DNA of 56,869 nucleotides from Rhodothermales bacterium. GTDB taxonomy: Bacteria; Bacteroidota; Rhodothermia; Rhodothermales; JBHHWM01. The DNA lies in NCBI GenBank assembly GCA_046756545.1, contig JBHHWM010000003.1, positions 1 through 56,869 of the forward strand. Direction: 5' to 3'. Positions within the stretch are counted from its first letter, which is position 1, and each line of letters opens with the position of its first letter. The notes beneath the pieces were generated by a model that had not been told where the DNA came from, did no database searches, and saw only the letters and a program-made list of their open reading frames with translations. Positions 1 to 56,869 of this stretch are shown piece by piece. A program made the translations under genes and the position numbers.

Positions 1-50
1 ATCAAGTTGAAGCACCTGTACCCGACATTATGACCTTGCAAACCCACTAG
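1..50. mobile_element. Possible end of an insertion sequence or other foreign DNA, joined at a CTAG
   Basis: Positions 1-46 are 21/46 GC versus 37/50 GC at 51-100; the adaptor reading frame turns atypical (VGLQGHNVGYRCFNL) right after CTAG at 47-50, a tetranucleotide used as target by several IS families. No transposase visible. Confidence 0.3.
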
Positions 51-902
51 GTCGTGCCGGGTCTCTACGAGCCGCGTCTCCGGGACGGCCTCCGCGTCGA
101 AGAGCCGCTGTAGGCGATCCACATCGCGGCGCAGACGCTCAACACGAGCCTTTGCTTCAGCAAAGGAGTGGTCCCCCCCTGTGGGCGCAATGTGAGCAAG
201 CGTCTGCCCCTCCTGCACAACGTCGCCGGGAGCCGGAGCACGAAGGTTGGCCCGGGCCGGTAACAGCCCGCTCACAGGGGCCGCCACCTCGGCCATGCTC
301 CCGGCTGCGGGCAAAATCGTGCCGCTCACCTCCAGCGTGCGTGTCACGGCACGCTGCTCGACCTTCGCCACCCCAAACTCGACGGGCCACTGTTGCTCCT
401 TGAGAAAACTGATCGCATTGCCGGCGTCGGCTGCATCTTCATGCGGCACGTCTTCTTCCCTTGCATACACCGTGATCTCCCCGGCGTCGATGCGGTCGGT
501 AAGCTGGGGGCCGTCCACATCGATGATGACCCGATAGACACCGGGCTCGGGCAGACGGGGAGCCGGGACGAAGATGCCCGGACGGGCCGGCGCGTCGGAG
601 GTGACCCGGTAGCCTTGCCCGGATTCGCCCCGAAAGCGCACGGTCAGGCTCCCCTCCGTCACCGGTTTGAAATCACTGAGTCGCGTAAGGTGGATCGCCC
701 AGGGAGCCCCGTCGCCCCCCGCTACCATGGGCGGGTATTCGAAAAAGATCTCGGTCTTATCCGTCCACACCGTTACCGCGATGCCTGCATGTTGATGGTC
801 CTGTGCATCATCGGTGGGCGTTGCACTCCGGCCACAGCCGCCCAGGACAACGAGCAGCGCAACCAGCAGCCCGAGCGATCTTGTTATCCAAAGACTCTTC
901 AT
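1..902 (-). CDS. Heavy-metal efflux RND periplasmic adaptor (CusB/CzcB-like lipoprotein), 3' partial and probably interrupted
   Basis: Hand translation from ATG at 902 (absent from the ORF track because no stop lies in the window): MKSLWITRSLGLLVALLVVLGGC lipobox, then TVWTDKTEIFFEYPPMVAG and AISFLKEQQWPVEFGV...VAAPVSG, typical of metal-efflux adaptors; downstream of TolC. Adaptor-like sequence ends at ...ETRHDL (pos 48). Confidence 0.88.
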   Translation of the reverse strand, partial: MKSLWITRSLGLLVALLVVLGGCGRSATPTDDAQDHQHAGIAVTVWTDKTEIFFEYPPMVAGGDGAPWAIHLTRLSDFKPVTEGSLTVRFRGESGQGYRVTSDAPARPGIFVPAPRLPEPGVYRVIIDVDGPQLTDRIDAGEITVYAREEDVPHEDAADAGNAISFLKEQQWPVEFGVAKVEQRAVTRTLEVSGTILPAAGSMAEVAAPVSGLLPARANLRAPAPGDVVQEGQTLAHIAPTGGDHSFAEAKARVERLRRDVDRLQRLFDAEAVPETRLVETRHDLVGLQGHNVGYRCFNL

Positions 903-939
903 GGTCGATGCATGGTCTCTACGAACCACGCTACCCTGA

Positions 940-1188
940 TCATTCATGCGCGGGGACATCGTCGTGCGTATGCGTTTCGGGGCCGTGTTCGTGATCAATC
1001 GAAGTAGTGTCCGCGTAGGTGCCCGCCGTGTCCGCTATCGCCGAGGGGGTTTCGTGGGTGTGCGTGTCGGGGCCGTGTTCGTGGATCGCCTCGTCCGAGG
1101 TATGGTTTCCACCGCAGCCCGTCGTGCCGACGAACAACAGGATCGAGACGAAGACAGCGCTGAGGATCTTGAGAAGGCTGGTTTTCAT
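940..1188 (-). CDS. Small His-rich lipoprotein (82 aa), putative metal-binding protein
   Basis: ATG at 1188 gives MKTSLLKILSAVFVSILLFVGTTGC (signal peptide II); mature part has HEHGPDTHTH and HEHGPETHTH; lies between TolC and the adaptor. Confidence 0.75.
   Translation of the reverse strand: MKTSLLKILSAVFVSILLFVGTTGCGGNHTSDEAIHEHGPDTHTHETPSAIADTAGTYADTTSIDHEHGPETHTHDDVPAHE
961..1083 (-). repeat. Two 33-bp imperfect direct repeats (961-993, 1051-1083) encoding HEHGP(D/E)THTH
   Basis: gtcgtgcgtatgcgtttcggggccgtgttcgtg versus ttcgtgggtgtgcgtgtcggggccgtgttcgtg, 90 bp apart. Confidence 0.8.
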
Positions 1189-1220
1189 ACGTACTCGCTG
1201 TTTGTTGAGTAAGGGGTTCG

Positions 1221-2543
1221 TTAAAAGGATGCCGGAAATGGACTCCCTGCGGCACGAAGAACGTCGTAGTAACTCGTCCACGCCGCGGCGTGCAGGTCGA
1301 TGCCGGTGAGCCGGGCGTCTCGGTAGGCGGCGGCGGCGTCCAACAATTCGATCAGCGTCATCTCGCCTTCGCCGTAGCTGGTAAGCGCTATCTGTAAGAG
1401 GTCCCCCGTTTCGGCCAACAGGCCCTCCTGAATAAGCGCCACCCTCTCGCGAAGCGATGCATACACCGCGTATGTTTGCCGCACCTCGTTTTCTACCTGT
1501 TTCACCGCCAGGATATGACGCGTTTCGGCGGCGTGCAGGAGAGCCGTCTCGGCAGCAATCTGCCCGGTGTTTCGGTCGAAGAACGGAAGGGCCAGGGTCG
1601 CACCGACGAACGCTCCCTGGAAGCCGTCGGATTGCCGTTTGAAGCCTGCCGTCAGGTTTGGCTCCGGTCGGCGTTCGCGTCGGGCACGCATCAGCGACGC
1701 CTGCGACGCCTGCACTTCGGCCAGCACCGCCGCTACCTCGGGCCGGTTGGCCGGGGCACGGGAAAGCAGGTCGTCCAGCGCCAGGGCGGCAGGGGTCCCG
1801 GCCAGTCGATCCGCCGGAGCCAACGCCGTGGCGTCGCCTTCCGGGAAGACGAGCATCGCCAGCCGTCGCTGGACGGCCCGGCGGCGAAGTTCGGCCAGGG
1901 CCAGGGCGTTTTCGTACCGGGCGCGTTCTACTCGAATCCGCCGGAGGCTGTAGCCGGAGACCTCGCCTTCAGTGTGCCGGCTCGTCCAACTCGCCTCGGC
2001 GCGGCGAATCACGTCGGCCACTTCCCGTAACACGACCCGGCGTTCGTCCTCCGAGGCCACTTCGATATACGTGCGAATGACCTCGAACGCGAGGCGGAGG
2101 CTGTCCGCTTCCGTGCGAGCACGGGCCGCTGCCGTCAGCCGCTCCGCCGCCTCGATACGCGCCCGGCGCACCCCCGGCCACTCGATGCGCTGGCTGAGGG
2201 TGAAGTAGGATTCCGAGTAGGTAGTGCCGTCGTCAAAAAGCGGTTCGTGCGTGAAGGTCGCTGCAGGATTGGGATAGGCCGCCGCCTGCCTCGCCAGTCC
2301 GGCCTGGGCCGCCGCCTCGGCCTGCGCCACGCGAAGCGCCAGGCTATGTTGTGTGAACAATGCCAGGGCCTCCTCCAGCGTGACGAGCCGGGCCTCCTCC
2401 TGTGCCTTTACGGGTACGACGAGCAGGACACTCACGACCAGGAATCCTGCCATACGCATTGACCAAAAGCGGGGACCGATTCCTGTACCCGGCCGCTCAG
2501 GGCATCGTGTGGTGTTTACTTCAGCCTGACCGATGATACTCAC
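1221..2543 (-). CDS. TolC-family outer membrane efflux protein (CzcC/CusC-like)
   Basis: 440 aa; signal peptide, AYPNP motif, LALPFFDRNTGQI, YGEGEMTLIELLDA repeat motifs; alternative start 2459. Confidence 0.92.
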   Translation of the reverse strand: MSIIGQAEVNTTRCPERPGTGIGPRFWSMRMAGFLVVSVLLVVPVKAQEEARLVTLEEALALFTQHSLALRVAQAEAAAQAGLARQAAAYPNPAATFTHEPLFDDGTTYSESYFTLSQRIEWPGVRRARIEAAERLTAAARARTEADSLRLAFEVIRTYIEVASEDERRVVLREVADVIRRAEASWTSRHTEGEVSGYSLRRIRVERARYENALALAELRRRAVQRRLAMLVFPEGDATALAPADRLAGTPAALALDDLLSRAPANRPEVAAVLAEVQASQASLMRARRERRPEPNLTAGFKRQSDGFQGAFVGATLALPFFDRNTGQIAAETALLHAAETRHILAVKQVENEVRQTYAVYASLRERVALIQEGLLAETGDLLQIALTSYGEGEMTLIELLDAAAAYRDARLTGIDLHAAAWTSYYDVLRAAGSPFPASF

Positions 2544-3079
2544 CGCGATTCCTCACCCCCCTCGTGACCATGTTCGGCGCTTCCGACTTCGGGATGGGCC
2601 GTCCACCCGTCAAAGTCCGTGCTCGTCGCCCTGAGTTCGACGTCTCTCTTCTCACCGGGGCCGAGGTCGGCGGGCGTTGTCGGACCGAGTTCTACGCCGT
2701 TCGACAGGTGTACTTCGACGCGAACGCGTTCCAAGGTTTCGCCTGTGGTGTTTTCCACCGTGCCGATGAAGGCATGGCGCTCCGCATCGTAGGTCAAGAT
2801 CAGCCGGGCACCGTTTCGGGTCTGATCGTAGGTCTCGGTCAGGGCCAGTTCCACGCCTGATTCTTCGTCGCCGTCGTCGTGCGTGCCTTCGCTGCCGTCG
2901 TCGTGTTCGCTTCGGCCTTCTCGATCATGCTCGCCGCCGTCGCGGCGATGTTCGTCCTCGCTGGCCGTAAGGTTGCCTGCGTCTTGATGCTCGCCGGTTC
3001 TGGCTTCACCCGAACAACCGCCCATCACGACGGCCAACACGACCATCATCGCGGCAAACGTTCTCAGAAAGTGATTCAC
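2540..3079 (-). CDS. His/acidic-rich lipoprotein with C-terminal beta-sandwich (FxLYD-like) domain, function unknown
   Basis: Lipobox VMGGC; EH/HD-rich linker; GTVENTTGETLERVRVEVHL...W; 4-bp overlap with TolC start. Confidence 0.75.
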   Translation of the reverse strand: MNHFLRTFAAMMVVLAVVMGGCSGEARTGEHQDAGNLTASEDEHRRDGGEHDREGRSEHDDGSEGTHDDGDEESGVELALTETYDQTRNGARLILTYDAERHAFIGTVENTTGETLERVRVEVHLSNGVELGPTTPADLGPGEKRDVELRATSTDFDGWTAHPEVGSAEHGHEGGEESR

Positions 3080-3140
3080 AGCTTATCTTTTTAGGTTGGA
3101 AGCCTCCGTATACAGAATCCAGGAACCTACGACTACCCGC

Positions 3141-3173
3141 CTTAAACCTACCTTTTGCCTATCTTAAATTTTT
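3141..3173. promoter_or_regulatory. Three 11-bp-spaced direct repeats, candidate OmpR-family binding site
   Basis: cttaaacctac / cttttgcctat / cttaaattttt in the AT-rich divergent promoter region between the efflux operon and the regulator. Confidence 0.45.
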
Positions 3174-3189
3174 TAAAGGATTGACGTCT

Positions 3190-3957
3190 ATGCCTCATCC
3201 CATGCCCTCGACAGACATCCCCCGGCGAGACGCTACCGGTAAGCTGTTGCTGGTCGAAGACGAGATGACGCTGGCCGGCCCGGTCATGCGCGGCCTCGAA
3301 GAAGAAGGCTATACCGTGGACCTGGCCCAGGACGGCCTCGACGGTGAAGCGCGGGCGCTCAACGAGACCTATGACGTGCTGATCATCGACTGGCGCCTGC
3401 CTCGTCTGGACGGGCGGACACTCATCGAACGGCTCCGCAAACAAGGCTATACCCGGCCCATCTTGATGTTGACGGCTCTCCGCGATGTCGATCATAAAGT
3501 CGCAGGGCTGGATGCGGGAGCCGACGACTACCTCACCAAGCCCTTTTCCTTCGAGGAGTTGATGGCCCGGCTGCGGGCGTTGCTCCGGTGCCACCCGGCT
3601 CCCGCTCCCCTTCCTGCCGACCTCCGGCCCGTCCATTTGCACACCGGCCCCCTGGAGATAGACACGGCCCGGCGACAAGTTTTTTACAAACAGACCCCCC
3701 TCCCCCTCCGAACCAAGGAATACCTGCTGCTGGAACTCCTCCTGCGTCATCAAGGCCGGGTACTCTCCCGAAGTGTTATCGCCGAGCGTATCTGGGGATC
3801 GGTGTACGACGTGACCGACAATGCCATCGATGTCACCGTCTCCGGCCTGCGCCAAAAGCTGTCGGCTGCCGATCCGGTGCAGGGCGGCGTGACCGTAGAG
3901 ACCGTCCGGGGCGTTGGGTATTACTTGCGCGTGAACCCGGCTTCCGAGGGTTCCTGA
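3190..3957 (+). CDS. OmpR-family DNA-binding response regulator (CusR/CzcR-like)
   Basis: LLLVEDE, IIDWRLPRLDG, LDAGADDYLTKPF and winged-helix VTVSGLRQKL...TVRGVGY. Confidence 0.95.
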   Translation: MPHPMPSTDIPRRDATGKLLLVEDEMTLAGPVMRGLEEEGYTVDLAQDGLDGEARALNETYDVLIIDWRLPRLDGRTLIERLRKQGYTRPILMLTALRDVDHKVAGLDAGADDYLTKPFSFEELMARLRALLRCHPAPAPLPADLRPVHLHTGPLEIDTARRQVFYKQTPLPLRTKEYLLLELLLRHQGRVLSRSVIAERIWGSVYDVTDNAIDVTVSGLRQKLSAADPVQGGVTVETVRGVGYYLRVNPASEGS

Positions 3958-3983
3958 ATCGCCATCATAAAACGAGTTACACT

Positions 3984-5399
3984 ATGTCCGGGCTTCGCCT
4001 TCCTATCTCGGTACGACTGACGTTCTGGTATGGTCTGAGTCTGCTCATCATCCTCTCGGTGTTTGTGGTGTTCCTCTACACGAGCTTTCACGTGAGCCTG
4101 CACCGGGACTTTAGCGAGCAGATGGACCGGGCGCAGCAACTGTTGCGGCCTGTAATCCAAACCGAAACGGAAACACCGGTACTGATCCCCTCAAGTGACA
4201 TCCGGTCGGTGGCCTACCAAACCGACGGTGCCGCTGGAACCTATGTGCGCCTGTTGTCGCCGGACGGGACCGTTCTGTACCAGAGTCCGAATTTCGACGG
4301 GCACCAGGACTTCCGGCCTTCGGTGCCCCTTATCGCGACGGAAGCGTCCTTCAACCATACGTGGGAGGGAGCCCCGGCCCGTTCTCGCTACACCCCGGTT
4401 CACATGCAGTCAGGAGCCCTGCGCGGATGGTTGGAGATCACCCGGCTGGAATCGGCCATCCACCGCGAGTTGCACCGGCTGGAGTGGCTGCTCGCCGTAG
4501 GCGTCGTGCTGGGCGTGCTCGTAGCCATCGGCAGCGGCTACAGCCCGGCACGGCGTGCCCTGCGGCCCGTGGCTATGCTCACCGAGGCAGCCAATGATAT
4601 TCGCGTTACGGACTTGAACCACCGTCTACCCACCGACTTCGGCATGCGCGATGAACTCACCGACCTGGCCGACACGTTCAACGCCATGCTGGGCCGGCTC
4701 CAGGCCTCCTTCGAACGGGGACGCCGGTTCCAGGCCGACGCTGCGCATGAAATGTTTACGCCCCTCTCCGCTACGCAGAGCGAGATCGACGTAGCGCTGC
4801 GTCGGCCCCGCGAAGCCGCCTACTATAAACAAACCTTGCAGACCGTACGCGACCACACCCGACGCGTCAGCGGGATCCTCGACGGGTTGCTTCGGCTGTC
4901 CAGAGCCGAAGCCATCGAGCATTCGCAGGCCAGGACGGTGAACCTGGCTGAACTCGCCCGTCAGCACCTGGATTATTACGCATCACACGCCGAAGCCGGG
5001 CAGATTGCCTTGCAGCACGAGGTGGAACCGGACGCCTTCGTGCTGGCCGATCCCGGCCACGTCGAGACGCTGCTCGCCAACCTGATCGACAACGCCATCA
5101 AATACACGCCGCCGGGCGGCACGGTCCGCGTATCGATACGCGTGGACGACGAAACCATCGAACTCACCGTCTCCGACTCCGGTATCGGTTTTGACACAAC
5201 AGAGCGCGCGCATCTGTTCGACCGGTTCTATCGCTCGGACCAACCTGCCGTGCGGCAAACCCATGGAAGCGGTCTCGGCCTCTCTATCGTGAAGGCTATC
5301 GTAGACGGCTACGACGGGCGTATCCAGGCGCACAGCGAGGGTCCCGGCAGGGGAAGCACCTTCATCGTGCGTTTTCCGCGCCTGCAAACAACGCGATGA
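3984..5399 (+). CDS. Sensor histidine kinase with HAMP domain (CusS/CzcS-like)
   Basis: Two TM helices, HAMP, ADAAHEMFTPL H-box, NLIDNAIKY, DSGIG, FDRFYR, GSGLGL; ATG at 3984 in frame with ORF 3588..5399. Confidence 0.93.
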   Translation: MSGLRLPISVRLTFWYGLSLLIILSVFVVFLYTSFHVSLHRDFSEQMDRAQQLLRPVIQTETETPVLIPSSDIRSVAYQTDGAAGTYVRLLSPDGTVLYQSPNFDGHQDFRPSVPLIATEASFNHTWEGAPARSRYTPVHMQSGALRGWLEITRLESAIHRELHRLEWLLAVGVVLGVLVAIGSGYSPARRALRPVAMLTEAANDIRVTDLNHRLPTDFGMRDELTDLADTFNAMLGRLQASFERGRRFQADAAHEMFTPLSATQSEIDVALRRPREAAYYKQTLQTVRDHTRRVSGILDGLLRLSRAEAIEHSQARTVNLAELARQHLDYYASHAEAGQIALQHEVEPDAFVLADPGHVETLLANLIDNAIKYTPPGGTVRVSIRVDDETIELTVSDSGIGFDTTERAHLFDRFYRSDQPAVRQTHGSGLGLSIVKAIVDGYDGRIQAHSEGPGRGSTFIVRFPRLQTTR

Positions 5400-5472
5400 T
5401 GTTTCTCTTGTAAGCCACGACAACACAACGAAATAACCGCACGCAAATCGCCCGCCGTCCTCCCTGAATCCG

Positions 5473-5480
5473 TATATTGC
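5473..5480 (+). promoter_or_regulatory. Candidate Bacteroidota-type -7 promoter element (TATATTGC)
   Basis: Resembles TAnnTTTG; similar words at 16140-16147, 56628-56636 and (minus) 47469-47477, all upstream of gene starts. Confidence 0.3.
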
Positions 5481-5516
5481 GTTCGCCCTCTCACCCTTAC
5501 CTTCCGGGGTCCTCCT

Positions 5517-7088
5517 ATGCGCAAGCTCAACATTGGCGTTATCGACATTCTTGGCAAAACGACGAGCCGGCATCTCTTACGTCGCTTGAGGTCGCTGTTT
5601 ATACGGCCCAATAATCAGAGCATCATGCCGCAGGTCGTGGCCGTCTGGTGCGAAGAACTCGGCCACGACGTCTCGATGGCCTACTACAACGGCCCGGAGA
5701 TCATGGCCGGTGGCATCCCCGATGATGTCGACATGGTCTTTATCAACGCGTTCTCCCAAAATGCGTTGCTGGCCTACGCCCTGAGCAACTACTACCGCTC
5801 GAAGGGTGCCGTGACGGTCCTGGGCGGCCCCCATGCCCGCTCCTTTCCCGACGACACGATCAAATACTTCGACTATGCCGTCGGTTTCTGCGACAAAGAC
5901 CTGCTCGGCGACATCGTGCAAGACGGTGCGCCGCATCGCCCACGAGGACAATTTCTTTCGAGCCCGAAACAGCCCACACACCTACCCGGCGTGCGCCAGC
6001 GCTGGAAATTCATGACCCCCATCATGGAAAAAGCGCCGATGGTGAAGGCGATTCCGATGATCGGGAGCCTGGGCTGTCCCTACGTGTGCAGCTTCTGCAT
6101 CGACGCTCTGGTATCCTATCAGCCGCTGGAATTCGAGGCGTTGAAGGAAGACCTGCGCTTTGTCCTGAAGAACAAGCCGCCGCGCTCGCTCGTCGTCTGG
6201 CACGATCCCAACTTCGGGATCCGGTTCGACGACTACATGGGCCTCATCGAAGAGACCGTACCGCCGGGCCGCCTCACCTTTCTGGCCGAGATGTCGCTGT
6301 CGCTGTTGAAGGAGGAAAACGCCAGGCGGCTGGCGCGTAACGGCTTTAAGGCCCTCTTGCCGGGCATCGAGTCGTGGTACGACATGGGAGGGAAGTCGAA
6401 GTTGCGCTCGACGAAGGGCCTGGACAAGGTGAAACGCGTGGCCGATCAGGCCAACATGATCATGTCCTACATCCCCTACATGCAGGGCAACCTGATCTTC
6501 GGCCTCGACGCCGACGAAGGCCCCGAGCCGTTCGAACTGACGAAGCGGTTCGTCGATCTCGCGCCCGGCGTCTATCCCTATTTTTCACTCCTGACGGCAT
6601 TCGGACGTAATGCGCCGGACAACCTGGACTATCAACGCGAGGGGCGGGTGCTCAACATCCCGTTCCATTTCTTGAACCAGTTCCACGGGATGAACGTCCG
6701 TCCCAAAAACTATTCGTGGACGGCGTTCTACGATCACGTGTGCGATGCCTACGCGTATGCCTACTCCCGGGCGGCCATCACCAGGCGCTTCCGGGCAACC
6801 CGGCACCGGCCCACGCGCTACGAGCAACTCTTTCGCGGCCTGGCCTCCGAGCGCAAGTATAAGTTTGGCCATCACCTCAAGCTCCGGAAGCATCTGAATG
6901 ACCCCGCCACGCGGCGCTATTTCGACGGCGAGACGACGACGCTCCCGGCGTTCTATGTAGAAACGATCCGGCGCGACCTGGGGCCGCTCTGGGCGTGGCT
7001 GCCCGAAGGAGCCCTCTATCACAACCCCAATGCCTACCTCGATACCCTGAACGAAACGCCGGTGCCCGTACCGGCTCCCATGACGTGA
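5517..7088 (+). CDS. B12-binding-domain radical SAM protein
   Basis: GCPYVCSFC (CX3CX2C) cluster motif, N-terminal cobalamin-binding fold with TVLGGPHA, LIFGLDAD. Confidence 0.9.
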   Translation: MRKLNIGVIDILGKTTSRHLLRRLRSLFIRPNNQSIMPQVVAVWCEELGHDVSMAYYNGPEIMAGGIPDDVDMVFINAFSQNALLAYALSNYYRSKGAVTVLGGPHARSFPDDTIKYFDYAVGFCDKDLLGDIVQDGAPHRPRGQFLSSPKQPTHLPGVRQRWKFMTPIMEKAPMVKAIPMIGSLGCPYVCSFCIDALVSYQPLEFEALKEDLRFVLKNKPPRSLVVWHDPNFGIRFDDYMGLIEETVPPGRLTFLAEMSLSLLKEENARRLARNGFKALLPGIESWYDMGGKSKLRSTKGLDKVKRVADQANMIMSYIPYMQGNLIFGLDADEGPEPFELTKRFVDLAPGVYPYFSLLTAFGRNAPDNLDYQREGRVLNIPFHFLNQFHGMNVRPKNYSWTAFYDHVCDAYAYAYSRAAITRRFRATRHRPTRYEQLFRGLASERKYKFGHHLKLRKHLNDPATRRYFDGETTTLPAFYVETIRRDLGPLWAWLPEGALYHNPNAYLDTLNETPVPVPAPMT

Positions 7089-7104
7089 CGGGAAGAGGGA
7101 TCGA

Positions 7105-8262
7105 TCAGAAATAAAACTGAAGGGCACCAAAGAAGACATGCTCTTGCGCTCCGAACTCGGTGTCGCTCTTGCCGATGAAGAAGTACGTGCTGGCAAGCAG
7201 GTCCAGGTTCTCGGCCAATGAGTACGTAAACGAAGGACCGATGAGGCTGCTCTGGTCGTCCAGGTTAACGAGGCTGTAGGCCGCACCGCTCAGCAACGGC
7301 GTGATGGACCTGGCCACCGACGCAGCCAGATAGTCCCGCGCCACATTGAACGTTTCGCCGGCCAGGAGTGCCGCCACGTCGTACTGGCCCTTGTCGCGTG
7401 TGCCCTGGCCGTTGTAATACCATTCCACGAGCACGTAGTAGCCGCCGGAAAACGTATAGTCGGCATTCAGCACGGCGCGCAGGTGATTGCGGCCGTCCTG
7501 CTTCCAGGTATAGGCCACCTCGCCGCGAAAACCGGCATTGCCCAGGTATCCGGCGAAATCGCCCCCCAGCACCCAGTCGTCGCGGAAAAGCCCGCCCATC
7601 ACCGACACGTCGTATTCGCGCCAGTTGGTACTGGCCCGGAGCGCAGCGCTGGTCCGGTCGCGGTGGCGGCCCGGTGCCACGACGGCCTCGACGCGGGAGA
7701 AGGCTCCCAGCGGAATCGCTACGTAGGCGGCATCGACCCCTGCTTTCTCTCCCAGTTCGATGGCGCTCGGGTTGAACGGGTTCAGCACGTCCGTCGGGTT
7801 CCAGGCAAAGCCGGTGCCCCAGGCAATACGCTGGCGTCCCACGGTCACCTGGGTTTGCCCGAGGTACAGCGTGGCAAAAGCCCGAAAAAATTGCTGGCGC
7901 AGGTGATACCGTTTGCCCTCTGCCACCTTCCAGTCGAGATCGAAGAACGTAGGGCGCTCCAACGACTGGCCCAGGGCAAACTCCGGCGTATCCAGAAAGC
8001 TACCGAGGAGCAACTCGGTATCGAGCCAGAGTTCGGCGTGGAAGCCTCCGCCCACGCCGAGCAACCCCTGTGCGCGTAGCCGGCTGATATCCAGCAGGTA
8101 GGCCTCGTTCGAAAGGATCGACGAGGAGCGAATGCCGAGGTTCTTGGCATATCCCCGGAGTTCCAGCGTCGTTTGCGCTGCGGCCCCCGTCCCTCCCCCC
8201 GACAGCATCCCGACCAGGACCCCGAGAAAGCAGCAGATGCTATACCGAACCGACCTCGTCAT
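7105..8262 (-). CDS. Outer-membrane beta-barrel protein associated with Lol-like ABC system
   Basis: Signal peptide, VGRQRIAWGTG...NPTD, alternating aromatic strands, C-terminal LQFYF. Confidence 0.75.
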   Translation of the reverse strand: MTRSVRYSICCFLGVLVGMLSGGGTGAAAQTTLELRGYAKNLGIRSSSILSNEAYLLDISRLRAQGLLGVGGGFHAELWLDTELLLGSFLDTPEFALGQSLERPTFFDLDWKVAEGKRYHLRQQFFRAFATLYLGQTQVTVGRQRIAWGTGFAWNPTDVLNPFNPSAIELGEKAGVDAAYVAIPLGAFSRVEAVVAPGRHRDRTSAALRASTNWREYDVSVMGGLFRDDWVLGGDFAGYLGNAGFRGEVAYTWKQDGRNHLRAVLNADYTFSGGYYVLVEWYYNGQGTRDKGQYDVAALLAGETFNVARDYLAASVARSITPLLSGAAYSLVNLDDQSSLIGPSFTYSLAENLDLLASTYFFIGKSDTEFGAQEHVFFGALQFYF

Positions 8263-8267
8263 GGCGC

Positions 8268-9029
8268 TCAGCTACGCACTTCGTCTTCGGCGATCTGTCC
8301 GTCGCGCAGGATGACCAGGCGGCGCGCCCGCTCCATCACCATCGGGTCGTGGGTCGAGAAGAGGAAGGTGACGCCGGTTTTCTCGTTCATCTCCTTCATC
8401 TTGTCGAGCAGCCGAGCGCCGGTCTTGGAATCAAGGTTGGCGGTGGGCTCATCGGCCAGGATCAACTGGGGGCGCGAGACGAGGGCGCGCGCGATGGCGA
8501 CGCGTTGCTGCTGTCCGCCGCTGAGTTCGCGCGGACGCCGGTGCAGCAACTCCCGCCCGATACCGAGGTCGGCCAGTTCCCGGACCACCCGCTCGTGGCG
8601 CTCTCTGGCCGGGACTCCTTGCAGCAGCAGGTTGAATTCCGCGTTTTCTTCCGCCGTGAGCACGGGAATCAGGTTGTAGGCCTGGAAGATGAAGCCCAGG
8701 TTGTGCAACCGGAATTCGGCGCGTTTATTTCGGTTCATGGCGTCGAGATCCTGGCCGGCGATGACCACGCGCCCGGAGGTCGGCCGGTCCAACCCGCCGA
8801 TCAGGTTCAACAGCGTCGTCTTGCCCGAGCCGGACGGCCCGGCAATGGCCGTAAACTCGCCCGCCTCCACCCTGAAAGTGACATCGTCGAGCGCCCGGAC
8901 CGGCACGCCGTCCTTTTCGCGGTAAATCTTGACGAGGTTCGAGACATCGACGATGGGCGCCCGCCCGTCCACCGGCATCTCGACGGCGGGCTGCGTATCT
9001 ATAGAACGTTCAGACATAATGGATGGCAT
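8268..9029 (-). CDS. ABC transporter ATP-binding protein (LolD/MacB-type)
   Basis: GPSGSGKTT Walker A, GFIFQAYNL, LSGGQQQRV, ILADEPTANLD, FSTHD. Confidence 0.96.
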   Translation of the reverse strand: MPSIMSERSIDTQPAVEMPVDGRAPIVDVSNLVKIYREKDGVPVRALDDVTFRVEAGEFTAIAGPSGSGKTTLLNLIGGLDRPTSGRVVIAGQDLDAMNRNKRAEFRLHNLGFIFQAYNLIPVLTAEENAEFNLLLQGVPARERHERVVRELADLGIGRELLHRRPRELSGGQQQRVAIARALVSRPQLILADEPTANLDSKTGARLLDKMKEMNEKTGVTFLFSTHDPMVMERARRLVILRDGQIAEDEVRS

Positions 9030-10239
9030 CTACGGTTTCGAATCGGCTGGCCTTAAACGCCGGATAGAGGACGGCCCCCAGCACCATGACAAAGATCATC
9101 GCAATCCCGGTGATGATGTGGTTCCAGTCGAGATACGGATAGATCACGGTGCTGATGCCGAACGAGCCCAATCCTTCCGCAAAGGCGGACAAATCGAGCC
9201 CGACCGAACTCCAGTGCCAGATCATGGCAACGGCCAACACCCCTCCCACGGCAGTGCCCAGAAGCACGATGAAAACGGCTTCCAGGTAGAGCATCAGACG
9301 AACCTGGCGAGGCCGCACCCCGTTCGCCGACATGATCCCAATTTCCCGAATTCGCTCGAAAATGACCATCAGAAACGAGTTGATGATGGTAAACGCGATG
9401 GCGGTGAACAGGATGATCACCAGCAGGATGTTGGCTACGTCGTACATATCCTGCATCATCACCAGCATCGGCGAGCGGTCCCTCCAGGTCACCACTTCCA
9501 GCCCGGTGTCGCCCAGGCCGGCCCGCACCCGCTCGACTACTTCGTCGAGGTCGAGGTCGGGAGCCAGACGCAGGGTATAGGAGGATGCCTGCTGCGGCGT
9601 GTAGCCGATCAGGTCGCGAGCCGCATCCAGGTGCAGGTAAATACGGGTCTTGTCGAAGTCCGAACTGCTGGTGCGAAAGAGGCCGACGATGCGATAGGCC
9701 CCGGCGCTCACTTCATTGTCCAGGTCGTTCGCCATCAACACCACCTTTTCGCCCACCTGCACATTGAGCCGCTCGGCCAGCCCCGCCCCGATCAGCACTT
9801 CGTTCGTGCCGCCCTCCGGAGACAGGTAGCGCCCTTCGACGACCGAGGAGACCATCGACGTTACCTGCCCCTCGCGCCGGGGATCGACGCCGCTGATTTG
9901 CACCCCGGAGGCTTGTTCGGCGCTGTTGATCATCCCCGGCGTTACCGCCAGCGGCGCGTAGCGGACGCCGGTCATCTCGGCTAGCACCTCCTCCACCTGC
10001 TCCACATCGGGCACATACGATCGAATCGTGGGATTATCGGAATACCCCTCGGCGGTGATCTGGAGGTGCCCACCCTGCAAATCAATCGCCGAGTCGAGCA
10101 TCTGGATGGCAATGCCGTCGATGTAGGCCACCGCCCCCAGGAAGCTGAAGACACCGATTGCGACGGCGGAAATCAGCACCCACGACCGGCGGGGGTTGCG
10201 CCAGATGTTGCGCCAGGCAATTTTAGCAAGAATACTCAT
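9010..10239 (-). CDS. ABC transporter permease (FtsX/MacB/LolC-type)
   Basis: AWRNIWRNPRRS, large periplasmic domain, ERIREIGIM, four TM topology. Confidence 0.93.
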   Translation of the reverse strand: MSILAKIAWRNIWRNPRRSWVLISAVAIGVFSFLGAVAYIDGIAIQMLDSAIDLQGGHLQITAEGYSDNPTIRSYVPDVEQVEEVLAEMTGVRYAPLAVTPGMINSAEQASGVQISGVDPRREGQVTSMVSSVVEGRYLSPEGGTNEVLIGAGLAERLNVQVGEKVVLMANDLDNEVSAGAYRIVGLFRTSSSDFDKTRIYLHLDAARDLIGYTPQQASSYTLRLAPDLDLDEVVERVRAGLGDTGLEVVTWRDRSPMLVMMQDMYDVANILLVIILFTAIAFTIINSFLMVIFERIREIGIMSANGVRPRQVRLMLYLEAVFIVLLGTAVGGVLAVAMIWHWSSVGLDLSAFAEGLGSFGISTVIYPYLDWNHIITGIAMIFVMVLGAVLYPAFKASRFETVDAIHYV

Positions 10240-10256
10240 GTCGTGTATGAGGCAGT

Positions 10257-10344
10257 GGGAAAATGGTTATTGGAAAATGGGGAGCGGACGTCCAGCCATT
10301 CCACTTTTCCATTTCCCAATAACCATTTCCAATTTCCCATTTTC
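10257..10344 (-). repeat. Intra-operon palindromic element made of short (CC)ATTT(T)C / CCAAT units
   Basis: Arms 10259-10280 and 10309-10330 are 20/22 complementary; both mismatches become G-U pairs in the minus-strand mRNA. Confidence 0.7.
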
Positions 10345-10357
10345 TAAACACCATGTC

Positions 10358-11593
10358 CTACACCCTCCGCAGGGCTTCTACCGGGGCAAAACGCCGCATC
10401 TTGAGAATCGGGTACACCATCGCCAGCAAGGATACAATGGTCACCGACACCAGGGGGTAGACAAAAACCACCGGGCGCGCAGAAAACGAAATACCCTCGA
10501 TACTGAAGCCGAAGTCTTCGTAGAGTTGCTGTAACTCGCTGCCCAATGGAATGGGGTTGTCTTTGAGAAACAGCACCACCACGCCGGTAACAAGCAGGCC
10601 GGCAGCCAGCGCCAGGGCCACCTTGATGGCCAACTCCAACCCCACCAGCAGGCCCACCTGGCGCGGCTTCATCCCGATGGACATCATCACGCCGAACTCG
10701 CGCACTCGCTCCATCATGCTCATGGTGGTGGTGTTGAAAATTTCGAACCCGACCATGAGGAGCAAAAACATATAGAAGATATAATTCCCGGCGTCGTCCA
10801 GGGCTCGTGCCTGTTGCAGTTCGGGCATCAGTTCTTTCCAGGGCATCACCTCGTAGCTATCCTCCGGCAAGCGCTCCCGGAGCGCGGCGGCATAGCCCTC
10901 GGCCTGCCGAAAATCCCTCGTACGCAGCACGATTTCCGTAAAGCGATCCTCCATCGAAAAAAGATACTGGGCATCCGGCAGCGCCATGATCATCATGGCC
11001 CGGTCCACGTCGCCCGTCCCCGTTCGGATGAGCCCTTTCACCACATAGAGATCCGCCCCCATCGCGTTGCGATAGCCCTGGGTCAGCACCACCACCGAAT
11101 CGCCGACACCGACCGACAGGTTGCGCGCCAGCGTCTCTCCCAGCAGGACGGCGTGGTCGTCCTCCGGCGTCAGCAGCGTTCCTTCCACTGCGAGGTTGGC
11201 GAAGGTGCTTACCTGCCGTTCATTTTCAGGCTGGATGCCCAGAATCATCGCCCCGGCACTCGACGAGTCGGAGCTGACGAGCCCGAAGCCCGACAGGCGT
11301 TTGCTCGACGCCTCGATCCAGGGCTGCTCGTCGATGCACTTGGCCCAGTCCTGCTCGTATTCTTCCAGCGAATAGGAGAAGGTGCGTTCGTCCTGAAACC
11401 CGGCGCGATGCACCTGGAGGTCGCCGCTGAAGAGCCGCACGGAGATCTCTTCCATAGCGTCGTAGGTGCCGTATTGCACCGAATTGGCCAGCGAGATGAT
11501 GACGACGGCAAAGACGATAGCCCCCATCGTGATGAGGCTACGCCGCCGGTTGCGCCATACGTCGCGCCAGGCCAGTTTGAGGAGCTTGCGCAT
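10358..11593 (-). CDS. ABC transporter permease (FtsX/MacB/LolC-type)
   Basis: AWRDVWRNRRRS, ERVREFGVMMSIGM; paralog of 9010..10239. Confidence 0.93.
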   Translation of the reverse strand: MRKLLKLAWRDVWRNRRRSLITMGAIVFAVVIISLANSVQYGTYDAMEEISVRLFSGDLQVHRAGFQDERTFSYSLEEYEQDWAKCIDEQPWIEASSKRLSGFGLVSSDSSSAGAMILGIQPENERQVSTFANLAVEGTLLTPEDDHAVLLGETLARNLSVGVGDSVVVLTQGYRNAMGADLYVVKGLIRTGTGDVDRAMMIMALPDAQYLFSMEDRFTEIVLRTRDFRQAEGYAAALRERLPEDSYEVMPWKELMPELQQARALDDAGNYIFYMFLLLMVGFEIFNTTTMSMMERVREFGVMMSIGMKPRQVGLLVGLELAIKVALALAAGLLVTGVVVLFLKDNPIPLGSELQQLYEDFGFSIEGISFSARPVVFVYPLVSVTIVSLLAMVYPILKMRRFAPVEALRRV

Positions 11594-11606
11594 GGCTTTG
11601 TCCGTT

Positions 11607-12377
11607 TTAGCGAGACCGCCGCAGGTTCTGCTGGGTAAACACCGACCGGCTGATGGGGATGTCGAACCTCACGTCTTCGAGCACCAGGATCGTCTTTCGC
11701 CCCGGCTTCTTGTCTTCGATCAACTCCATCCGCAACGGGATGACACGGCCTCCCACCTCTTCGATCTCAGTGTAGAGCACCGTACGTATCCGCTCGCCCC
11801 GCTCGTTAAAGGACTCTGCGCGCAGCGGCACGTAATCGCCCACACGGACCCAGTAGAGCATGCGGTCCCAGGCGACGGGTGCGTCCGGCTTCGGGACGAG
11901 TTCAATCTTGTGGGCTTCGTCGCCCGCTACTTCCTCGCGTCCCAGCAACGTGTGCGTGTAATCGTCCACGATGCTCGACTCCCGCACCAGGTCGTCGTTG
12001 GTAAAATCGGAACCCATCCAGGACTGCAGCATCATCGAGGGAGGAATTTTGATGACCCGGTTGATGCGCGGCACGTACTGCCACATCTCCCGCTTGATTT
12101 TCAGAAACGACACCCCTCGCTCTTTGACCGGCTCTTTGACGCGAATGAACGCCTTGTCCGTGCCTTCCGACCAGTATTCGAACGCCATCGCACGCTCCCA
12201 ATCGGGGCGGACGATAATCATGCGATAGGTGCCGCTCTGCGTCTCGCCCCGCGTCAGGTCGTCCGACTTCTGCATGATGGAGAGGGCGGTCTCTTCTTGT
12301 GCCTGGGCCGGGCGCACAGCCGGGAACAGGGCACAACTCATCAGCAACACCAGGATACCTCTATGTAAACCTTTCAT
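11607..12377 (-). CDS. Outer membrane lipoprotein-sorting (LolA-like) periplasmic protein
   Basis: Signal peptide; ERGVSFLK...MWQYVP...SWMGSDFTNDDL motif typical of the LolA-like family. Confidence 0.9.
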   Translation of the reverse strand: MKGLHRGILVLLMSCALFPAVRPAQAQEETALSIMQKSDDLTRGETQSGTYRMIIVRPDWERAMAFEYWSEGTDKAFIRVKEPVKERGVSFLKIKREMWQYVPRINRVIKIPPSMMLQSWMGSDFTNDDLVRESSIVDDYTHTLLGREEVAGDEAHKIELVPKPDAPVAWDRMLYWVRVGDYVPLRAESFNERGERIRTVLYTEIEEVGGRVIPLRMELIEDKKPGRKTILVLEDVRFDIPISRSVFTQQNLRRSR

Positions 12378-12391
12378 CGAAGGTCCTCTTT

Positions 12392-13864
12392 CTATTGCGC
12401 AGACGTCTTTTCCAGAATCCAGGTGCCGATCACCTCCAAGGCTGCCGGAGCGAAGGTTTCTTCGATCCGACCATACTCGGCAAGCGACCCGGTCTCGGCG
12501 GTCTGAAAGAGGTGATTCAGGTCCGGAAACTCCACGATCTTGTAGTCCGCATGGCCACCTGCTTGCAACGCCTCCTCAATGGCTCGAAGGTTCTCTTTGG
12601 GCGGCACCTGCAAATCTTTCTCTCCGTTAACGGCCAGCACCGGACAGGTCACCTGTTCCAGCGTGGGACGGGGGTTGTAGGTCAGGAAGTACCGGAACCA
12701 GGGCGAATTGACCTGCATGATCTGCCTCAGCACGAGGGGTCCCACATCGTCGCCGGCAAAACCCAGTTCCTCTCGCTCTTGCTCGCTCATCGCCGCCAGC
12801 GTCTCTTCCATGATCGCGCGGAGCTTCCCGGCGGCGGCCTGGCTATCCGGCTCCTCCTTGAGCACTGCAAACATGCGCTCCTGGAGGGTACGATTCGCTG
12901 CGATGGCTTCTTCGCTGGTGCCGCCTACCCGGTTGATGAGGGCGGCCTGGCGGTACAGAATCTCCTCGCCCGTCAATCCGGGCCCGGCCATCAACACGAT
13001 GAAGGCCACATCGGACGACCGCACGGCCACCATCGGCGCGATGAGCCCTCCCTCGCTGTGCCCGGCCAGCCCGATCTGCGCCGGATTGATTTCCGGACGG
13101 CTTTTGAGGTACGTCACGCCCGCCAGCACGTCGCCGGCAAAATCTTCGCTGGTAGCCGTGGCAAAAGAGCCCTGCGACTGGCCGATGCCGCGATCATCGA
13201 ACCGGAGCACAGCGATGCCCCGCCGCGTCAGGTAGTCGGCCAGTACCAGAAAGGGGCGATGGCCGAGCAACGCCTCGTCGCGATCTTGCGGCCCCGAACC
13301 GCTGATGAGGATGACGGCTGGAAAGGGGCCTTCCGCGCGCGGCAGCGTCAGGGTACCGGCAAGCTGGATGCCGGCCTCCGCATGGTCGAAGACCACGTCC
13401 TCCGCCTCATACGGATAGGGTTCTTTCGGCTCCTGGGGACGCCGGAGTTCGGGAGCGTCGTCGGTACGTGTTAGCACCAGCGGCAGGGATCCGCCGCCCT
13501 GGGTCCACGTCCCGTCAATCGTCGTCCCGTCTTCGCTGATCCTCCCTTCATACACCGCAGCGGCCACTTGCACTTCCAGGCGGAGGCTGTCGTCTGAAAC
13601 GATCACCTCGCTCACGGGCACGCCGGTCGCGCCCTGGTCCGGGCTATCGAGGGTAGCCGTGAAGGTGCCGTCATCCTCCTTCGAAATATGGAACACGAGA
13701 CGCAGTTCATACCCCGGTCCCTTCAGCGTGCCGAGCCAGGTACCCTCGACACCGCCGTCAAATGCCGGCTGGGCGGGACATGGATAGGGCAGGCTACTCC
13801 CTGCTCCGAGCAACAGTGCCAGGCCCAGTATGAAACCCGGCACCTCATCTATCCTCTTTTTCAT
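12392..13864 (-). CDS. Secreted alpha/beta hydrolase (S9/S33-like) with N-terminal beta domain
   Basis: LISGSGPQDRD, FDDRGIGQS, GHSEGG nucleophile elbow, GEKDLQV, LNHLFQ. Confidence 0.9.
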   Translation of the reverse strand: MKKRIDEVPGFILGLALLLGAGSSLPYPCPAQPAFDGGVEGTWLGTLKGPGYELRLVFHISKEDDGTFTATLDSPDQGATGVPVSEVIVSDDSLRLEVQVAAAVYEGRISEDGTTIDGTWTQGGGSLPLVLTRTDDAPELRRPQEPKEPYPYEAEDVVFDHAEAGIQLAGTLTLPRAEGPFPAVILISGSGPQDRDEALLGHRPFLVLADYLTRRGIAVLRFDDRGIGQSQGSFATATSEDFAGDVLAGVTYLKSRPEINPAQIGLAGHSEGGLIAPMVAVRSSDVAFIVLMAGPGLTGEEILYRQAALINRVGGTSEEAIAANRTLQERMFAVLKEEPDSQAAAGKLRAIMEETLAAMSEQEREELGFAGDDVGPLVLRQIMQVNSPWFRYFLTYNPRPTLEQVTCPVLAVNGEKDLQVPPKENLRAIEEALQAGGHADYKIVEFPDLNHLFQTAETGSLAEYGRIEETFAPAALEVIGTWILEKTSAQ

Positions 13865-13877
13865 GAATCGTCTTTTT

Positions 13878-14846
13878 TTAGGGCTCCGCTTCCGAAGCTT
13901 GCGCGCCGTTCCCGGCGTCCGCCGGTGTCATCGGAACGGAGGGGCTAATCGTCCATACCGGACACGGAGCCGTGCGAACGACCCGTTCCGTCACGCTGCC
14001 GATCCAACCCCGTTCCGCGCCGGTGAGGCCCCGTGTAGCCATCACGATCAGGTCGGCCTCTTGTTCGTGAGCAAAGTCGAGCACTTCGTGGGGCGGTTGT
14101 CCGGTACGCACGGCACAGGTAACCGGAACGTCGGGCCCGCCGGTGTGTGCGGCGAGTTGCCGAAGCGCATCGCCGGACTGCGCCACGACGGCGGGATCGA
14201 TCTTCAGGAGGGTGAAGGTGGGAATCCCGGTGTCGCTAAAAAAGGGCACCAGTTGTTCTTCGGCTACAAAGAGCAGCGAGATGGTAGCTCCATACAAGGC
14301 CGCCAGGCGTTTAGCCTGCGCGAGCGCCTGACCGGAATGGGCCGAGAAATCGACCGGAACGACAATCCGCGCGACTTCCACCGGCTTTGCTTCTTGTTGC
14401 TCGCGGACGACCAGCACGGGACACGGTGCCGAACGCAAGACTTCTTCGGCAACACTGCCAAGGAGCAAGTGGCGCAGGCCGCGTCGTCCATGGGTGCCGA
14501 GTACGATCAGGTCGAAGCCGTGCCGCTCGGCGTGCGCTACGATGGCCGGTGCTTCGTGCTTCCCCTCCACCAACGCATACTCGAGATGCAGCGCCTCGCG
14601 TTCCTCGGGGCTACATGTCCCGAGATGCGTGTTCGTCGTCTCACGAAGTTGCCGAAAAAGCGCTTCTTCCTCCTCTGCCGACAGGCCGGTCGCCGGAGCG
14701 TAGTCGCGCCGCCCGGCCACTACATGCACCAGGTGAAGCTCGGCTTCAGAACGCCGGGCCAGGTCGAGCGCATAGGCACAGGCTGCATCCGCCGTCGTCG
14801 AAAAATCGGTTGGATGCAGGATGCGTTGTACGGATAGCGCAGCCAT
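13878..14846 (-). CDS. Universal stress protein (tandem USP domains)
   Basis: ILHPTDFS...LIVLGTHGRRG...LGSVAE and IVVPVDFS...MATRG...GSVTE. Confidence 0.95.
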   Translation of the reverse strand: MAALSVQRILHPTDFSTTADAACAYALDLARRSEAELHLVHVVAGRRDYAPATGLSAEEEEALFRQLRETTNTHLGTCSPEEREALHLEYALVEGKHEAPAIVAHAERHGFDLIVLGTHGRRGLRHLLLGSVAEEVLRSAPCPVLVVREQQEAKPVEVARIVVPVDFSAHSGQALAQAKRLAALYGATISLLFVAEEQLVPFFSDTGIPTFTLLKIDPAVVAQSGDALRQLAAHTGGPDVPVTCAVRTGQPPHEVLDFAHEQEADLIVMATRGLTGAERGWIGSVTERVVRTAPCPVWTISPSVPMTPADAGNGAQASEAEP

Positions 14847-14947
14847 GATTCATCCTTGTATTAGCACCCCATGATACAACAAGGTACGCACTGTCAACCA
14901 GAAGGTTATAGACGAAATGGTGCCGCACACCAGCTTTTCCGGGCAGG

Positions 14948-15889
14948 CTACGAAGGCACGGACGGCGCTTCACCGGCGGCTTGCCGGGAGGACGGCGGCT
15001 CGTCCTCCAGCAACGACCGCCCGAAGCTTTTACAGGTAAACACCGGACAGAGAGCCTGGCGCACTACATTCTCAGCCACGCTACCCATCACGAGTCGCCT
15101 CAAGCCGGTGCGTCCATGCGTGGCAATGACAATCAGGTCGGTGCCTTGCTGCGCGGCAAAGTCCACGATGTCGCGGGCCGGCACCCCGACGACTACATGC
15201 ACATCGTAGGATATCCCGCTCCCCGCAGCCTCCATCTCGTCTCGTAGCGCCTGCCGGACGCGCATCTTCACCTCGGGGGTGGCAATGGACACCGACTGCA
15301 CGCCATAGACTCCCGGCAGCGTCACGTCCGTGATCACGTGAAGCAGATCCAGATGGGCATCGTAGGCGGCGGCCAGTTCCCCGGCATGAGCCAGGGCCGA
15401 ACGAGTCGAGTCCGAAAAGTCCACCGGGGCCAGGATCCGCCGAATCGGCTTGTTTCCACCGGCTTCGGCTTTTGAACAGACGGTGAGGACCGGTCCTGAA
15501 GCGAGACGCACGATCTCTTCGGCCACACTGCCCAGCAACATCCGCCCCAGGCCGCGCCGACCGTGCGTGCCCATCACAATCAGGTCGATGTGGTGCCGAT
15601 CCGCATAGTCCAGGATACCGGTCGCTTCCGAATAACTGGTTTCCTGGTCGTGGATCACGCGCAGCTCGCCTTCCGCACGTCCACCGGCTACCGCGTCGAA
15701 AGGTACCGAGAAATCCACCTGTTCCAGGTAGTTCATGGGGTTGTCCGGATCTTTGGCACGAGGCACCACGACGTTCAGCACGTGGAGTTCGGCCTCGAAC
15801 TTCTCGGCCAGATGCGCCGCTTGCGAAAAGGCGTGTTCGGCACACTCGGAGAAATCGGTGGGAAAGAGAATACGCTTGATTCTAAGCAT
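14948..15889 (-). CDS. Universal stress protein (tandem USP domains)
   Basis: ILFPTDFS...MGTHGRRG...LGSVAE and ILAPVDFS...IATHGRTG...MGSVAE. Confidence 0.95.
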   Translation of the reverse strand: MLRIKRILFPTDFSECAEHAFSQAAHLAEKFEAELHVLNVVVPRAKDPDNPMNYLEQVDFSVPFDAVAGGRAEGELRVIHDQETSYSEATGILDYADRHHIDLIVMGTHGRRGLGRMLLGSVAEEIVRLASGPVLTVCSKAEAGGNKPIRRILAPVDFSDSTRSALAHAGELAAAYDAHLDLLHVITDVTLPGVYGVQSVSIATPEVKMRVRQALRDEMEAAGSGISYDVHVVVGVPARDIVDFAAQQGTDLIVIATHGRTGLRRLVMGSVAENVVRQALCPVFTCKSFGRSLLEDEPPSSRQAAGEAPSVPS

Positions 15890-16317
15890 GGCCTACCTCG
15901 TCTGGATATTGCCTGGACATCCTACCGCCTGCCTGTCGATCACCCGGTCCATTCGATGGCACGGCAAGAAACCGGCGCAGATTTCATGCTGCCCCCCATG
16001 GACCCGATCTATGATGCTGCTACCAGAATAAGAAGAACGACAAAAAAAGACTGACAGGCCGGCTGGTTCCTGTGTCTGAGGGGGAAACACGGCTCGGCTT
16101 TGCGAGGAAATCCTCCACAAAAAATGCAGAGAAAGATATTATCTTGCCACACAACACGGCCCGATGTCCTCCCGGCGTCATTCGGGAGATCCTTCGGAAG
16201 AACCCCCCGCGTTGGAGAGGGTATGAATCACGACCTGAGCTAGCCCGCTCAGCCGGCTGGAACGGTAAAGCCCCTTGCCTGTGACGCTGCCCAAAAAACA
16301 GAATAACAGCTACCTGT

Positions 16318-16728
16318 ATGATGGACAACCCGGATGTGCCCCCATCAAACGAAGAGTTGTGCGAAGAGGTACTGGCTACCCTTCGAGACATCGTGGGCGA
16401 CGATGATCCGGCGTTTCTGACCGCATTACTGGAAAGCTATCTGAACACGGCACCGGCACTGATGGCTCACCTCGAAGAAACCTATCGTCGAGGTGACGTG
16501 CGCGAGGTGGGGCATGTGGCACACTCGCTGAAATCGAGCAGTGCCATGATAGGCTGTTCCGCGTTCTCGTCGCTGTGCGGCGACGTGGAAGAAACGTGCA
16601 GGTCGGGACAGGTCGACATGCAGACGCTGGCAGCCAACATTCAGACCATTCGGACAGCCTACAGCGACGTGGAAGAAGCGCTGGAGATGCTCCTCCGATA
16701 CTTCGGAAAGAAGCCAGGCGAAGTATAG
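16318..16728 (+). CDS. Stand-alone Hpt (histidine phosphotransfer) protein
   Basis: [13 protein letters not shown] Hpt signature; 58/87 identical to the Hpt of the downstream kinase. Confidence 0.9.
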   Translation: MMDNPDVPPSNEELCEEVLATLRDIVGDDDPAFLTALLESYLNTAPALMAHLEETYRRGDVREVGHVAHSLKSSSAMIGCSAFSSLCGDVEETCRSGQVDMQTLAANIQTIRTAYSDVEEALEMLLRYFGKKPGEV

Positions 16729-17201
16729 CCTCCAAAAACAGGAGTCGAAGCGGTGCCCATGGACGGTCCTCGTTCCGCATCCCACGCGGTCCGACCATGA
16801 CGTTACAGCCTCCCTCCGGCCCCGGCAAATATTTCCTCCTATGCCCCGGCCGTCCCGTTATTTGCCGACAAGACCTCTCTTTCCATTTCCTCTATCCTGG
16901 GAACCTTTCCCAATAGTATATGGAGATTTTCCCCATACCGCCTCTCATATACAGCCCACCTACCTGTTCTCCCAGATCATGAAACGGTCTGATCCCGGAC
17001 GTACCGAAGAGATTCGAGGTCAAACCGGCGGACGGAAGGTTCCTCATCCGGGCGGCGGCTGCCACGGCTACCCGTCGTAGAAAATCCGGCAAAGCTTCCG
17101 TCCCCGCGTGCTTCGGCAACAAGCAGCACAGTATGGTACGATCCATGAGGTGTCAACAGGCACTTCCTCCATCCACCGCCGGGGGCCTACAGAAGACTGA
17201 G

Positions 17202-19715
17202 ATGTTAGATACCCCTACTGAAAACCGAAACGGCGCGCGCGAAGCAACCTCTCCTCTGCCCGCCGGCCCAGTTCACCGACTCCGGGCTCGTAGCATGATG
17301 GTGTTGGCGCTCATGCATACCCTTGGCGTGCTGGGCATTCTGTGGTACGGGTTCTTTTTCCCCTCGGAGACGGCCGCCGCGCACGAGGTGCCGCATCTGG
17401 CACGAGCACTCGTCCTTCTGGGCATCCTCGCCATCGTCGGGTTCTCCGGGCTGACCCTCCTGATCGTCCAACTCCAGCGCCGCCTGCGGAACACCCGGAC
17501 CCTCTCCGAGGAAACCAGCGAACGCAATAAGGAACTGGAACAAGAAATCACCGAACGCAGGCAGTTAGACGAAGACATTCAGCGCTATGCCAGCGACCTG
17601 GCTGAATCCAAAGATGCCGTGGAGGTACAGGCCGCCCAACTCTCGCAGATGATCCACGAACTGGAACTGGCTAAAAATGAAGCAGAGCAAGCCACGCGGG
17701 CCAAGAGCGCCTTCCTGGCCAGCATGAGCCACGAAATCCGCACGCCCATGAACGGCGTCATCGGCATGACCAGCCTCCTGCTCGACACCTCGCTTTCCGA
17801 TCAACAACGCGAATTCGTCGATATTATCCGCACCAGCGGCGACAGCCTGCTCACTATCATCAACGACATCCTCGACTTTTCCAAGATCGAAGCCGGACGC
17901 CTCACCCTCGAACTCGTCCCCTTCGACTTTGTCCACTGCATCGAAGACGCCCTCGACCTGTTCGCCCCTCAGGCTGCCGACAAACACCTCGAACTGGTCT
18001 GCCACATCCATCCCGGCGTGCCCGATACCCTCATCGGCGATGTCACCCGGGTGCGCCAGGTCCTGGTCAACCTGCTCTCGAACGCCTTCAAGTTCACCAA
18101 CCACGGCGAGATCGTCATTACCGTCGATGCCACCCCGCTCGAAAACGAGCGCTACCAGATGCACGTCGCCGTTCGAGACACCGGCATCGGCATTTCCGAG
18201 GAGAAGATCTACATGCTCTTCGATGCCTTCACGCAGGCCGACTCCTCGACCACGCGCAAGTATGGCGGCACCGGGCTGGGACTGGCCATTTCCAACAAAC
18301 TGTGCGCGTTGATGGGAGGCGACATCTGGGCCGAGAGCGAAGTGGGCAAAGGCTCGGTTTTCCACTTTACGATTCAGGCCGAGCGGACTGCGAAGACCGA
18401 CACCGAGGCCGCCTTGTCTCCCGCACCGCTGGCCGGCAAACGGATGCTCCTGGTCGAGGACAACGACACGAACCGGCGGGTGCTCTCGATCCAGGCCCAG
18501 GACTGGGCGATGACCGCGCAAGCGGTGGCTACTCCTGCCGAAGCGCTCGATGTGCTGAGCGGGGGAACCGCCTTCGACGTGATCGTGCTGGACATGCACC
18601 TGCCCGAGATGGACGGCCTCATGCTGGCCCGAGAGATCGCCGCTCTGGGTCCGCACCCGCCGATGCTCCTGCTCACCTCGGTGGGTGATCCTATCAACAT
18701 CGAAGCCACGCCGCTGGCGGCCTGTTTGAGCAAGCCGGTCAAACAGCAACCGTGGTTGAAGCTCTTGCTGCACCTGGTCGGGGGTATCGAAGCGGAACAG
18801 GTCGAACCGATGGTGCCCGATTCGGTGTTCGACGCCACCCAGGGACACCGGTACCCCTTACGGATCCTGCTGGCCGAGGACAACCAGGTCAACCAGAAAG
18901 TAGCCTTGCGCTTGCTGGAACGCCTGGGGTACCGGGCCGACGTAGCCAACAACGGCCTCGAAGTGCTGGAGATGGTTGAACGGGTGGGCTACGACCTGGT
19001 GTTGATGGATGTGCACATGCCCGAGATGGACGGGATGGAAGCTACACGTCAGTTGTTGGCTCGCTACGGAGATAACGAACGCCCTCATATTACCGCGATG
19101 ACGGCCAACGCGATGGAGGAAGACCGTCAGCGTGCCCTCGAAGCCGGCATGGATTATTACCTGAGCAAGCCGGTGCGTCCCAAAGACCTCGCCGACGCCC
19201 TGAAGCGCGCCGCCGCCTGGAAAGCCCGGCAAGGGGACAAACAGACCGGTAACACCCAGCCCTCCCAGGATCATCACACCCCGGCACCCCCCCCGTCGAA
19301 CACGGGTTTGTGCGGGGATATGCTCGCTACGCTCCGCGACATCGTGGGCGAGGACGACCCGGAGTTTATGACGGGGTTATTAGAAAGCTACCTGAGCACC
19401 GCGCCGGAACAGGTGGCCCACATCGAAGCCTCCTTCCTACGGGGCGACGCACGCGACGTGGGCCTCGTGGCGCACTCCCTGAAATCGAGCAGCACAATGA
19501 TGGGCTGCACGGATTTTTCGTCCCTCTGCGCCGACCTGGAACGGATTTGCAAAGCAGACGCGGTGGACGCGCCCGCCCTCGAAGCCGGAGTCCATGCCGT
19601 CCAGACCTCCTTCCCGGCCGTCGAGCGGGCCATAGGAACCTTACTCCAACGGCTCAGAAAAGCCGCCGACCCGGCGCATCCATCGAGGCGAAACGGCCTG
19701 GGCATGGGCGTATAG
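17202..19715 (+). CDS. Hybrid sensor histidine kinase (2 TM-HisKA-HATPase-REC-REC-Hpt)
   Basis: [37 protein letters not shown], two receiver domains, AHSLKSSS Hpt; start uncertain (ORF from 17133). Confidence 0.94.
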
Positions 19716-19726
19716 GCCGGGCTCCC

Positions 19727-20722
19727 TTATTCACCCTCCTGTTCATCCAGGAACGGCTGAAGAAAGGTCAGAATCAGGCGGGCCGTCGGTTCGGTGGCGT
19801 CGGGCGAAAGGATGGCACCGGCCAGCACGTGATGGGAAGGGTCTCCGGCTTCTTCTATTGGAACCAGCGTTTTGTGCAGGGAGCCGATCTCGGCATAGCG
19901 CGCCTCAATTCGTTCCACATCGACCACCTCATCGTGCGGCGAGTAGAGGACGAGGACGGGCTGCCGGATCGCGTCGAGATCGGCATAATCGGTAAGGTCG
20001 ACCAGGCTCATCATGGTCACCAGCGCCTCGCTCGGATAGCGGGTGGTCCAGTACCGGGCCTGCTCCTCGTTGTGCGGGGTCCAGCTATAGTTGTCGCCAA
20101 CGACAAGCCGTGCGAGTGCGCCGCCCCACGGCCACAATAAAAACCGCGCATTGCGATCCTTCGGCCCGTAGTTGGGCGAGATCAACACAACCGCCAGCAC
20201 GTCGTCGGCCACATTCAGTGTCGCCAGCCAGGTTGCCAGCGTAGCTCCGGTGGACGTCCCCACGACGACGACGCGCTCGCCCAACCGCCGCCCGATTTTC
20301 AACGCTTCGATGCCGTCGTTCAGCCAGTCGTTGACGGACGCTTCGGCCATCGCCTCGCCCGACCGCCCATGCCCCGTCAGGCGGGTATAAAACAAGTTAG
20401 CGCCCAGCCGCGCCGCCAGGGTATCGCAGAGGGGGCGCACCTCCTGCCGCGTGGCGGAATAGCCATGGAGATACACGACGGATAGGGGCGTCTTGCGTTT
20501 CTGCGCCGGGTCGGCCCAGACGATGGTTTTCTCCGTGCCCGGACGGATATCGGAGAATCGCGCCTCGGACCGGGCCAGGTAGGCGTCCAGGTCGTCCGGC
20601 ACATCGAACGCCCGAAGCGCCAACTCCACCGAGGGACGAGGCCCGAGCACCCAGGCCACGCTGAGGCCTCCGACCAACACGATCAAGGCAAACAAAAGCT
20701 TCTTCATCGGATAAAGGAGCAT
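19727..20722 (-). CDS. Alpha/beta hydrolase (lysophospholipase/carboxylesterase-like), membrane-anchored
   Basis: N-terminal hydrophobic helix, YLHGYS, GTSTG nucleophile elbow, DEVV, HHVL. Confidence 0.88.
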   Translation of the reverse strand: MLLYPMKKLLFALIVLVGGLSVAWVLGPRPSVELALRAFDVPDDLDAYLARSEARFSDIRPGTEKTIVWADPAQKRKTPLSVVYLHGYSATRQEVRPLCDTLAARLGANLFYTRLTGHGRSGEAMAEASVNDWLNDGIEALKIGRRLGERVVVVGTSTGATLATWLATLNVADDVLAVVLISPNYGPKDRNARFLLWPWGGALARLVVGDNYSWTPHNEEQARYWTTRYPSEALVTMMSLVDLTDYADLDAIRQPVLVLYSPHDEVVDVERIEARYAEIGSLHKTLVPIEEAGDPSHHVLAGAILSPDATEPTARLILTFLQPFLDEQEGE

Positions 20723-21099
20723 CAGGATTGACGCAGGTAGTCATCCGTTTTGTCGAGCCAGTCCTGGCGCGGCGGGCTGAAGACGTCTACGTCGAGCGTA
20801 TCTTCCAGCGCCTCGGCCTTGTGCGGCACGTTCGACGGAATATGGAGCACCTCGCCTGCGTGGACGATGATTTCTTCCCCTTCATCCTCCCCGATCCAAA
20901 ACTTCAGTGCGCCTTCGAGGACGTAGGTGATCTGCTCATTCTCATGCTGATGCAACGGGACGATGCACCCCTTCTTGAGGTAGACGTGCGCCAGCATCAT
21001 GCGCTCACCCGTGATGAGGCGACGGTCCAACAAAGGCGTGAGGGTTTCTTTGGGCATGTCGTCCCAGCGATGCAACGTGACGGTTCCTATCTCGGCCAT
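20722..21099 (-). CDS. Cupin domain protein
   Basis: PLHQHENEQ...IPSNVPH cupin metal motifs; 1-bp overlap with hydrolase. Confidence 0.92.
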   Translation of the reverse strand: MAEIGTVTLHRWDDMPKETLTPLLDRRLITGERMMLAHVYLKKGCIVPLHQHENEQITYVLEGALKFWIGEDEGEEIIVHAGEVLHIPSNVPHKAEALEDTLDVDVFSPPRQDWLDKTDDYLRQS

Positions 21100-21272
21100 G
21101 TGATGTTCTCTTTTTCGATAAGGGTTTCAGCAGGAGGACGGTGTCCCCTCCAGGGCACCCCCCGACAACTCTTCTATGATAGAATCTCTCCAGGTGCATA
21201 GCAATGATACACCGGCATTTGGTACAAGCCACCCTCCCCTATCTGGTATGCCTTTAAAAAAGAATCCGGCAT

Positions 21273-21289
21273 GTAGGGGTTTCCCCTAC
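21273..21289. promoter_or_regulatory. Perfect 7-3-7 palindrome GTAGGGG-TTT-CCCCTAC upstream of nifJ
   Basis: Direct reading; flanked by ggcat (21268-21272) and atgcc (21294-21298). Confidence 0.45.
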
Positions 21290-21460
21290 GCTAATGCCAG
21301 GTATTCGCCCACACGAGGCATGGAAACACGCCCGTCGCACCGCTAGGCACCCCGGTTCTTACTTGCAGGATACGTCCCCGCTGATCCCTTCTGGCATCTT
21401 TGCCGATAAGCAGTCACCTCAGCAGTTGGACCCATTTCGCATAACGAGAGGAAGAGCACC

Positions 21461-25126
<3,666 letters not shown>

Positions 25127-25180
25127 GCTCCATCCTCCTCGCCCGTCGTCCCTCGAACCACACTCCGAAGAGAACGCACC

Positions 25181-26197
25181 ATGGATCTGACCACGACCTA
25201 CCTGGGGATGCGCCTCGACAACCCGATCGTCCCTTCCGCTTCGCCGCTCTCCGAGAAGCTAGATACCATCCGCCAGTTGGAAGATGCGGGCGCGGCAGCC
25301 ATCGTGATGCACTCGCTCTTCGAAGAGCAACTCAGCCACGAAGGACTGCGGCTGGATCATTACCTGGATTACGGTACCGAAAGTTTTGCCGAGGCCCAGA
25401 CCTACTTCCCCGACGTCGCGACCTACCACGTGGGACCGGAGCAATACCTGGACAAGATCAGCCGGGCCAAAGAGGCCGTGGACATCCCCATCATCGGCAG
25501 CCTCAACGGCATCTCGACCGGTGGGTGGACGAAGTACGCAAGGAAAATAGAAGAGGCCGGGGCCGACGCGCTCGAACTCAACATCTACTACGTCCCGACC
25601 GATCCGCATCTCACCGGAGCCGAGGTCGAAGAACGCTACCTGGAGATCGTGGGCGAGGTAAAGCGGAACATCACCATCCCGCTGGCGGTCAAGCTCGGGC
25701 CGCACTTTAGTGCCCCGGCAAACATGGCGCACCGCCTCTCCGAAGCCGGAGCCGACGCCCTGGTCCTCTTCAACCGATTCTATCAACCCGACTTCGACCT
25801 CGACGCGCTGGACGTGGTGCCGCACCTGGTCTTGAGCGACTCCGACGAACTACGCCTGCCCCTGCGCTGGGTAGCCATCCTCTATGGGCGCATCCCCGTG
25901 GACTTCGCCATCACCAGCGGCGTGCATACCCACGAAGATATCCTCAAGGGGTTGATGGCCGGTGCAAACGTGACGATGATGGCTTCGGCCTTGCTGCACC
26001 ACGGCATCGACTGCATCCGGACGTTGCTCGAAGACCTGCGCCTGTGGATGGAAGAGCATGAGTATGAATCGGTGAAACAGATGCAGGGCAGCATGAGCCA
26101 GCAGCACATCGCCGAGCCCACCGCTTTCGAGCGGGCCAACTACATGAAGGTGCTGCAATCCTGGAGCCCTGATCCGGCAGGCCACCTGCTGTATTAG
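25181..26197 (+). CDS. Dihydroorotate dehydrogenase-like FMN protein (nifJ-associated)
   Basis: [39 protein letters not shown]; active-site loop reads ELNIYYVP. Confidence 0.9.
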
Positions 26198-26297
26198 CCC
26201 GGTATGTGCTTCCTCCGAGGATCCGGTCTACGCATCCTCATCAACAGGACCTACCGATTCACTCTTCTCTGTCCAATCATGAGGGGGCCTACCACCT

Positions 26298-27008
26298 ATG
26301 ACGGAGAACCAGATGGATGCGCGTATCGACTATCGCCGCGAGGCGATCTTCGGACTGGTGTATTTTGGGCTGTATTTCGGCTACTTGTTTATCTATCAGG
26401 AAGGAGAGTTTCTCCACTGGCTCACGCTCGTCCTGCTTCCCTTCCTGTTGCTCTACCTCTACCAGAAAAAGCGCGCACCGGGTACGTCCGTTAAAGAAAG
26501 CCTCGCGTCCGTCGGCATACGGCGGGGTAACCTGAAACGGGGTCTGTGGTGGGCCGTCCTGCTGGGGTTCGCTCTGAGTTCCGTTCAACTGTTGCTGTCG
26601 CGTCACCAGCAAGAGATCTGGCAGTTGCTCCGCTCGGGCAAGGCATTGTGGCTGTTCCCCCTCGTCTTCGTGATGATGCTTTTCCTGGCCGGCTTCACGG
26701 AGGAATGGTTCTTTCGCGGCATCCTCCAGACGCGGCTGGTCAAGTTGTTGAAGTCGAAGGTCTGGGGCGTGGTGCTCACGGCGTTTCTTTTCGGCATCTA
26801 TCACCTGCCCTATGCCTACCTGAACCCCAACTGGCCGTCCCACGGCGACTGGGGCGCGGCGTTCGCCTCCGCCCTGGGGCAGGGGGTGCCTATGGGATTG
26901 ATTCTGGGAGCCGTGTATGAGCGCACCGAGAACAACCTGCTTGCCTGCATTCTCATACACGCCCTCTTCAACTCGCTGCCCGCCATGACCATGATCAAAT
27001 TTGGATGA
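26298..27008 (+). CDS. CPBP (CAAX/Abi) intramembrane metalloprotease
   Basis: FTEEWFFRG, FGIYH, HALFN motifs in a multi-TM protein. Confidence 0.93.
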   Translation: MTENQMDARIDYRREAIFGLVYFGLYFGYLFIYQEGEFLHWLTLVLLPFLLLYLYQKKRAPGTSVKESLASVGIRRGNLKRGLWWAVLLGFALSSVQLLLSRHQQEIWQLLRSGKALWLFPLVFVMMLFLAGFTEEWFFRGILQTRLVKLLKSKVWGVVLTAFLFGIYHLPYAYLNPNWPSHGDWGAAFASALGQGVPMGLILGAVYERTENNLLACILIHALFNSLPAMTMIKFG

Positions 27009-27043
27009 CGCGCTAAACCAACAGCGACCCATACAGATGCGCT

Positions 27044-27667
27044 ATGAACCGGCTACTGCTACAAACGCTCGCCCTGACGCTGATCCTGTTGCCGCCTCCT
27101 AACAAGCGCTGCCAGGCCCAGGCAGATTCATCAGACACCGGCACCGATGTTCTCATTGCGTACTACTCACAGACAGGAAGCACCGAACGACTGGCTCATG
27201 CTGTTCGAGAAGGAGCATTACGGGTCCCCCACACCGAGGTGATGTTGAAACGCGTCCATGAAGTAACGCGCGAGGACCTGGTTACCGCCGATGCTATCAT
27301 TCTGGGCTCGCCGACCTATTACGGCACCATGGCCGGACCCATGAAGGTCTTCATCGACAACTGGGGCTTCAAGTATGGAATCTATCTGGGAGACAAAGTG
27401 GGCGGGGCTTTCGCAACCGGTTCAGGCGAGGCAGGTGGAAAAGAGCAGGTGATCGTATCGCTCCTGCTGGCCATGATGAACAACGGCATGATCGTAGTAG
27501 GCCCGGTCTATGAAGACGGACCTATCAGCTACGGAAACTTTGGAGCAGGATCTACCACCGGATTTGGAACGGAGCCGGTAGCCAGTGAGCAAGGGCTGGA
27601 TCAGGCTCGCCGGCTGGGCGAGCGCGTGGCGCGGGTGACGCAGCACATGCACCCAGGCGCAAACTGA
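27044..27667 (+). CDS. WrbA-like flavodoxin-fold NAD(P)H oxidoreductase with predicted signal peptide
   Basis: YYSQTGSTE FMN loop, GSPTYYGTM, GGAFATG; hydrophobic N-terminus ending AQA. Confidence 0.85.
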   Translation: MNRLLLQTLALTLILLPPPNKRCQAQADSSDTGTDVLIAYYSQTGSTERLAHAVREGALRVPHTEVMLKRVHEVTREDLVTADAIILGSPTYYGTMAGPMKVFIDNWGFKYGIYLGDKVGGAFATGSGEAGGKEQVIVSLLLAMMNNGMIVVGPVYEDGPISYGNFGAGSTTGFGTEPVASEQGLDQARRLGERVARVTQHMHPGAN

Positions 27668-27726
27668 ACGAGACAGCCGTGGCGCCCCCCCGAGCGTAGG
27701 CAACATCCTTCCGATCCAAAAGGCTC

Positions 27727-29124
27727 ATGAGGATGCACCACTCCATAGAACGTGCTCTCGCCAGCGTGGCCGTGGCCGCGCTTGTAGCTGCCGGACCGGT
27801 GCAGGGCCAGCCCACCATGGAATCCACAGCAAGCTCTCTAGCACCTCTCCACTGGTTCGTCCGGATCGCCGAGCCCCGCAGCGGTCTCGTTCATGTTCGA
27901 GGGGAGATCCCTGCTGAGGCACTCGACAGCCTGGCTTCGCTTACCCTTCGTTTTGCCGACCACAAACGGCGTCCGGAAGGGATCAACACGCTACGCGCCT
28001 GGTCGGAGCATCGCCCCCTCAAGATAGAGCAGCCTTCGGAGCTGGCGGCGAACGTCTGGCACCTCGAACTCGACCACCCCACCGCCCCCGTCGTTGTCGA
28101 GTACACCGTCGATCCTACCTACTATCCTCCGGGCAGCCGGGCCGAACATCCTGAAGACGCCCGGAGCAGGGTGTCGGAAGCGTTCGCGGTACTTCGAACG
28201 ACGAGCCTGTTTCCGGCACTCAACGTGCCAAACGGACCGGTGCGTATTTCCTTCACCGTACCGGAGGGCTGGATCGTCGCAACGCCCTGGCAGACCGACG
28301 CCGACGGCTTTGCGACAGCCTCCACGGATCTACACCGTGTTGACTACCTGGGGGTCGGCCCCTTCGAGATCCGGGAGTTGAGGGTGGGTGAAACCCTCTT
28401 TCGGATCGCCGTGCCCCGGCAAGAAACCCGCCTCACAGCCGATGATGCGGTCATCGTTATCCAGTTCGAACTGGACCTGATCGGCACGCCCCCGCCGGGG
28501 AACCACGCCGTCCGCACCGTCATCATCGTCCCTCCGCGCTTTATGCGTGGAGGAGCGGCAGGAATGCATTCGGTGGTGCAACGCCCCTCGCCCGAAGTGC
28601 TGGCGCATGAGGTATTCCACTGGTGGACACACAGCGACCTGGCACGTCCTGAAGCAAGATGGCTCACCGAAGGCTTTACGAATTACTACGGCATCCGGGT
28701 GGCTCGCGATACCGGCTTGATGCCCGAAGAAGACGCCGAACGCTGCCTGTCCGACCTCTTCGGCGAGATGCGCTACCTGGAGCAAGATAGCACCCAGAGC
28801 CTGGCGACGGCCTCGCTACGATACGACCGCGACAGCCGGGCACGCCGTCTCGTCTACAGCAAGGGAGCGTTGTTTGCCCTTTTCCTCGATCAACAACTCG
28901 CGCTCCACGACCTCAGCCTCGACGAAGGGATGCGGACCCTGCTCTCGGAGCCACGGCAATCCCTCACCAATGCCGACCTGCGACAGCTTCTCCAGCGTGT
29001 GTATGCTCATCGTATGGACGCGAGCTTCGAGAACTACGTCGAGGGCAAGCACGCGCTCCCGGACCTCGGACTCGGGGACAGCACCGGCCGCAGCGGATGC
29101 GCTCGCTACCTGCCGAACCAGTAG
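27727..29124 (+). CDS. Secreted M61/M1-like zinc metallopeptidase
   Basis: Signal peptide, GGAAG, LAHEVFHWW (HEXXH), WLTEGFTNYY, VYSKG. Confidence 0.82.
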   Translation: MRMHHSIERALASVAVAALVAAGPVQGQPTMESTASSLAPLHWFVRIAEPRSGLVHVRGEIPAEALDSLASLTLRFADHKRRPEGINTLRAWSEHRPLKIEQPSELAANVWHLELDHPTAPVVVEYTVDPTYYPPGSRAEHPEDARSRVSEAFAVLRTTSLFPALNVPNGPVRISFTVPEGWIVATPWQTDADGFATASTDLHRVDYLGVGPFEIRELRVGETLFRIAVPRQETRLTADDAVIVIQFELDLIGTPPPGNHAVRTVIIVPPRFMRGGAAGMHSVVQRPSPEVLAHEVFHWWTHSDLARPEARWLTEGFTNYYGIRVARDTGLMPEEDAERCLSDLFGEMRYLEQDSTQSLATASLRYDRDSRARRLVYSKGALFALFLDQQLALHDLSLDEGMRTLLSEPRQSLTNADLRQLLQRVYAHRMDASFENYVEGKHALPDLGLGDSTGRSGCARYLPNQ

Positions 29125-29147
29125 ACGAACCGCTTTTCGGGGCCGGC

Positions 29148-29987
29148 CTACCCGGTCTCGTCCAGCGTGACGGTGGCGTGGACGGGAAGGTGGTCGGAAC
29201 CACGAAGGGCGGCAGCACTCGTGTACGTGTGCAAGCCGGAGACCTGCGCGCCACGGGCATAAATCCGGTCGAGGGCCAGGACGGGGCGTGCGACCGGAAA
29301 GCTCGGCGGCCAGGCCCGGTTGTGGTGTAGCTCGGCGAACTCGCGTTCGAGCTTGCGGGTAGCCCGGCAGCGACGCCAGGCATTCATGTCGCCCAGCAGC
29401 ACGATGGACCCTTCAAGCACCGGGTGGTCGAGCAGCGTCCGCACCTGCCACCCGCGTATCCGATCGACGATGGCAAGATGCGTAGCGACCACGGCTACCG
29501 TATGCCCGTTGTTATGAAACTGGGCCGCTATCGCCGAACGGGGCTCCAGCCGTCCCACGCTTAGATCGATGGTGAAAACGGCCTGCATCGGCCAGCGAGA
29601 GAGGATGGCATTGCCCAGCACGCCCAGGCGATGACGGCGCGTCGGGGAGAAGGCATAATGGAGGTGCAGGCGGTCAGCGATGCACCGGAGGGGGTCGGCC
29701 TCGTGGAACGGACGCAGCACCTCTTGCAGGGCCATCACGTCGGCATCGAGTTCGGCAATCACGGAGGTAGCCAGATCGGGGTGCCACCGGAGTCCACCCT
29801 TCACGCCGGACCATCGATGCACGTTGTAGGTGGCCACCTTGAACACGGTCTCCGATCCCGAAACCGCCCCTGCACCATCTGGAACGTGATCGTCCGATAC
29901 ATACGGCACATATTCCGGATGAAGCCCCTTCCGCTCGGCATACCCAATCCGGGGACGCCGTCTCCGTTTCCTTACCCGTACTATCAT
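29148..29987 (-). CDS. Endonuclease/exonuclease/phosphatase family protein
   Basis: ATYNVH, ALQEV, GNAILS, ATHL, GDMN, LDRIY, SDHLP. Confidence 0.93.
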   Translation of the reverse strand: MIVRVRKRRRRPRIGYAERKGLHPEYVPYVSDDHVPDGAGAVSGSETVFKVATYNVHRWSGVKGGLRWHPDLATSVIAELDADVMALQEVLRPFHEADPLRCIADRLHLHYAFSPTRRHRLGVLGNAILSRWPMQAVFTIDLSVGRLEPRSAIAAQFHNNGHTVAVVATHLAIVDRIRGWQVRTLLDHPVLEGSIVLLGDMNAWRRCRATRKLEREFAELHHNRAWPPSFPVARPVLALDRIYARGAQVSGLHTYTSAAALRGSDHLPVHATVTLDETG

Positions 29988-30379
29988 AAGGTTTCTACTC
30001 GTCCACTACGGCCGCCTCTCCATGAATGACGAGCGGAGGATTCCCCTGACACGTCAGGCTGTGCTATGTATTGGTCTCCTTCCACAAAAAGCCCTTTATA
30101 CGGAGCAGACGGCACAAGATCCCGGAGTCCCATTTCCTTCACGTCCTCTGCACGTTCTACCAAGTTGTCGATGCCTCTTGCGTTCGTCTATCAGATACCA
30201 CGAAATTGAACCCCCACTGCGCCGAACACTACAGAGACCGGCACTTTCGCACTCGAACAAGGAAACCCGACAACACAGAAAAACGCCTGGGAAGATCGAG
30301 AGGTGGATGATGTACGCGGAAGGAAGAGTAAGACCCCCCAGATACCCCATACGTCCACACAAAAGACTAGAGGTTCTTC

Positions 30380-32113
30380 ATGAACGCACCGTGGAAAAAG
30401 CTAGCCACCCTCTTCGTTATCGCCCTCGTGTTGACGATAGGGTTGCTCTCCGGATGCCGCCAGGACACGCCCGTTGCCGATCTCGTCCTGACCAACGGCA
30501 AAATCGTGACCGTCGATTCGCTGATGCCCGAAGCCGAGGCCCTCGCCGTCGCGGGCGACACCATCGTGGCGCTGGGCAGCAGCGTAGAGATGGCCGCCTA
30601 CATCGGCCCCGGCACGCAGGTCATCGACCTGGACGGCTCGCTCGCCATCCCCGGCTTCATCGAAGGCCACGGGCATTACATGGGCCTCGGACGCGCCAAG
30701 ATGATCCTGGATCTTACGAAGGTAAATAACTGGAACGACATCGTAGGCATGGTGGCCGACGCCGCCCAGGATGCCGAGTCAGGCGAATGGATTATGGGCC
30801 GGGGCTGGCATCAGGAAAAATGGGACGAGGTGCCGGAAAACAGCATCGACGGCCTCCCCACCCATCACAGCCTGAGCGAAGTCTCTCCCGACAACCCGGT
30901 CTATCTGACGCACGCCAGCGGCCATGCCTCCTTCGTCAACGCCGAAGCCCTGCGACGCGCCGGGATCAGCGCCGAAACGCCGAACCCCTCGGGCGGCGAA
31001 ATCGTCCATGACTTCCGGGGCGAGCCGACGGGCATGCTCCGAGAAACCGCCCAGGGGCTGGTAGGAAGGGCACGGGCCCAGGCTCGGGAGGAGATGACGG
31101 AAGAAGACATCGAAGCCGAACGACGTATGCAGGCCGAACTGGCCGCCCAGGAAGCCCTCTCGAAAGGCATCACCTCCTTCCAGGACGCCGGTTCCTCCTT
31201 CGCTACCGTCGACTTCTTCAAACAACTGGCCGATGAAAACAAGCTCCCCGTACGCCTCTACGTGATGGTCCGCGCTTCGCCCGACCAGTTGGCGGAGAAA
31301 TTACCGGACTATCACCTCATCGGGTATGGCGATAACCAACTCACGGTTCGCTCGATCAAGTGGTCGATTGACGGCGCGCTCGGCTCGCACGGCGCGTGGC
31401 TGCTGGAACCCTACGAGGACATGCCGCAAAGCGCCGGGCTGAACACCGCTGACCCCAACGACATCGCGCGCTCCGCCGAGATCGCCATTGAGAACGGCTT
31501 CCAACTCAACGTGCATGCCATCGGAGACCGTGGTAATCGCGAAGTACTCAACATCTACGAGACGACGTTCGCCACCAACCCGGACAAGCAGGACCTGCGC
31601 TGGCGCATCGAGCACGCCCAACACCTCCACCTCGACGACATTCCACGCTTTGGTGCCCTGGGCGTCATTGCCTCTATGCAAGGCATCCACTGCACCTCCG
31701 ATGCACCCTGGGTCTACAAGCGCCTGGGCGCTCAACGCGCCGAAGAAGGAGCCTACGTATGGCAAAAGCTCTGGCAGTCGGGCGCGGTGGTCACTAACGG
31801 GACCGATGCCCCGGTCGAGGACGTAGATCCCATCGCGAGCTACTATGCCACCGTTTCCCGCAAACTGAGCGACGGGTCCGTCTTCTTCCCGGATCAACGC
31901 CTGGGCCGCCTGGAGGCGCTGCAATCCTACACCTTGAACAACGCCTACGCCGCTTTCGAGGAAGACATCAAGGGCTCCCTCGCGCCCGGCAAACTCGCCG
32001 ACATCGTCGTGCTCTCGCAGGACATCCTGACCATCGATGAAGACGATATTCCGGCAACGGAAGTGCTCTATACCATCGTCGGCGGCCAGATCGCCTACCA
32101 GCGCGAGCCGTAA
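30380..32113 (+). CDS. Amidohydrolase 3 (YtcJ-like) lipoprotein
   Basis: Lipobox LLSGC, PGFIEGHGH, DGALGS, HAIGDRG, RIEHAQ, GTDAP, GKLAD. Confidence 0.93.
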   Translation: MNAPWKKLATLFVIALVLTIGLLSGCRQDTPVADLVLTNGKIVTVDSLMPEAEALAVAGDTIVALGSSVEMAAYIGPGTQVIDLDGSLAIPGFIEGHGHYMGLGRAKMILDLTKVNNWNDIVGMVADAAQDAESGEWIMGRGWHQEKWDEVPENSIDGLPTHHSLSEVSPDNPVYLTHASGHASFVNAEALRRAGISAETPNPSGGEIVHDFRGEPTGMLRETAQGLVGRARAQAREEMTEEDIEAERRMQAELAAQEALSKGITSFQDAGSSFATVDFFKQLADENKLPVRLYVMVRASPDQLAEKLPDYHLIGYGDNQLTVRSIKWSIDGALGSHGAWLLEPYEDMPQSAGLNTADPNDIARSAEIAIENGFQLNVHAIGDRGNREVLNIYETTFATNPDKQDLRWRIEHAQHLHLDDIPRFGALGVIASMQGIHCTSDAPWVYKRLGAQRAEEGAYVWQKLWQSGAVVTNGTDAPVEDVDPIASYYATVSRKLSDGSVFFPDQRLGRLEALQSYTLNNAYAAFEEDIKGSLAPGKLADIVVLSQDILTIDEDDIPATEVLYTIVGGQIAYQREP

Positions 32114-32164
32114 GCAGGAAGGCTGGATGATCGGGCTGCCACGCACACACACGGAGGTACCGTA

Positions 32165-35100
32165 ATGGCTCTCTCTCAACGCATGCTTCGCCTCGCGGCG
32201 CTGCTCGTCCTCCTGTCGGGAGTGACCAGCGCCCCCCTTCAGGCCCGGCAATCTCCGGAAGCGGAGGCCCTTTCCTCGCTCCGGTGGCGGGCTATCGGCC
32301 CCGCCAACATGGGGGGACGTGTCACCGATATCGTCGGCATACCCGGCGATCCGAGCACGTACTACGTGGCCGGTGCCGACGGCGGCGTCTTCAAAACCAC
32401 CAACGGCGGCGTCACGTTCGAAGCCCTCTTCACCGACCAGAAATCGTATTCGGTGGGGGCGTTGGCCCTCGCGCCGTCCGATCCTAACATCCTCTGGCTC
32501 GGCAGCGGCGAGGGCGACCCCCGCAACAGCGTCGGCTACGGGCACGGGGTCTACCGATCCCTCGACGGCGGCACGACCTGGACCCACCTCGGCCTCGACG
32601 GCACCGAGCGCATCAAACGCATCGTCGTCGACCCCGACCGTCCCGATGTGGCGCTCGTCTGTGCCCTGGGGCGCGAGTGGGGGCCGAACGACGAGCGCGG
32701 CGTCTTCAAAACCACCGACGGCGGCCGATCCTGGACGAAGGTCCTCTACCTCGACGAAGACACCGGCTGCTCCGATATCGCCATGGAACTGTCGAACCCG
32801 CGCATCCTCTATGCCGGCATGTGGACGTTCCGGCGGCGGCCCTGGCGCTTCGACGACGGAGGCCGCGAAACCGCCCTCTACAAGTCGATGGACGGCGGCG
32901 ATACCTGGACGAAGCTGTCCAGGGGCCTGCCCAAAGGGCCGATGGCGCGCATCGGCATCTCCATCGCCCAGAGCCAGCCGAACATCGTCTACATGATCAC
33001 GGAAGCCAGGGGCGAAGGCACACTCTTTCGCTCGGACAACCGGGGCGCGTCGTGGCGCATGGTGAACGACGATCCGAACATCAACTTCCGGCCTTTTTAT
33101 TACAGCGACATCCGCGTTGACCCGAACAACCCGGATCACCTCTACTCGCTCTCCGGGCGGCTGTCCAAATCCACCGACGGCGGGAAGACCTTCCGGCGCA
33201 TTGCTCAGGGCGTCCACGGCGACCACCAGGGGCTCTGGATCGACCCGATGGATTCGAACCGGCTTCTCAGCGGCAGCGACGGCGGCTTCCAGGTCTCCTT
33301 CGACGCCGGCAAAACCTTCGACATCGTCAATAACGTCGAACTCTCGCAGTTCTATCAAATCTACGCGGACGACCGCGACCCTTACTACGTCTGCGGCGGT
33401 TTGCAGGACAACGGCACCTGGTGCGGTCCGAGCAACTCGCTCCGGCGGGTCGGCATCCTGAAGCGGGACTGGTTCGGCCTGGCCGGGGGCGACGGGTATT
33501 ACGCCGTTCCTATTCCGGGTCGAGAGCACGAGGCGTACGCGAACCTCCAGGGCGGCGTAATCTTCCACGTCGATAGCAAGCTGGGCAATGTGCGCAACAT
33601 TCATCCCTATCCGAAGATTACCGGCTCGGCGGGCGACGCCATCGTCGATCATAAGTACCGTTTCAACTGGGACTCGCCCATCCTCATCTCGCCGCACGAC
33701 CCGAACACCGTCTACTTCGGCGGCAACGTGGTCTTCAAAACAACCGATCAGGGCTATTCGTGGGACGTGATCAGCCCGGACCTGACGACCGACGACGAGA
33801 GCAAACAACAGACTTCCGGCGGCGAGATCTATCAGGACAACACGGCAGCCGAATTTCACACCACGATCCTCACCATTGCCGAATCGCCCGTCGAACAAGG
33901 CGTCATCTGGGTCGGCACGGACGACGGCAACGTCCAGATCACCCGCGACGGCGGTGCCACCTGGACGAACGTGAAGGACCGCATCCAGGGCCTGCCCGAC
34001 TTTGCCTGGGTCGGCAAGATCCACGCTTCCGAGCATGACGCGGGCACGGCGTTCGTGGCCGTAGACCACCACCGCAGCGACGACTTCCGACCCTATGCGT
34101 TCATGACCACCGATTACGGCCAGACCTGGACGACCCTGAACGAGGGGCTTCCTCAAGACGATTACGTAAAGGTCGTCCGGCAGGACCCCCGCAATCCCAA
34201 CCTGCTCTACGCAGGCATGGAGCACGGCATCTTTGCTTCGTGGGATACCGGCCGGACCTGGATCTCGATTCGCAACAATCTGCCCCCGGCGTCGGTGCGA
34301 GACCTGCGGGTGCAGGCGCGCGAGGGCGACCTCATCGTCGGCACCCACGGTCGTGGAGCCTGGATCCTCGACGACATCCGCCCCCTCCAGGATCTCGCCG
34401 AAGCCCGAACCACCGAGGTGCACCTCTTCGACGTACGGACGGCCACCCGCTGGCACCTCAACGGCCGCATGGAAAGCCTGGGCCAACGCACCTACGTGGC
34501 CGACAACCCGCGCTACGGTGCCTATGTCAACTTCTACCTCGCCGAGGATACCGACGAAACGGTGACGCTAACCATCACCGACACCGCCGGCAACATGGTG
34601 CGCGTACTCGAAGACTCGACCGCCGGGGCAGGCGTCAACCGCATCGTGTGGGATCTACGCTCGGAGGGTGCAACGCCCTTGAACCGGACCGGTACGGGCG
34701 GCTTCCGACGCGGGACACTCCGCCCCTTCGTGCCCCCCGGCGACTATACGGCCACGCTGCACGCCGCCGGGCAAGAACACGCGACCACAATCACCGTCCG
34801 GGCCGACCCGCGCATCTCGCTCACGGCAGCCGATTACGCGGCCCAGGCCGAAGCACTCCATACCTTGAATGATCTGCTCTCGCAGGTGCACGGTCTCATC
34901 AACGACACCGACGTTCTGAGCGAACAACTCGCGGATCTGAAGAAAAAGCTGAAACAGGTGAACCGCACCTCGGGCGACCCGCCCCTGCCCGCCGGCGAGG
35001 TCTTGTTATCGCCGGAAGCCAACGTGCCTGCCGTCATCGACCAGGCCTTGCAAGAAATCAAGGCGTTCAGGAGCGAATTGCAACGCCCGCCGCCCGGCAT

Positions 35101-35332
35101 GTCGTACCGGCAGCGGCCTCGCCTCCGCGAAGAGATCCGGTCGCTGATGTCGGCCGTCAACGGAGCGACAGCCCCGCCGACTATGCCGCAACGGCAACGG
35201 CTCGAAGCATTGCAAGAAGAAACGGCGCAGGCCGTCGAAGCCTACCACCGCCTCCTCTCGACGCAGATTGCCAACATCAACACCCTGGTGCGCGACGTGC
35301 CGCAGGTCATCATCGGCTCATCAAAACCGTAA
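32165..35332 (+). CDS. Sortilin/VPS10-like BNR-repeat protein
   Basis: Signal peptide, IGPANMGGRVTDI, many (S/T)xDGGxTW Asp-boxes, GGLQDNG, GTHGRG. Confidence 0.9.
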   Translation: MALSQRMLRLAALLVLLSGVTSAPLQARQSPEAEALSSLRWRAIGPANMGGRVTDIVGIPGDPSTYYVAGADGGVFKTTNGGVTFEALFTDQKSYSVGALALAPSDPNILWLGSGEGDPRNSVGYGHGVYRSLDGGTTWTHLGLDGTERIKRIVVDPDRPDVALVCALGREWGPNDERGVFKTTDGGRSWTKVLYLDEDTGCSDIAMELSNPRILYAGMWTFRRRPWRFDDGGRETALYKSMDGGDTWTKLSRGLPKGPMARIGISIAQSQPNIVYMITEARGEGTLFRSDNRGASWRMVNDDPNINFRPFYYSDIRVDPNNPDHLYSLSGRLSKSTDGGKTFRRIAQGVHGDHQGLWIDPMDSNRLLSGSDGGFQVSFDAGKTFDIVNNVELSQFYQIYADDRDPYYVCGGLQDNGTWCGPSNSLRRVGILKRDWFGLAGGDGYYAVPIPGREHEAYANLQGGVIFHVDSKLGNVRNIHPYPKITGSAGDAIVDHKYRFNWDSPILISPHDPNTVYFGGNVVFKTTDQGYSWDVISPDLTTDDESKQQTSGGEIYQDNTAAEFHTTILTIAESPVEQGVIWVGTDDGNVQITRDGGATWTNVKDRIQGLPDFAWVGKIHASEHDAGTAFVAVDHHRSDDFRPYAFMTTDYGQTWTTLNEGLPQDDYVKVVRQDPRNPNLLYAGMEHGIFASWDTGRTWISIRNNLPPASVRDLRVQAREGDLIVGTHGRGAWILDDIRPLQDLAEARTTEVHLFDVRTATRWHLNGRMESLGQRTYVADNPRYGAYVNFYLAEDTDETVTLTITDTAGNMVRVLEDSTAGAGVNRIVWDLRSEGATPLNRTGTGGFRRGTLRPFVPPGDYTATLHAAGQEHATTITVRADPRISLTAADYAAQAEALHTLNDLLSQVHGLINDTDVLSEQLADLKKKLKQVNRTSGDPPLPAGEVLLSPEANVPAVIDQALQEIKAFRSELQRPPPGMSYRQRPRLREEIRSLMSAVNGATAPPTMPQRQRLEALQEETAQAVEAYHRLLSTQIANINTLVRDVPQVIIGSSKP

Positions 35333-35355
35333 GCCTCACCCCCTCGCATCGCCAT

Positions 35356-35394
35356 AAAGGCGCTGGCCCACACCGGGACAGCGCCTTTCTTTTC
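35356..35394 (+). terminator. Rho-independent terminator
   Basis: Stem aaaggcgctg (35356-35365) / cagcgccttt (35379-35388) followed by a T-rich tail, just after the VPS10 gene. Confidence 0.8.
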
Positions 35395-35697
35395 CACGGC
35401 CTATGACCCGTACGTGCGGTTCCTCTGCTTCTGCAAGACCCGCTTTTCGCGCTAAATTCGCTGCACCCTTTCCGCCAATACACGCTGATTTTTTGTAAAT
35501 TCCATGGGCGCATAGGATCTATGCGTTAGCTGTGGGAACGTGTTGGGACGAGGAGCAATTCAACCTTTGTACATGCACCGCCTGCATACTCCCTGGCGGT
35601 GAACTGCGCGCCTGGCCGCCCCCTCTTCCAGGCCCTCCCGCATGCGGCGGATCATATCACGGCCTCCCCCCGGGCCGCTAACCGATAATTGAGGTCT

Positions 35698-37884
35698 ATG
35701 GCGAACAGAAAAAATTCTTCTAAGAAAAAAACGGGCTCGCTACAGGAACCGCTTCCAGGCAACGACAGGGCCGAAGCAACAACCAATGGAACGGAAACGA
35801 AACGGGACGACCCCACCGACGGGATCACCCTACCCGGCATCGAACACGACGGGACGCTCACGATCCACCCTGTCAGCGTAGCCGATTTCGACGAAGAGAC
35901 GTTGCTCCGGGTGTATCGCACCATGCTCACCTCGCGGCGCCTCGACGAGAAGATGCTGACATTGCTCAAGCAGGGAAAAGGCTTCTTTCACATCGGCTGT
36001 GCCGGACACGAAGCGGCACAGGCCGCCGTCGGCTTGCTTTCCCGCCCCGGCCACGACTGGTTTGCCCTGTATTACCGGGATCTATGCATGGCCCTCATGC
36101 TCGGCCTGACCCCGGAAGAAACCATGCTGGCCCATATGGCCAAGGCGGACGACCCGAACTCGGGCGGGCGCCAGATGTCCGAGCATTACAGCCTCCCCGA
36201 TAAGCACGTCATTACCACCGCTTCGTCGGTCGGCGCACAGTACCTGCCGGGGCTCGGCATGGGCTTCGGCGTCCAGCGGCGCGACGAGCAAGACGCGTAC
36301 GTCTATTGCTCCAGCGGCGAAGGAGCCACGTCCCAGGGCGACTTCCACGAAGCGCTCAACTGGGCCGCACGCAACGAGGCCCCCGTGCTGTTTTTCGTCC
36401 AGGACAACAAATACGCCATTTCGGTCCCGGTGGCCGAGCAGACGGCGGGCGGCACCCCCTACAAGCTGGCCGCCGGCTACGAAGGGTTGCAACGCATCCG
36501 TGTGGACGGCACCGATTTCTTCAAGGTCTACGCCGTCGCCCGCGCCGCCATCGACTATATCCGGGCAGGAAACGGGCCCGTCTGCCTCGTGGCCGACGTG
36601 GTGCGCCTGCTCCCGCACTCTTCGTCCGACAACCACACCAAGTACCGCACGCCGGAAGAACTGGCCGCCGACCGCAAGATCGACCCGATTGTCCGGCTTG
36701 AGATGCGGCTGATCGAAGCCGGAATCCTGACGGATGAAAAAATGGATGCGATACGGAACGAGACCCGGCAGCGGGTTGACGAAGCGACGGTGTGGGCCGA
36801 TCAACAGCCCGACCCGGCCCCGGAGACTGCTACGCGGCACGTCTATTCCGAGAACGATCTGAAGCTGAAGTATGCCACGACCGATCCCTCGGGCGCTCCC
36901 GTTGTGATGATAGACGCCATCAACCACGCGCTGCACGAAGAAATGGAGCGCGACGAACGAGTCATCGTCTACGGCGAGGACGTCGCGGGCAACAAAGGCG
37001 GCGTGTTCACCGCCACCCGCGACCTGACCGCCCGCTTCGGAAAAGACCGCTGTTTCAACTCGCCCCTGGCCGAAGCGTCCATCATCGGCACCGCCGTCGG
37101 ACTGAGCGCGACCGGCTTCAAACCCGTCGTCGAAATTCAGTTTGCCGACTACATCTGGCCGGGGATGCAGCAACTGCGGAACCAGGTGGCTCCCTTCCGC
37201 TACCGTTCCAACAACGGATGGGGCTGCCCCATGGTGATCCGCGTACCGACCGGCGGCTACATCCACGGCGGCCTGTGCCATTCGCAAAACATCGAGTCCA
37301 TCTTCGGTCACACGCCGGGCTTCCACGTCGTCCTCCCTTCGACGGCGGCAGACGCCAAGGCGTTGCTCAAGACGGCCATCCGCTCGGACGACCCGGTGCT
37401 TTTCCTGGAACACAAGGCGCTCTATCGCGCGGCGGCGGCCCGCACACCGGAAACCGGCACCGACGACCTCCTGCCCTTCGGGAAGGCCCGCATCCATCGC
37501 GAAGGCACCGACCTGACCATCGTCACCTACGGCCTGATGGTGCACAAATCGATGAACGCGGCCCGGCAGATTGAGAAAGAGGACGGCGCGTCCGTCGAAA
37601 TTATCGACCTGCGCACCATCGTCCCGCTCGACACCGAGGCAATCTTGGCTTCGGTCCGTAAGACGAACCGTGTGCTCGTCGTCTACGAAGATCACGAATT
37701 CATCGGCTTCGGAGCCGAGATCAGCGCCCAGATTGCGGACAAGGCGTTCGAGCACCTCGACGCGCCGATTCGCCGGGTGGCCGGGGCATTCACGCCGATC
37801 CCGTTCGCCGATCCGCTCGAACGCGCCGTGCTCCCCCAGGACGAGGACATCCTTCAGGCCGTCCGGGCCCTGCTGGCCTATTGA
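35698..37884 (+). CDS. 2-oxoacid (branched-chain/pyruvate) dehydrogenase E1, fused alpha/beta subunits
   Basis: GEGATSQGDFHEALN...QDN TPP motif, HSSSD loop, GEDV..GGVF, PLAE, EIQFADY, GGLCHSQ, FLEHK. Confidence 0.95.
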   Translation: MANRKNSSKKKTGSLQEPLPGNDRAEATTNGTETKRDDPTDGITLPGIEHDGTLTIHPVSVADFDEETLLRVYRTMLTSRRLDEKMLTLLKQGKGFFHIGCAGHEAAQAAVGLLSRPGHDWFALYYRDLCMALMLGLTPEETMLAHMAKADDPNSGGRQMSEHYSLPDKHVITTASSVGAQYLPGLGMGFGVQRRDEQDAYVYCSSGEGATSQGDFHEALNWAARNEAPVLFFVQDNKYAISVPVAEQTAGGTPYKLAAGYEGLQRIRVDGTDFFKVYAVARAAIDYIRAGNGPVCLVADVVRLLPHSSSDNHTKYRTPEELAADRKIDPIVRLEMRLIEAGILTDEKMDAIRNETRQRVDEATVWADQQPDPAPETATRHVYSENDLKLKYATTDPSGAPVVMIDAINHALHEEMERDERVIVYGEDVAGNKGGVFTATRDLTARFGKDRCFNSPLAEASIIGTAVGLSATGFKPVVEIQFADYIWPGMQQLRNQVAPFRYRSNNGWGCPMVIRVPTGGYIHGGLCHSQNIESIFGHTPGFHVVLPSTAADAKALLKTAIRSDDPVLFLEHKALYRAAAARTPETGTDDLLPFGKARIHREGTDLTIVTYGLMVHKSMNAARQIEKEDGASVEIIDLRTIVPLDTEAILASVRKTNRVLVVYEDHEFIGFGAEISAQIADKAFEHLDAPIRRVAGAFTPIPFADPLERAVLPQDEDILQAVRALLAY

Positions 37885-37922
37885 CGGACGCAGGCAGCGG
37901 CCTCTCCATAGCCAACGAACCT

Positions 37923-38657
37923 ATGAACACGCAGCGTTGCCTGTCATGGCTGGTGATGTTTGCGCTGCTGCCCGCCTTGCCTGCGGGGGCACAGGGCAAA
38001 CTGGTGATCGAAAACACCGCGCACGACTTCGGCACCATTGAAGAGGGGCACGAGGCCCGCCACGACTTCATCTTCCGCAACGACGGCGACGCCCCGCTCC
38101 GGCTGACGAGCGTGCAGCCAAACTGCGGCTGCACCACCCCCTCGTGGACGCGCGATCCGGTACCGCCCGGCGAAACCGGCTCCATCACGGTCGTCTTCGA
38201 CTCCCGGAACCGACCCGGCACGTTCGTCAAGTCGGTGCGCGTGACAACCGACGGCGAGCCCGCCCAGGTGAAACTCTTCATCGAAGGCTTTGTCGAGCGC
38301 GTCCGCCTCCCCGGCGGCATCGCCCAGGGCAACCTGCGCTTCGACCCCGAGGCCGCCGACCTCGGCGACATCCCGCAGGGACGCAACGCCCTCCACACCT
38401 TCCGTCTCCAAAACACCGGCACGCGCCCCATTCGCATCAGGTCCGCCACGCCGTCACACGACCACGTTACGGTCGAAATTCCGGCACAGCCGATCTTTGC
38501 GGACGACCTCGCCGAGATATACGTCGTGGTCAAAACCGGGCATCTGGCCGCCGGAACGGACATCGCCTACACGCTGACGCTGGAGACGGACGACGAGATC
38601 CGGCCCCAAAAATTGCTTCGACTGACCGGAACGATCACGGCCGGCGACGCGCACTAG
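37923..38657 (+). CDS. DUF1573 tandem Ig-like domain protein
   Basis: Signal peptide, HDFGTI, FRNDG..PL, NCGCT; second related domain; ATG at 37923. Confidence 0.88.
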   Translation: MNTQRCLSWLVMFALLPALPAGAQGKLVIENTAHDFGTIEEGHEARHDFIFRNDGDAPLRLTSVQPNCGCTTPSWTRDPVPPGETGSITVVFDSRNRPGTFVKSVRVTTDGEPAQVKLFIEGFVERVRLPGGIAQGNLRFDPEAADLGDIPQGRNALHTFRLQNTGTRPIRIRSATPSHDHVTVEIPAQPIFADDLAEIYVVVKTGHLAAGTDIAYTLTLETDDEIRPQKLLRLTGTITAGDAH

Positions 38658-38961
38658 CCCATCCCTCCGTCGATGGAAAGAACACCGTCGAGGTCGCTGT
38701 GTGTATTCGTCGATTCATCGTTTCCTCGATTCCACAGGGCGACCGGAGAGCACAACGGGAGGTCTTGTTGCACGGCACGCGCCCCGGTTCTTCGCCTGCG
38801 TTAAGAAACCAGGACGCTTACAAAAACGTCTCCCTCGTTGCGTAACAGGTACAAGAAGCGGTGTACTAAACAACGACCCTCCCGGACCGGCTCACTACGT
38901 AATCACGCCGTTCGACCTCCGGGACCTGACCGCCACACTGAGACTACCCGGCTCGAAGCTC

Positions 38962-39912
38962 ATGCGCTTGTCCCGCCCCCTCCTTTCCACCGTTCGCGTC
39001 GTCTGCATCCTGAGCGTCCTCTGGTTGGCCGAGAGGCGGGATAGCCACGCCCAGGCCTGGTTGCAGCCCAAAGGACACGCCTACGTCAAGCTGTCGCATG
39101 GCCGCGCAACCGCCTCGGAGCAGTTCCGCTTCGACGGCGAAACCAAAGCCTACGCCGACAACGTCGACGGGGACGCATTTTTTGACCGCAGCTTCTACCT
39201 CTACGGCGAGTACGGACTGACGGACCAACTCACCGTGGTCGTCGTCCTGCCCTATAAATCCATTCGCGTGCTCGACGCCGCCTTCGAATACGAGACCGAG
39301 GGCGTGGGGTCCGTGATGATCGGCCTGCGCACCAGCATCAAGCACTGGATCGGCCTCACCGACGACCGACACACCCTCGCAGCGAACGTCATGCTTACCC
39401 TCCCCACCGGCTATACCCGTAACTTCACACCGTCGGTCGGTCCGGGGCAGGTCGATTTCCAGACGACGATCAACTACGGGCTGAGCCTCTATCCGATGCC
39501 CGGTTATGCCCAGATGGGACTCGGCTACCGCTACCGTTCGGCGTTCTACGGCCTCTCCGCCACTACCGCATGCCAGGAAGGCCGCGACGTGAACTGCTTT
39601 GCCTCGACCGAGCCGAAGTATGACGATGAACTCTTGTTCTCTGTCGAAATTGGTTTTAACTTTGATCGATGGGCGCTGGTGCAATTCCTGGGCCAGGGGG
39701 TGTGGTCGAACAAATCGCCGGATGCGGAGACGAGCTTTTCCGTGCGCAACCCCATTCCTACCCGGCAACGCTACATCAAAACCGGGGCCGGGCTGACGGT
39801 CTACCCGCTCCGTAAGCTGGGAGTGAGCGCGCAGGTTTTTTTCACGCCTTCCGGTCGTAACACCGTGCGTTCTACGGATTATTTCTTCGGGGTCGAATAC
39901 CGGCTGCCGTAG
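38962..39912 (+). CDS. Outer-membrane beta-barrel protein, uncharacterised
   Basis: Signal peptide ending HAQA, YGEYGLTD, LPTGY, amphipathic strands, C-terminal GVEYRLP; ATG at 38962. Confidence 0.75.
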   Translation: MRLSRPLLSTVRVVCILSVLWLAERRDSHAQAWLQPKGHAYVKLSHGRATASEQFRFDGETKAYADNVDGDAFFDRSFYLYGEYGLTDQLTVVVVLPYKSIRVLDAAFEYETEGVGSVMIGLRTSIKHWIGLTDDRHTLAANVMLTLPTGYTRNFTPSVGPGQVDFQTTINYGLSLYPMPGYAQMGLGYRYRSAFYGLSATTACQEGRDVNCFASTEPKYDDELLFSVEIGFNFDRWALVQFLGQGVWSNKSPDAETSFSVRNPIPTRQRYIKTGAGLTVYPLRKLGVSAQVFFTPSGRNTVRSTDYFFGVEYRLP

Positions 39913-39988
39913 TGCGTGCCTCCCTGATGTTTTCTCACCGCTGCCATGCGATAGATACCTCACCCCTGCCCCCTACCTGCACATCCAC

Positions 39989-41221
39989 ATGCCTACCCTA
40001 AGCCCCCAACCAACCCGTGCGCGGGTTGCATCCTGTGTTTTCCTGTTCTTGATGCTGTCGTTCGGAACGCCCGTTCGAGCGACGGCCCAGGACGTCGGCC
40101 TCGACGCCTTAGAACAGCAGGTCGTCGACCTGTTCGAACGGAGCTGTGCCCGCTCAGGCTGCCACGCCGGCCCCGTGCCGCAGCAAGGCATGATGCTGAC
40201 CCGGGATCAGTTCTATGCCTCGATTGTCGGCGAGCCCAGCCGGGAACGGCCTGCCTTACAACGCGTCCACCCCGGCCAACCCGAGATCAGCTACCTCGTC
40301 ATGAAAGTCAAGGGAGCCCCAGGCATCATCGGAAGCCGGATGCCGCTCGCCGGCGACGGGCTCTCGGACGAAGACATACGGACCATTGAACAATGGATCG
40401 CCCGCCTCGACGAGGTAGACGAACGCCGCAAGCAACAAGTAACAGCCTCCGAACCCTATCCTTTCGACGGCTGGAAAATCATCAATCTACCGACCACGCG
40501 GGCCCTCGATGCGGGCAGCGTCCTCTTTCTCATCGGCCACCGTTTCAACCCCAAGATCAGCGACGGATACGATGCCCTCTTCGGCCTCGACGGCAGCGGC
40601 ATCATCTACCTGAGTGTGGGCCATGCCCTGACGGATGATTTTCTCATTGCGCTGGGCCGGAGCAACGCTTCCGACAACGTCGAACTCCAGGCTCGATACC
40701 GGATAGCGCGTCAGGATGGACCGCGCAGGTGGCCCGTTGCGGTTAGCGCGCAGGCGGCCGTCAACTGGATCTCGGAGAAGCCGCCGGGAGAAAGCCGTTA
40801 CCGGAGCGAAGCCTTTAAGTTCACCGGCCAGGTGAGTCTGGCACGCGAGATAGCGCCGGGCGTCGGCGTGGCCGTCGTGCCCGGTCTTCTGATCAATCCT
40901 GCCGAAAACGTCGAAGGAGAAGACCCGATGGTTACGCTGGGGCTGGGAGGGCGCTGGCGGTTTTACCGGAATCTCTCGCTCGTCGGCGAGTGGGTCCCCA
41001 TCCTTTCCGGGTTCACACGAACGACGACCTTCGGCAACGACATTCGCTTCGATAGCTGGGGCGGCGGCCTCGAAATCACGACCGGGGGCCATGTCTTCCA
41101 GATCGTGGTCAGCAACACCGTCGGGCTCACGACGGATCAGTACCTGCGTGGAGGCGACCTCGACATCACCGAAGGCGATCTACGCCTCGGGTTCAACATT
41201 TTCCGCATCCTGAACTTCTGA
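39989..41221 (+). CDS. Cytochrome-c-like (CX4CH) domain fused to DUF5777 beta-barrel
   Basis: Signal peptide; CARSGCH...SYL..K...RMP...QW domain; then LIGHRF, FGLD, TGGHVFQ, LGFNIFR typical of DUF5777. Confidence 0.82.
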   Translation: MPTLSPQPTRARVASCVFLFLMLSFGTPVRATAQDVGLDALEQQVVDLFERSCARSGCHAGPVPQQGMMLTRDQFYASIVGEPSRERPALQRVHPGQPEISYLVMKVKGAPGIIGSRMPLAGDGLSDEDIRTIEQWIARLDEVDERRKQQVTASEPYPFDGWKIINLPTTRALDAGSVLFLIGHRFNPKISDGYDALFGLDGSGIIYLSVGHALTDDFLIALGRSNASDNVELQARYRIARQDGPRRWPVAVSAQAAVNWISEKPPGESRYRSEAFKFTGQVSLAREIAPGVGVAVVPGLLINPAENVEGEDPMVTLGLGGRWRFYRNLSLVGEWVPILSGFTRTTTFGNDIRFDSWGGGLEITTGGHVFQIVVSNTVGLTTDQYLRGGDLDITEGDLRLGFNIFRILNF

Positions 41222-41234
41222 ACAGCCCCCCGAC

Positions 41235-41657
41235 ATGATGCCCCCCTTTCGAAACCGTCTTGTCTCTTTGATCTTGTTGACCTTGCTTACGGCGAGCTGC
41301 GAACACGTCGGACCGCTGGAACGGATCCCTCTGGAACCCACGCTGACGAGTATTCAGGCTAACATTTTCAGCACCAACTGTGCGCTTTCGGGCTGCCACG
41401 CAGGAGCCGCTCCCCAGCAGGGCATGAACCTGAGCGAGGGACAGGCTCACGCAAATGTCGTGAACGTCCGCAGCCGGGAGAGACCCGATCTTTTCCGCGT
41501 AGCGCCGGGCAGCCCGGACAGCAGCTATCTCTTCTTGAAAATCACCGGAGCACCCGGCATCGTGGGCGAACGCATGCCGCGCGGACGAGCCCCGCTCTCC
41601 GCCGAGCAAATCAGCGCCGTCCGCCAGTGGATTGCCGACGACGCACTCGATAATTGA
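41235..41657 (+). CDS. Cytochrome-c-like lipoprotein (CX4CH)
   Basis: Lipobox LTASC, CALSGCH, distal RMP; 41/67 identical without gaps to the N-terminal domain of 39989..41221. Confidence 0.82.
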   Translation: MMPPFRNRLVSLILLTLLTASCEHVGPLERIPLEPTLTSIQANIFSTNCALSGCHAGAAPQQGMNLSEGQAHANVVNVRSRERPDLFRVAPGSPDSSYLFLKITGAPGIVGERMPRGRAPLSAEQISAVRQWIADDALDN

Positions 41658-42066
41658 TGCTCCTTCTTCTGCGTTCCCCTCTGGTCGCAGCAAGGAAGGG
41701 AGGCCCTTGTTTGTGCGTCGATTCTTCGTCTCGCCGCTTCCTCAGTTCCGGGGTGCGACCTGAGGGTACAACGTGCGTTATTACCGTGTCCGTCGCCCCC
41801 CCGAGCGAAGCAGGTTATTTTCTTCCCCTGAGTCTGCCGGATCAAAACAAGGGTAGCCATGCGTAGGAGCTACCTGTTCAGCCAAAACCACCGCATAGGC
41901 ATGGATGCCGCCAGCGGAGTAACGGTAGAATAGGATGATGCTAGAAGGTGGCTCCGGTACCCATCCCGCACACCCAACCTGTTATGCATCAGAGAGCCCT
42001 TTGACCAATGGCAACGTGGACCGGCACAGGGACCGGTCGGGCGGTACCGCCTTATCCCAACGGCTC

Positions 42067-43191
42067 ATGAAAAACCGGTCGATGACCCGGCGTACGTTTC
42101 TTCAGCGAGCAGGCGGTATCGCCGTCGGCCTGGGCTTTGTGCCGCTCGGCGGCTGTGAGACCATCACGGTCACCCCGCGCATCACGGGCGGCGATGTAGC
42201 CTTCCTGTCTCCCCTCGACCTCGACCCGGCACAGGGCGGCTTCTACGTCGAAAACGGGGCGGAAGGCGCTATCGGCGGCTGGACGATGCCGGACCTCGAC
42301 CCGGCGACCTGGTCGCTGACCATCGACGGCCTCGTAGCCACCCCGCTGACGCTCGGCCTGGCCGACCTGGAAGCCGAACCCGCCGTGACGCTCCTCAAAA
42401 CGATGCGCTGCATCACCGACTCGAACGAGTTCCCCGGCCTGATCGGCACAACGCTCTGGAGCGGCATCCCCCTGCGCCTGTTCCTCGACCGCGCCGGCAT
42501 CGACCGCACCCGTGCGCACCGCTTGCGCATCTACGGCACGGACGGCTTCACCAACAACCTCAAGCTCGACGACGTCTACCGCGACTTCGGCCCCGACGAG
42601 TTCGAGCCGATGCTCGCCACGCACATGAACGGCCGGCCTCTCACCCGCGAACACGGACGGCCCGCACGCCTGTTCGTCTTCAACGATTACGGCTATCGAA
42701 GCGTGAAGTGGATCGCACGCATCGAGGCGACGGAGAGCGACGAGGTGTTCGGCACCTACCAGCAAGTGCTGGGCTTCTCGGACGACAGCGTCATCCGGGT
42801 ATCCAGCAAGATCACCAACCCGGTCTTCAACCAGGTGCTGCCTGCCGGAACGATGCTGGTCTCGGGCTTTGCGGTCAGCGGGTTCGGGGCCGTCACCAGG
42901 GTCGAGGTATCCTTCGACGGCGGTCCTTTTCAACCTGCTCGCCTCGTGCCGTTCGACGAGTTATTGACCGACGAACCCGACCTGGCCCACGCTCGCCAGG
43001 TGGCAAACGGGCTGGCCTTTCCGTTCCGCTCCGTATGGGTAAAATGGACCATTCGCTGGGACGCTACGCCCGGCACCCATGAGATCCGCGTGCGTGCCAC
43101 CGACGCTGCCGGCAACATCCAGGAAGACAACGACTTTACGTTTGAAGACGGGTTCAACCCGATCCCCGCCGTCACCGTCACGGTGGAATAA
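42067..43191 (+). CDS. Sulfite-oxidase-family molybdopterin oxidoreductase with Tat lipoprotein signal
   Basis: MTRRTFL...LGGC, TMRC Mo-ligand Cys, WSGIPL, HGRPARL, SVKWI, dimerisation domain RVEVSFDGG...RATDAAGN. Confidence 0.9.
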   Translation: MKNRSMTRRTFLQRAGGIAVGLGFVPLGGCETITVTPRITGGDVAFLSPLDLDPAQGGFYVENGAEGAIGGWTMPDLDPATWSLTIDGLVATPLTLGLADLEAEPAVTLLKTMRCITDSNEFPGLIGTTLWSGIPLRLFLDRAGIDRTRAHRLRIYGTDGFTNNLKLDDVYRDFGPDEFEPMLATHMNGRPLTREHGRPARLFVFNDYGYRSVKWIARIEATESDEVFGTYQQVLGFSDDSVIRVSSKITNPVFNQVLPAGTMLVSGFAVSGFGAVTRVEVSFDGGPFQPARLVPFDELLTDEPDLAHARQVANGLAFPFRSVWVKWTIRWDATPGTHEIRVRATDAAGNIQEDNDFTFEDGFNPIPAVTVTVE

Positions 43192-45663
43192 TCATTCCAA
43201 TGATCCATCGGGAGACACCACCTGACTTTCTTCGCATTCAGGATTGTGCACCGTCCGAGGAGTACACATCGAAAGCGAAGCCGCCAGGTCCTGGGAACGC
43301 ACCGGCTTGCTGATATAGTCGTCCATCCCGGCTTCCAGATACTGCTCGGCATCACCCGGCATGGCGTTGGCGGTCAGGGCAATGATGCGGGGCCGGTCGG
43401 CAGGCTCCCACGTTTCCCGAATGAGTCGGGTAGCTTCCAGCCCATCCATCTCCGGCATATGAATGTCCATGAGCACCACGTCGTACGCCTGCCGTCGTAA
43501 GGCATCGAGCACCTCCAGACCGTTGGCCGCCACGTCCGCCCGATAGCCCAATCGCTCCAACAGACGCAGCGCCACTTTCTGATTGACGAGATTATCTTCG
43601 GCCAGCAACACGCGTAACGGCACTACCTCAGCCTGCTCGTCGGGCCGATGAACGGGGATCGACGCTGCGGACGCATCGACGCCTCCCTGCGACGTGAGCG
43701 CCGCTACGAGCACCTCATAGAACTGGCCTTGTTTAACGGGCTTGGTCAACCACGCAAAGAGCGACACCGCATGTGTTTTGATCGACGAGCCGGCTGAACT
43801 GAGCATGATCAACGGAAACGGCTTACCGTCGCCGTGTTTCGCGATTTCTTCCGCCAGCCTCAATCCGTCCATCTCGGGCATCTGCATGTCTAGAAGGGCC
43901 ACGTCATACGATTCACCCCGGTCGAGCCGGGCCAGCGCCTCCGGGCCGCCGGCCACGGCTATCGGTTGCATGCCCCAGGCTCGCGTCTGATGCACCAGGA
44001 TGCGCCGGTTGGTCGCATTATCGTCTACAATCAACACCCGTTTGTTCCGCAAAACGGGCTGTTCCCCGTTCCAGGGTGTTGTGGGTCGCTCGGCAGCCGA
44101 GGTAACCGTAATGGTGAAATAAAACGTCGATCCAGCCCCTTCTTCACTGTCAACGGACAGGCTGCCTCCCAGCATCTCGACGAGTCGTTTGCTGATGGCA
44201 AGGCCGAGGCCCGTCCCGCCGTACTTGCGCGTCATGGAAGAGTCCACCTGGCTGAACGATTTGAACAGACGATCCAGCCGCGCCCTGGGAATGCCGATGC
44301 CGGTATCGCGCACGGCAAAGCCCAGTTCGTATCGGTCCACCCCCGACAGCTTCGCCGTGACGTGCACGAACACCTCGCCTTCTTCGGTGAACTTGACCGC
44401 GTTCGAGAGCAGATTTGCCAGAATCTGCCGCAGGCGGGTTACATCCGTCACCACGATGTCCGGAACCTCGTCGTCGATATAGTAGAGCAGTTCGAGGCCT
44501 TTTTTGGAAGCCGTCACCACCACGAGATCGAGCGATTCCTCGACACAGGAACGCAACTCAAAGGGATACGCTTCGAACGTGAGCTTTCCCGCCTCAATCT
44601 TCGAGAAATCCAGAATGTCGTTGATGACGGCAAGCAGGGTGTCTCCCGAAGATCGAATGGTGTCCACAAAGTCGCGCTGCTCGGGCGAGAGGGGGGTGTC
44701 GAGCAACAGGGTAGTCATGCCGATGACGCCGTTCATGGGGGTACGTATCTCGTGGCTCATATTGGCCAGGAACTCGCTCTTGGCCTGGTTCGCCGCTTCC
44801 GCCGCCTCGACCGCACGTACCAGCGCGGCCTCCGTCTTTTTCCGTTCGAAGACTTCCTGCTGCAACTCGCTCGTTCGGTCCCAGACGCGTTCTTCCAGTT
44901 CGTCATGGGCCCGGCGCAACGCGAGGTCCCGCTCGCGAATCTGGCGAAGCATATGATTGAAGCTTTCGATGAGCAGGCCCACTTCATCTTTCGACGAGGC
45001 TTCCACCAGCACGTCGGTCTTCCCTTCGGCCACTTCGCTCGCTGCTTGTTGCAGCTTCATGATCGGAGCAATTACGGTTCTCCGCGTCACCCACTGGGCA
45101 AGACCGAAAAGAAGCAACACCACCAATCCCATGACAAACGCGGCAACCCTCATCTCCATCACTTTCCGATCAACCCGTTCCAGGGAAAAACCGAGGATAA
45201 CGCGCCCCATATATTTGCCTCCCTTCTGCATGATGAAAGCATAGAGCAAGAAGCCCTGATGCTCCACCATGCCTCCCTGGGAGATGACCGAGGCCACATC
45301 AATGGCCAGGCTATCCGGATTGGTTACACTCAGCGTCGTGTTTTCTTCGTCAAGGATGGCGAGGTATCGTAAATCTTCATCCTGCTTCGTCCAACTGACG
45401 ACCCGTTCGAGCACCTGAAAATCTCCTGAATCAAGCGCATTCCCCACGCTCAGGGCCACCATCTCCGTCACCACTTCCACTTTATCCCGCATCGTATCGA
45501 TGATCTGGCGGCGTTGCTGTTCCGGGAAATACGAAAAGACGAGCACCCCGACAATCACCGCCGTCACCGTAGCCACCCCGAAGAGCTTGGCACGAAGAGG
45601 CAGGTCGAGATATTTCTGCGCTATGGGAAGAGTATCCGACGTCACGGGGGTTCGCAGGTCCAC
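43192..45663 (-). CDS. Hybrid sensor histidine kinase (TM-periplasmic-TM-HAMP-HisKA-HATPase-REC-REC)
   Basis: [32 protein letters not shown], two receiver domains, no Hpt. Confidence 0.94.
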
Positions 45664-45674
45664 ATTCGCTTCAA

Positions 45675-46154
45675 CTATTTCAGCACATAGACGGTCTGTT
45701 CCGGTCCGAGGCCGTTCACCCTGACCACCTTCACGTCGTCAGGGACGTTTTCGTAATGGATGAACCCGATGGCCCCCTCGTGCTCTCGGATGTAGTCGAG
45801 CACCTTTTCATCCGTGTTGTGGCTGATGGGGCCTTGCGAGGCTTGCCCGGACAGCATCACCTTGACCCAGATTTTGCGCACGGCCCTCATGTTTTTGTCC
45901 ATCACGACCTCAAAAAACCGGTCGCCCAGGTTGGTCTGGATACATAAATCGGAGAACGTGGTCACTTCGCCCGAATAAATCCGCTTCAGTTCCGTGAGGG
46001 TGAGGTTATCGACGGGGCTCGACGGATGCACGACCACGGCAATCTGAGCCGGTGCCACTCTGGTCCCGGTTGCGACAAGCAGCATCACGAGCATCATCCG
46101 GATAAGCCCCGGCGGCGGCGTGCCGTTGTTCGGCTGTCTCGTTCGGTCTCTCAT
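45675..46154 (-). CDS. Small single-domain PstS-like periplasmic binding protein
   Basis: Signal peptide, [26 protein letters not shown]. Confidence 0.78.
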
Positions 46155-46163
46155 ACCATCCTC

Positions 46164-47234
46164 CTAAAACGCCACAGCCACTGAAGAAACAAAAAGGGTA
46201 TACGACGCGACATCGTCGTTCCGGAAGTGTTTGAAGTGTACCTCCGTTTTCAGATACACCCTGGCCGTCGCCGAGAAATTGACCCCCAGGGTCACATCGA
46301 TCTCTTCATCGTCGGCGCGGTCGGTATTCGGGTCGAAGTAATCATAGCGTACAAAGGGGGTCAGGCGGTCGGCCAGCGTATAGGCGGCCTGCCCGTAAAC
46401 GCCCAGGGCCTTTTGAAAAACGCCGGTCCCCGCACCATCGGGGTCGACCCGTTCGAGCCGGGAAAACGCTGCTTCGCTTTTCAACTGCAATCCGGCCGCA
46501 TGATCAAACGCCGCGTCGAACCCAAAGCCATGCTGCCGCGCATGATCGGCTGTGCCGTTTCTTTCGGTAAAGTAGGATGTCCCCACTTCCAGGCTCTCTC
46601 CCGGAAACCCGACGATCACTCGTCCACCGAGCGCTTTGTTATGATTATCGTCGGCCTTGTACGGATCGCGCCCGCGCCCGTTAGCGACGTAGGCGGAATA
46701 GTCCAGCTTCCAATCCTCATAGAAGTAGGTGCCCACTACCTGCACGCCGCTGGCAAACTTGGGATAAAACCGCTGTTTGCCGCCGAGCGGATTTCGATGC
46801 TTCCCATAGATGGACGTAGGTAAAAACGTGCTCAGAAAGGTAGGGGTCGCGTCGTGCAGAAGGTTATAGATGCCGTAGGGGGTCAGGAACTTACCCGCAC
46901 GCACCTTCAGGGCATCCGAATACTTGTATTCTACCCACGCCCGCTCCAGCCGAATCTCGCCCAGCCCGCTGCTGCCGGAGAAATCCACTCCGTGCTCCCA
47001 CTCTACTTCGCTGAAAACCCGGAAGTGCTCGTCCAGCCTGAAGGTGTTGATGACGTTGAAGTGGTGGATATCGAACGTCGAGTGCGTCCCCTCTTTGGTG
47101 GTTGCCTCAAACTCCAGGTCAACGTATCCATAGGTAGACAGCGCCCGCTGTTGCGCCAGCGCGGAACACCCTGCCGACGTGAGCAGCATCACCAGCACCA
47201 TCACGGTTCGTTTCATTCTCTTAGGCGTTTGCAT
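46164..47234 (-). CDS. Porin-like outer-membrane beta-barrel (OprO/P-like)
   Basis: Signal peptide, SEVEWEHG, LERAWVEY, VRAGKFLTPYG, FVRYD, C-terminal VAVAF. Confidence 0.8.
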   Translation of the reverse strand: MQTPKRMKRTVMVLVMLLTSAGCSALAQQRALSTYGYVDLEFEATTKEGTHSTFDIHHFNVINTFRLDEHFRVFSEVEWEHGVDFSGSSGLGEIRLERAWVEYKYSDALKVRAGKFLTPYGIYNLLHDATPTFLSTFLPTSIYGKHRNPLGGKQRFYPKFASGVQVVGTYFYEDWKLDYSAYVANGRGRDPYKADDNHNKALGGRVIVGFPGESLEVGTSYFTERNGTADHARQHGFGFDAAFDHAAGLQLKSEAAFSRLERVDPDGAGTGVFQKALGVYGQAAYTLADRLTPFVRYDYFDPNTDRADDEEIDVTLGVNFSATARVYLKTEVHFKHFRNDDVASYTLFVSSVAVAF

Positions 47235-47537
47235 GACTCGGCCGATCTATCCCTCGACTGCTGGAAAAAGGGAGTGCCCCAAAGGCAAAAAGCAAGAACT
47301 GAAAAGCAGCGACTCTGGGTTTTTTCGCTGTTTGATACCGGTCTCAACAAAACGCCTGCCGGATTGCCGGATCGGGATCCTCCAGCCGTAAATGAGCATG
47401 GGACAGGAATCCTTCCAGGAATACAGGAAAACCCTTCCCCTCCCGGAGGCAATTATTGCTAAGTTGATGCTAAAATAATCGAAGCCCCGACGCCGGATTC
47501 ATGCTCTTTTTGCACAGATCACACTCTCACTAAACAC

Positions 47538-48881
47538 CTACGAAAGGCCGATCAGCATCGCGATAAGCAGGGCGGCAAGCCCCATACCGAAGAGCACGGC
47601 ATACCCCTTATACAGAAACCGAACCCAGTCGTTATAATTCACATGGGCGGCGGCCAGGATGGCCATCAATCCGCCGTTGGTGGGCACGATGATGTCGGCC
47701 AGCGCCCCGCCGTATTGATAGGCCATGACGGTGACCTGACGGGAAATGCCCAGCAAATCGGAGAGCGGCACCAGAATGGGCAGCGTCAACACGGCCTGCC
47801 CGGTATTGCTCGACACCGGAAAATGTAAGAACGATTGGACGACCATCATCCCGGTGGCCGACAGCGCGGCGGGCAACGATTCCAGCGGCGTAAACAAACC
47901 ATGCACGATGGTATCGATGATGTTGCCGGCATCCAGCACCACGTAGACGGCACGGGCAAACCCGATCAGCATCGCCGCGAAGGCCATCTGCTTGAACCCC
48001 TCGACGAAGGCTTTCGCCGTCCCTAAAACGCCCAGTCCTCCCATGATGCCGGCCACGACCCCCATCAGAAAAAAGAGCGCCGACATCTGGTTGAAATCCC
48101 AGTCTTGCGCCAGGACACCGTAGACAAAGCCCACAAAGGTAAGGACGACCAGGCCCAGCACCATCATATCGCGGCGGTTCATACGCTCGCCGTCCGCATC
48201 GGAACCGGCGATCCTCTCCCGGCGGTTTTTCGTGGCGTGGCGCGCGGTGTAGACCATCCAGAACGTAAGAGCCACGAGCAACACGACGGTCCGAAAGAGC
48301 CCGCCCGACAGCAAGGGCAACTCGGCCAGCTTCTGCGCGATCCCCACTGCAAACGGGTTGAGCGGGCTGAACGCCGACCCCACCACCGCCGCGCCGACGC
48401 TCATCGCCACCGCCGTCACGTTGTCGTAGCCCAGGCGACGACACAGAATCAGCAAGACGGGGATGAGCGCCACGATCTCTTCGTGCATGTTGAAGAGCGC
48501 ACCGCCCAGGCAAAAAAGCACGCACGAGATGTAAATGACGAGCGTCTCGCGATGCCCGAGCCGATAGGCCAGCGACTGCACCGCACGCCCGAACGTGCCC
48601 GTCTGCTCCACCACCACAAAGGCCCCTCCCACCAGAAACACCAGGAAGATGATATCGCCGGCATCGGCCATCCCCTCCGGCAACGCCACGAACGTGTCAA
48701 AAAAACCGACCGGTGCCGCCTCAACCTTGTGATACGATTTCGCCACGACCACCTCGCGGCCGGTAGCTTCGTCTTTCACTCGGTCATAGTTCCCGGCGGG
48801 CAACACATAGCTAAGCCCGGCAGCGACGATCATGCAGATCGTCAACAATGTAATGGGGTGGGGAAAGCGTTTTTGTTTCAT
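47538..48881 (-). CDS. yfcC: YfcC family transporter (C4-dicarboxylate anaerobic carrier-like)
   Basis: FPHP, LPAGNYDR, SPLNPFAVGIAQ, SNTGQAVLTLPIL, AYQYG..PTNG; substrate not inferable. Confidence 0.9.
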   Translation of the reverse strand: MKQKRFPHPITLLTICMIVAAGLSYVLPAGNYDRVKDEATGREVVVAKSYHKVEAAPVGFFDTFVALPEGMADAGDIIFLVFLVGGAFVVVEQTGTFGRAVQSLAYRLGHRETLVIYISCVLFCLGGALFNMHEEIVALIPVLLILCRRLGYDNVTAVAMSVGAAVVGSAFSPLNPFAVGIAQKLAELPLLSGGLFRTVVLLVALTFWMVYTARHATKNRRERIAGSDADGERMNRRDMMVLGLVVLTFVGFVYGVLAQDWDFNQMSALFFLMGVVAGIMGGLGVLGTAKAFVEGFKQMAFAAMLIGFARAVYVVLDAGNIIDTIVHGLFTPLESLPAALSATGMMVVQSFLHFPVSSNTGQAVLTLPILVPLSDLLGISRQVTVMAYQYGGALADIIVPTNGGLMAILAAAHVNYNDWVRFLYKGYAVLFGMGLAALLIAMLIGLS

Positions 48882-49034
48882 AGCCTCGGTTTTTTTGCCG
48901 ACCAATGTACAAAAGATTTTCTGATCTATGGCCGAAGCCCCGGCGATCCTGATTATCTAGCCCCGCCCTCTTGTTTTCGAGCACCCTGTGTAGCATAATG
49001 CAGACGCCTTTTCACTCCATTCCCGAGGTCCGGT

Positions 49035-50189
49035 ATGCCTCCCCTTCCGCGCCGTCTTACGCTTTCCGCCCTGTTTCTGCTCATCTTCGTCGCAGCGCCG
49101 TCAACCGCCCCGGCGCAGGCATCGCTGTCGAACGAGGCCGCCGCCGTCCTGGAACGCTTTGCCGCTCAGCTTGCCGAAGACGTGGAAGCAGACAGCGTCG
49201 GCGGCATCACCGCGGCCGTCGTTTTCGGCGATCAGGTGGTCTGGGCCGACGCCTTTGGATGGGCCGACAGAGCGCAGCAGATTCCAGCCGGCACAGAGAC
49301 CATCTACCGGGTAGGCTCGATCTCCAAATCGATCACCGCCGTGGCCCTGGTTCAACTCGCAGAACAGGGTGTGTTGAGCCTGGATGACCCCGTTGAACAT
49401 TCCTTCCCGGCCATCACCTCCCTCGACAGCCTGCCCGACCTCGCCTCGTCCATCACCTTTCGGCAACTGGCCAGCCATACCGCCGGACTCATCCGCGAGC
49501 CGACGCTGCCCGATGCCGCGTCCGGCCTCATCGAAACGTGGGAAGACAAGATCCTGATGTCCATCCCCACTACGTCGTTTAAGAGCCCGCCCGGCACCGA
49601 GTATTCGTACTCCAACATCGGCTTCGGCATCCTCGGCCTGGCCCTTTCGCGGGCGGCGAACAAGCCGTTTATGGCCCTGGTACACAACGGCATCTTCGAA
49701 CCACTGGGCATGCAGAGCAGCACGTTTATCCTGACGCCGGAGATGAAGGAGCACCTGGCCGTCGGCTACGCCAACCGGGGCGATTCCGTCAACACGGCAT
49801 GGCCTGCCCGAGAGCATGCCGGACGCGGCTACAAGGTGCCCAACGGCGGCGTCTACTCCACCGTCGGCGACCTGGCGCAGTTCATCGCGGGACAGACAGG
49901 AGCCGCAAGCAATCCCATCCTCTCTGCCGAGAGCCGTGCCGAAATGCAGCGCGTTCAGACGCCGGAAAGCGACACCGAAGGCTATGGACTGGGCTTTTCC
50001 ATCCGGCGCTCCGAGGCAGGCCATCGGATCGTCGGGCACGGCGGCAGTGTAGCGGGATACACCGCCTATCTGTGCTTCGAGCCGGAAACCAAAATCGGAG
50101 TTATCTTGCTTCGGAATTACAATAGCGGACGTACCAACCTGGGTCGCAGCGCCTCACGTCTATTAAGCAACCTGGTAACCACCTTATAA
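49035..50189 (+). CDS. Secreted serine hydrolase (beta-lactamase/AmpC-like family)
   Basis: SISK (SxxK), YSYSN, HGG; signal peptide. No evidence it acts on beta-lactams. Confidence 0.92.
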   Translation: MPPLPRRLTLSALFLLIFVAAPSTAPAQASLSNEAAAVLERFAAQLAEDVEADSVGGITAAVVFGDQVVWADAFGWADRAQQIPAGTETIYRVGSISKSITAVALVQLAEQGVLSLDDPVEHSFPAITSLDSLPDLASSITFRQLASHTAGLIREPTLPDAASGLIETWEDKILMSIPTTSFKSPPGTEYSYSNIGFGILGLALSRAANKPFMALVHNGIFEPLGMQSSTFILTPEMKEHLAVGYANRGDSVNTAWPAREHAGRGYKVPNGGVYSTVGDLAQFIAGQTGAASNPILSAESRAEMQRVQTPESDTEGYGLGFSIRRSEAGHRIVGHGGSVAGYTAYLCFEPETKIGVILLRNYNSGRTNLGRSASRLLSNLVTTL

Positions 50190-50215
50190 CGCCCATCCTA
50201 CCTGGAGATAACGCT

Positions 50216-52300
50216 ATGCATCGGCGACATGTCGGCTCCTCTTTTCACGCAGGCGTCCCGGCCCTTATCGTGCTGTGCCTGATGGTCTCGTCTTCTGCGG
50301 TGGCGCAAGACGCCCCCCCGCGCCGCACCCTCACCGTAGACGACTTCTTTGCCATCCACCGGGTGCAGGACCCGCGCATCAGCCCGGACGGCCGGTGGGT
50401 CGCCTACACCGTCACGGAGACGGATCTCGAAAAAGACAAATCGGAGACGCGGATCTGGATGATACCGGCGGCCGGTGGCGAAGCCCTTCCGATGACGGCA
50501 AAAGGCTCCTCGGCAAGCCGCCCGCGATGGAGCCCGGACGGCACGTACCTCTCGTTTCTGGCCGCCCGCAACGGCGGAAAAACGCAGGTCTGGACCCTCA
50601 ACCGGAACGGGGGAGAGGCCCAGCAACTGACCGACATCAAGCAAGGAGTCGGCAGCTATGCCTGGTCGCCGGACGGCACGCGCCTCGTGCTGACGGTGCG
50701 GGATCCCGAACCGGAAAACGACGACGAAGACAAGGACAAAAAAGACAAACCGGAGCCCTGGGTGATCGACCGGCTGCAATTCAAACGAGACTATGCCGGC
50801 TACCTCGACGACCGCCGCACGCACCTCTACGTGTTCGACCTCCGCGACAAGAGCGTGCGGCAAATCACCTCCGGCCCGTACGACGAAGCCCAGGCCGCCT
50901 GGCATCCCGACGGCAATCGTATCGCGTTCGTCAGCAACCGCACCGACACCCCCGATGCCAATAGAAACACCGACATCTGGGTCGTCTCGGCGGACAACAC
51001 GGACCAGGGCCGGACGCTGCTCCAGGTCACCACGAATCCGGGTGCGGACTCGGCCCCGGCGTGGAGCCCCGACGGGCAGCAGCTCGCCTACGTCACCGTC
51101 ACCGAGCCGGACCTGATCTGGTATGCCACCAACCACCTCGCCGTGGTCCGGGCCGACGGCAGCGCGCCCCGCGTGTTGACGGCCTCCCTCGACCGAAACG
51201 TCAGTACCCCCCGCTTCGCGCCCGACGGCCAGTCGATCTACTTCTTGCTCGAAGACAGCGCCGAACGGCACCTGGCACGCATGGATCTGTCCGGTCGTCA
51301 CCTCACGCGGCTCATTGCCGGCGAGCGCAGCGTGCGATCCTACATGATGGCCCCGGACGGCACCATTGCCACGCTCATCAGCGAAGCGCACCGCCCCGGC
51401 GAAGTGTTTCTGTTCGAGAAAGACACCCTGCGCCGGCTTACCTCGGTCAACGACGGCCTGATCGACGGCGTGCGCCTGGCCGAGGTCCGCAACGTGCAGT
51501 TCACCAGCCGGGACGGGACGGAGATAGAGGGCTTCATCTTCACGCCGCCGGGCTACGACAGCGCACTCCGCTACCCCACACTGCTACGCATCCACGGCGG
51601 CCCGGTGTCGCAATACGACTTCCGATTCAACTTCGAGGCCCAGCTTTTTGCCGCCCACGGCTATGTCGTCGTGACGACCAACCCGCGCGGATCTTCCGGC
51701 TACGGCCAGGACTTCTCACTGGCCATCTGGCAGGACTGGGGGAACAAGGATTTCGAGGACGTGATGGCGGGGGTGGAATATGCCGTTGACCAAGGCTACG
51801 CCGATCCCGAACGCCTGGGCGTGGGCGGCTGGTCGTACGGGGGCATCCTCACCAACTACGTCATTACCAAAACCGACCGGTTCAAGGCAGCCATCACCGG
51901 GGCCAGCGAGGTACTCTACCGCTCGAACTACGGGCACGATCACTACCAATACCAGTGGGAAAAAGAACTGGGCCTCCCCTGGCAAAATCCGGAAGCCTGG
52001 GAACGTATCTCTCCCTTCAACGACGTCGAAAACATCATAACACCGACACTCATCATGGGCGGCGAGAAGGACTGGAACGTTCCCATTCTGAACTCCGAAC
52101 AGTTGTACCAGGCCCTGCGCCGGCTGGGCCGGACGACGCAGTTGGTGGTCTATCCGGGCGAGCACCACGGCATCCGCCGGCCCACGTTTCAAAAAGACCG
52201 CTACGAACGCTACCTGGCTTGGTACGATCAATACGTCAAAGGAGACGCCGTCTCCTCGGTCTCTCCCGGCGAAGAGAATCCTCGACCCCGCAAGCCTTGA
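50216..52300 (+). CDS. S9 family peptidase (dipeptidyl/acylaminoacyl peptidase)
   Basis: WD40/PD40-like propeller (WSPDG repeats), IHGGP, GWSYGG, GEKDWNV, GEHHG. Confidence 0.94.
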   Translation: MHRRHVGSSFHAGVPALIVLCLMVSSSAVAQDAPPRRTLTVDDFFAIHRVQDPRISPDGRWVAYTVTETDLEKDKSETRIWMIPAAGGEALPMTAKGSSASRPRWSPDGTYLSFLAARNGGKTQVWTLNRNGGEAQQLTDIKQGVGSYAWSPDGTRLVLTVRDPEPENDDEDKDKKDKPEPWVIDRLQFKRDYAGYLDDRRTHLYVFDLRDKSVRQITSGPYDEAQAAWHPDGNRIAFVSNRTDTPDANRNTDIWVVSADNTDQGRTLLQVTTNPGADSAPAWSPDGQQLAYVTVTEPDLIWYATNHLAVVRADGSAPRVLTASLDRNVSTPRFAPDGQSIYFLLEDSAERHLARMDLSGRHLTRLIAGERSVRSYMMAPDGTIATLISEAHRPGEVFLFEKDTLRRLTSVNDGLIDGVRLAEVRNVQFTSRDGTEIEGFIFTPPGYDSALRYPTLLRIHGGPVSQYDFRFNFEAQLFAAHGYVVVTTNPRGSSGYGQDFSLAIWQDWGNKDFEDVMAGVEYAVDQGYADPERLGVGGWSYGGILTNYVITKTDRFKAAITGASEVLYRSNYGHDHYQYQWEKELGLPWQNPEAWERISPFNDVENIITPTLIMGGEKDWNVPILNSEQLYQALRRLGRTTQLVVYPGEHHGIRRPTFQKDRYERYLAWYDQYVKGDAVSSVSPGEENPRPRKP

Positions 52301-52896
52301 GCGAACCGTTCGATCTTGATACCGTGGCCAAACGCGACCTGTCGATCCCCATGGACCGGGCACAGTGGATCGGGCTGCTCCTGATGCCGCCGCTCGCGGT
52401 GTTTCTCATCGCACCTTACGTGGCCCTCTGGAGCTTTTCGGCTCTGGGTACGGCCTGGAAGATGCTTCTGGCCCACCCGTTCCTCGCCCTTGTGCTGTTC
52501 ATCGTCGGGGTCGTGATCCATGAACTCCTGCACGGCCTTTCGTGGTGGTACTTTGGCCGAAAGCCTCGAAGCGTCATCAAGTACGGGTTTCAGGTGAAAA
52601 CCCTGACCCCATACGCGCACTGCACCGAGCCCATGGACGTACGGGCCTACCGCATCGGAGCCGCGATGCCCGGCCTGGTCCTGGGCATCGCGCCGTGGCT
52701 CGTCGGCCTGGCGACGGGACACGAACCGAGTCTGCTCTTCGGCTTGCTCTTTACGATAGCCGCCCTGGGCGACGCCATGGTGCTCTGGATGATCCGGCAC
52801 GTTGAACGGGGACGGTTGGTGATCGACCATCCCACCCAGGCAGGCTGCTACGTGATTGAGCCGGACGATGAGGGACGTAACAACCCCGGAACGTAG
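52297..52896 (+). CDS. DUF3267 membrane putative zinc metalloprotease
   Basis: IHELLHG, PYAHC, ALGD, DHPTQAG; TTG at 52297 overlaps the S9 stop (alternative ATG 52351). Confidence 0.85.
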   Translation: MSEPFDLDTVAKRDLSIPMDRAQWIGLLLMPPLAVFLIAPYVALWSFSALGTAWKMLLAHPFLALVLFIVGVVIHELLHGLSWWYFGRKPRSVIKYGFQVKTLTPYAHCTEPMDVRAYRIGAAMPGLVLGIAPWLVGLATGHEPSLLFGLLFTIAALGDAMVLWMIRHVERGRLVIDHPTQAGCYVIEPDDEGRNNPGT

Positions 52897-52914
52897 CCTG
52901 CGTGCCCTCCCACG

Positions 52915-54087
52915 CTAGATAGCCGCCAGCGCCTGGTCCAGGTCTTCGATCAGGTCTTCGACATCCTCGACCCCGACGGACAGGCGAATCAGCGTGTCTT
53001 TCAATCCGGCCTGGAGGCGTTCTTCGCGGGGAATGGAGGCGTGCGTCATGGAGGCGGGATGCCCGATCAGGCTCTCGACGCCGCCGAGGCTTTCGGCCAG
53101 GGAAAAGAGGCGCGTGCCGCTCAACACCCGGTGCGCCTTGTCCATGTCATCGTCCCGGAGCGAGAAGGAGACCATGCCGCCGAAATCGCGCATCTGTCTC
53201 TTTGCGAGGTCGTGGCCGGGATCGGCAGGCAGGCCGGGATAATGCACGTGCCCTACCTTCGGATGCGCCTCCAGGAAAGCAGCGATGCGCCGCGTGTTTT
53301 CGCAATGGCGCTCCATGCGCAGGTGCAGGGTCTTCGTCCCTCGGAGCGTCAGGAAACAATCCATCGGCCCCGGCACCGCCCCGGCGCTTTTGACCAGAAA
53401 ACGCAACGTCTCGTCCCAGTCTGCACGACTGGTGCACACCACGCCGCCGATGACATCGGAGTGCCCGGCCAGATACTTGGTGGTGGAGTGCAGCACGAGA
53501 TCCGCACCGAGAGCGAGCGGCTGTTGCAAATAGGGCGTAGCAAACGTGTTATCCACCGCCACGTCGATGCCGTGCGCGTGGGCCAGGTCGCACATCCGGC
53601 GGATATCTACCACACGGAGCAACGGATTCGTCGGCGTCTCAATCCAGAAGAGCTTCGTTTCGGGCCGCAGGGCCTGCTCGACGGCGGCGAGATCCGTCAT
53701 ATCGACGAACGACGCACCGACACCGAACGGGCCGAAGACCTGGGTGATGAGGCGGTAGGTGCCCCCGTAGAGGTCGTTCGAGGCCACGATGTGGTCACCG
53801 GGCCGCAGCCCCTTGAGAATGGCATCGGTGCCGGCTACGCCCGAGGCAAAGCAGATGCCGTAGTCGGCCCCTTCCAGGGCGGCGAGGTTGCCTTCGAGCG
53901 CCGAACGCGTGGGATTGGACACGCGGGCATACTCGTGCCCCTGATGCACGCCCGGCGCTTCCTGTACATACGTCGAGGTCTGGTAGATGGGCGTCATGAT
54001 CGCCCCGCTGGAAGGATCCGGCTGCTGCCCGGCATGAACGGCCAACGTGCCGAAGTGGTACGTTTTTTCGAGGGTCGGTGGATTCAT
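52915..54087 (-). CDS. Cystathionine gamma-synthase/gamma-lyase (PLP trans-sulfuration enzyme)
   Basis: PIYQTSTY, YARVSNPT, DLYGGTYR, ETPTNP, DNTF, HSTTKYLAGHSD, AESLGGVESL. Confidence 0.95.
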   Translation of the reverse strand: MNPPTLEKTYHFGTLAVHAGQQPDPSSGAIMTPIYQTSTYVQEAPGVHQGHEYARVSNPTRSALEGNLAALEGADYGICFASGVAGTDAILKGLRPGDHIVASNDLYGGTYRLITQVFGPFGVGASFVDMTDLAAVEQALRPETKLFWIETPTNPLLRVVDIRRMCDLAHAHGIDVAVDNTFATPYLQQPLALGADLVLHSTTKYLAGHSDVIGGVVCTSRADWDETLRFLVKSAGAVPGPMDCFLTLRGTKTLHLRMERHCENTRRIAAFLEAHPKVGHVHYPGLPADPGHDLAKRQMRDFGGMVSFSLRDDDMDKAHRVLSGTRLFSLAESLGGVESLIGHPASMTHASIPREERLQAGLKDTLIRLSVGVEDVEDLIEDLDQALAAI

Positions 54088-54119
54088 AGAGTTGAGTCGA
54101 GGATTACCATAGAGCACGT

Positions 54120-54157
54120 AAAAAACGAACCCGAGCCTCAAACGAAGCCCGGGTTCG
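54120..54157 (-). terminator. Rho-independent terminator after TPR gene
   Basis: Minus-strand cgaacccgggcttc-gttt-gaggctcgggttcg stem (G-U pairs) followed by tttttt. Confidence 0.8.
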
Positions 54158-54183
54158 CTGCTACACAAGCAAGCAACAGGGCG

Positions 54184-55395
54184 CTACAGGTCGTAGCCGG
54201 CACATTCGGCAACGGCCTCCGCCTTTTCGATCTGGTTCGTCTGTCCGTAGGCCTGGTAGAGCGCCTGGCAAATACCCTGCAAGTCGGCACCCTGCGCTTC
54301 GGACACTTCCCGCGCTCGTTCGAGGGGGGCAATGGCCTGCTCGAAGAGCCCGCGCCGCTGGGTGGACAGTTCGTCTAGCTGCGCTTCCATCGCCGAAATC
54401 TCGTCGGCGGACAGGTCGGCGCGTTTTTCGCGGAGATTGTCGTCGATCTCGTTATACTGGGCGTTGATCGCCACCGCCTTGTTGACATACGCCGCGCCCA
54501 GGTTATACTGTGCATTCGCATACTCGGGGTCGATCTCGGCGGCTTTGGCCAATTGCTCGATAGCGCCGTCATAATCTTCCATTTCGAGCAGGATCGAGCC
54601 GTAGTTATACCGGTAGAGCTTGTTATCCGGCTCGTTTTCTACAGCGCTTCGATACACCCCCAGGGCCTCATCCGTTTTGCCGGACACCACGTAGGCATTC
54701 ATCATGAGAGTCTGGATCTGCTCGCTTTCCGGATACACCGCGCGGGCTTTTTCCAAAACCGCGATCACGTTCTCATACTTTTCCTGCTCGCCGTACAAGG
54801 TGGCCAGGTAAACGAACGTGTCCTCCGAGGTATCCCCCTTCTCGATGGCGGATTCGAGAGGTTGGATGGCCTCGGCATTGCGCCCGCCGTTGAGCAGCGC
54901 AAAGGCCTGGTTGACGTAGGTACTTGCCGAATCAGGGAAGATCAACGAAGCATTGCCGAAGTAATCAGCGGCAGCACCAAATTCCGCGGAGCCGTTCTCG
55001 GTGTTCTGACCTCTGTTAAAAGCCTCCACACCGCGTTGAAACTCACTGAAGTAGGCGATGTTGAGCCGGTTGTCGACATCCGACCCCAGCGCTGGATCGA
55101 GTTCTTGGGCGCGTTGGTACGCCTCGATCATTCCACGGAAGAGCGTGTTGTGCTCTTCCACATCCCGCACGGCAAAGGCCTTTTCCTGGAGCACGCGGCC
55201 CTTGATCTGATACGCCTCGGCGTTCTCAGGATTCGTTTCCAGCGCCTTGTCGATATTCTCCAGAGCGCGGTCGTAATCCTTGTTGTTCAGGTCAAGTTTG
55301 GCCCCCTCCACGTTCGGATCGCTAGAGCATCCACGGGCTCCAAGCAACAGGACTCCACCCAAGAGGATGGCTAGAAAGAGGGAAAATCGCTTCAT
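54184..55395 (-). CDS. Tetratricopeptide-repeat lipoprotein
   Basis: Signal peptide ending ARGC, repeated TPR helices (YRYNYG, AQYNLG, LEKAR..YP). Confidence 0.9.
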   Translation of the reverse strand: MKRFSLFLAILLGGVLLLGARGCSSDPNVEGAKLDLNNKDYDRALENIDKALETNPENAEAYQIKGRVLQEKAFAVRDVEEHNTLFRGMIEAYQRAQELDPALGSDVDNRLNIAYFSEFQRGVEAFNRGQNTENGSAEFGAAADYFGNASLIFPDSASTYVNQAFALLNGGRNAEAIQPLESAIEKGDTSEDTFVYLATLYGEQEKYENVIAVLEKARAVYPESEQIQTLMMNAYVVSGKTDEALGVYRSAVENEPDNKLYRYNYGSILLEMEDYDGAIEQLAKAAEIDPEYANAQYNLGAAYVNKAVAINAQYNEIDDNLREKRADLSADEISAMEAQLDELSTQRRGLFEQAIAPLERAREVSEAQGADLQGICQALYQAYGQTNQIEKAEAVAECAGYDL

Positions 55396-55619
55396 GGTAT
55401 CGGTGTGCTATGACTAGAAGGTATGAAATTCGGGTACAGGGAGACATCAAGATTTAAAGGTAACGCCAGCTAAAGGTTCTCACAAGACGGAAGCATGGAT
55501 TCTATGTAGATTTTTCCAGAAAGGAACACGTGTGCCGGATGCGCTTTTGCCTGAGCATCATGCCTTATCCACCGTTGGATTACTGACCTTGCCCCTCCCT
55601 CTTGCCGAGGGTTCAGCGT

Positions 55620-56609
55620 ATGCCCCCACACCCTGCGAACGCCACACGTACCGTGCCCACGCTGCACGCTCTGGTCGCCTCGATCATCGATTATGCGGGG
55701 CTCTTTCCTCCGGCGGACCTTCCCCTGGACGAAGCCATCCATCACTATGCGCGCTACCGTGGGGAACCCGACGCCTGGATGCTGGCTCGCTTCGTGATCC
55801 CCGTCCGTCGGCTCGAAGCCCTGACGCCGTATAGCGGTCTGTTTGCCGAACATCCGCCTTTTCGCTTTACCGTCCTCGGTACCGGCGGCCCCGACACCGA
55901 GGCGTTCCTCTCGGCCTTCCGGTCCGACCTGGAAACCATCCGGGCGTTTCACCAACGGTATCCCGGACAGGTACGAGTGGACGGAATGGAAGTCCGCCTG
56001 CCGGCGACGCTGCCGGGCACCGATACGGACACGATCCGTGCCTTCCTCGACGCGGTACGCCGACTCGCCGCCCCGGTCCATCCCGGCCTGGATCTTTTCT
56101 TTGAAGCGCCGCTGAATGACGCCCTGCGCCAGCACGCCCCGGCAATCCTCGAAGCGATGGCCTCGCATAACCGCGACCACGGCGAACGGGTGGGCTTCAA
56201 GATGCGCACCGGCGGCCTGATGCCCGAAGCATTTCCGGCCCCGGAACACCTGGCCTTCGCCATCCTGGCGTGTTTGAAAGCAGGCGTACGCTTCAAAGCT
56301 ACTGCGGGGCTGCACCATCCCGTCCGCTGCTATCACGAAAGCGTGCGCGCACACATGTACGGCTTCTTTAACCTGTTCGGCGGGGCGGTACTGGCCGCCA
56401 CGCACCACTTCGACGAAGCCACCCTGCGCACCCTCCTGCTCGACGACAACGCCGCCCATTTCCACTTCCACGATGACGCCTTCGTGTGGAACGGCTATTC
56501 GGCTTCGCTCAATGCGATCCGCCGGGTGCGCACCGAGTACGCGATCTCTTTTGGTAGTTGCAGCTTCGACGAACCCCGCGAGGATCTCCGAGCCCTCGGA
56601 TTGCTGTAG
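55620..56609 (+). CDS. Conserved uncharacterised protein preceding fahA
   Basis: IIDYAGLFPP, GFKMRTGG, FKATAGLHHP, MYGFFN, SFGSCSFDEP; ATG at 55620. Confidence 0.85.
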   Translation: MPPHPANATRTVPTLHALVASIIDYAGLFPPADLPLDEAIHHYARYRGEPDAWMLARFVIPVRRLEALTPYSGLFAEHPPFRFTVLGTGGPDTEAFLSAFRSDLETIRAFHQRYPGQVRVDGMEVRLPATLPGTDTDTIRAFLDAVRRLAAPVHPGLDLFFEAPLNDALRQHAPAILEAMASHNRDHGERVGFKMRTGGLMPEAFPAPEHLAFAILACLKAGVRFKATAGLHHPVRCYHESVRAHMYGFFNLFGGAVLAATHHFDEATLRTLLLDDNAAHFHFHDDAFVWNGYSASLNAIRRVRTEYAISFGSCSFDEPREDLRALGLL

Positions 56610-56682
56610 ATACCCGATTCCCGTCGCTATCTTAGCATAACGCATACGGACCTCTCTGTGTCACGTTTTAACCCACGCACTC

Positions 56683-56869
56683 ATGCCTGATCCGACCACG
56701 GACCCTTCCCTGCAATCCTTCATCGAAGTCGCCCCCAACGGACATTTTCCCATTCAGAACCTGCCTTTCGGGGTCTTTCGGCCCGGGGACGGGGCTCCTC
56801 CCCGCGTCGGCGTCGCCATCGGCGATTTCGTCCTTGATCTCTCCGTCCTGGAAGAAAACGAACTCTTCG
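56683..56869 (+). CDS. fahA: Fumarylacetoacetase, 5' partial
   Basis: Hand translation MPDPTTDPSLQSFIEV...HFPIQNLPFGVF...RVGVAIGDFVLDL is the FAH N-terminal signature. Confidence 0.93.
   Translation, partial: MPDPTTDPSLQSFIEVAPNGHFPIQNLPFGVFRPGDGAPPRVGVAIGDFVLDLSVLEENELF

Follow-up and report, generated by a model that had tools for sequence, protein, structure and literature searches.

The four-gene locus at positions 38962-43191 of a stretch of a Rhodothermales genome does not represent one ancestral unit but has been assembled from two gene pairs, each of which is conserved on its own. The window, i.e. the whole stretch of DNA that was analysed, comprises 56,869 nucleotides, and the four consecutive plus-strand genes for exported proteins that the initial annotation had described are all present at these coordinates. 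They had been regarded as a single module, whereas the locus is a composite of two independent pairs. Pair A is formed by barrel1, an outer membrane (OM) beta-barrel, and a molybdoenzyme with the sulfite-oxidase fold (the Mo enzyme). Pair B is formed by a CX4CH cytochrome c domain fused to a DUF5777 barrel (the fusion) and by a lipoprotein cytochrome with the same type of motif. The features of the locus are the following:

38658..38961, plus strand: upstream spacer of 304 nt between a DUF1573 gene (37881-38657) and the barrel1 gene
38962..39912, plus strand: barrel1, OM beta-barrel of pair A (316 aa, signal peptide)
39989..41221, plus strand: fusion of a CX4CH cytochrome c domain and a DUF5777 barrel, pair B (410 aa, PF19089)
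40145..40165, plus strand: heme-attachment-like motif C53-ARSG-C58-H59 of the fused domain, invariant in a 50-sequence alignment
40340-40345, plus strand: presumed distal ligand M118-P119 of the fused domain
40463..41209, plus strand: DUF5777 barrel domain, family match in the genome search
41235..41657, plus strand: lipoprotein cytochrome with CX4CH, pair B (140 aa, lipobox C22)
41658..42066, no strand: spacer of 409 nt before the Mo enzyme gene
42067..43191, plus strand: Tat-exported, predicted lipoprotein Mo enzyme with the sulfite-oxidase fold, pair A (374 aa, PF00174)
42154-42156, plus strand: lipobox Cys30 of the Mo enzyme
42409-42411, plus strand: Mo-ligand Cys115 of the Mo enzyme

The 304-nt spacer is likely to be the promoter region of the cluster. 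When it was searched for promoters, neither a sigma-70-like site nor a Bacteroidetes-type -7 box was found. The gap ahead of the Mo enzyme gene, which had been noted before, is real. A search of these 409 nt against Rfam gave no match at E<=1, their folding is no better than that of shuffled sequence (z -0.08), and the spacer is not conserved, being only ~120-150 nt long in the loci L006, L023 and L072. The genes on both sides of the gap could be co-regulated, and a separate promoter may be present inside it.

That the two pairs are separable modules is apparent from their occurrence in other genomes. The barrel1 gene immediately precedes the Mo gene in L060-L063, L067-L070 and L074, loci in which neither DUF5777 nor CX4CH genes were found; in L067, L068, L069 and L074 the two genes are separated by a few bases at most, or overlap by 4 bp. 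In nearly all complete fusion loci read, the gene after the fusion is that of the lipoprotein cytochrome. Roughly 30 loci have pair B but not the Mo enzyme, and most fusion loci are devoid of this enzyme. Four genomes with pair A, one of which is complete, contain no fusion homologue anywhere, and in six pair-A loci no cytochrome gene was present nearby. This indicates that the Mo enzyme is not dependent on pair B. Conservation of the gene neighbourhood, proposed in the initial annotation as a check, was found in part only: at least 10 loci place the Mo enzyme beside DUF5777/CX4CH genes, and these loci represent two gene orders and two clades of the enzyme, but pair B is absent from most Mo-clade loci and from all ten that were found with the Mo enzyme as the only query (0/10).

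In the first of these orders barrel1 is followed by the fusion, the lipoprotein cytochrome and the Mo enzyme (the window, L006, L023 and L072). The second, which is tightly packed, runs lipoprotein cytochrome, barrel1, MbnP, MbnH, Mo enzyme and fusion (L005, L012, L021 and L025, with partial copies in L016 and L073). The two orders correspond to separate, well supported Mo clades, and the fusions of the first order are found at two places in the tree among fusions that do not adjoin a Mo enzyme. L072 represents a filled site, in which NTP_transf_9, barrel1, the fusion, the lipoprotein cytochrome and the Mo gene are followed by convergent Cys_Met_Meta_PP and TPR genes. The empty sites L068 and L060 share this backbone, except that barrel1 adjoins the Mo gene. 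The same Cys_Met_Meta_PP and TPR genes are present in the window, at 52915-55395. It looks as if pair A is ancestral at this site and pair B came to lie between its two genes in the lineage of the window.

The Mo enzyme contains the Tat motif TRRTFLQ and matches PF00174 (E 6e-36) together with the Mo-co dimerisation domain. The Tat signal is followed by a lipobox (VPLGG-C30), of which G29-C30 is invariant in 13 orthologues; the enzyme itself is accordingly predicted to be a lipoprotein, which is an addition to the earlier description. Its Cys115 aligns to C104 of SorA and to C185 of the chicken enzyme. However, Arg55 and His57 of SorA (FFVRYH) are replaced by Glu and Gly (FYVENG), Arg109 (= chicken Arg190) is replaced by Asn, and the loop after the Mo-ligand Cys is shorter by 11 residues. 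The replaced sulfite-pocket residues and the shortened loop are conserved across the Mo clade, which comprises ~88 clusters at E<=1e-77, after which the values fall to 1e-35. Scores of 89, 72 and 68 bits were obtained on the SoxC, SorT and SorA models, against cut-offs of 420, 570 and 600, respectively. Among proteins with the sulfite-oxidase fold, the Mo enzyme is thus placed in a clade of its own. The absence of the sulfite-binding residues disfavours the sulfite chemistry put forward in the initial annotation, and sulfite is an unlikely substrate.

The Tat-exported Moco domain with its Mo-ligand Cys and the C-terminal Ig-like dimerisation domain are shared with SorAB, SorT-SorU and SoxCD, and the closest solved structures are those of SorA, chicken and plant sulfite oxidase, SoxC and SorT. 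These systems combine a Mo subunit with a c-type cytochrome subunit, and in sister loci of the Mo clade a CXXCH lipoprotein cytochrome is encoded directly after the Mo gene (tetraheme in L061 and L074, monoheme in L063), which makes a cytochrome partner plausible for this clade. In contrast to the known systems, the Mo enzyme has other residues in place of the sulfite-binding Arg, His and Arg, has a shorter active-site loop and scores far below the cut-offs; furthermore, it is a probable lipoprotein with a dedicated OM barrel partner, and the cytochromes of the window are CX4CH proteins that resemble PSCyt1, one of them fused to a barrel. The Moco-binding fold and Tat export are also common to MsrPQ (YedYZ), the periplasmic methionine sulfoxide reductase, but the Mo enzyme differs in its dimerisation domain and in the lack of an adjacent gene for an MsrQ-type partner.

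Outside the two CX4CH proteins, only one long open reading frame in the window has a CXXCH string and it is not recognisable as a cytochrome, which bears out the earlier statement that the window is without an ordinary partner cytochrome. The lipoprotein cytochrome has the lipobox LLTAS-C22, followed by C49-ALSG-C54-H55 and, farther on, by M114-P115. It is a paralogue of the fused domain (44% identity over 131 aa), where the motif reads C53-ARSG-C58-H59. Invariant residues are C54, H55, M114 and P115 among 44 homologues of the lipoprotein and C53, G57, C58, H59, M118 and P119 among 50 homologues of the fusion. In the AlphaFold2 model of the fusion the heme motif is positioned at the end of helix 38-53, the arrangement of class I cytochromes c. 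CXXCH relatives are 42-46% identical to the lipoprotein cytochrome, and the CX4CH motif aligns to theirs with an insertion of exactly two residues. All weak family matches of the 44 CX4CH family members are to cytochrome c families, namely Cytochrome_CBB3 (21), CTI (18) and PSCyt1 (10, best E 6.8e-9). In other proteins, CX4CH is recognised as a motif for heme c, and a third CX4CH paralogue adjoins a periplasmic NiFe hydrogenase. The CX4CH domains really are cytochrome-c-like; heme would be attached to them, although the organism appears to use a system II heme lyase, which may not accept CX4CH. Their motif order is that of PSCyt1 (PF07635, 'Planctomycete cytochrome C'), with an N-terminal helix that ends in Cys..Cys-His, followed by PG.P..SYL, MP and a C-terminal W(I/V)..GA; 10 of the 44 relatives match PF07635, and P0184 carries it. 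The proteins of the window differ from PSCyt1 in that they score below the Pfam threshold, have the two-residue insertion in the heme motif and are either a stand-alone lipoprotein or fused to a barrel.

Residues 159-407 of the fusion match PF19089 (DUF5777, E 1.2e-45), and the protein ends in RILNF. The AlphaFold2 model (pLDDT 90, pTM 0.81) contains a barrel that matches the folds of FapF, OmpG, COG4313 and NanC. Most of the 592 homologues are from Rhodothermales. H184, D201, R224, N303 and GGH368VFQ are invariant in DUF5777, also in proteins of this family without a cytochrome domain. The N-terminal segment of DUF5777 is conserved and modelled with confidence, and because it may plug the barrel, the latter may be an anchor only. 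The architecture can be compared with that of Cyc2, the fused cytochrome-porin of iron oxidisers (PMC8406198): in both, one polypeptide combines a single c-type heme motif with an OM beta-barrel, and a small periplasmic cytochrome is encoded nearby. Unlike in Cyc2, the barrel is of the DUF5777 family and smaller (~12-13 modelled strands), the CX4CH motif is within a globular domain of ~100 aa instead of a short N-terminal stretch, and the locus is without an iron-oxidation context.

The signal peptide of barrel1 ends in AQA|W, and no match to the protein was found in Pfam or NCBIfam. AlphaFold2 models it as a closed beta-barrel (pLDDT 92.9), for which the best match in the PDB is the 12-strand COG4313 channel 4RL8 (TM 0.69/0.80, rmsd 3.8 A). 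The family is small: a search of 1.84 billion proteins gave 377 representatives at E<=1e-3 and 28 at E<=1e-30. [quoted passage not shown] The 12-strand fold is common to both, but membership of COG4313 is undetectable in the sequence of barrel1 (no Pfam match, 14% identity), and the genomic partner is the Mo enzyme instead of an aromatic-degradation gene. The proposal that the barrels admit substrate or pass electrons found no support for either of them; barrel1 may function as a channel.

We tentatively favour, at somewhat less than even chances, a locus of two modules in which the CX4CH proteins carry electrons from a Mo lipoprotein that oxidises a substrate other than sulfite. This substrate, small and probably uncharged, would enter via barrel1, and the Mo lipoprotein would oxidise it on the periplasmic side of the envelope. 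The two electrons would leave singly via the lipoprotein cytochrome and the CX4CH domain anchored by the barrel, which would fill the role of the ordinary CXXCH lipoprotein cytochrome in the sister loci and hand the electrons on toward the respiratory chain. Both the electron transfer among these proteins and its direction are presumed. The view that the CX4CH cytochromes are the electron partners thus holds in part: they are cytochrome-c-like, are co-located with pair A in at least 10 loci and have CXXCH counterparts after the Mo gene in three others, but most Mo-clade loci do without pair B. We infer that they are the redox partners of the Mo enzyme here.

Electrons could also flow the other way, from the CX4CH cytochromes to a reductase of S- or N-oxides, MsrP-like but non-orthologous and tied to copper or oxidative stress, that repairs oxidised envelope proteins or reduces a small sulfoxide. 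A CusA-like RND pump and an HMA protein adjoin pair A in L061 and L069, an HMA P-type ATPase does so in L070, and MbnP and MbnH are inserted between barrel1 and the Mo gene in the second gene order. A link of MsrP with copper stress is documented, the copper chaperone CusF being repaired by E. coli MsrP under such stress (PMC9302797), and a neutral substrate would agree with the lost cationic sulfite pocket. However, the genome already encodes a genuine MsrP elsewhere (374 bits, cut-off 207), whereas the Mo enzyme reaches 35 bits on this model, over 43 residues only. Besides, it keeps the SorA/SO-type C-terminal dimerisation domain, which would not fit into the 320 positions of the MsrP model. 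In other loci it shares an operon with c-type cytochromes, in the manner of dehydrogenases, and no copper genes occur near the cluster within the window. We consider such a reductase rather improbable. The case is poorer still for an ordinary sulfite dehydrogenase of the SorAB/SorT type with unusual cytochrome subunits and a function in sulfite detoxification. It would agree with the best solved relatives, the shared two-domain architecture and the sulfur amino-acid genes near several loci, but the clade-wide replacement of SorA Arg55, His57 and Arg109, the loop shorter by 11 residues and the 68-89 bits against cut-offs of 420-600 make it highly improbable.

Only marginally better are the prospects of the idea that the CX4CH domains bind no heme but are disulfide- or metal-binding, pair B having a non-redox role in anchoring or OM metal handling. 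The CX4CH proteins of the window miss every Pfam cytochrome threshold (best PF13442, E 0.03; PSCyt1 not reported), the relative P0211 has CX5CH spacing, and no studied member of the family was found in the literature. Against this, close relatives carry CXXCH at the homologous position, the residues that could serve as axial ligands (His and Met-Pro) do not vary, the helices follow the class I cytochrome pattern and every weak family match is to a cytochrome c family. More weight, although we still hold it to be unlikely, is given to pair B as a mobile or shuffled envelope cassette that landed in a pair-A operon, the Mo gene being transcribed from a separate promoter within the 409-nt gap and its product using a general periplasmic cytochrome. 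Each pair is mostly found alone, four pair-A genomes are without pair B, the gap is long and not conserved, and pair B also occurs beside unrelated genes (TonB receptors with ECF sigma/anti-sigma factors, LTD-like and YceI-like proteins). Yet, of 401 genomes sampled from the phylum, only 5 have the Mo clade, which is nevertheless within a few kb of a fusion in at least 10 loci; this co-location spans both gene orders, two Mo clades and several points of the fusion tree, and the genes of the second order are tightly packed.

The initial annotation had placed four consecutive genes for exported proteins on the + strand at 38962-43191, with a 409-nt gap before the last one, and had remarked that no ordinary partner cytochrome is encoded in the window. 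These observations were confirmed: the genes are present, the gap (41658-42066) is real and a CXXCH cytochrome c gene is absent from the whole window. The interpretation attached to them, sulfite or S-oxide chemistry with two CX4CH proteins as electron partners, was partly supported. The window, one complete contig of 56.9 kb, belongs to a 5.4-Mb metagenome-assembled genome and its closest relatives are Rhodothermales. The four genes are the following.

38962-39912, + strand: gene 1, barrel1, 316 aa, signal peptide
39989-41221, + strand: gene 2, fusion of a CX4CH domain and a DUF5777 barrel, 410 aa, DUF5777 on residues 159-407 (E 1e-45)
41235-41657, + strand: gene 3, lipoCyt, 140-aa lipoprotein, lipobox Cys22, C49-ALSG-C54-H55, M114-P115
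42067-43191, + strand: gene 4, Mo enzyme, 374 aa, twin-arginine signal, Oxidored_molyb domain and Mo-co dimerisation domain

The closest solved structures to the Mo enzyme are SorA, sulfite oxidases, SoxC and SorT, and its Mo-ligand Cys115, invariant in the clade, aligns to Cys104 of SorA and Cys185 of the chicken sulfite oxidase. The lipobox Gly-Cys30 is also invariant and follows the Tat signal, which indicates that the protein is a Tat-exported lipoprotein. A longer ORF starting at 41935 was rejected, since the orthologues begin at the twin-arginine signal. The cationic sulfite pocket, made up of Arg55, His57 and Arg109 in SorA and of Arg138 and Arg190 in the chicken enzyme, was not found in the Mo enzyme. 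In a profile alignment to 2BLF (SorA) FFVRYH is replaced by FYVENG, at the positions of Arg55 and His57, and CSGNSR by CITDSN, where Arg109 becomes Asn; an 11-residue deletion after the latter motif shortens the loop. In a pairwise alignment R190 of the chicken enzyme is likewise replaced by N, and these changes, the shorter loop included, are shared by 13 Mo-enzyme orthologues and hold throughout the clade. The Mo enzyme scored 67.5 bits with the SorA model (NF052245; cut-off 600), 72.2 with that for SorT (NF052247; 570) and 89.2 with that for SoxC (TIGR04555; 420). Because the pocket residues are lost and the scores lie far under the cut-offs, sulfite is unlikely as the substrate, and the sulfite chemistry suggested initially is disfavoured.

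The MsrP model NF003767 matched the Mo enzyme with 35 bits over 43 residues only (cut-off 207); its 320 positions describe a single-domain architecture, whereas the Mo enzyme has a Mo-co_dimer domain. A true MsrP is encoded on contig C134 of the same genome (374 bits against the same cut-off). Because of the low score and this genuine MsrP, the Mo enzyme was rejected as an MsrP orthologue. Beside the msrP gene lies a 173-aa ORF (L075:1226-1747) with weak matches, far under the cut-offs, to the HNH region of IscB/Cas9-type nucleases. The clade of the Mo enzyme has a sharp boundary, with about 88 clusters at E<=1e-77 and the next at 1e-35. It is a rare clade, present in 5 of the 401 genomes sampled from the phylum, and is named only 'molybdopterin-dependent oxidoreductase'. 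The sulfite-oxidase fold has few known activities, and the Mo enzyme points to a new substrate class for it.

lipoCyt shares 44% identity with the domain fused to the barrel in gene 2, in which C53-ARSG-C58-H59 and M118-P119 are invariant across 50 homologues. The model of the fusion (pLDDT 90, pTM 0.81) has four helices with the class I cytochrome c arrangement ahead of a barrel with about 12-13 strands. Two small homologues of lipoCyt carry the usual motif: P0212 has CXXCH at the position of CX4CH, and P0184, a tandem protein with Pfam PSCyt1, has CX4CH in domain 1 and CXXCH in domain 2. When lipoCyt was aligned to CXXCH relatives by BLASTP (42-46% identity), the gap was of exactly two residues and lay inside the motif. 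Weak matches of 44 family members, scanned singly, were to Cytochrome_CBB3 (21 members), the heme protein CTI (18) and PSCyt1 (10), and also to Cytochrom_C and PccH. The best E for PSCyt1 (PF07635) was 6.8e-9 among the 10 matching relatives, and neither window protein matched at E<=0.1. Judged by sequence, the CX4CH domain is of the cytochrome c type, two residues having been inserted into its motif, and its invariant Cys, Cys-His and Met-Pro make it a candidate for covalent heme with His/Met ligation.

In profile searches barrel1 matched neither a Pfam nor an NCBIfam family. AlphaFold2 models it as a closed barrel (pLDDT 92.9), for which the 12-strand COG4313 channel 4RL8 is the best solved match (TM 0.69/0.80). 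barrel1 and 10 distant relatives gave no Pfam match at E<=0.1 and do not belong by sequence to COG4313 / Phenol_MetA_deg; the likeness to these channels is in fold alone. The barrel of the fusion passes DUF5777 (PF19089) with 156.1 bits over profile positions 1-246 of 247 (gathering threshold 23.1) and keeps the H..F, GGHVFQ, D, R and N residues invariant in DUF5777. With the whole fusion model, Foldseek matches were dominated by the barrel part; its fold resembles FapF, OmpG, COG4313 and NanC, the best matches being 12- to 14-strand barrels. Homology between barrel1 and the DUF5777 barrel was rejected (hhalign probability 0.9%).

DUF5777 barrels were detected in 158 of the 401 sampled genomes of the phylum, where the form without a cytochrome domain is common, and the full-length fusion in only 5. 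Among the loci examined DUF5777 and cytochrome genes are often adjacent. No mention of DUF5777 was found in the literature. In alignment A7 H184-R-F (40538-40546), H368 (41090-41092), D201, R224 and N303 do not vary among DUF5777 barrels, whether or not a cytochrome is fused to them; such residues could make up a site for a cofactor or metal, either within the barrel or on it. A gene whose product appears YceI-like, of the polyisoprenoid-binding type, lies directly upstream of DUF5777 genes, mostly without a fused cytochrome, in L047, L048, L049, L052, L036, L039 and L043. The fused cytochrome-porin Cyc2 has an N-terminal CXXCH directly before a larger Cyc2-type porin, whereas the fusion carries CX4CH within a globular domain of about 100 aa and its barrel is DUF5777; by motif and architecture, on which the two were compared, the fusion is not a Cyc2. 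Three of the four components (DUF5777, barrel1 and the Mo-enzyme clade) are without a described family or function.

A survey based on the fusion covered 48 genomic loci and several metagenome contigs, in which relatives of all four proteins were placed by tblastn. The lipoCyt gene directly follows the fusion gene in almost every complete locus (pair B), and the Mo enzyme occurs in only a minority of the fusion loci. With the Mo enzyme as the starting point, barrel1 was located immediately upstream of its gene, in many cases with a 4-bp overlap, in L060-L063, L067-L070 and L074 (pair A). Pair A is also present in a complete genome of cultured type (G344), and pair B in Rhodocaloribacter litoris. 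Synteny of the Mo enzyme with DUF5777/CX4CH genes, on which the initial annotation made its reading depend, was seen in some of the loci: no such gene is present in these pair-A loci, and four of the genomes with pair A are devoid of any fusion homologue, whereas elsewhere the pairs stand together, in either of two arrangements. Order i (barrel1, fusion, lipoCyt, Mo) is that of the window and of L006, L023 and L072; order ii (lipoCyt with CSSEFCH, barrel1, MbnP, MbnH, Mo, fusion) was found in L005, L012, L021 and L025 and partially in L016 and L073.

The flanks of L072 are like those of L068/L060, with NTP_transf_9 upstream and convergent Cys_Met_Meta_PP and TPR genes downstream; the difference is that in L072 pair B separates barrel1 from the Mo gene. 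This backbone recurs in the window, with an E1 dehydrogenase at 35689-37884 (a gene that L067 and L068 also have upstream of barrel1) and Cys_Met_Meta_PP and TPR genes at 52915-55395; these backbone genes flank the Mo locus in L060, L067, L068 and L072. Between the Mo gene of the window and its downstream backbone about 9.7 kb are interposed, comprising a hybrid kinase cassette, a DcuC-type carrier, a beta-lactamase-fold protein and an S9 peptidase. Because the flanks are shared with and without pair B, pair A looks ancestral and pair B inserted. In the Mo-enzyme tree order ii forms one clade (100/100) and order i falls within another (100/99), together with three loci without pair B, while in the fusion tree the order-i genes stand at two places among fusions that do not adjoin a Mo enzyme. 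These placements imply that the association of A and B was made or lost several times.

The 409-nt gap was not found to hold a regulatory RNA. A Moco or other riboswitch was rejected, because Rfam gave no match at E<=1, the fold is no better than that of shuffled sequence (z -0.08) and the spacer is unconserved and only about 120-150 nt in L006, L023 and L072. Promoter searches were uninformative: no sigma-70-like site was found, and the Bacteroidetes -7 box TAnnTTTG is as frequent as expected by chance and absent from the gap.

A gene for a CXXCH lipoprotein directly follows the Mo gene in L061 and L074 (tetraheme) and in L063 (monoheme), which is the SorAB/SoxCD layout. The window, by comparison, has no CXXCH cytochrome and two CX4CH cytochrome-like genes upstream. 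Since sister loci show this layout, a cytochrome partnership of the Mo enzyme is supported, as had been proposed; we infer that the heme-less enzyme has a c-type cytochrome as its partner, a role taken in the window by the CX4CH proteins. The cluster would then be a known arrangement, Mo enzyme plus cytochrome, assembled from undescribed parts. It also offers a natural experiment, as the same Mo enzyme/channel pair occurs with ordinary cytochromes, with CX4CH/DUF5777 pairs or without a cytochrome gene, and this gives a biochemical handle on the role of DUF5777-cytochrome pairs. All partner cytochromes and the Mo enzyme are lipoproteins. The partner cytochromes (window 41298-41300; L061, L063, L074) start with the acidic C-[EDS]-x-x-D-P and the Mo enzyme (42154-42156) with C-E-T; from its sequence, this acidic start after the lipobox Cys may be a sorting or surface-export signal in the lineage.

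Copper genes recur beside pair A. A CusA-like RND pump and an HMA-domain protein directly precede it in L061 (4427-8320) and L069 (787-4788), and an HMA P-type ATPase is divergent from it in L070 (2449-4731). MbnP and the MauG-like diheme peroxidase MbnH lie between barrel1 and the Mo gene in every order-ii locus (L005:3957-5740, L012, L021, L025, L016, L073), with two NHL-repeat proteins upstream in L005, L012, L021 and L025. Because MbnP has only a weak match elsewhere in the window's genome (E 3.6e-4), the MbnPH link belongs to the order-ii loci and not to this genome. The recurrent MbnPH, CusA/HMA and CopA-like genes suggest a link of the Mo enzyme to copper homeostasis, which is directly testable.

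The reading that we prefer, with slightly less than even confidence, is that an ancestral operon of channel and Mo-lipoprotein acquired the CX4CH cytochrome/DUF5777 pair to serve it in electron transfer. Its substrate would not be sulfite, and the direction, by analogy with dehydrogenases that combine Mo and cytochrome c, is probably oxidative. That pairs A and B are mere neighbours is unlikely. It would fit the many fusion loci without a Mo enzyme, but the repeated association is hard to explain without a functional link. A reductive enzyme acting on S-oxides or in copper stress is a somewhat weaker candidate; in its favour are the copper genes beside pair A and the finding that MsrP protects a copper chaperone (PMC9302797), and against it stands the cytochrome layout of the sister loci.

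It is doubtful, to a slightly greater degree, that the four proteins together make up a redox system across the outer membrane, in which the DUF5777 barrel would join the fused periplasmic CX4CH cytochrome to a lipoprotein across the outer membrane. The partner on the opposite face would be a surface-exposed CX4CH cytochrome and/or the Mo enzyme, and the two invariant histidines of the barrel and its conserved plug segment would take part. Such a minimal conduit would be Cyc2-like in working and evolutionarily unrelated to Cyc2; if it exists, the barrel-cytochrome pair would be a general outer-membrane electron socket, which here would serve the Mo enzyme. CX4CH domains that bind no heme are improbable. 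In other proteins CX4CH is accepted as a motif for heme c. No dedicated heme lyase gene adjoins the cluster; two CcsA-like loci lie elsewhere in the genome. An ordinary sulfite dehydrogenase, for all the resemblance in structure and Mo ligand, is the least probable reading, the canonical enzyme having been rejected on pocket residues and profile scores.

Around pair B TonB receptors with ECF sigma/anti-sigma genes, LTD-like proteins, YceI-like proteins and small cytochromes c recur. In L029, L031, L032 and L040 (Salinibacter/Salinivenus-type) the cytochrome-DUF5777 pair is closely preceded by genes for an ECF sigma factor, a FecR-like anti-sigma factor and a TonB-dependent receptor, surroundings that represent a metal-uptake signalling context. 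A third CX4CH paralogue of the window's own genome (G000, contig C29, L071:5997-6413; 138 aa, CALSGCH) has no DUF5777 partner; its gene has on one side that for a HycI-type hydrogenase maturation protease and on the other those for a NiFe hydrogenase (cytochrome b, large and small subunits). The small subunit is taken to be Tat-exported and the hydrogenase periplasmic. The position of this paralogue points to CX4CH cytochromes as partners of several periplasmic redox enzymes and fits a general electron-carrier role.

Follow-up and report, generated by a model that had tools for sequence, protein, structure and literature searches.

The gene at positions 39989..41221 of the window, the 56,869-nucleotide stretch of Rhodothermales DNA analysed here, encodes a single chain in which a class I cytochrome c-like domain is joined to an outer-membrane β-barrel of the DUF5777 family. 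This cytochrome-DUF5777 fusion has probably escaped study so far, and it is probably where an electron-transfer chain meets the outer membrane. To our knowledge, Cyc2, which underpins the genome-based recognition of neutrophilic iron oxidation, is the only known family of fused cytochrome-porins. The evidence presented here supports an independent origin for the present fusion, which is not a member of Cyc2. It would add a monohaem His/Met cytochrome class in which CX4CH is the normal motif, a class missed by counting CXXCH motifs alone, and it suggests unrecognised outer-membrane redox chemistry in abundant sediment and marine heterotrophs.

Architecture, conservation and putative haem site

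The signal peptide, the CARSGCH domain, the RMP motif and the DUF5777 barrel described in the initial annotation are all located in this ORF of 410 aa, which, like every feature given below with coordinates, lies on the forward (+) strand. By sequence reading, the N-terminus (MPTLSPQPTRARVASCVFLFLMLSFGTPVRATA followed by QD) is a Sec signal peptide (aa 1-33; 39989..40087) with a positive n-region, a hydrophobic core and an A-x-A site, predicted to be cleaved behind A-T-A. Gln34, the first mature residue, is nearly invariant in the homologue alignment. The cytochrome domain, of ~100 aa (aa ~38-140; 40100..40408), is supported by PDB matches of the domain profile A3, an AF2 domain model and the Pfam matches of its relatives. 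It carries the CX4CH haem-attachment motif CARSGCH (aa 53-59, with Cys53, Cys58 and His59; 40145..40165), recognized from its invariance and its alignment to CXXCH, and Met118-Pro119 (40340..40345, within R-M-P at aa 117-119), a candidate distal haem ligand on the grounds of invariance and alignment with cytochrome c6. A charged linker of ~20 aa (aa 141-158; 40409..40462) fills the gap between the two domain matches and includes a short helix at 145-149 in the AF2 model. The remainder, including the stop codon, is the DUF5777 outer-membrane β-barrel (aa 159-410; 40463..41221), assigned through PF19089, AF2 and Foldseek, with ~12 strands and a C-terminal Phe in the terminal sequence ...LGFNIFRILNF.

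Far from being an isolated case, the fusion belongs to a large conserved DUF5777 clade, usually paired with a lipoprotein paralogue. A protein search returned 592 proteins of equal length and the same architecture, and the fusion is encoded in 106 species genomes from Rhodothermales, Calditrichota, KSB1, Krumholzibacteriia and others, which dismisses the concern that it might be a frameshift or assembly artefact. The barrel-cytochrome module is present in roughly 40% of the sampled genomes of the phylum. A cultivated carrier exists, Rhodocaloribacter litoris, so the family is directly testable. Our literature search on DUF5777 found no mention of the family and no described function, in keeping with the earlier statement that none is established; searches on YceI with cytochrome c and on Cyc2 in Rhodothermales likewise returned nothing relevant.

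Homology of the N-terminal domain to class I cytochromes is evident at the profile level. All 39 PDB matches of A3 were class I cytochromes c, the best being cytochrome c6 (E 8.9e-4), and the alignment spans both the haem motif and the segment of the Met ligand and C-terminal helix. In cytochrome c6, the counterpart of Met118-Pro119 is the 'AMPAF...LSDEEIANVAAYV' segment, which holds its Met ligand and C-terminal helix, and the fused domain has the distal Met with a following C-terminal helix that marks class I cytochromes. CX4CH occupies the same aligned place as the CXXCH of cytochrome c6, with a two-residue insertion, and canonical CXXCH stands at this position in the orthologous fusions P0184 and P0237 and in sister domains. 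Cys53, Cys58, His59 and Met118-Pro119 are invariant in A1, A2 and A3; across 36 homologues of 56-72% identity, Cys53, Gly57, Cys58, His59, Met118 and Pro119 do not vary. Given this invariance and the presence of CX4CH in 77 of the 79 complete fusions taken from genome contigs, the motif is not a chance occurrence.

The initial annotation had suggested an HMM search; DUF5777 was matched, while Cytochrome_CBB3 reached 12.3 bits on the fusion and 15 bits on its 140-aa paralogue, against a cut-off of 27. Multi-domain relatives of the domain, which is found in 4466 representative clusters, do pass the Pfam cut-offs for PSCyt1, Cytochrome_CBB3 and Cytochrom_C. The domain was modelled separately, since the barrel dominated the Foldseek matches of the whole model, and AF2 returned a pLDDT of 95.8. 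Foldseek gave no significant match for this isolated model: hydrazine synthase alpha was best (E 0.16), and c6, c552, c551, SorU and OmcF followed at E 1-10 and TM 0.3-0.45.

The genome is assigned to System I haem attachment because Pfam identifies CcmF with CcmF_C, CcmC, CcmB and CcmE. A 916-aa frame matching Cytochrom_C_asm was considered as CcsBA (System II), a reading rejected on these matches. In published work on E. coli, Ccm reportedly tolerates CX3CH and CX4CH. Covalent attachment of haem at CX4CH is well established in other proteins (PMC6469936, PMC11492766). The interchange with CXXCH, the alignment of the Met with that of cytochrome c6 and the invariance of these residues all favour the His/Met haem put forward as a candidate in the initial annotation. 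On such sequence evidence, CX4CH is very likely a true haem c site with His/Met ligation, at which haem would be covalently attached.

The DUF5777 barrel and its barrel-only relatives

The DUF5777 HMM, the AF2 model and Foldseek agree that the C-terminal part is an outer-membrane barrel, a point on which the first interpretation could have failed. Pfam PF19089 matches aa 159-407 over model positions 1-246 of 247 (E 1.2e-45; score 156.1 bits, cut-off 23.1), a match reproduced by the genome search. The full-length AF2 model has a pLDDT of 83, and our reading of its DSSP output gives ~12 strands. Foldseek places the full model with 12-14-strand outer-membrane barrels (FapF, OmpG, NanC, KdgM and COG4313; E 1e-6 to 1e-4), with Tsx also matched at probability 1.00. 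Of 43 homologues, 24 likewise end in Phe. Some 50 positions of the barrel are invariant in the homologue alignment, and the loops predicted from DSSP topology to face outward are extremely conserved. Two invariant barrel histidines were considered as a bis-His site and dropped: in the same topology reading, strand 1 carries His184 at its outer end, whereas His368 lies where strand 11 meets the periplasm.

The haem had been envisaged earlier as lying in or under the channel. A full class I fold of ~100 aa makes an unlikely plug for a barrel of ~12 strands, which speaks against the first of these placements. Topology rules and size make it most likely that the cytochrome domain sits in the periplasm under the barrel, tethered there rather than enclosed.

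Most DUF5777 barrels have no N-terminal passenger. Related cytochrome genes stand upstream of such barrel-only genes in 19 of 30 loci, and the fusion accordingly records a conserved partnership: it unites in one gene the barrel and cytochrome that are generally paired as separate genes in DUF5777. As such it provides Rosetta-stone-type evidence for physical interaction within an undescribed barrel-cytochrome module. The barrel-only operons of Bacteroidota (cytochrome c, lipoprotein cytochrome c, YceI, DUF5777) share with the fusion the motifs HRF, GLDG, GGHVFQ and RLGFNI and their cytochromes come from the same domain family, with either CXXCH or CX4CH as the motif. In the clade of the window, by contrast, the barrel carries one of the cytochromes on the same chain and most loci lack YceI. 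YceI is a regular partner in barrel-only operons (25 of 30 loci) and is rejected as a universal one, being found in three of 83 loci of the fusion clade. In a quick tree a single branch (SH-aLRT 91) separates the fused barrels from the others, and their PF19089 matches are much weaker (E 1e-45, against 1e-80 to 1e-99 for barrel-only proteins). The barrel-only cytochrome operons of Bacteroidota are themselves undescribed in the literature.

Gene neighbourhood and a proposed electron relay

A paralogous lipoprotein cytochrome c of 140 aa (41235..41657) begins 13 nt past the fusion. It has lipobox Cys22, CALSGCH at aa 49-55 and Met114-Pro115, and it is 54% identical to the fused domain over 93 aa. 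Such a paralogue lies directly downstream of the fusion in 55 of 78 loci, and the signal peptide end x-[GAS]-C-E-H is kept in all 56 lipoprotein paralogues examined. Upstream, a second exported barrel-like protein of 317 aa (38959..39912), which gave no Pfam, NCBIfam or PDB match, is regarded as accessory; its homologues are found together with the fusion and a molybdoenzyme in five loci.

This Tat-exported molybdoenzyme, likewise accessory, is encoded at 42067..43191 in an ORF open from 41935. It carries a TAT signal and the Pfam domains Oxidored_molyb (E 8e-36) and Mo-co_dimer, and its closest solved structures are SorT, chicken sulfite oxidase, SoxC and SorA (E 1e-14 to 1e-11). It falls under every NCBIfam equivalog cut-off tried, scoring 88.5 against 420 for SoxC, 71.4 against 570 for SorT, 66.7 against 600 for SorA and 34.6 against 207 for MsrP, and is a member of the sulfite oxidase (SUOX) fold family only. 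As a universal partner of the fusion it is rejected, being present in only seven of 83 loci.

Other loci have other redox neighbours. In some, the fusion and the small cytochrome head an operon that goes on with a dihaem cytochrome c, then Rieske and cytochrome b/c genes; Rieske follows in seven loci, and a cytochrome b fusion is seen in five. A third paralogue in this genome adjoins a [NiFe] hydrogenase operon. At the majority of loci the fusion and small cytochrome stand alone, with no obvious redox enzyme close by. Overall, the gene context points to electron transfer.

Given this context and architecture, we infer a periplasmic placement of the haem domain and a role in an electron relay. 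The fusion would be exported by Sec, after which Ccm would attach one covalent haem c at CX4CH, with His59 as the proximal and Met118 as the distal ligand. BAM would insert the DUF5777 barrel of ~12 strands into the outer membrane, and the cytochrome domain would remain in the periplasm on its linker of ~20 residues. Together with the lipoprotein cytochrome encoded 13 nt downstream, it may form the outer-membrane end of a short periplasmic relay that passes electrons to or from redox enzymes of the inner membrane or periplasm. In the window such an enzyme could be the sulfite-oxidase-family molybdoenzyme; elsewhere, a dihaem cytochrome c and a Rieske/cytochrome b complex could take this part. 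The barrel, with its unusually conserved loops, would not house the haem but supply or bind the redox partner, which could be a metal ion, a lipid-soluble carrier or a small solute. We consider the full proposal, of periplasmic haem domain, outer-membrane barrel and lipoprotein as the end of a relay, slightly favoured on balance. It is weakened by the sub-threshold Pfam cytochrome score of the protein, by the non-significant Foldseek matches of its isolated domain, by the many loci with no evident redox enzyme, and by the fact that a 12-strand barrel without a cofactor cannot itself move electrons across the membrane.

A narrower reading makes the two cytochromes dedicated acceptors of the molybdoenzyme, in the role of SorB or SorU, with the barrel as a mere outer-membrane anchor. 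The enzyme stands in one gene string with the fusion in the window and in loci L007, L025, L003, L013, L023, L027 and L017. Its closest solved relatives SorT and SorA pass electrons to small cytochromes c, and SorU is among the weak Foldseek matches of the domain. The arrangement resembles SorAB and SorTU in that a Tat-exported SUOX-fold molybdoenzyme is encoded beside a small class I-type cytochrome c. However, the cytochromes here, a lipoprotein and a barrel-fused protein, belong to another, CX4CH-bearing subfamily; linkage to the enzyme is confined to a minority of loci, the fusion and small cytochrome being conserved without it; and the enzyme lies below all equivalog cut-offs. A plain anchor, moreover, would not need a barrel with ~50 invariant positions. 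The dedicated-acceptor reading is unlikely.

Relation to known outer-membrane cytochrome systems

In a bolder possibility, a DUF5777 barrel would act as a minimal transmembrane electron conduit that is not homologous to Cyc2 or Mtr, flanked by the fused haem towards the periplasm and, on the opposite side, by the lipoprotein haem, or else with a cofactor bound in its highly conserved loops. Such a conduit would occur widely across the FCB group (Rhodothermota, Calditrichota, KSB1 and Bacteroidota) and would connect periplasmic oxidoreductases or a bc-type complex with a redox partner in the outer membrane or outside the cell. In this general form the proposal is unlikely. Its strict two-haem version, with the lipoprotein haem at the cell surface and the barrel bringing both haems near each other through its loops or a threaded segment, is slightly more so. 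The near-obligate pairing of fusion and lipoprotein, the link of this pair to a bc complex in some loci and the conservation of the predicted outward loops are consistent with the two-haem version. Many lipoproteins of the FCB group are surface-exported, and the acidic C-E-H-A-D behind the lipidated Cys in essentially all copies loosely resembles surface-export signals of Bacteroidota. Surface exposure of the lipoprotein is nevertheless a supposition, a barrel of ~25-30 Å with one haem per side exceeds normal tunnelling distance unless an extra cofactor is present, and the same type of small cytochrome also exists away from barrels, beside the hydrogenase.

MtrCAB, PioAB/MtoAB and Geobacter Pcc likewise link c-type cytochromes, lipoproteins among them, to an outer-membrane barrel at the gene level and probably also by physical contact. 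In those systems, barrels of 20-26 strands sheathe separate multihaem cytochromes with 8-12 haems. The fusion, in contrast, has neither the large barrel nor the multihaem cytochrome: there is one haem motif per protein, the barrel of ~250 aa is too small to sheathe a cytochrome, and the linkage is covalent.

The relation to Cyc2 is closer in outline. Cyc2 consists of a signal peptide, a single haem and a C-terminal barrel, a 16-strand OprO/OprP-like porin, and is marked by AXPXFAR[Q/K][T/Y] 5 aa upstream of CXXCH and by PXL downstream (PMC8406198). The fusion and the Cyc2 proteins of Acidithiobacillus and Mariprofundus PV-1 share a signal peptide, an N-terminal domain with a single c-type haem, predicted in the fusion, and a C-terminal outer-membrane barrel on one chain, with a small periplasmic cytochrome partner encoded alongside. 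Of the Cyc2-like architecture assigned to it at first, this gross single-chain layout stands, and no Cyc2 hallmark of sequence or structure accompanies it. PXFAR[QK][TY] occurs in none of 43 homologues and a nearby PXL in one of 43; OprO/OprP are absent among the best 50 Foldseek structures. The two families show no sequence relationship, and CX4CH, a full class I domain of ~100 aa and a DUF5777 barrel of ~12 strands stand here against CXXCH, a short cytochrome and a 16-strand OprO/P-like porin in Cyc2. The lack of both the PXFAR motif and the 16-strand porin bears out the initial view of an independent build.

These differences also make it very doubtful that the fusion is a Cyc2-like metal oxidase, in which Fe(II) or another reduced metal would enter the barrel and give up electrons to the fused haem, located inside or next to the pore, and the small cytochrome would pass them on to a bc complex or oxidase. 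Iron oxidisers carry cyc2-cyc1 and pet operons, which the downstream small cytochrome and, in some lineages, the Rieske and cytochrome b genes recall, as does the shared layout. Against this, besides the missing motif, strand number and porin matches, a cytochrome of ~100 aa is too big for a 12-strand lumen, and the hosts, FCB-group heterotrophs of Rhodothermales, Calditrichota and KSB1, are not known iron oxidisers.

The covalent motif itself has precedents in the tetrahaem cytochrome c3 and at haem 3 of anammox hydrazine dehydrogenase (PMC6469936). Those CX4CH haems are bis-His and belong to multihaem folds, whereas in the fusion the motif belongs to a class I-like, monohaem fold in which the Met ligand is conserved and the second Cys is always preceded by Gly. 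A non-redox reading, in which the CX4CH domain binds haem, porphyrin or metal, or forms a structural disulfide, in the service of a DUF5777 transporter of haem, copper or a hydrophobic molecule, is very unlikely: Cys-Cys-His with Met-Pro and the interchange with CXXCH form the signature of covalent haem c rather than of a disulfide or transient site. The domain also occurs in tandem multi-copy arrays typical of electron-transfer cytochromes, and bc-complex genes are present in some operons. The transporter idea draws on MbnP and a MauG-like peroxidase, which are copper-acquisition-linked genes, in the L003-type cluster, on the lipid-binding YceI proteins that accompany barrel-only DUF5777, and on COG4313 and other hydrophobic-solute channels among the fold matches. 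Least probable by far is an autotransporter-like display of the cytochrome at the cell surface by a 12-strand barrel, as a Pfam scan to E up to 1 gave no match to any autotransporter family, most DUF5777 barrels are passenger-free and folded holocytochromes with covalent haem are poor autotransporter substrates; the order of N-terminal passenger and C-terminal barrel of ~12 strands does fit, and of the NalP, EstA, AaaA and intimin barrels among the fold matches, the similarity to NalP and EstA reflects generic barrel likeness in Foldseek.

Architecture and distribution of the fusion

The forward-strand ORF at 39989..41221 encodes a 410-aa protein with a Sec-type signal peptide (ending …VRATA before QD), a helical domain of ~100 aa carrying CARSGCH (Cys53-His59) and Arg-Met118-Pro119, a charged linker (aa 141-158) and a DUF5777 (PF19089) domain at aa 159-407; it terminates in …LGFNIFRILNF. 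The Pfam match to DUF5777 spans the whole model (E 1.2e-45; 156 bits, cut-off 23.1). The coordinates given in the initial annotation hold, as does every feature that it lists. Its observation is confirmed, and its interpretation of the protein as a Cyc2-like single-chain cytochrome-porin is partly supported.

The fusion is a real, conserved architecture. Among 5.8 billion proteins searched, 592 matched, and the best 120 of these are all ~385-455 aa long, cover 84-100% of the query (nearly all at least 90%) and all contain PF19089; their annotated names, where given, read 'DUF5777 family beta-barrel protein' or, from JGI, 'mono/diheme cytochrome c family protein'. With each species represented by a single genome, the fusion was found in 106 species, mainly Rhodothermales MAGs, with further carriers in Salinibacteraceae, Krumholzibacteriia, Calditrichota, KSB1, Aminicenantales and some Cytophagia-labelled MAGs, and in the cultivated Rhodocaloribacter litoris (P0105). 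Across 36 homologues with 56-72% identity, Cys53, Gly57, Cys58, His59, Met118 and Pro119 are invariant, together with ~50 barrel positions. Among 79 complete fusions from genome contigs, CX4CH (consensus C-x-x-x-G-C-H) is found in 77 and CXXCH in one. Variants with two tandem cytochrome domains ahead of the barrel occur at five loci (L066, L072, L075, L084 and L086), with one copy CX4CH and the other CXXCH at L072.

Probable haem-c assignment of the N-terminal domain

The cytochrome domain of the fusion itself scores below threshold in Pfam and NCBIfam (Cytochrome_CBB3, E 0.22; C-terminal half of the SO2930 dihaem family, E 0.011). Despite these scores, four independent lines point to a class I haem-c domain, and haem binding by this candidate CX4CH domain is highly probable. 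When aa 36-150 were searched exhaustively against 1.84 billion representatives, 4466 clusters emerged, 944 of them at E <= 1e-10. In many relatives, 2-7 copies stand in tandem alongside CHRD, PKD or Big_7 domains; CXXCH and CX4CH are interchangeable among copies, CX3CH appears now and then, and the multi-copy relatives score above the Pfam gathering cut-offs for PSCyt1, Cytochrome_CBB3 and Cytochrom_C. Six large exported proteins (P0121, P0136, P0137, P0138, P0188 and P0223) with 2-7 copies also carry CHRD, PKD, Big_7 and CopC-like domains and mix all three motifs inside single proteins.

Two fusion orthologues, P0184 and P0237 (34-48% identity), have canonical CXXCH at the exact site of the window's CX4CH. 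The two motifs differ by a 2-residue gap, with the His and Met-Pro kept, and a 33-sequence domain alignment shows the same correspondence. Compared with all PDB sequences, the profile of that alignment gave 39 matches, every one a class I cytochrome c (c6, c-552, c-551, CcoP), led by cytochrome c6 (E 8.9e-4). The c6 alignment sets 'IF..CA--CHAG' opposite 'iFeesCalsgCHag' at the haem motif, and c6 'AMPAFGGRLSDEEIANVAAYV' opposite 'rMPlggepLsaeeiatieeWi' at the Met-ligand segment. The E. coli Ccm system matures CX3CH and CX4CH variants, and CcmF, CcmC, CcmB and CcmE, which are maturation proteins of System I, are encoded in the source genome. CX4CH is accepted as a covalent haem motif, as in haem 3 of hydrazine dehydrogenase (PMC6469936), and is included in a published motif list (PMC11492766).

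Structural comparison, made on a predicted model, is the weak point of this assignment. The AF2 model of the isolated domain has a pLDDT of 95.8, and Foldseek returned no significant match for it: the top match was hydrazine synthase alpha (E 0.16), followed at a non-significant E of 1-10 by c6, c552, c551, SorU, OmcF and the cytochrome domain of cd1 nitrite reductase.

Probable redox partners and proposed role

A gene 13 nt downstream of the fusion (41235-41657) encodes a 140-aa lipoprotein paralogue of the cytochrome domain (54% identity over 93 aa; CALSGCH and Met-Pro). A homologue lies immediately 3' of the fusion in 55 of the 78 loci with room for one. In all 56 paralogue copies examined (48 by pattern, 8 by eye), the signal peptide runs up to a lipobox Cys, after which comes a conserved E-H(-A-D), a possible sorting signal or ligand. 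The C-E-H-A-D consensus after the lipidated Cys is nearly universal, in the window (41298-41312) and in 56 related loci.

The deeper-branching KSB1 and unclassified genomes have an operon of fusion, lipoprotein cytochrome, ~210-aa dihaem cytochrome c, Rieske protein and a cytochrome b fused to two cytochrome c domains (L081:5881-10837 in a KSB1 MAG; also L065, L067, L069 and L071). The dihaem cytochrome is present in 13 loci, with the Rieske protein next in seven and the cytochrome b fusion in five of those seven. This fusion-headed operon is a complex-III-like unit. A third, stand-alone domain copy (138 aa, CX4CH) is encoded on the forward strand in the source genome (G000 contig C29, L091:7497-7913); it adjoins a HycI-type maturation protease and is divergent from an operon for a [NiFe] hydrogenase, with genes for its small and large subunits and cytochrome b.

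Within the window, the accessory genes encode a Tat-exported Mo enzyme of the sulfite-oxidase (SUOX) family (42067..43191) and, upstream of the fusion on the forward strand, an unclassifiable barrel-like exported protein of 317 aa (38959-39912). The former has Oxidored_molyb and Mo-co_dimer domains, is closest to SorT, SO, SoxC and SorA, and falls below every cut-off of the NCBIfam equivalogs; the latter had no match in Pfam, NCBIfam or PDB, and its homologues travel with the Mo enzyme. The set recurs in 5-7 Rhodothermales loci, some with MbnP and a MauG-like peroxidase. An alternative order in some Rhodothermales (L003:2067-5962; also L013, L023 and L027) runs from the small cytochrome through the unclassified barrel, MbnP, a MauG-like dihaem peroxidase and the SUOX-family Mo enzyme to the fusion, and hints at a copper or peroxide connection. 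A hybrid histidine kinase gene (43192-45663, reverse strand), convergent with the Mo enzyme gene, encodes a possible regulator; eight other loci have a related kinase no more than 6 kb from the fusion.

These contexts (paralogue, Mo enzyme, bc-type operon and hydrogenase) are all respiratory or periplasmic redox. Our reading, to which we give slightly better than an even chance, is that the fusion carries a periplasmic, monohaem, His/Met, CX4CH-attached cytochrome c tethered to the outer membrane, which, acting jointly with the lipoprotein paralogue, would make up the end of an electron relay at the outer membrane. The relay would lead to a bc-type complex or periplasmic oxidoreductases, in the window possibly the SUOX-family enzyme, and the conserved barrel would give access to, or bind, a redox partner. 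A much less likely rival reading, in which the fusion is a dedicated acceptor for the Mo enzyme, fits the recurring Rhodothermales set, but the fusion and the small cytochrome are conserved together without that enzyme, which only 7 of 83 loci have.

The barrel and its family

The full-length AF2 model (pLDDT 83, pTM 0.71) matches 12-14-strand outer-membrane barrels in Foldseek (FapF, OmpG, NanC, KdgM, COG4313, Tsx and LpxR; E 2e-6 to 1e-4), and its DSSP string gives, by our count, 12 transmembrane strands. Orientation was assigned by the usual rule that both termini are periplasmic, from topology and not from coordinates. In this predicted arrangement, the invariant barrel residues would fall almost entirely within the outward half or within loops L1, L5 and L6, with variable periplasmic turns. 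A plain porin or anchor would not typically be conserved in this way, and the pattern suggests a specific site built by in-folded loops. A ~100-aa holocytochrome cannot enter a 12-strand lumen; therefore, the haem domain should lie in the periplasm beneath the barrel. The initial annotation had suggested that a haem could sit in or under an outer-membrane channel; of these positions, the second is the likelier.

Mtr/Pio/Pcc systems need large barrels and multihaem cytochromes, neither of which the fusion has. Cyc2 is defined by a single CXXCH, by PXFAR[QK][TY] upstream of it with PXL downstream, by a cytochrome region of short length and by an OprO/P-like porin of 16 strands (PMC8406198), and the fusion has none of these four features. 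The fusion belongs to none of these systems and resembles them only in the broad sense of coupling a barrel to a cytochrome. A Cyc2-like metal oxidase and a two-sided conduit across the outer membrane are both improbable rival readings. A non-redox transporter would accommodate the barrel matches and is less likely still, as it sits poorly with the haem-c evidence and redox neighbours. Autotransporter-type display, suggested by an exported domain ahead of a barrel, is very unlikely: a Pfam scan gave no autotransporter match, and a folded holocytochrome is a poor substrate for such export.

Of 301 genomes sampled from the phylum, 126 carry DUF5777, nearly always as barrel-only genes of ~285-330 aa whose Pfam scores for the family are far higher than that of the fusion. 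At 30 barrel-only loci (L092-L121), surveyed over flanks of ±1.5 kb only, one or two genes matching the cytochrome-domain profile occur in 19, most of them immediately 5' of the barrel gene in the same orientation and with either CXXCH or CX4CH, and a YceI-like gene in 25; L101:3-2298 is an example (cytochrome, lipoprotein cytochrome, YceI, DUF5777). This operon appears undescribed in the literature; our search found no paper mentioning DUF5777, in line with the earlier statement that the family has no established function. In a quick maximum-likelihood tree of the barrel domain, one branch (SH-aLRT 91) sets off all 82 fusions, which is compatible with a single fusion event. Given the same-family cytochromes that often flank barrel-only loci, the fusion is a one-polypeptide record of a barrel-cytochrome partnership general for the DUF5777 family. 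YceI is rare in the fusion clade (3/83 loci). In a Calditrichia genome (L048), a barrel-only operon of cytochrome, YceI and DUF5777 (3716-5650, reverse strand) is divergently adjacent to a fusion operon (6028-7137, forward strand), so both module types coexist.

Follow-up and report, generated by a model that had tools for sequence, protein, structure and literature searches.

Which enzyme is encoded directly upstream of the fumarylacetoacetase gene (fahA) in a Rhodothermales bacterium, and could it be the isomerase for which so many homogentisate pathways have no gene? Tyrosine and phenylalanine breakdown via homogentisate is textbook metabolism, and glutathione-independent isomerase activity was reportedly found biochemically in Gram-positive bacteria decades ago. 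The pathway occurs without an isomerase gene in Bacillota, Bacteroidota, Acidobacteriota, Chloroflexota, Planctomycetota, Verrucomicrobiota, and other phyla. In Bacillus thuringiensis, the isomerase gene cannot be identified, according to a 2018 study (PMC6193087). We analyzed the gene directly upstream of fahA, here called X, and its product, protein X, in a stretch of 56,869 nucleotides, the whole of which is referred to as the window.

Organization of the X-fahA locus

The features at the end of the window are as follows.

54184..55395, minus strand: TPR lipoprotein gene, diverging from X
55396..55619, no strand assigned: intergenic region from which the TPR lipoprotein gene and X diverge, presumed to hold the promoter of the X-fahA operon
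55620 (ATG)..56609 (TAG), plus strand: X open reading frame, 329 amino acids, candidate non-GST maleylacetoacetate isomerase of an unannotated TIM-barrel family
56610..56682, plus strand: spacer between X and fahA, 73 bp
56683..56869, plus strand: 5' end of fahA (fumarylacetoacetase), 62 codons, the window ending inside the gene

An earlier, sequence-only reading of this DNA had placed X 73 bp before fahA on the same strand, and the coordinates agree: X stops at 56609 and the next open reading frame begins at 56683. We searched the 73-bp spacer for a terminator-like site and found none; therefore, X and fahA are probably co-transcribed. A search of the divergent region for a sigma-70-type match was also negative, which says little for a member of the Bacteroidota. 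An alternative TTG start at 55602 would lengthen the protein to 335 amino acids, and the ATG is the start used in the database record of protein X (P0002). The part of fahA inside the window matches FAA_hydrolase_N (PF09298, E 4.8e-12) and positions 1-51 of TIGR01266. The remainder of the gene lies intact on contig C186, whose first 55 nucleotides are identical to the final 55 nucleotides of the window, and scores 565 bits, above the curated cut-off.

Conserved motifs of an unannotated family

All four motifs quoted in the sequence-only reading were located in the open reading frame upstream of fahA. Their positions, and those of two acidic residues, are listed here with their places in the predicted structure described below.

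55689..55712, plus strand: DYAGLFPP motif, residues 24-31, closing strand 1 on its C-terminal side and running into the next loop (DSSP of the model)
55989..55991, plus strand: E124, strand 4 acid, 99% conserved, putative counterpart of the DERA catalytic Asp by position and spacing
56103..56105, plus strand: E162, invariant acidic residue closing strand 5
56199..56216, plus strand: KMRTGG motif (K194-M-R196-T-G-G), strand 6, with K194 as candidate Schiff-base lysine
56295..56321, plus strand: KATAGLHHP motif (K226-ATAGL-H232-H233-P), strand 7 and its loop
56553..56576, plus strand: GSCSFDEP motif (G-S-C314-S-F-D-E318-P), end of strand 8, with C314 as candidate nucleophile

In an alignment of 266 homologues, D24, Y25, A26, G27, P30, P31, E124, E162, K194, R196, G198, K226, T228, G230, H232, H233, N251, R304, G312, S313, C314, E318, and P319 were each conserved at 97-100%, and K194, R196, and C314 at 100%. 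Given this conservation, the four motifs are not a product of chance. The family can be described by the signature D-Y-A-G-x-F-P-P, K-x-R-x-G-G, K-A-T-A-G-L-H-H-P, and G-S-C-S-F-x-E-P within a barrel of approximately 250 to 340 amino acids. All four blocks are found in the window protein and also in a short variant of the family.

The family is large: searches gave at least 7,977 relatives and, at 50% identity, at least 4,690 clusters, every one of which is labelled "hypothetical." Scans of protein X against Pfam and NCBIfam gave no family match at E values up to 1, and the zeta-class GST model TIGR01262, PF01791, and TIGR00126 were among the models that it did not match. A profile search of PDB sequences gave no real match; a hit to a glucanotransferase (E 0.12) rests on the word DYAGLF and was dismissed as spurious. 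A full-text literature search found no paper naming or assaying the family, and look-ups in a protein language-model resource and a structure atlas returned unnamed clusters only.

Linkage to homogentisate genes

The sequence-only reading had proposed that this family recurs beside fahA and hmgA. The recurrence beside fahA was borne out. At 69 of 80 loci, spanning about 14 phylum-level groups, fahA lay immediately downstream of X on the same strand. HPPD and HmgA were also encoded in such operons. The gap between X and FahA was -89 to +330 bp at 67 of the 69 adjacent loci (median, 48 bp). Seven of the 11 loci without an adjacent fahA are contig ends, and in three of the four true exceptions FahA is encoded elsewhere in the genome. 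The linkage is kept across these groups though the other surrounding genes differ.

Gene order within the operons varied. The order HPPD-X-FahA-HmgA was found in Bacillota, and one locus (L161) reads hmgA-X-fahA-hppD. Another (L171) has the order HPPD-HmgA-aminotransferase-[acetoacetate-CoA ligase::X]-FahA, in which the ligase scores 792 bits to TIGR01217; here, X is the sole unassigned domain and the isomerase the sole unassigned step. Natural X-FahA fusions formed three clusters, one of them present on four contigs, and fusions of acetoacetate-CoA ligase with X formed nine; such fusions sit in complete operons for tyrosine breakdown. Counting against an isomerase, the commonest fusion partner is the ligase, which acts two steps downstream, and not HmgA or FahA alone. 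Since fahA still directly follows the X domain in the ligase-fused operons, the ligase fusion may simply join two neighboring genes. By adjacency and by its fusions to FahA and to the ligase, the family is very strongly enriched beside homogentisate genes.

One apparent HmgA-X fusion (P0274) was rejected as an assembly indel artifact, as HmgA and FahA are split across frames on its contig; the order hmgA-X-fahA stands. Weak matches to X (24-28% identity) in three genera (g14, g15, and g19) have lost C314, H232, H233, R196, and E318, have kept both lysines, and are no longer beside fahA. We considered whether these copies are paralogues with another function and discarded the idea, as their flanking genes show them to be diverged positional orthologues of X.

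Co-occurrence with FahA and absence of maiA

The proposal made for X in the sequence-only reading depended on the genome lacking a canonical maiA. Our search of the X-bearing genome, which is 96.45% complete, found no maiA match over the family cut-off. This genome encodes HPPD and HmgA on contig C127, and FahA across the end of the window and C186; of the steps in the pathway, the isomerase alone lacks a gene. Across the 77 X-bearing genomes tested, none had a maiA over the family cut-off, in samples that included a single maiA-positive genome and no maiA-rich clade. The Acidobacteriota sample contained one maiA-positive genome, which had neither X nor FahA. No maiA was found among the FahA-positive genomes of the class around a metagenome-assembled genome labelled Alcaligenaceae.

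We then compared the distribution of X with that of the pathway genes. Among 201 Bacteroidota genomes, X was present in 38, FahA in 76, and HmgA in 109; 37 of the 38 X-positive genomes were also FahA- and HmgA-positive, and X occurred in only 1 of the 125 FahA-negative genomes. The 151 Bacilli genomes included six with X and seven with FahA. All six X genes adjoin FahA, and none of the 144 FahA-negative Bacilli genomes carried X. X was present in two of the four FahA-positive genomes of Verrucomicrobiota and in all eight of those in the class of G203. Wherever X was paired with FahA, the latter was a canonical TIGR01266 fumarylacetoacetase over the curated cut-off. Together, adjacency, fusion, and co-occurrence tie X to the homogentisate pathway.

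Conversely, 39 of the 76 FahA- and HmgA-positive Bacteroidota genomes had neither X nor maiA, as was also the case for G269, G367, and G472, and some close relatives have kept the flanking synteny and lost X. The 39 genomes indicate that X is dispensable for the pathway, that further analogues exist, or that isomerization can proceed nonenzymatically.

Carriers of X include Bacillota, Bacteroidota, Acidobacteriota, Planctomycetota, Cyanobacteria, and an archaeon. Cyanobacteria are a group known to make glutathione, and the presence of X in one of them (L051) counts against reading X as a glutathione-free isomerase.

Predicted fold and likeness to DERA

The AlphaFold (AF2) model of protein X is a (beta/alpha)8 TIM barrel with a pLDDT of 95.6. 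In this model, the conserved residues are predicted to lie at the C-terminal ends of the barrel strands, with E124 in strand 4 (residues 118-126), K194 in strand 6 (191-196), and K226 in strand 7 (225-228). The structural neighbors of X are TIM barrels. In a wide structure search, the six best chains were all DERA, with Z scores of 13.3-15.0 and rmsd values of 3.4-4.2 Å over 211-242 residues; other TIM barrels scored Z values of about 12 or less. Foldseek also ranked DERA at the top (E 4.7e-06 to 1n7k), and the hydratase-aldolase PhdJ (6dan) was among its matches. Among the structure matches are DERA variants caught as Schiff bases with enals. They set a precedent, in this fold, for activating a conjugated C=C bond through an iminium.

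DERA (2-deoxyribose-5-phosphate aldolase, DeoC), a class I aldolase (PF01791/TIGR00126), is therefore the nearest solved fold, and the likeness is at the level of the fold only. The model of X places one conserved lysine each on strands 6 and 7 and a conserved acidic residue on strand 4, at a spacing that resembles that of DERA. E124, E162, K194, and K226 of X are spaced nearly as D87, K130, K159, and K188 of DERA on strands 4 to 7, equivalences drawn from strand order and spacing and not from residue-level superposition. The strand 7 motif of X resembles that of DERA (V-K-A-S-G-G), both fitting K-A-[ST]-[AG]-G, although the profile comparison is not significant. However, X is about 100 residues longer, with additional elements following strand 7; its HH, R196, and GSCSF motifs are absent from DERA, whose phosphate-binding context X lacks. 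An alignment of the X profile with a DERA alignment by hhalign gave a probability of 0.2% (E 0.31), and the sequences therefore give no ground for calling X a homologue of DERA. A separate, true deoC is present in the same genome.

Proposed reaction and alternatives

The enrichment beside homogentisate genes and the absence of maiA support the earlier suggestion that X fills a missing step in tyrosine catabolism, for instance as a glutathione-independent isomerase. By elimination, we infer with moderate confidence that X is a maleylacetoacetate cis-trans isomerase that is not of the GST type and probably needs no thiol cofactor. It would be functionally analogous to EC 5.2.1.2 and is probably co-transcribed with fumarylacetoacetase. 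A hydrolase, which the sequence-only reading had offered as an alternative, is not favored. As an isomerase, X would take the maleylacetoacetate made by HPPD and HmgA and yield fumarylacetoacetate, which FahA would cleave to fumarate and acetoacetate. In the mechanism that we envisage, the C4 keto group of the substrate would condense with K194 (strand 6) to an iminium, or Schiff base, and K226 and E124 would help as their counterparts do in class I aldolases of the DERA type. Reversible addition of C314, or of water, at C2 would then allow rotation about the C2-C3 bond, and the trans isomer would be released by elimination, while R196 and R304 would hold the carboxylates.

A DERA-like fold with lysines on strands 6 and 7 could also serve an enzyme that acts on maleyl- or fumarylacetoacetate and is not a simple isomerase. 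Such an enzyme might be a hydratase-aldolase, which would hydrate C2=C3 and, by a retro-aldol step, give a 3,5-dioxo acid hydrolysable by FahA, or a keto-enol tautomerase preparing the FahA substrate. The Foldseek match to PhdJ is in line with the former, and adjacency, fusions, and co-occurrence fit any reaction between HmgA and FahA. Nevertheless, we consider these activities unlikely. With a hydratase-aldolase, a glyoxylate route would be needed and the classical pathway would still have no isomerase. Moreover, the fumarylacetoacetase with which X is strictly paired is canonical, which suggests that the normal substrate is made, and an invariant cysteine that is lost along with the fahA linkage fits addition-elimination better than aldol cleavage. 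Likewise improbable is an isomerase that requires a low-molecular-weight thiol other than glutathione (bacillithiol, cysteine, or CoA), as the mycothiol- and cysteine-dependent maleylpyruvate isomerases do, with the lysines only binding the substrate. In favor of a thiol, the carriers of X are mostly phyla without canonical maiA and, to our knowledge, all characterized maleyl-type isomerases of aromatic catabolism use one. However, a single external thiol cofactor for all carriers is doubtful because thiol pools differ widely across the carrier phyla, and the invariant active-site cysteine could itself supply the thiol.

The nine fusion clusters with a bona fide acetoacetate-CoA ligase raise the question of whether X acts on the acetoacetate side, or in damage control of succinylacetoacetate-type by-products, in which case X would be linked to fahA through the handling of products and not through the supply of substrate. 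Schiff-base formation by lysine is classical chemistry for beta-keto acids, and the dispensability of X in half of the FahA-positive Bacteroidota sampled would suit such a role. We regard it as very unlikely, since the X domain stays directly upstream of fahA even when fused to the ligase, X-FahA fusions exist, and X tracks FahA and not acetoacetate metabolism, being found in 1/125 and 0/144 FahA-negative genomes of Bacteroidota and Bacilli, respectively. That X is a noncatalytic partner or regulator of FahA, or that the linkage has no functional meaning, we hold to be extremely unlikely. At the strand ends, about 23 residues, either polar or glycine, are conserved at 97-100% across phyla, the typical pattern of a TIM-barrel active site, and the persistence of the linkage in about 14 phylum-level groups with otherwise different surroundings argues against a chance association.

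Returning to X as a maleylacetoacetate isomerase, we tentatively extend the proposal to other organisms: X may be the long-missing glutathione-independent isomerase of most nonproteobacterial tyrosine degraders, working without an external cofactor by means of a lysine Schiff base and an enzyme cysteine, a way of isomerizing a C=C bond that is not known from any TIM barrel resembling the class I aldolases. If this is true, one family of several thousand clusters, for which neither Pfam nor NCBIfam has a model and none of whose members is characterized, would close the isomerase gap. Pathway reconstructions and automated gap-filling would be corrected for a large share of bacterial genomes, and a new way to isomerize a conjugated double bond might be revealed.

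Comparison with known isomerases

The enzyme known for this step is MaiA/HmgC/GSTZ1 (EC 5.2.1.2), a zeta-class glutathione transferase (TIGR01262). It occupies the slot proposed for X, between homogentisate dioxygenase and fumarylacetoacetase, and it too is often encoded in the hmgA/fahA cluster. The two have no sequence or fold relationship, X being a predicted TIM barrel without a GST domain. Whereas MaiA depends on glutathione, X is found in genomes without maiA and has its own invariant cysteine and lysines.

Maleate cis-trans isomerase, a member of the Asp/Glu racemase superfamily, acts on a maleyl C=C bond without a cofactor and uses an enzyme cysteine as the nucleophile. It is the nearest mechanistic precedent for the role proposed for C314, although its fold is unrelated to that of X, it acts on another substrate, and it does not employ a lysine. 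Thiol-dependent maleylpyruvate isomerases, among them the GST-zeta enzyme NagL and the mycothiol- and L-cysteine-dependent DinB-type enzymes, illustrate analogous replacements of a glutathione-dependent isomerase where other thiols are used, the pattern to which the sequence-only reading appealed. Unlike X, these enzymes have GST or DinB folds and belong to the gentisate pathway, and none of their family models matches X.

A conserved gene of the homogentisate pathway directly upstream of fahA

The 329-aa gene X is a candidate for a maleylacetoacetate isomerase outside the glutathione S-transferase (GST) family. The sequence-only reading had singled out a distance of 73 bp to the fumarylacetoacetase (FahA) gene on the same strand and four motifs in X, each of which is present in the open reading frame (ORF):

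55620-56609, + strand: X, ATG at 55620, stop codon at 56607-56609, 329 aa
55602, + strand: alternative TTG start of X, six codons upstream, 335 aa if used
55689-55712, + strand: motif DYAGLFPP of X
56199-56216, + strand: motif KMRTGG of X
56295-56321, + strand: motif KATAGLHHP of X
56553-56576, + strand: motif GSCSFDEP of X

From the stop codon of X to the start of fahA, both on the + strand, we counted exactly 73 bp, and no terminator-like site was detected in this spacer. The ORF 3' of X matches the fumarylacetoacetase N-terminal domain (PF09298, E 4.8e-12; TIGR01266 positions 1 to 51) and runs for 62 codons to the end of the window. The final 55 nt (56815-56869) are identical to the first 55 nt of C186, another contig of the same assembly (L001:1-55), which carries the remainder of fahA (565 bits to TIGR01266, above the curated cut-off). 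Therefore, fahA is intact, about 427 aa long across both contigs, and split only by an assembly k-mer break. An HSP20 gene follows fahA on C186, and the same order is seen in relatives. Divergently upstream of X lie a TPR lipoprotein gene and then a cystathionine-gamma-lyase-type gene.

X adjoins fahA across phyla

Scanning one genome for each species yielded 595 relatives of X; for the best 80 loci, every ORF up to 7 kb from X was entered into an unbiased clustering. These loci came from Rhodothermia, Balneolia, Chloroflexota, Calditrichota, Ignavibacteriota/Chlorobiota, Planctomycetota, Cyanobacteria, Acidobacteriota, Bacillota, Verrucomicrobiota, Eisenbacteria, Armatimonadota, Nitrospirota, Marinisomatota, and a Poseidoniia archaeon. 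One neighbor dominated: a protein of about 420 aa, encoded in the same direction as X in 69 of the 80 loci at a median gap of 48 bp, which is fumarylacetoacetase (PF09298 plus PF01557). Seven of the 11 loci without an adjacent FahA end less than 900 nt from X. Only 4 of the 80 have at least 3 kb of downstream sequence and no FahA there, and 3 of these 4 have FahA elsewhere in the genome. HPPD, another homogentisate-pathway enzyme, is encoded directly upstream of X in 9 loci, and homogentisate dioxygenase (HmgA) follows FahA in 11; Bacillota show the order HPPD-X-FahA-HmgA. These frequencies bear out the recurrence beside fahA that the sequence-only reading had put forward. Since the neighbors other than FahA vary between phyla, the X-FahA linkage is not simply inherited synteny.

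In the window, a PLP enzyme gene of Cys/Met metabolism (PF01053; 52915-54168, - strand) lies divergently upstream of X. Such a gene is divergent to X in 20 of the 80 loci, in two unrelated groups (Rhodothermales and Chthoniobacterales). This proximity may be a coincidence or may reflect a tie to sulfur amino-acid metabolism.

X is fused to enzymes of tyrosine catabolism

We searched for the X domain among longer proteins. Three clusters were X-FahA fusions in which X precedes a full FahA domain; one of these clusters is present on four contigs with the domains unbroken by a stop. In nine further clusters, X forms the C-terminal domain of an acetoacetate-CoA ligase; the first 740 residues of the fusion are a bona fide ligase (792 bits to TIGR01217). 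Locus L171 encodes, in one row, HPPD, HmgA, an aminotransferase, the ligase::X fusion, and FahA, and L160 has the same gene set preceded by a LysR regulator. In operons of this type, the isomerase is the only step between tyrosine and acetoacetyl-CoA that lacks a gene, and no domain other than X is without an assigned function.

An apparent CAAX-protease::X gene (L170:5001-6812) lies directly before fahA, which it overlaps by 4 nt. Its protease part is Rce1-like and membrane-located, and an inserted PIN/RHH toxin-antitoxin pair separates the CoA ligase from X in this locus. An HmgA::X fusion (P0274, L161:6811-10189) was rejected as an indel artefact of a long-read contig. Frameshifts split both HmgA and FahA of L161 over two or three frames, and the true gene order is hmgA-X-fahA-hppD.

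X co-occurs with FahA in genomes lacking maiA

Occurrence of X, FahA, HmgA, and the canonical GST-type isomerase maiA (TIGR01262) in sampled genomes:
Bacteroidota (own phylum), 201 genomes: X in 38, FahA in 76, HmgA in 109, maiA in 0
Bacilli, 151 genomes: X in 6, FahA in 7; all six X adjoin FahA
Verrucomicrobiota, 121 genomes: X in 2, FahA in 4
Class of G203 (a MAG described below), 151 genomes: FahA in 8, X in 8 of 8 FahA-positive genomes (the only ones searched for X), seven adjacent
Acidobacteriota, 151 genomes: X in 20

In the Bacteroidota sample, HmgA was present in all FahA-positive genomes, 37 of the 38 X-positive genomes had both FahA and HmgA, and X occurred in 1 of 125 FahA-negative genomes. 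The pattern was repeated in five unrelated clades; as the sampled genomes are mutually related, formal P values overstate the co-occurrence.

The sequence-only reading had set a canonical maiA in this genome against its own proposal. No maiA above the family cut-off was found in the genome (96.45% complete) or in any of 77 X-bearing genomes, and the one maiA-positive genome found had neither X nor FahA. An HPPD-HmgA pair lies on another contig, C127. Given that HPPD, HmgA, and FahA are present and maiA is absent, the isomerase is the only missing step in this genome. For Bacillus thuringiensis, the isomerase gene has been stated not to be identifiable (PMC6193087).

L077 belongs to G203, a 7.8-Mb MAG labelled Alcaligenaceae that contains X and has no FahA or maiA match. 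The sampled genomes of its class behave unlike Proteobacteria, as FahA is rare and all FahA-positive genomes carry X, so that the MAG may be mislabelled.

Pathway genomes without X, and diverged copies

Counting against an isomerase role, 39 Bacteroidota genomes have FahA and HmgA yet neither X nor maiA. In seven loci of the same order or class (L118-L120, L122, L123, L125, and L128), a TPR or HU-like gene is followed by fahA with no X between. As the flanking synteny is kept, X has been lost more than once in lineages that still have FahA and HmgA. In mice deficient in GSTZ1, thiols are known to catalyse the isomerisation without an enzyme, which would explain a dispensable isomerase step. 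Another, unrelated enzyme possibly occupies the isomerase slot: 6 of 20 Bacteroidota fahA loci without X and maiA have, in HPPD-HmgA-FahA operons, a Flavin_Reduct-like gene directly after fahA (L124, L126, L127, L130 [4557-5375, - strand], L133, and L137; about 270 to 300 aa; PF01613, E 5e-15), which matched no NCBIfam name. Overall, the context, fusions, co-occurrence, and lack of maiA support, as far as computation reaches, the proposal that X is a missing-step enzyme of tyrosine catabolism. X almost certainly belongs to the homogentisate pathway, and we favor, with some reserve, its assignment as the maleylacetoacetate isomerase.

In a short form of X (250 to 267 aa; L164-L167, e.g., L165:381-1130, + strand), a stretch of about 75 residues between strands 2 and 4 is missing, but all invariant residues are kept. 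Acidobacteriota and the class of G203 commonly have this form, always beside a shorter FahA (about 385 to 400 aa). In two or three Balneola-like genera, positional orthologues of X (L148-L156, e.g., L148:5974-6951, - strand; 24 to 28% identity) no longer adjoin fahA; they keep K194, K226, and E124 and have lost R196, H232, H233, C314, and E318, which ties these five residues to the fahA-linked function. These copies look like cases of decay or altered function.

X defines an unannotated family with a predicted aldolase-like fold

Pfam-A and NCBIfam models gave no match to X, even at E up to 1, and neither did a profile search of PDB chains. A word-indexed search, in which 8,000 candidates were scored, returned at least 7,977 related 90%-identity clusters, and all named relatives were "hypothetical protein." Exhaustive HMMER searching at E up to 0.001 gave 4,690 50%-identity clusters, and 1,546 passed the stricter limit of 1e-30. 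Literature searches gave no paper on this family. X is outside the MaiA/GST and 2-deoxyribose-5-phosphate aldolase (DERA) sequence families and defines an unannotated family. In an alignment of 266 homologues, about 35 positions are 97 to 100% conserved, among them D24, Y25, E124, E162, K194, R196, K226, T228, H232, H233, N251, R304, S313, C314, and E318; the motifs first noticed in X are thus invariant blocks of the family.

From a 35-sequence alignment, AlphaFold2 predicted with very high confidence (mean pLDDT 95.6, pTM 0.92) a beta/alpha barrel of eight strands, in which strand 7 is followed by a small additional sheet. The conserved polar residues map to the C-terminal ends of the barrel strands in this model:

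Conserved polar residues by predicted strand:
Strand 1: D24
Strand 4: E124
Strand 5: E162
Strand 6: K194, R196
Strand 7: K226, T228, with H232 and H233 in the loop after it
Strand 8: S313, C314

Active sites of TIM barrels usually lie at these strand ends, and the predicted placement agrees with the suggestion that the motifs form an active site. In an exhaustive structural search with the model, ranks 1 to 6 were all DERA (Z 13.3 to 15.0); other TIM barrels reached Z 12.5 or below, and Foldseek also placed DERA on top. The likeness is one of architecture only, as profile-profile comparison was not significant (probability 0.2%).

A possible mechanism and comparison with DERA

Maleylacetoacetate has its cis C2=C3 bond in conjugation with the C4 ketone. 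The strand-6 lysine could form an iminium with C4, as in class I aldolases, making C2 electrophilic. Reversible addition of C314 or water at C2 would abolish the double bond, rotation about C2-C3 could follow, and elimination and hydrolysis would give fumarylacetoacetate, to be passed to FahA. We infer this combination of iminium formation and addition by analogy; maleate isomerase works by addition of a cysteine. The Foldseek matches include engineered DERA variants caught as Schiff bases of enals, so the fold supports iminium activation of this kind. A cofactor-free covalent mechanism is nevertheless proposed here only tentatively.

DERA, a class I aldolase, carries an aspartate on strand 4, its Schiff-base lysine on strand 6, and another lysine on strand 7. 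In DERA genes of the same order as our genome, these residues are D87, K159, and K188, respectively, with K130 on strand 5. By strand order, their putative counterparts in X are E124, K194, and K226, with E162 on strand 5, at spacings almost the same as those of DERA.
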